Positions 1 to 9,384 of a stretch of DNA of 9,384 nt are shown one piece after another (position 1 is the stretch's first letter; every line of letters starts with the position of its first letter). The translations under genes were made by a program, and so were the position numbers. The stretch comes from an uncultured archaeon. GTDB lineage: Archaea > Iainarchaeota > Iainarchaeia > Iainarchaeales > 0-14-0-20-30-16. The stretch spans positions 1 through 9,384 of the forward strand of contig CAZMGA010000020.1 in the NCBI GenBank assembly GCA_964565725.1, read 5' to 3'. The notes beneath the pieces were generated by a model. The model saw only the letters and a list, made by a program, of their open reading frames with translations, did no database searches and was not told where the DNA came from.

Positions 1-3000
1 CCACAATCATTAAAAGTTAATAAATCATCAGGATTTGGACTTGTTGATTTTAAATAAGTTATTGCACTTTCATCCACCTCATAATCTGAATCACACGAAA
101 CTTCAAAATTTAGACTTTCAGCCCATTTTTCTGATTTTAATCCTACTGATGCATCAACACTTTCCTTTATTATTTTGTATTGATAATTATTTTGCCCAGT
201 TGCAACAAATAAAGATGCATAATTATCATCTTCATTTAAAGTAATTGAATTATTATAATCAATTAATTTAAGTGGAATTGCTTTATCTTTAATTATAACA
301 TATTTTGCCTCTTGATAATCATCAATAGACGGAATTACTCCTATAGCCATAAAAAAAGCAGCTACCGCTAATCCCGCACCAGCTACCCATCCCAATCCAG
401 GAATTTCTAATAAACCCATTATTAAAACTACTATTAACGCAGTTATTGCTACCGTTGAACCCGTCACAACAGAAGTAATAACCCCTGCATTAGTCATATC
501 CTGAACATTATTTCCAAATAATAATTCCTCACCATCACCAATTTTTATTCCATACCCACTTTTATCATCTTGTTTTTTACTTTCAGCTAACAAATTTGCA
601 AATGTATTTTCATTAGTTATACTTAATGCACCAGGTACATCCATATTATAAACTCTTAAAACATCTGAAACATAAATATCTTTATTTGAATTAGTTTCAT
701 CAAATATTGATGCCCCTTTAATTATAGTATCTTGCAACCTTTTATTTAATTCTTTAGAGTTTTCTAAATTAACATTTAAAAATGGATTATCAGAAAACAT
801 AAAATTGTTTGGCAAAGATGTTTGAACATTAGTTAAAATATTTTTTACTCTTTTATATGAATCCTCATCTTTTGTTTTACCATAAAGTTCTAAAGCATAA
901 GCACCAGAGACATTAGGTCTATTTATTTTAATTGTTTTATTACCTTCTAAACTTAAAATTTCTTTTGAATATAAATTCTCTCCTACCCCTTCAAATGTAA
1001 ATCCCACATAACCCTTATAATTTGTAGATCCTGAATTTAAATTATCGTAATATAAACCACAAGCTTCAGGTACTTTACCTTCATTATCTCTACAAATAGT
1101 AATATCTAAAGGCATATTACAGGTATTTTCTATTTGAATTTCAAATTGATTATCTGTATATAATGGATTAATATTTGTAGAATCAATTTCTCCTTTTACA
1201 GGTTCTAAAATTAAGGAATCAATTTCTTCACCATCTTTATTTTTTATTTTAATACAATCTTTAATATCCATTACTGAAACAGAAAAATCCAAAACATTAG
1301 ATTCAACTTTTTTAATTCCCGATGATGTTTTTATTGCACCTAATAAACTTAAAGATAAGTTTGTATTTCCATATACTCCTTTTGGAGTAAATTCTATAAA
1401 TCCATAATAAACATTATTTGTATTACCTTCCCAATTATTTACAAAAACTTTAGGGACAGAATAAATTAATTCTGTATTTCCAACAGAATTTAAAACAAAA
1501 GAATAATTGCCTAAACCTAAAGTACCTTTGTTATGTTTTAAAGTTGCATAAGCACTATTAAAATTAACTGGTGAAAAACTATTACCAATTTCATTTGAAC
1601 TTTCAATGCCACAAGTATTGTAAACTATTATAGGTATTGACATAGCTTTAGATCCATCACTAACAAAATTAGTATTATCAGAATTAAATCCTATAACTAA
1701 ACAATTATCTGCATTTGTAGGATAACCATCAACAATTAAATTTATTTCAAAAGGAACAATTCGAGTAAAAGATTTACCCTCAGTACTAAAATGCAAAGTT
1801 AAATAACCATTAATATTTTTCTTATTTGTAAGATCTTTAGCATAAACTTCATTTAAAGATGCTTTAAATAAATTATTTAATTCAGTTCTTGCTTCTCCTT
1901 CCAAAGTTGTAGAACCATCATAAACTAATTGCCTACCTTTTATTATTTTATTAGGATATGCATTTTTAATATAATTTTGCATCTCACTTATATCTAAATA
2001 TCCAGAATTATTATAAGAATAATTATCTATAACCAAATCAGAGTATTCATAAACAATATCCGAAGCAGTATTATTTATTAAAGTCAAACTATCAAACCCT
2101 TCTTTTGTAGATGGATAAGATAAATTTACTGTTAATATTTCAGGATCAAAATCAAACATTTTTACAGAAACTTCTAAATCATGTTTTTTATTGTAATAAG
2201 AATTATATCCTTCTTTGGAAACCAATATTTGAATATAGGTACCAGCAACTAAATCTTCTGCTTTTAATTCACAGTTAACAACACCTAAATAATCAGTAGG
2301 CATATCTTTACAGTATTTAACTACAGAATAATTTTTTGAAGTTGGTTTTTTAATTTTAAATGTAACTAAAGCATCCTTTAAAGTATTATTTTCAGAAGTT
2401 ACACTCACTTTAACATTTTGAGTAATTTCTGGCGCTAAAATTCTATCAGGAAATAATTTTACATTCATATCTTTTGATTCATTAACATTAAATAATAAAG
2501 ACAAAGCAGGTTTTCCTTTAACAATTATTTTTTTATCATCATCAACAATTAAAAAATTCAAATATGATTCTTCATTTATTATAGATGTTAAAACCATTTT
2601 TCCAGAAATATATTTATTAGAATAAAAATTATCAAATAAGTATTTTTCTAAAATAACACCAAAATAATTTTCTTTATAATTTTCTTTTTCTGTATTTGGT
2701 CCAAAAATATTTAAATCAGAAATTCTCAAAAAACTTCTTTCAGAAACATTTTCTTTTACTACAGCAAAACTTTCACCTTCTGTCAGCGCATTATAAATTT
2801 GTAAATAACCATTTTTTATTTTACCATCAGAATCATTTATACCATTTAAAATATCAAAATTTAATTCATAAACATGTCCTGAGTTTAATAAATAAGATTT
2901 ATCTTCATAAGTTTCAACATATAAATCGTCAGTTCTATCTAATAAAGTGTATCTTCCACAAAATTGGTCTGAATCACAAACTGAATTTGTGCCTATAGCA

Positions 3001-5207
3001 TAACTTTTAGATTCTTTATATTCACTAATATTATCAACAAACAATTCCCAATTAAAATTTAAAGTATCATATAATTTAACACTAGAATCATCTTTTACCT
3101 TTATTTTATAAAATACTCTATAAATACCCCTATCATCAACATCAAAAAAAGATTTTGCAACTTTTGCTTCACCAGTAGTTAATATTTCTTCTTCTAAATC
3201 TTCATATAACAAATCAGATTCTGCAGAAGTATAAGAATTAATAATAAAAAATTTTTCTTGATCTACTAATTCATTATCCCCTAAATTCAAATAAAATTCA
3301 AAATCATCATCAATATCATTAATTAAAATATCAAAACCTAAGTAATATTCTTTACCAATTGTTAAAGACTCTTTTGAACTAGAACTTATTTTTGAAAACG
3401 CACCTAAAAATTCTACACTTGAAGAATCTTTATTAGTTAATGGTTTCATTTTAATATCTTCTTCCCAATTTTCATTAGTAAATAAAAGTCTCGCTTCACT
3501 CACATATTTATAATAATCATCGTCATCATCTTCTACAACATAATAAATTTGATGACCTGATTTAAAAGAAGAATAAACATTACCTGAAATATTAGTTATT
3601 TTAGTACCTAAATTTTTTCCAGCTTTATTATAAAAACTTACTTTTGCACCAACTAAAGGATCATTATCTTCATCAAAAATATTTAAATTAATTAAAGAAT
3701 AACCAAAAGACATAGTTATATTCAAATCAATTTCAGGAATTTCACCAGCATTTGTTTGAGAGATTATAAAACTTTGACTAAAAGTTTCTGAAAATCCATT
3801 ATATAATCTTAATTTATAAACTCCTTCAGGAACTATAAAACTTGTTGCTCCATCTTCATCTGTATTATCAATATCGTATGAAATTAAATCAAATTGTGTT
3901 AAGTCATCAATCAAAAATACTTTTACATCTTCAACAGGATATAAATCTTCATCTAATACTTTTACATTTACTTTTGCTCTACTATATTCAGACATTTTTT
4001 TAACAAGAATTGTAAAATTAGTAGATGTACTTTTAATATCTAATTGATAATTAGATATAGGTGCTAAATCCTCATTATTTGGATTAAAATCTAAATAATA
4101 AATACCATAATCATAAACTGGCAAATCAATTTTATTATTGTTTACTGTCCCTTTATAGATTACTAAACCAGAAGAATTTTTTAAAGACAAATCACCTGAC
4201 AAATTATAAGAGCTAGAAAAATTTACATTTACATATCCTTTTGTTGGTTGACTTAATTGAATTTTAATTTCTGTTAATTCATTTTCCAAAATTTCAATAT
4301 TTACATAACTTGAAGCATTATCTTTAATAGCATAAACAGTATAACTACCAATTGGCAAATCAGAAATATTTGAAATACCTAAATTATTTGTGTTTGTAAT
4401 ATCTATTTCAGAACGTAAATCTTTAGAATCATAAACTTTTATTTTTACATTACTAATAGAAACACCTAATTCATTGACTACAATTACTTTTAAAGCTCCA
4501 TTAGATATATTTCCTTTTAAGTTATAAGTTATAGGACTAAATTCTAAACTACATGCTAAATTTTCACAAATTTGACCTGAAGTTAATTTATAACCTTCTA
4601 AACTAGGGGTAAATATAATATTTCCACAATTAGAAGGAACTTCTAAATTAGCAACACTATTTGTTACAATTAAATTTTTTGAAAAATTAGTTTTATCACA
4701 ATTAATTAATAAATCAAAATTTTTACTTAAATTAGAACCATCTATGTTTTGCATATAAACTGTAACGGGCATTAAAATTGTTTTATTTACTAAATTTATA
4801 GTTAAACTTTTTGAAAAATCATAAATATCTTTTTCAGTAGTATAATCTTCTAAATCTATTTCAGAAATAGTTATTGTTTTTGATTTTGGTAATTTTATTA
4901 TTCCAAAACCTTCTTCTGCATATCCTTCATATAATTTGCCATCAACTAAAACACTAAAATTAAAATTATCTATTAATTGAATGCCATTATTTTGAAACGT
5001 AAAAGAAACATCAGTTTTAGGACTATAAAGTAAAAAAAACAAAACTAAAAAAATAATTAACAAAAATAAAACTAAAAAAAAGACCATTGAAGGCATTACT
5101 TTGTCAATTTTATCAGTTAATTTCTTTATTGGTATCTTTGTATCAATTTTATCTATTAAATCATAATATTTATCTTCAACTTTATAATAAAAATCCAAAA
5201 AACCCAT
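1..5207 (-). CDS. Giant membrane-anchored surface/adhesin-like protein. The N-terminal 1,735 aa are visible and the 3' end lies beyond the left window edge.
   Basis: I reverse-complemented and translated this region by hand. ATG at 5207..5205 gives MGFLDFYYKVEDKYYDLIDKIDTKIPIKKLTDKIDKVMPSMVFFLVLFLLIIFLVLFFLLYSPKTDVSF... and the frame runs with no TAA/TAG/TGA down to position 3 (...KSTSPNPDDLLTFNDC), leaving 2 nt. An in-frame TAA lies upstream at 5306..5304. The track lists no minus-strand ORFs here, which fits one frame that never terminates inside the window. Codons are strongly A/T-ending, as in the neighbouring genes. The composition (N, S, T, Y, D, K rich), about 27 N-x-S/T sequons by hand count, and 16 Cys confined to the predicted ectodomain fit an extracellular protein. 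Confidence 0.9.
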   Translation of the reverse strand, partial: MGFLDFYYKVEDKYYDLIDKIDTKIPIKKLTDKIDKVMPSMVFFLVLFLLIIFLVLFFLLYSPKTDVSFTFQNNGIQLIDNFNFSVLVDGKLYEGYAEEGFGIIKLPKSKTITISEIDLEDYTTEKDIYDFSKSLTINLVNKTILMPVTVYMQNIDGSNLSKNFDLLINCDKTNFSKNLIVTNSVANLEVPSNCGNIIFTPSLEGYKLTSGQICENLACSLEFSPITYNLKGNISNGALKVIVVNELGVSISNVKIKVYDSKDLRSEIDITNTNNLGISNISDLPIGSYTVYAIKDNASSYVNIEILENELTEIKIQLSQPTKGYVNVNFSSSYNLSGDLSLKNSSGLVIYKGTVNNNKIDLPVYDYGIYYLDFNPNNEDLAPISNYQLDIKSTSTNFTILVKKMSEYSRAKVNVKVLDEDLYPVEDVKVFLIDDLTQFDLISYDIDNTDEDGATSFIVPEGVYKLRLYNGFSETFSQSFIISQTNAGEIPEIDLNITMSFGYSLINLNIFDEDNDPLVGAKVSFYNKAGKNLGTKITNISGNVYSSFKSGHQIYYVVEDDDDDYYKYVSEARLLFTNENWEEDIKMKPLTNKDSSSVEFLGAFSKISSSSKESLTIGKEYYLGFDILINDIDDDFEFYLNLGDNELVDQEKFFIINSYTSAESDLLYEDLEEEILTTGEAKVAKSFFDVDDRGIYRVFYKIKVKDDSSVKLYDTLNFNWELFVDNISEYKESKSYAIGTNSVCDSDQFCGRYTLLDRTDDLYVETYEDKSYLLNSGHVYELNFDILNGINDSDGKIKNGYLQIYNALTEGESFAVVKENVSERSFLRISDLNIFGPNTEKENYKENYFGVILEKYLFDNFYSNKYISGKMVLTSIINEESYLNFLIVDDDKKIIVKGKPALSLLFNVNESKDMNVKLFPDRILAPEITQNVKVSVTSENNTLKDALVTFKIKKPTSKNYSVVKYCKDMPTDYLGVVNCELKAEDLVAGTYIQILVSKEGYNSYYNKKHDLEVSVKMFDFDPEILTVNLSYPSTKEGFDSLTLINNTASDIVYEYSDLVIDNYSYNNSGYLDISEMQNYIKNAYPNKIIKGRQLVYDGSTTLEGEARTELNNLFKASLNEVYAKDLTNKKNINGYLTLHFSTEGKSFTRIVPFEINLIVDGYPTNADNCLVIGFNSDNTNFVSDGSKAMSIPIIVYNTCGIESSNEIGNSFSPVNFNSAYATLKHNKGTLGLGNYSFVLNSVGNTELIYSVPKVFVNNWEGNTNNVYYGFIEFTPKGVYGNTNLSLSLLGAIKTSSGIKKVESNVLDFSVSVMDIKDCIKIKNKDGEEIDSLILEPVKGEIDSTNINPLYTDNQFEIQIENTCNMPLDITICRDNEGKVPEACGLYYDNLNSGSTNYKGYVGFTFEGVGENLYSKEILSLEGNKTIKINRPNVSGAYALELYGKTKDEDSYKRVKNILTNVQTSLPNNFMFSDNPFLNVNLENSKELNKRLQDTIIKGASIFDETNSNKDIYVSDVLRVYNMDVPGALSITNENTFANLLAESKKQDDKSGYGIKIGDGEELLFGNNVQDMTNAGVITSVVTGSTVAITALIVVLIMGLLEIPGLGWVAGAGLAVAAFFMAIGVIPSIDDYQEAKYVIIKDKAIPLKLIDYNNSITLNEDDNYASLFVATGQNNYQYKIIKESVDASVGLKSEKWAESLNFEVSCDSDYEVDESAITYLKSTSPNPDDLLTFNDC
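330..482 (-). other. Internal Gly/Ala/Ser/Thr-rich transmembrane helical hairpin of the giant protein (aa 1576-1626)
   Basis: The sequence is VITSVVTGSTVAITALIVVLIMGLL-EIPGLG-WVAGAGLAVAAFFMAIGVIP, two ~22-25-aa hydrophobic segments joined by a 6-aa Pro/Gly turn. The Gly and Ala codons (GGN/GCN) account for the only conspicuous local G+C rise in the window. The ORF then continues in frame with hydrophilic sequence (SIDDYQEAKYVIIKDK...). Confidence 0.75.
798..2159 (-). other. Three successive ~150-165-aa ectodomain modules of unknown fold, each containing a h-x-h-x-N-(N)-T-[A/C] strand (aa ~1017-1470)
   Basis: The marker strands are LTLINNTASDIVY (aa 1041-1053), IPIIVYNTCGIES (aa 1192-1204) and FEIQIENTCNMPLDITIC (aa 1355-1372), spaced about 152 and 164 aa apart. 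Cys residues are paired or clustered at C1169/C1199 and C1363/C1372/C1383. The pattern resembles CARDB/NEW3-like all-beta domains, but I cannot confirm that without profile searches. Confidence 0.35.
2160..2432 (-). other. Additional isolated carboxypeptidase-regulatory-like module (aa 926-1016)
   Basis: The sequence is PEITQNVKVSVTSENNTLKDALVTFKIKK...CKDMPTDYLGVVNCELKAEDLVAGTYIQILVSKEGYNSYYNKKHDLEVSV. It shows the same strand/turn pattern, and the G-x-Y-x-h-x-h-x-x-x-G-Y ending is typical of that fold family. It also carries a Cys pair (C966/C979). Confidence 0.5.
3438..5012 (-). other. Array of six tandem ~87-aa beta-sandwich modules (prealbumin-like / carboxypeptidase-regulatory-like pattern), aa 66-590
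   Basis: A pattern of alternating hydrophobic strands recurs, followed by D/N-x-x-G and h-P-x-G-x-Y-x-h. Examples are ALKVIVVNELGVSISNVKIKVYD...NNLGISNISDLPIGSYTVYAIKDN (aa 238-297), AKVNVKVLDEDLYPVEDVKVFLID...NTDEDGATSFIVPEGVYKLRLYNGF (aa 411-472) and LINLNIFDEDNDPLVGAKVSFYNKAGKNLGTKITNISGNVYSSF (aa 505-548). The modules have diverged too far to give a DNA-level repeat. The fold assignment rests on motif recognition, not on a search. Confidence 0.6.
5025..5087 (-). other. N-terminal transmembrane signal-anchor of the giant protein (aa 41-61)
   Basis: The segment MVFFLVLFLLIIFLVLFFLLY is 21 uninterrupted hydrophobic residues. It follows a charged 40-aa tail ending KKLTDKIDKV and precedes SPKTD. 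I saw no obvious signal-peptidase or class III pilin-type cleavage motif. Confidence 0.8.
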
Positions 5208-5309
5208 AATAAATCTATTATAATATATAATTAAAGTATTTAAATATATGTTAGGAAGACTTTTTAAACAAAACAATGTGTTTTTATAAACTTTGAACTT
5301 TTTTTATTA
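5208..5309. promoter_or_regulatory. Divergent intergenic promoter region between the giant gene (-) and the beta-CASP gene (+), with archaeal TATA-like boxes
   Basis: A perfectly palindromic TATTTAAATA at 5237..5246 is centred ~34 nt upstream of the minus-strand ATG at 5207, which predicts a transcription start ~8 nt before that ATG. TTTTTATAAA at 5281..5290 is centred ~24-26 nt upstream of the plus-strand ATG at 5310, which predicts a leaderless mRNA. Neither start has a Shine-Dalgarno-like purine tract. In DNA this AT-rich, TATA-like words also arise by chance. Confidence 0.45.
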
Positions 5310-6305
5310 ATGTTAAAAATTAATTATAATAAATCCATTAATTTATGTTTAAACGAGTTAAATTTATCTTTAGATCCTATATCTAAAAGTGCCATTTCAG
5401 ACATAAATTTTGTGTCTCACGCCCATAAAGACCATATAAGTAAAAACACAAAAGAAAATTCCATATATTTTGGTACAAAACCTACTTTAGATATTGCAGA
5501 AATTTTGTTTAATGATCAAAAACAATCAAAAATATTGGAATTTAATAAAAATTACAAAATAGATAATTTAAGTTATAAAATAATTAATTCAGGCCACATT
5601 TTGGGAAGTTATTCATTAGTTTTAGAGTATAATGGTTCAAAAATTACAATAACTAGTGATATAAATACTTATAATACAACAACTACAAAAGCCACAATAC
5701 CCGAAGATACAGACATTTTAATTATTGAAAGTACTTATGGCTCAGAAAAAGACATTTTTCCAAAAAGAGATGAAGAATATTCTAAATTATTAAGATGGAT
5801 TTTATTAAATAGTTTAAATAATAAGTTGCCAATTATAAGTGCATATACATTAGGGAAAACACAAGAAATATTAAAACTAATTTGTGATAATACTAATTTA
5901 AAAACAGGCTTAACTAATGAAGCTTATGACATTTGTAATATTTACGAAAAAAATAATATTAAATTAAAAAACTATGAAAAAATTAATGGAAATGTGAATG
6001 AATTAGATTTAATGATTTTACCTCCATCTAAAATAAATAAAAGCTACATTCACGCTTTATCTACTATTTGTAAAAAAGACATAACTTTCGCGTCAACAAC
6101 AGGTTTAGGCTTAAACTTTGGTCAACAATTTAAAATTTCAGACCATAGTGATTTTAATGGATTAATTAATTATATAAAGGAAAGTAATGCAAAAACAATC
6201 TATACTTATCATGGAAAAGATGTAGAATTATCTCTTGCTTTAAATAAAAAATTGAATAAATTTTCAAAACCTTTAAGAGAAATTAAAAAAATAGAAATAA
6301 TTTAA
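5310..6305 (+). CDS. Short-form beta-CASP family metallo-beta-lactamase-fold nuclease (aCPSF2-like / ligase-associated-exonuclease-like), 331 aa
   Basis: The full motif set is present. Motif 1 is LSLDP (D22). Motif 2 is HAHKDH (aa 37-42, nt 5418..5435). Motif 3 is NSGHILGS (H96). Motif 4 is ITSDIN, followed by LIIESTYG. The beta-CASP segment PIISAYTLGKTQEIL matches the canonical P-x-F-A-x-G-R-x-Q-E pattern. Motif B is ISDHSD and motif C is TYHGK. There are no KH domains or C-terminal extension. The stop codon is TAA. Confidence 0.88.
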   Translation: MLKINYNKSINLCLNELNLSLDPISKSAISDINFVSHAHKDHISKNTKENSIYFGTKPTLDIAEILFNDQKQSKILEFNKNYKIDNLSYKIINSGHILGSYSLVLEYNGSKITITSDINTYNTTTTKATIPEDTDILIIESTYGSEKDIFPKRDEEYSKLLRWILLNSLNNKLPIISAYTLGKTQEILKLICDNTNLKTGLTNEAYDICNIYEKNNIKLKNYEKINGNVNELDLMILPPSKINKSYIHALSTICKKDITFASTTGLGLNFGQQFKISDHSDFNGLINYIKESNAKTIYTYHGKDVELSLALNKKLNKFSKPLREIKKIEII

Positions 6306-6384
6306 TTATACATATAAGTTTTATATAAACTCTGTAATTATATATATAATATTTAAACTTAAAGATTAATGATTGTGATTTTTT
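6306..6384 (+). promoter_or_regulatory. Intergenic region upstream of the GTPase gene with TATA-like boxes and a possible weak ribosome-binding site
   Basis: TTTTATATAAA lies at 6319..6329 and ATTATATATATAATATTTAAA at 6337..6357. GTGAT at 6375..6379 sits 5 nt before ATG 6385 and partly matches the archaeal GGTGAT Shine-Dalgarno sequence. I cannot tell whether this gene has its own promoter or is co-transcribed with the beta-CASP gene. Confidence 0.3.
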
Positions 6385-7407
6385 ATGGGATTTATAAAAG
6401 GACAATATATACCTACAGCAAATGAATTAATTAATACTGCTTTTCAAAAAGCAAGAACAGAAGCAGATAGAATAACTGATAAAGATTTAGCAAGTAAAAT
6501 AATTAATAAAGAAAAATTAAGAGTAAAAGTATCTGCCGAAGAATTAACATCAAAATTAAAAACAATAATTAATCAATTTCCTGATTTAAGTGAATTAAAT
6601 CCTTTGTATAGAGCATTACTAAAAAATACAATTGACATAATAAAATTAAAAAAAGCTTTAGGGCATTTAAATGCGTCATCAAGAACTATTGATGAATTAA
6701 AAAACAATACTTTAATAAAAATGTCTCGATCCAGAAGAGAAACAATTTCTAAAAACAGAAATGAATTTTATGGTAGAATAGTATCAGTAGTAAAAAGATG
6801 TGATTCTTCATTAAATGTTATAAAAAATGCAATGAAAGAATTTTCACAAATCCCTAAAATTAGAGACTTACCAACAATATTATTAATAGGATTACCTAAC
6901 ACTGGTAAATCTACTTTTTTACAAAAAATAACGAACGCAAATGTAGAAATTAAAAATTATCCTTTTACTACAAAAAGATTACAAGTAGGAAAAATTTCTG
7001 ACAAATATTTAGAATTTCAAATATTAGATTCACCTGGTTTATTAGATAGAACAGAAGAAAAACAAAACAAAATTGAAAAACAAACAACTATTGCTTTAAG
7101 AACTATTGCAAATTCAATAATTTTTATATTTGATGCTAAACAAAGTATAAAAAATCAATTAAACATATTAAAAAGATACAAAAAAGAAATTAAAGAAAAA
7201 CCCTATTTTGTAATTTTAAATAAAATTGATTTAGTAGATGAAAAAGAATTAAATGACATTAGAGATGAATTAAAAACATTGAAATCAAAGATTTATGAAA
7301 AATCGCTAAAAGATATTAGTGAAGAAGATATTAAATTATTTAAAAATGAAATTTATAAAATAAATAAATCTTGGTTTATTCAAAAGGGCAATGAAAAAAT
7401 AAAATAA
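6385..7407 (+). CDS. NOG1-family (Obg-like/TRAFAC) GTP-binding protein, archaeal short form, 340 aa, with a likely ribosome-biogenesis role
   Basis: The N-terminal NOG1 domain signatures are IPTANELIN and FPDLSELNPLYRALL. G1 is GLPNTGKST (nt 6889..6915), G2 is YPFTT, G3 is DSPGLLDR and G4 is NKID (nt 7219..7230). The block YPFTTKRLQVGKISDKYLEFQILDSPGLLDRTEEKQNKIEKQ is collinear with eukaryotic Nog1 ([32 protein letters not shown]...). The long eukaryotic C-terminal extension is missing, which is why I call it the archaeal short form. The stop codon is TAA. Confidence 0.92.
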   Translation: MGFIKGQYIPTANELINTAFQKARTEADRITDKDLASKIINKEKLRVKVSAEELTSKLKTIINQFPDLSELNPLYRALLKNTIDIIKLKKALGHLNASSRTIDELKNNTLIKMSRSRRETISKNRNEFYGRIVSVVKRCDSSLNVIKNAMKEFSQIPKIRDLPTILLIGLPNTGKSTFLQKITNANVEIKNYPFTTKRLQVGKISDKYLEFQILDSPGLLDRTEEKQNKIEKQTTIALRTIANSIIFIFDAKQSIKNQLNILKRYKKEIKEKPYFVILNKIDLVDEKELNDIRDELKTLKSKIYEKSLKDISEEDIKLFKNEIYKINKSWFIQKGNEKIK

Positions 7408-7416
7408 ATAATTAAT

Positions 7417-7433
7417 AAAAAAAAATAAAAAAA
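7417..7433 (-). terminator. Oligo-T archaeal-type terminator for the minus-strand gene ending at 7447
   Basis: The minus strand reads TTTTTTT-A-TTTTTTTTT (T7 at 7433..7427 and T9 at 7425..7417), beginning 14 nt downstream of the TAG stop at 7449..7447. On the plus strand the same tract is A-runs, so the convergent GTPase gene has no comparable T-tract in the 39-nt spacer. Confidence 0.45.
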
Positions 7434-7446
7434 TTAGAGATTTACT

Positions 7447-9384
7447 CTAATTTAATAACTTTTCAGGATTCCACCAAAAGGACAAACCTGCACCTTCGTA
7501 AGTCATACAAACATCATTAGTATCCATACCATTTATTATTTCTTCTAATGATTCATATTTTAGACCTTTTGGTACTGATTTAATAGTTGCAGAATCACTA
7601 GCTACCTTTATTTCTGGAACTACATTTGTAGATTCATTAGGAGCATAGAATATACCTCTATAATTTACATTATTTACAGTTCTTTGTAATACTTGTTCAT
7701 CCCATTCTAAACCATAAGTAATACCTTGTAATTGACTTACAGGTGCTACTTTTGCATTAGTACCTAAAGTATCTCTAACATAAACATTACTAGTATATCT
7801 ACTACCATCAAATGTTTTGCCTTCATCATTACTTGATCTAAATGTCCAATATATTAAAGAACTTCCAGCAGTTACTGTTTGATTATCTACAACAGTTTGA
7901 TAGAAAGCATAAGCATCACCATCATTTTGTTTTGTAATACTTAAATCAAATACAAATGGTTTACTCAAATATTTTATTATATTATATGTAGCTGTATTTG
8001 TTCCTGATTTAGGAGTTATTTTTAATAAATAACCATTATCTACAGTATTCATAGTTTGGAAATCTTGGGTAGAATCTAATTCTAAATGAACTATTGGAGT
8101 AGAGCTACTTCTTAATGAAGGTTCTAACCAATAATCTTCATCACTAGATGAAAATTTAACATTATCTGGATTTTCATCAACAGAGAAATCTATACCATAA
8201 CCAACTCTATCAATTACACCATTTACTACTCCTACTGTTGCATCCATAGGCATATAATACAAAGGATTTATTTCATGAGTAATAGGTTCTAAATATACTT
8301 TAATTTTAGATATTTTAGAATTAACAAAACTCCTATCATAATTATTAGGAAATATTGAAATATTATCAACAGGTTCATTAAAATCTATTACTAGATCTAC
8401 ATTATATTCTCCGGCATAAGGTAATTGATAACCTTCTGCTTGTATAGATTTATAAGCCATAGGCAAAAATTCTAATTTACCACTTGAAATTAAAGCTACA
8501 ATTTCTTTTTCATGTTGTACATTAGATAAAAATCCTGTTAAAACATATTCTTTGAAATCATTCATAAAATCAATAGTATAACCATCTTTCATTAAATTAG
8601 CTTTAAAATGTAATAAATTATAATCTTTAGAATTATATTTTAAATCTAATTCAGAAGTAGAAGTTATTTTTAAATCAGCAGATAAATTTAATTGTGTTAA
8701 TTTATCTCTAAATAATAATTCAGTTAATTGTGTAGCATCACAAAAATTATCTTTACAATTTACAGCATCATATTCCCAATTATAATTTACTCTTGGTTTG
8801 TTATTTGTACCTGTAATTCCTAATCTATTATTAGGTCCAAAACAACTATAACTTATAACATCTTGATATTGATTAGAATCTTGCATCATTCTAAATAATA
8901 ACATAAAAGTATCTCTACCAGTTGTTCTTTCATTTTCAGCAGGAGTTTCTATATTTTCTTTATAAACTTCTTGATCTTTTTTTGCTAATTCTCCTTCTTT
9001 ATCTATTTTACACCAACCAATTTCTTTTTCAACAATTTTTCCATCTTTTTCTAAATTGATAGCATCAATAGCTCCAATTACACTTGCTTTTGAACCATTT
9101 ACATCAGTATTCATTTTAGAAGTTGTCCCATAAAGAGATTTTAAAACATCAGTTTCTAAATACAATACAGCTGATTCAATTTTATTAACTTCATCAGATT
9201 TAGTTATTTTTATAGGATAATATGCATAAGTATTAGTTCCACTTTTTCTTTGATAAACATCCCAATCACCATCATTTAATTTATAATTTAAATCAAATTT
9301 ACTTGATTTTATAGAATCACCAGATAATTTATATTTTGCATCTCTTATTTCTGCTGAATTTAAATCTAAAGCTTTTACTTTTGC
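7447..9384 (-). CDS. Large orphan protein, probably secreted or surface-located. The C-terminal 645 aa are visible and the 5' end lies beyond the right window edge.
   Basis: The track starts this ORF at 9165, but that codon is TTG (caa on the plus strand at 9163..9165). The same frame continues upstream for 73 further sense codons to position 9384 (AKVKALDLNSAEIRDAKYKLSGDSIKSSKFDLNYKLNDGDWDVYQRKSGTNTYAYYPIKITKSDEVNKIESAV-LYLETD...) with no stop and the same composition. It ends ...GAGLSFWWNPEKLLN followed by TAG at 7449..7447. The composition is N/S/T/Y/D/G-rich and looks beta-rich. It has five Cys, including NCKDNFC. The visible part has no TM segment and no motif I recognise. Confidence 0.85.
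   Translation of the reverse strand, partial: AKVKALDLNSAEIRDAKYKLSGDSIKSSKFDLNYKLNDGDWDVYQRKSGTNTYAYYPIKITKSDEVNKIESAVLYLETDVLKSLYGTTSKMNTDVNGSKASVIGAIDAINLEKDGKIVEKEIGWCKIDKEGELAKKDQEVYKENIETPAENERTTGRDTFMLLFRMMQDSNQYQDVISYSCFGPNNRLGITGTNNKPRVNYNWEYDAVNCKDNFCDATQLTELLFRDKLTQLNLSADLKITSTSELDLKYNSKDYNLLHFKANLMKDGYTIDFMNDFKEYVLTGFLSNVQHEKEIVALISSGKLEFLPMAYKSIQAEGYQLPYAGEYNVDLVIDFNEPVDNISIFPNNYDRSFVNSKISKIKVYLEPITHEINPLYYMPMDATVGVVNGVIDRVGYGIDFSVDENPDNVKFSSSDEDYWLEPSLRSSSTPIVHLELDSTQDFQTMNTVDNGYLLKITPKSGTNTATYNIIKYLSKPFVFDLSITKQNDGDAYAFYQTVVDNQTVTAGSSLIYWTFRSSNDEGKTFDGSRYTSNVYVRDTLGTNAKVAPVSQLQGITYGLEWDEQVLQRTVNNVNYRGIFYAPNESTNVVPEIKVASDSATIKSVPKGLKYESLEEIINGMDTNDVCMTYEGAGLSFWWNPEKLLN

Follow-up and report, generated by a model that had tools for sequence, protein, structure and literature searches.

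A contig-edge gene for a putative giant membrane-anchored surface protein of an unnamed DPANN archaeal family

Positions 1 to 5207 (minus strand) of the window, the 9,384-nt stretch of DNA that was analysed as a whole, are the 5' ~71% of an intact gene, here called gene A, the product of which is predicted to be a type-II (N-in) membrane protein of ~2,400–2,450 residues. We propose, with a probability of about 55%, that this protein is a long surface tether or adhesin (or envelope strut), assembled from a conserved N-terminal motif (N-motif), a transmembrane helix (TM1), a beta-sandwich stalk, a hydrophobic hairpin and a C-terminal module (C-module). Because the conserved end-pieces match nothing known, we still infer the role of the protein, which is probably surface attachment or envelope building.

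Results

The initial annotation held that a long minus-strand ORF had gone unlisted for want of a stop inside the window, and that its open run was too long for chance in this A/T-rich DNA. Both points stood when the frame was translated. From ATG 5207..5205, 1,735 sense codons follow one another down to the window edge, machine translation finding no in-frame stop, and the frame runs off the left edge without closing, nt 1–2 forming a partial codon (gene A, 1..5207, minus, more than half of the window). In the same 5.2 kb the other five frames each contain 94–305 stops, and none stays open for more than 113 codons. From the local base composition, 0.0998 of codons should be stops, which puts the chance of 1,735 open codons at ~1e-79. 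Gene A is missing from the ORF list because the lister omits ORFs without a stop inside the source; the plus-strand ORFs listed there (35..244 and 2696..2998) lie antisense within gene A and match nothing. A recoded genome or non-coding DNA was rejected, as standard table 11 yields clean genes throughout. By omitting edge-truncated frames, ORF tracks concealed 76% of the coding content of the window.

ATG 5207 is the first ATG past the in-frame upstream stop 5306..5304, and TTG 5276 is the sole alternative start. In support of 5207 as the start, the same 'MG(F/L)...' residue is where the homologues begin. A divergent, A/T-rich intergenic region (5208..5309) separates gene A from a beta-CASP gene. 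It carries a TATA-like string, TTTAAATA, at 5244–5237 (minus), ~30 nt ahead of the gene A ATG, which could conceivably act as the gene A promoter, although such strings are common in DNA of 20% G+C.

Is the gene intact? The gene A product aligned to P0029 without breaks (residues 1–1726 to residues 1–1702 of 2,453, 46–48% identity) and was collinear and unbroken with P0001 and P0002 (41–43% identity), P0001 aligning as far as residue 1667; residues 1512–1735 also aligned to residues 10–247 of P0015. Given this unbroken alignment to full-length proteins of 2,413–2,453 residues from DPANN ('Ca. Diapherotrites') MAGs, ~700 C-terminal residues are expected beyond position 1. Dozens of proteins of 2,300–2,700 residues were collinear with the gene A product at ~20% identity, phmmer placed it in collinear alignment with 58 family proteins, and a 39%-identical relative was recovered by a scan of genome contigs. 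For leftward extension of the contig, a 44-nt exact pattern was searched and had no match in metagenome or viral contigs, and a look-up of the NOG1 protein returned no record. Near-identical DNA does occur in the read sets SRR8925755 and ERR14964779.

The contig is short and the gene truncated, as might be expected of an assembly chimera, a pseudogene or a non-coding open frame. We nevertheless regard such an artefact as extremely improbable. Against it stand the length of the open run (~1e-79 by chance), the alignment of three independent full-length orthologues without breaks, and the synteny of the beta-CASP gene, NOG1 and a gene of the gene B type (below), which is kept in L001, L002, L003 and L005. 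An independent Logan contig speaks against it as well: it carries an identical 331-aa neighbour and, in the place of gene A, a divergent gene of 199 codons. This 2,135-nt contig was the sole Logan match of the 331-aa neighbour.

The protein begins with the N-motif, MGFLDFYYKVEDKYYDLIDKIDTKIPIKKLTDKIDKVMPS (aa 1–40, 5088..5207, minus), which is conserved and predicted to be cytoplasmic, ahead of the anchor. An HMM built from alignment A5 scored 95.7 bits on the gene A product, which carries the consensus ...YYxLEDKYYxxLDKIDxxIPxxKIxDxIDKVxPSF with a TM helix directly after it. By eye, the N-motif was seen at the N-terminus of nearly all of the 40 giant proteins listed, a strict regular expression matched 39/100, and the motif was also present on giants that lack the C-module. 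No Pfam match to it was found. The helix that follows, TM1 (MVFFLVLFLLIIFLVLFFLLY, aa 41–61, 5025..5087, minus), is predicted to be a signal anchor with its N-terminus inside; its 19-residue Kyte-Doolittle mean is 3.62 and it is conserved in all homologues, which bears out the N-terminal membrane anchor suggested earlier.

Beyond the anchor, residues 62–1465 (813..5024, minus) form a predicted ectodomain stalk of ~14 tandem beta-sandwich (prealbumin-, Ig- or MG-like) domains, a number estimated from length. An AF2 model of residues 536–1735 consisted almost entirely of strands over 549–1465, with pLDDT 75–92. At residues 239–318 (4254..4493, minus) lies a candidate CarboxypepD_reg-like beta-sandwich domain, for which PF13620 scored 31.8 bits, slightly short of its gathering score (32.3); the equivalent place in the orthologue P0001 scored 51.9 bits. 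Seven cysteine pairs run along the stalk (170/194, 214/219, 744/750, 966/979, 1169/1199, 1318/1363 and 1372/1383). Alignment A6 shows no variation at C170, C194, C1199 and C1318 and very little at C744, C750, C1169 and C1383. Conserved cysteines are even in number on both sides of the hairpin described below, in keeping with the predicted surface location. The gene A product thereby shares with its family a collinear beta-sandwich ectodomain of ~1,400–1,500 residues with conserved cysteine pairs. The initial annotation had outlined an anchor, a beta-sandwich stalk and Cys-paired distal domains; the long beta-sandwich region with paired cysteines is there, but the pairs span the whole stalk and not just distal domains. 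N-x-S/T sequons number 28, not above the composition expectation (24 ± 4).

Which known proteins does the stalk resemble? Foldseek with the AF2 model matched only arrays of Ig/MG domains (hydin, C3/C5, A2M/CD109). Such arrays (alpha-2-macroglobulin, complement C3/C5, CD109, hydin, NOMO) are likewise strings of prealbumin/MG/Ig-like beta-sandwiches, with Foldseek E-values down to 5e-19, and NOMO2 was matched by sequence at 1.4e-6. With gene A they share the repeated domain alone (TM ~0.1), gene A having no thioester motif or domain and unrelated end modules. A surface-anchored protease trap of the alpha-2-macroglobulin/complement type would account for the Foldseek matches to A2M, CD109, C3/C5 and bacterial A2M (E 1e-15 to 1e-10) and for weak Pfam hints of bMG3 (18.5 bits against a threshold of 34.9) and MG4. 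The TM-scores of these matches are ~0.1, however, so only the type of repeated domain is shared. In addition, the CxEQ thioester motif is missing (C[GLASV]EQ is absent from the gene A product, P0001 and P0029), the confident part of the model (aa 549–1465) contains no alpha-helical thioester domain, no A2M-family Pfam match rose above threshold, and the C-termini of the orthologues lack a thioester domain. A protease trap is therefore largely refuted already and very improbable, and for want of a thioester it was rejected. A sortase/isopeptide pilin was likewise rejected, there being no LPxTG and SpaA falling below threshold (19.9 bits on the gene A product against 23.1).

As the initial annotation had stated, no catalytic domain or motif was found in Pfam, NCBIfam and motif searches of gene A and its full-length orthologues. 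Searches of Pfam, NCBIfam and PDB sequences with gene A, gene B, the profiles and 37 standalone C-module proteins returned only generic beta-sandwich domains.

The stalk is followed by a low-confidence linker (aa 1466–1583, 459..812, minus; pLDDT <50), the length of which varies across the family, and then by a Gly/Ala-rich hydrophobic helical hairpin, STVAITALIVVLIMGLLEIPGLGWVAGAGLAVAAFFMAIGVI (aa 1584–1625, 333..458, minus), which had been overlooked in the first reading of the window. Its two segments have Kyte-Doolittle means of 2.38 and 2.19, and AF2 placed helices at 1586–1599 and 1609–1621. As elsewhere in the family, the Gly/Ala-rich hydrophobic junction leads into an acidic motif, IDDYQE; the acidic junction, IDDYQEAKYVIIKD, together with the opening ~110 residues of the C-module, occupies 3..332 (minus) by alignment to P0001 and P0015. 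Ahead of the C-module, the junction contains a TM-like segment in 48/92 giants and an intermediate one in 34/92, and standalone C-module proteins have a similar Gly-rich hydrophobic stretch in the same place. The hairpin has GxxxG spacing and adjoins the C-module, in which it resembles glycine-zipper membrane hairpins (C19orf12-like, PF20721), also Gly/Ala-rich helix pairs; unlike these, the gene A hairpin has no Pfam match. Weak C19orf12-like (PF20721) matches, below threshold, occurred in 3/37 standalone C-module proteins. Glycine-zipper motifs of membrane-inserting proteins were reportedly described by Kim et al. in 2005.

Where the hairpin sits matters for topology. Were it embedded in the membrane of the cell that makes it, the stalk would loop out and the C-module would end up close to that membrane, which would be at odds with a distal head. 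The protein could then be a trans-envelope apparatus, with TM1 and the hairpin both in its own membrane, a 1,500-aa stalk arched between them and the C-module beside the membrane. Its partners would be small polytopic membrane proteins and a HerA-like ATPase, and its business export, uptake or the formation of intercellular bridges. In the clade of the window the hairpin segments match true TM helices in hydrophobicity (Kyte-Doolittle 2.2–2.8), and the standalone C-module proteins also have an N-terminal hydrophobic helix plus the Gly-rich hydrophobic stretch, both of which favour such a loop. Yet the junction is weakly hydrophobic in about half of the family, and the inter-helix turn (EIPGLG) bears no positive charge. 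Gene neighbourhoods cut both ways. At three distant loci, one set of five small membrane-protein genes recurs after the giant arrays, along with coiled-coil proteins and a 507–522-aa protein with a weak DUF87/HerA match, which favours the loop; but that match has E = 0.011 with no Walker A motif seen on reading, and the five-gene block is absent beside the closest relatives of gene A and may be mere synteny. On balance we consider the loop topology distinctly unlikely.

The C-module is ~780 aa long, and the remaining ~700 residues of the gene A copy would lie past the left edge of the window. It is present in full in the orthologues P0001, P0002 and P0029, and by extension from them gene A probably carries a full C-module too (G.TG..KP.V.Y.W, YCDATQF, LM.DG...DF.NDF, FYY.P…R.GYG), its first ~110 C-module residues scoring below significance with the C-module HMM. 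No Pfam or PDB-sequence match to the C-module was found, and its model, which is weak (mean pLDDT 55), had no fold match at E <= 0.001 in PDB or BFVD.

The window holds a second C-module. Gene B (7447..9384, minus), ~2.2 kb from the start of gene A, comprises the C-terminal 645 codons of a standalone C-module protein of ~783 aa; its frame is open to the right window edge, with 645 sense codons before its stop. It matched the C-terminus of P0001 (BLASTP 2e-15) and is ~94–96% identical to P0006 (783 aa) from residue 134 of P0006 on. The dN/dS of 0.42 between the two suggests relaxed or diversifying selection, which would fit a surface location. L002, L003 and L005 have gene B orthologues in matching synteny, and in L004 the stalk and the C-module are split into a gene pair. 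Gene B, and the N-motif and C-module as the most conserved non-repeat parts, were overlooked in the first reading.

An exhaustive profile search returned 739 C-module clusters at 50% identity; among the best 150 of these, 97 were proteins of 1,800–3,251 aa with the C-module at the C-terminal end. Shared by gene B and its orthologues, by the split pair in L004 and by these 739 clusters, the C-module appears to be a discrete unit. The family is therefore large and not rare. Word-index homology searches, their candidate lists crowded with low-complexity or SpaA-like repeat proteins, found only 5, 6 and about 14 true relatives and so under-reported it. The median length among 92 giants is 2,427 aa. 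Genomes have several giant genes in tandem, and the arrays make up ~4–4.5% of some contigs of ~0.7 Mb, which points to their importance for the cell. Members are annotated 'hypothetical' or 'carboxypeptidase regulatory-like domain-containing' (for example PIU22524.1 COT14_00730, MBI4043422.1 and MDO8537984.1). With no Pfam or NCBIfam model over the N-motif or C-module and no publication on the family found, it is uncharacterised, as had been claimed; the literature on large DPANN surface proteins yielded general statements only and none on the gene A family. Like the rest of this unnamed DPANN family, gene A has the N-motif, the TM anchor, the stalk cysteine pairs, the hydrophobic junction and the start of the C-module, and differs from it solely by sequence divergence, its best relative being 46–48% identical.

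The archaeal source that had been proposed, and its DPANN affinity, are upheld by a neighbouring gene in the window, which encodes a NOG1_N/NOG1 GTPase, and by homologues in 'Ca. Diapherotrites' MAGs, these being named '[Candidatus Diapherotrites archaeon]' or 'uncultured archaeon' and lying on contigs of 0.6–0.72 Mb. No tRNA, Rfam family or meaningful tandem repeat was found in the window.

Discussion

How might such a protein work? The N-motif would be kept in the cytoplasm, possibly docking a partner or the insertion machinery. The string of beta-sandwiches would form a disulfide-stabilised extracellular stalk, tens of nanometres long, and present the hairpin and C-module as its working end, the whole having no enzymatic activity of its own. 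A stalk with a working end would therefore be a tether or adhesin (or strut) contacting another surface, most plausibly, we propose, that of a host cell. Because the C-module model is poor (mean pLDDT 55) and gave no fold match, the term working end is an assumption. Judging from its relatives, the source organism probably leads a host-dependent life. A part of the gene A product in host attachment is what we infer, and an S-layer-like or envelope role would be equally compatible with the data.

The near-constant length and collinearity of the family are in fact more readily reconciled with a structural envelope element than with an adhesin that evolves fast. The protein could be an S-layer-like scaffold, an anchored strut that lends its C-modules to an outer canopy built jointly with the standalone B-type protein: a constitutive element that sets the width of the pseudo-periplasm and recognises no host. 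Length and domain order are strongly conserved among members only ~20% identical, several paralogues lie in tandem, and the anchored protein could be joined in assembly by a free C-module protein, all of which favours a scaffold. Archaeal S-layer proteins, however, usually have a cleavable signal peptide and a C-terminal anchor or PGF-CTERM, and canonical S-layer glycoproteins are among the most abundant proteins and form a 2-D lattice. When such canonical signals were sought, the anchor after the 40-aa motif looked uncleaved and the orthologues had no C-terminal TM or PGF motif; the missing signal peptide, C-terminal anchor and PGF-CTERM speak against a scaffold, as do sequons that are not enriched and a length of 2,400 aa, far above that of the ~1,000-aa DPANN S-layer candidates. 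We therefore hold a scaffold to be possible but rather unlikely. The DPANN candidates (NEQ300, Micr_00292 and MJ1_0160) and Sulfolobales SlaA/SlaB do resemble gene A in being Ig-fold-rich and extracellular, without recognisable sequence families. Compared by description, those proteins are of ~1,000 aa and have signal peptides and/or C-terminal anchors, whereas the gene A product is anchored at its N-terminus, where it has the conserved cytoplasmic motif, is 2.4x longer, and combines an internal hydrophobic hairpin with a separate C-module.

Very large surface proteins in small-genome DPANN archaea also include the SPEAREs. These are known from Nanohaloarchaeota, where they exceed 5,000 aa, lie at the surface and have been proposed to interact with hosts (bioRxiv 10.1101/2025.05.02.651781). 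The gene A orthologues are 2,413–2,453 aa long and, like gene A, have no Pfam domains of the kinds described for SPEAREs. In the work of Hamm et al. in 2019, SPEAREs are said to contain protease and restriction-endonuclease-like domains. A SPEARE identity was rejected, since no protease or nuclease domains were found in gene A and its full-length orthologues with Pfam and NCBIfam.

Cytoplasmic bridges, or lipid and metabolite transfer, have been seen between DPANN archaea and their hosts. The tether could, as a long shot, be a membrane-bridging device, with TM1 in the symbiont and a ~50-nm stalk that brings the C-module and a glycine-zipper hairpin to the host cell, where the hairpin would enter the host membrane as fusion peptides or pore formers do. 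The role of co-factor would then fall to the standalone C-module protein, and the N-motif would link the device with a partner in the cytoplasm or membrane. If this were true, the device would initiate the cytoplasmic bridges or the lipid/metabolite transfer between DPANN archaea and hosts.

We know of no DPANN envelope or attachment protein that has been determined experimentally. How DPANN archaea hold on to their hosts and draw resources from them is an open question, and the family bears on it: it occurs in hundreds of DPANN lineages with a fixed architecture and two conserved modules without known relatives. The N-motif and the C-module are thus concrete targets for work in cultivated DPANN co-cultures.

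A 1,735-codon open frame lies outside the ORF track

Read on the minus strand from ATG 5207..5205 up to the left window edge, the sequence runs through 1,735 sense codons without meeting a stop, in line with the initial annotation of an uninterrupted ORF still open at position 1 (gene A, window 5207 to 1). The other five frames of the same 5.2 kb contain 94–305 stops, and their longest open run is 113 codons. With the local base composition, the stop probability per random codon is 0.0998; the chance of a 1,735-codon open run is therefore ~1e-79, and the earlier argument that the run is too long for chance holds. The ORF lister returned five ORFs for the whole window; gene A was not among them because the lister leaves out any frame that has no stop within the source. 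Its absence from the ORF track is thus a trivial artefact of ORF listing, as had been supposed. The listed plus-strand ORFs 35..244 and 2696..2998 lie antisense within gene A and gave no matches.

Where does gene A begin and end? A stop at 5306..5304 closes the frame upstream, ATG 5207 is the first ATG past that stop, and apart from it only a TTG at 5276 could serve as start. Since the product and its homologues share their first residues, MG(F/L)…, 5207 is the likely start. A first homology search retrieved two relatives, complete at 2,413 and 2,417 aa (41–42% identity, 95% query coverage). The closest relative found is P0029, a giant of 2,453 aa (46–48% identity; NCBI PIU22524.1, 'hypothetical protein COT14_00730 [Candidatus Diapherotrites archaeon]'). 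Residues 1–1726 of the window protein align without a break to residues 1–1702 of P0029 (of 2,453), and thus about 700 C-terminal residues of the gene A product lie beyond window position 1.

Divergent from gene A, the plus strand encodes a 331-aa metallo-beta-lactamase (MBL)/beta-CASP protein (5310–6305) and a NOG1-type GTPase (6385–7407; NOG1_N, MMR_HSR1 and NOG1 domains), followed by a second edge-truncated ORF on the minus strand, gene B (7447..9384). This order agrees with that on independent contigs (L001, L002, L003 and L005), where a divergent 326–332-aa beta-CASP/MBL gene stands beside the giant gene and is followed by a NOG1-type GTPase and then a ~810–845-aa gene. Conserved gene order and the break-free alignment argue strongly against a chimera or pseudogene, and an artefact is essentially excluded. 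The top NCBIfam match of the 331-aa protein, a ligase-associated DNA-damage-response exonuclease, falls far below its cut-off (123 bits vs 325); matches to Cas14-MBL/aCPSF1 models were weaker, and Logan contig SRR8925755_48931 encodes an identical protein.

NOG1 is an archaeal/eukaryotic ribosome-biogenesis GTPase. Judged from its sequence, with the NOG1_N + NOG1 GTPase as marker and relatives in 'uncultured archaeon' and 'Ca. Diapherotrites archaeon' MAGs, the window is archaeal. Its G+C is about 20–31%, and relatives sit on contigs of 0.6–0.72 Mb, which fits small DPANN genomes. HicAB and PIN/RHH toxin-antitoxin pairs occur at variable sites among conserved genes (L001:4497-4939, L005:6711-7365 and L006:10097-10571), and AbiEii is likewise inserted in L005; these variable insertions suggest a recombination-prone neighbourhood at the three loci.

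The product is an anchored protein with a long beta-sandwich stalk

Anchored in the membrane at its N-terminus, the gene A product combines a long beta-sandwich region carrying paired cysteines with a hydrophobic hairpin and a conserved module at its end, and it has no recognisable enzyme domain. Its first 40 residues form the N-motif (MGFLDFYYKVEDKYYDLIDKIDTKIPIKKLTDKIDKVMPS; HMM score 95.7 bits on the window protein), which has no Pfam match and is still recognisable in relatives with just ~20% identity. A very hydrophobic helix, TM1, follows at aa 41–61 (Kyte-Doolittle mean 3.62). The N-motif HMM also matches giants that lack the conserved C-terminal module (2,150-aa and 1,092-aa genes in L001, a 2,321-aa gene in L004), at whose head N-motif and TM anchor stand together (L001:13293-23040; L004:2995-9960). 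N-motif and TM are thus an anchor module of wider occurrence, shared among the giant DPANN surface proteins of a superfamily.

The stalk (aa 62–1465) is made of beta-sandwich domains. Pfam placed CarboxypepD_reg at aa 239–318 (31.8 bits vs a threshold of 32.3), with weaker hints of SpaA and bMG3; in P0001, a full-length giant orthologue, CarboxypepD_reg and Big_1 score above the Pfam thresholds. We modelled aa 536–1735 with AlphaFold2 from 31 family sequences and found aa 549–1465 to be nearly all strands, at pLDDT 75–92. Foldseek against the PDB returned Ig/MG domain arrays (hydin-type ciliary proteins, complement C3/C5, A2M/CD109, mastigoneme; E 5e-19 to 1e-10) with TM-scores of just ~0.1, so that only the repeated domain type is common to the stalk and these arrays. 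An A2M/complement protein was rejected because the gene A product lacks a thioester, and an A2M-like trap is likewise essentially excluded. Seven Cys pairs (170/194, 214/219, 744/750, 966/979, 1169/1199, 1318/1363, 1372/1383), most of them conserved across the family, are spread along the stalk. Of the architecture first proposed, the anchor (TM1) and the beta-sandwich stalk (Pfam, AlphaFold2, Foldseek) stand, but the Cys pairs are not restricted to distal domains. From its length, we estimate that the stalk would comprise ~14 domains and reach roughly 50 nm when extended.

A linker of low model confidence (aa 1466–1583) leads to a hairpin of two Gly/Ala-rich hydrophobic helices (aa 1584–1625; Kyte-Doolittle 2.38 and 2.19), which the AlphaFold2 model places at 1586–1599 and 1609–1621 with an uncharged EIPGLG turn between them. 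An acidic motif (IDDYQE…) comes directly after. In 92 giants, the hydrophobic segment at this junction was TM-like (48), intermediate (34) or weak (10). A membrane-bridging fusogen- or pore-like device, whose glycine-zipper hairpin would insert into the host membrane, seems improbable. G+C reaches 0.31 in window 1–500, where the hairpin and the first part of the terminal module are encoded, against 0.22–0.25 in the rest of gene A, probably because of the Gly/Ala-rich hairpin coding.

As initially reported, the window protein showed no catalytic domain or motif in Pfam, NCBIfam or motif scans. Neither it nor P0001 contains CxEQ, HExxH, GxSxG, LPxTG or PGF, and one GxSxG in P0029 was the single match. 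We rejected a SPEARE protein because the gene A product has no protease or nuclease domains, and a sortase pilin for want of an LPxTG.

The C-terminal module is both fused and free

The window protein ends within the first part (aa 1626–1735) of the C-module, a conserved ~780-aa C-terminal module of the giants. Gene B (645 sense codons then a stop, open at the right window edge) encodes a homologue of the C-terminal ~780 aa of giant orthologues (BLASTP 2e-15 vs P0001) and shares with them the motifs G.TG..KP.V.Y.W, YCDATQF, LM.DG…DF.NDF, FYY.P…G…R.GYG and a terminal C…F.WNP. The orthologues of gene B are complete, at 783–845 aa, and before the C-module they carry a hydrophobic helix at the N-terminus and a hydrophobic stretch rich in Gly. 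Comparison with one of these orthologues, P0006 (94% protein and 96% DNA identity, dN/dS 0.42) indicates that gene B misses just its first 133 residues in the window and has a full length of about 783 aa. In L004 the architecture is split, a stalk-only gene (P0004, 1,704 aa) being directly followed by a 964-aa C-module gene. The C-module, which occurs fused as well as free, is thus an autonomous unit. Neither Pfam, searched with 37 standalone members, nor the PDB sequences gave a match to it. Its AlphaFold2 model (10 sequences) is weak, with a mean pLDDT of 55 and an alpha/beta part and terminal beta-sandwich at 65–85, and matched no fold in PDB or BFVD at E <= 0.001.

The giants form a widespread family

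Word-index searches had pointed to a rare protein; an exhaustive C-module profile search showed otherwise, with 739 cluster representatives at E <= 1e-3 and 449 at E <= 1e-30 (clusters counted at 50% identity). Among the best 150 of the 739, 97 are 1,800–3,251 aa long with the C-module at the C-terminal end, and the remainder are mostly standalone proteins of about 780–1,100 aa. N-motif and TM are visible N-terminally in nearly all 40 giants listed, and a strict N-motif regular expression matches 39 of 100 giants. The window protein is collinear with 58 of the retrieved family proteins, and the median giant is 2,427 aa long (n = 92). Sources are DPANN MAGs, where the proteins are named 'hypothetical protein' or 'carboxypeptidase regulatory-like domain-containing protein'; the COT14_ MAG has at least two paralogues. 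By homology, gene A belongs to a DPANN family that is unnamed and undescribed, and the initial description of such proteins as essentially uncharacterised holds.

The main rival reading is a constitutive S-layer-like scaffold, which is favoured by the fixed length and domain order and by the C-module also occurring as a free partner. We consider it unlikely: the signals usual in canonical archaeal S-layer proteins are absent from the gene A product, and the protein size also speaks against it. According to the literature searched, no DPANN S-layer protein has been determined so far, and large DPANN surface proteins are treated there in general terms only, as host-interaction or S-layer candidates.

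Giant genes stand in tandem in L004 (2,696, 2,321, 1,704 + 964 and 2,426 aa) and in L007 (2,468, 2,925, 2,352 and 2,447 aa; about 4.3% of a 719-kb contig). Within the L004 array, a 558-aa protein without Pfam match (L004:1114-2790) begins MFIKNKKGFNLFTALISLMLLSITIVF, which resembles a signal peptide of class III (type IV pilin-like). At three distant loci (L006:8297-13269, L007:24493-27059, L008:17276-21762), a shared gene block follows the giant arrays and encodes five small polytopic membrane proteins (about 78–135 aa) without Pfam match, a coiled-coil protein and a 507–522-aa protein with a weak DUF87/HerA central-domain match (E = 0.011). Next to come in L006 and L008 are another coiled-coil protein, of 143–144 aa, and DNA polymerase B. 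The block may form an apparatus dedicated to export or assembly, or reflect mere conserved synteny. A second rival, in which the hairpin sits in the cell's own membrane and the stalk forms a loop, would tie the giants to this block; we regard it as quite unlikely.

How might the gene A product work? We favour a topology in which the N-motif lies in the cytoplasm and the large region outside the cell, as supported by the paired cysteines and by beta-sandwich types typical of surface proteins. The stalk would then be a rigid spacer presenting the hairpin and C-module, and the product a long surface tether or adhesin, or an envelope strut, probably working like other giant Ig-repeat surface proteins. 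We give this whole reading a probability of roughly 0.55. The initial observation is thus confirmed and its interpretation partly supported. Beneath the skipped ORF lies an uncharacterised yet widespread family whose two conserved modules are undescribed. Unsurprising in kind, and with a function predicted from sequence and models, this family offers DPANN cell-surface biology a useful and testable lead.

Follow-up and report, generated by a model that had tools for sequence, protein, structure and literature searches.

A conserved Gly/Ala-rich helical hairpin predicted between the stalk and the C-terminal domain of a giant archaeal surface protein

Genes and features at the locus

The window, which is the whole 9,384-nucleotide stretch of DNA analyzed here, comes from an uncultured archaeon of the Iainarchaeota and has a G+C content of ∼24%. 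The minus strand carries the largest gene, whose frame is open from position 5303 to base 3 (1,767 codons) and free of stop codons up to the left edge. The ATG at position 5207, giving the N terminus MGFLDFYYKVEDKYY... (MGFLDFYYK...), was assigned as the gene start, in agreement with the N termini of homologs. Residues 1 to 1735 of the protein lie in the window, including an N-terminal transmembrane (TM) helix at residues 41 to 61 and a hairpin at residues 1576 to 1626, and the gene is expected to continue for ∼680 further codons beyond the left edge. The following features were assigned.

3 to 5207, minus strand: giant surface-protein gene, N-terminal 1,735 codons, leaving the window at its left edge (open frame and homologs)
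5088 to 5207, minus strand: conserved cytoplasmic N-terminal motif, residues 1 to 40, MGFLDFYYKVEDKYYDLIDKIDTKIPIKKLTDKIDKVMPS (module common to homologs)
5025 to 5087, minus strand: N-terminal TM anchor, residues 41 to 61, MVFFLVLFLLIIFLVLFFLLY (19-residue Kyte-Doolittle mean, 3.62; approximate ΔG, −8.5)
483 to 5024, minus strand: stalk of ∼1,514 residues with β-sandwich/Ig-like domains (weak Pfam matches)
408 to 482, minus strand: hairpin helix A, residues 1576 to 1600, VITSVVTGSTVAITALIVVLIMGLL (conserved in homologs P0001, P0002, P0006, and P0010)
390 to 407, minus strand: tight turn EIPGLG, residues 1601 to 1606, within an (I/V)P-x-x-G-W motif (alignment of 14 subclade members)
330 to 389, minus strand: hairpin helix B, residues 1607 to 1626, WVAGAGLAVAAFFMAIGVIP (its opening GW nearly invariant in the subclade)
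3 to 329, minus strand: acidic post-hairpin flank SIDDYQE... and first 109 residues of the C-terminal domain (aligns to P0001 and P0002)
5310 to 6305: β-CASP/MBL-like gene
6385 to 7407: NOG1-type GTPase gene (Pfam NOG1_N, 84.5 bits; NOG1, 44.2 bits)
7447 to 9384, minus strand: short-form paralog of the C-terminal domain, its N terminus cut by the right window edge (tblastn)

NOG1-type GTPases are found in archaea and eukaryotes, so the one in the window marks the source as an archaeon; a DPANN affiliation is plausible. The N-terminal module of the giant protein (YY..LDKI..IP.YKIIDPIDKV.PSF) was also present in homologs P0003 to P0005 and in the paralogous giants of two further loci (L002 and L003), and searches of Pfam and NCBIfam with this cytoplasmic motif returned no matches. 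Pfam matches in the stalk were weak (SpaA, bMG3, and Ig-like), and that to CarboxypepD_reg, at 31.8 bits, fell just under the cutoff of 32.3. CarboxypepD_reg (51.9 bits) and Big_1 (42.4 bits) were both above their cutoffs in P0001. The domain matches in the query and P0001 thus give the tandem Ig-like/prealbumin-like stalk domains of fibrillar adhesin-like proteins.

A pair of hydrophobic helices that is not expected by chance

The initial annotation described two adjacent hydrophobic helices, joined by EIPGLG and lying ∼1,515 residues past the N-terminal anchor. Translation of the minus strand from 330 to 482 gave exactly VITSVVTGSTVAITALIVVLIMGLLEIPGLGWVAGAGLAVAAFFMAIGVIP, and 1,514 residues separate it from the N-terminal TM helix. 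The Kyte-Doolittle means over 19 residues were 2.38 and 2.19 for the two helices, both of which exceed classical hydropathy thresholds, whereas no other window of the ectodomain exceeds 1.24. The N-terminal TM helix and the hairpin element are the only hydrophobic segments over 1,735 to ∼2,400 residues. Gly and Ala make up 29% of the hairpin versus 9% of the query elsewhere, and helix B contains the sequence GAGLAVAA. Two ∼20-residue hydrophobic segments with a short turn rich in turn formers are what defines a generic TM helical hairpin, and this arrangement was found here. Turns in helical membrane hairpins are known to be formed by Pro and Gly, and Trp, with which the hairpin turn ends, favors membrane interfaces.

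Approximate insertion energies were −0.9 and −0.2 for the hairpin helices, compared to −8.5 for the N-terminal anchor; these energies are rough, having been calculated with approximate Hessa-scale values and without position weighting. The predicted helices of the query are, by these measures, TM grade but of marginal hydrophobicity.

Shuffling of the sequence was used to evaluate whether such a segment could arise from composition. A 55-residue run with no more than one strongly polar residue was reached in none of 2,000 shuffles (mean, 21; maximum, 38), and two nonoverlapping windows of the observed hydrophobicity within 60 residues of each other appeared in 1 of 2,000. A looser Kyte-Doolittle threshold of ≥1.6 was reached once by 92% of the shuffles and was nondiscriminating in this Ile-, Leu-, and Val-rich protein; it was rejected in favor of the stricter run-length and paired-window statistics. 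A chance hydrophobic run is ruled out by these shuffle statistics.

Position of the hairpin in homologs

The closest homologs identified in a full-length search, P0001 (2,413 amino acids) and P0002 (2,417 amino acids), were 41 to 42% identical over 95% of the query, and their loci are syntenic, with the NOG1 GTPase and the MBL-like gene also present. In both, two adjoining hydrophobic segments align with the hairpin and precede a conserved acidic motif, DD(Y/W)QE. The position of the hairpin is likewise conserved in P0006 and P0010, and within the query subclade the turn is conserved specifically as (I/V)P-x-x-G-W. Not every search was productive: a word-indexed homolog search gave no hits with the last 500 amino acids and only one extra protein with the alignment, probably owing to an excess of low-complexity candidates, and a metagenome scan with the C-terminal 500 amino acids confirmed no relatives. 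The locus itself was traced to a single public run, SRR8925755, as a 2.1-kb Logan contig; an exact 44-mer had no match among genome, metagenome, and viral contigs, and exact-protein searches with two neighboring genes were likewise negative.

The sequence past the hairpin was annotated initially as at least 109 Cys-containing residues, with the hairpin taken as internal. In the window, 109 residues with two Cys remain before the edge. In the 2,413- to 2,417-residue homologs, the hairpin ends at residues 1584 to 1590 and ∼830 residues then follow, which agrees with both points. The location of the hairpin close to the window edge was the only point in favor of a C-terminal sorting or anchor signal of the archaeosortase/PGF-CTERM type in a frame ending just outside the window. 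Such a signal would lie within ∼30 residues of the C terminus, between a PGF-like motif and a basic tail. That explanation is refuted for the homologs, which cover 95% of the query and run on well past the hairpin; no PGF motif and no basic tail were found, the flank being acidic, and for the query itself a sorting signal can be regarded as next to impossible.

An unannotated C-terminal domain

An exhaustive HMMER search with the hairpin and C-terminal region returned 489 cluster representatives at an E value of ≤1e−3 and 143 at ≤1e−30, so that the family comprises at least 489 clusters at 50% identity. Most representatives are 2,300 to 2,700 amino acids long, with the domain at the C terminus. 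Searches of Pfam, NCBIfam, and PDB sequences returned nothing for the ∼800-residue domain, and no description of the family was found in the literature searched. Six cysteines are nearly invariant. One related locus originates from an anaerobic-digester metagenome (PMC10793357).

The homologous region of P0006 was modeled with AF2 from a 36-sequence alignment (mean pLDDT, 74.8; pTM, 0.69). The predicted C-domain is mainly β, with multiple subdomains and one helical insert, and Foldseek found no meaningful relative of it in PDB or BFVD. The hairpin region was unpacked in the model, with pLDDT values of 26 to 43 compared to 75 to 95 in the confidently modeled C-domain. AF2 on the window's own 366-residue fragment was uninformative (pLDDT, 49).

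The hairpin element ranges from TM grade to glycine zipper-like

The N-terminal TM helix was present in nearly all of the 103 full-length representatives. A Gly/Ala-rich hydrophobic element lies directly ahead of the C-domain in most giant members, at a median of 861 residues from the C terminus and with a Gly+Ala content of 29% versus a background of 15%. In the alignment, it sits between the last stalk domain (...VPGxYG...) and an acidic segment, DPC...DY(V/I)INL, which corresponds to DDYQEAKYVIIKD in the query.

The expectation that the hairpin would be conserved among homologs held for the close relatives, in which the helices are TM grade, but not for the family at large. At least one TM-grade helix was found in 36 of the 103 representatives and two in 7, leaving 29 with one TM-grade window; both helices were at least marginal (ΔG ≤ 4) in 28, and the remaining representatives had a weaker Gly-rich element or none. 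The hydrophobicity of the element therefore spans a range from clearly transmembrane to glycine zipper-like segments that are too polar to span a bilayer. The segment of P0135 scored 28.3 bits against Gly-zipper_Omp (PF13488), above the cutoff of 25, and other homolog segments scored 24 to 28 bits against PF13441, just under its cutoff of 28.9. The query hairpin itself had no match to the Pfam glycine-zipper models PF13488, PF13441 (Gly-zipper_YMGG), and PF05433 (glycine zipper 2TM); its only match was to DUF4870 (E = 0.05). The pattern [GAS]xxx[GAS]xxx[GAS] occurred, as a raw count, on average 3.4 times per element across the family. Distant members share recurring helix B signatures, such as NPW..G...G.T...Y. 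A loose helix B regular expression matched 70 of 144 sequences versus 18 of 144 shuffles, a modest enrichment that was not relied on, as signal peptides were also caught. Within these comparisons, the predicted Gly/Ala-rich helix pair is real, conserved, and nonrandom.

Exported short forms of the C-terminal domain

The open reading frame at 7447 to 9384 was 36% identical over 682 amino acids to an 843-residue protein of locus L003 and also matched inside the C-domains of P0001 and P0002 (tblastn), with the shared motifs FCDATQL, LLHFKANLMKDGYTIDFMNDF, and YYMPMDATVGV..RVGYG. The 843-residue protein begins with a signal peptide-like helix that is followed by a Gly-rich stretch. Thirteen family representatives of 760 to 1,180 amino acids similarly start with a signal peptide-like hydrophobic N terminus, most with classical ...VSA|D-type cleavage sites, and most have a Gly-rich stretch ahead of the C-domain; P0110 and P0156 have no clear one. 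This stretch was TM grade in none of the 13 (best ΔG, +3 to +11; median, ∼+4.7). Short forms adjoin giants in gene clusters, and the neighboring paralogous giants are N anchored with free distal ends.

As far as these sequences indicate, the Gly/Ala-rich element and the C-domain have evolved as one module, which is exported in every case. Because the anchorless short forms carry only weak versions of the element, its role across the family cannot be that of a Sec-integrated anchor in the membrane of the producing cell.

Relation to known membrane hairpins and adhesins

The element most closely recalls several known systems, each of which differs from it in important respects. Glycine-zipper hairpins (PF13488, PF13441, and PF05433; SlyB/Pcp-type lipoproteins) also consist of two short small-residue-rich helices and a tight turn, with both ends on the same side and a hydrophobicity that is often too low for translocon capture, and several family segments match their models. 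However, the query hairpin is rich in Ala, Val, and Ile and scores on no zipper model, it comes from an archaeon without an outer membrane, and it is internal to a protein of ∼2,400 residues, whereas the zipper element makes up most of a small lipoprotein. Fibrillar and giant adhesins with CarboxypepD_reg, Big_1, or SpaA-type repeats share the long β-sandwich stalk, with a membrane or wall anchor at one end and a distinct nonrepeat domain at the opposite end. The query differs from them in that its anchor is an N-terminal TM helix after a conserved cytoplasmic motif, in the second hydrophobic hairpin between stalk and head, and in a head that had no known relatives in sequence and fold searches.

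Pore-forming colicins and the diphtheria toxin T domain have an uncharged Ala/Gly-rich helix-turn-helix of ∼40 to 50 residues that enters the bilayer from one side. The query hairpin resembles it in being an uncharged Ala/Gly-rich helix-turn-helix, but that of the toxins lies hidden inside an amphipathic helical bundle until it is triggered, whereas the neighbors in the query family are β-rich and the hairpin was not buried in the AF2 model of P0006. A PDB profile search and Foldseek detected no sequence or fold similarity to colicin- or diphtheria toxin-type domains. Neither the fold nor the C-terminal TM anchor of known fusogens (class I and class II/fusexin fold) was found. In polytopic membrane proteins such as YidC (P1 domain), SecD/F, and the MacB/FtsX type, TM1 and TM2 are separated by a very large extracytoplasmic loop. 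The query would share with these an N-in TM1, a large exported loop, and a chain that re-enters the membrane; its loop is instead ∼1,500 residues of stalk domains and leads to an exported 800-residue domain rather than a transport core.

Predicted topology and alternative explanations

Charges were counted in the 20-residue flanks of the 36 proteins with a TM-grade helix. After the hairpin, there were 35 Lys and Arg versus 172 Asp and Glu, and before it there were 61 versus 92; the corresponding counts were 106 versus 119 before TM1 and 61 versus 120 after it. The uncharged stretch was at least 41 residues long in 23 of the 36 proteins, the length of a hairpin and not of a single span. These results support an N-in orientation of TM1 and a hairpin of two helices whose ends both lie outside, and argue against one span with the C-domain in the cytoplasm; the charge statistics and the short forms place both hairpin flanks on the same, noncytoplasmic side. 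The acidic flank, the nearly invariant cysteines, and the short forms that export the same domain indicate that the C-domain is extracytoplasmic, as the initial annotation had anticipated in proposing a second ectodomain after the hairpin.

The preferred explanation, to which we give even chances, is that the hairpin anchors the query protein a second time in the membrane of its own cell, resulting in a three-span topology. A loop pinned at both ends is the most economical topology because the second domain, after the hairpin, appears to be extracytoplasmic. Both helices of the query and its close relatives would be hydrophobic enough for sideways exit from the Sec translocon, where helix A would stop the transfer of the stalk and helix B would reinitiate export as the signal-anchor of the C-domain. 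The N-in order would then be the cytoplasmic motif, TM1, the stalk loop outside, the hairpin, whose turn would point into the cytoplasm, and an external C-domain near the membrane. Small-residue faces of the glycine-zipper type probably pack the helices tightly, either within a hairpin or between copies. The hairpin would mark the junction between an Ig-like stalk of ∼1,500 residues and an extracellular C-domain of ∼800 residues, in a protein of ∼2,400 residues. The unpacked hairpin of the AF2 model fits a lipid-embedded segment better than a hairpin shielded in a soluble preinsertion fold.

Several features sit uneasily with an anchor in the cell's own membrane. Next to TM1, the hairpin helices are only marginally hydrophobic, and in many family members the element is too polar to be integrated by Sec. 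The turn is devoid of positively charged residues. Tethering a 1,500-residue stalk at both ends would be a strange design, and the distal ends of the neighboring giants are free. The element also has a glycine-zipper character and persists in the secreted short forms.

A rather unlikely alternative is that the Gly/Ala-rich helices are not embedded in lipid and that they form either a glycine-zipper bundle that oligomerizes C-domains or a flexible linker, the hydrophobicity of the query subclade being incidental. Many family members and all 13 signal peptide-led short forms are too polar for bilayer spanning, AF2 confidence in the hairpin region is low, and the recurring helix B signatures in distant members suggest specific packing. 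However, an exposed or linker segment would very rarely contain 55 consecutive residues with a single charge among them and Kyte-Doolittle means of 2.2 to 2.4, and the monomer model shows no packing of the hairpin against the C-domain. Insertion in trans, which the initial annotation had raised as a speculation, is an unlikely alternative in which the N-anchored stalk would present the hairpin and C-domain at its tip and the hairpin would enter the membrane of a partner or host as an anchor, as a pore, or in fusion. A head at the tip is the rule in fibrillar adhesins, and the paralogous giants of the same clusters, N anchored with free distal ends, are in accord with such a layout, as is the fact that secreted short forms, too, keep the element together with the C-domain. 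Marginal hydrophobicity allows known glycine-zipper and pore-forming hairpins to pass the translocon of the producer and insert elsewhere; the element is glycine zipper-like family wide, with P0135 above the Gly-zipper_Omp cutoff, and its hydrophobicity is marginal and variable across the family. Yet both query helices are TM grade, and the translocon of the producing cell would probably capture them; the AF2 model has neither an amphipathic shielding fold around the hairpin nor structural similarity to known fusogens or pore formers.

A further arrangement was considered in which only helix B crosses the membrane and the ∼800-residue C-domain is cytoplasmic, as in a receptor. Helix B is usually the more hydrophobic of the two, and the 29 representatives with a single TM-grade window are in line with one crossing. 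This two-span protein was rejected and seems very improbable: no other flank is as acidic or as poor in Lys and Arg as that following helix B, the uncharged stretch is mostly hairpin length, the short forms export the same domain behind signal peptides, and the cysteines are conserved. The analysis shows the sequence of the hairpin, its conservation and hydropathy, the charge asymmetry, and the module structure; in preferring the three-span topology for the query, we infer membrane insertion, the recipient membrane, and any oligomerization.

Implications

Helical hairpins and glycine zippers are already known kinds of elements. What is new is a predicted hairpin that lies inside a giant archaeal stalk protein with an N-terminal anchor and is tied to an unannotated 800-residue domain, together with elements that form a series from predicted TM grade to zipper grade. 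The family has a precise architecture, consisting of a cytoplasmic motif, a TM anchor, a 1,500-residue stalk, a Gly/Ala-rich hairpin, and a Cys-containing 800-residue domain, and the giants and their signal peptide-led short forms are concrete candidates for cell-surface or cell-contact machinery.

A cryo-electron tomography study of a DPANN coculture states that it is difficult to confirm which molecules form the intercellular nanotube apparatus (PMC11329633). We regard it as doubtful, but worth stating, that the glycine-zipper hairpin and C-domain might be a trans-acting membrane insertion device of small symbiotic archaea, carried on an N-anchored stalk of ∼50 nm or secreted as a short form, whose hairpin would enter the partner's membrane and oligomerize there by way of its small-residue faces to form an anchor or a pore. 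The gradation from TM-grade to glycine zipper-grade hairpins offers a natural series on how such elements choose their membrane. A hairpin that does no more than anchor the protein again in the producing cell would be a modest topological curiosity. If the trans-acting explanation is true, the module would be one of the molecules that make up the contacts observed between the cells of DPANN archaea and their hosts.

Hairpin position and its composition

In P0003, a more distant homologue encoded at locus L004, the corresponding region (residues about 1637-1700) differs: a polar segment occupies the place of hairpin helix A, and the GFWAGLG motif is separated from helix B by a 25-aa amphipathic insertion rich in His and aromatic residues, FKAVWHGMKFLKTHFWHAATNPY. 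Judged from its sequence, this arrangement is an alternative solution at the hairpin position. The DNA encoding the hairpin in the giant gene (window 330-482) is a compositionally distinct, local GC spike, with a G+C content of 40% compared to 24% for the whole giant gene, which is due to the Gly and Ala codons.

Conserved N-terminal motif

All of the paralogous giant proteins have in common an N-terminal cytoplasmic motif of ~40 aa with the consensus YY..LDKI..IP.YKIIDPIDKV.PSF, for which there was no match in Pfam or NCBIfam.

Window 5088-5207, minus strand: conserved N-terminal cytoplasmic motif, ~40 aa, directly ahead of the TM anchor
L002 13293-, L002 19762- and L003 17261-: further copies of the motif at homologous loci

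The residues PS(F/L/M), where the motif meets the membrane, show striking conservation, so this motif might serve specifically as a signal for targeting or processing.

Gene neighborhood and giant-gene clusters

Window 5310-6305, plus strand: metallo-beta-lactamase/beta-CASP-like protein, 331 aa
Window 7447-9384, minus strand: paralogue of the giant's C-terminal domain, at least 645 aa, N terminus cut by the window edge
L002 4497-4939 and L004 10097-10571: HicA/HicB pairs
L002 6045-23040, L003 1-6141 and 10001-23143, and L005 1-25115: runs of consecutive giant genes

The beta-CASP-like gene is transcribed divergently from the giant gene, and its synteny is kept in L002 and L003. The top NCBIfam match of its product was a ligase-associated DNA damage response exonuclease, at 123 bits, far under the 325-bit cutoff. 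Two unrelated loci among the homologous ones have HicA/HicB toxin-antitoxin pairs beside the giant gene.

The open reading frame at 7447-9384 shares 36% identity with a protein of L003 that is 843 aa long and is led by a signal peptide. Thus, a giant and a short form of one domain family are both present in the window. In L002, L003, and L005, two to six giant genes (1,092-2,696 aa) lie in a row, and short-form C-terminal-domain genes (843 and 964 aa) are interspersed among giant genes at homologous loci. Since the consecutive giants have the same N-terminal anchor module, with short forms between them, these clusters suggest a multicomponent surface structure.
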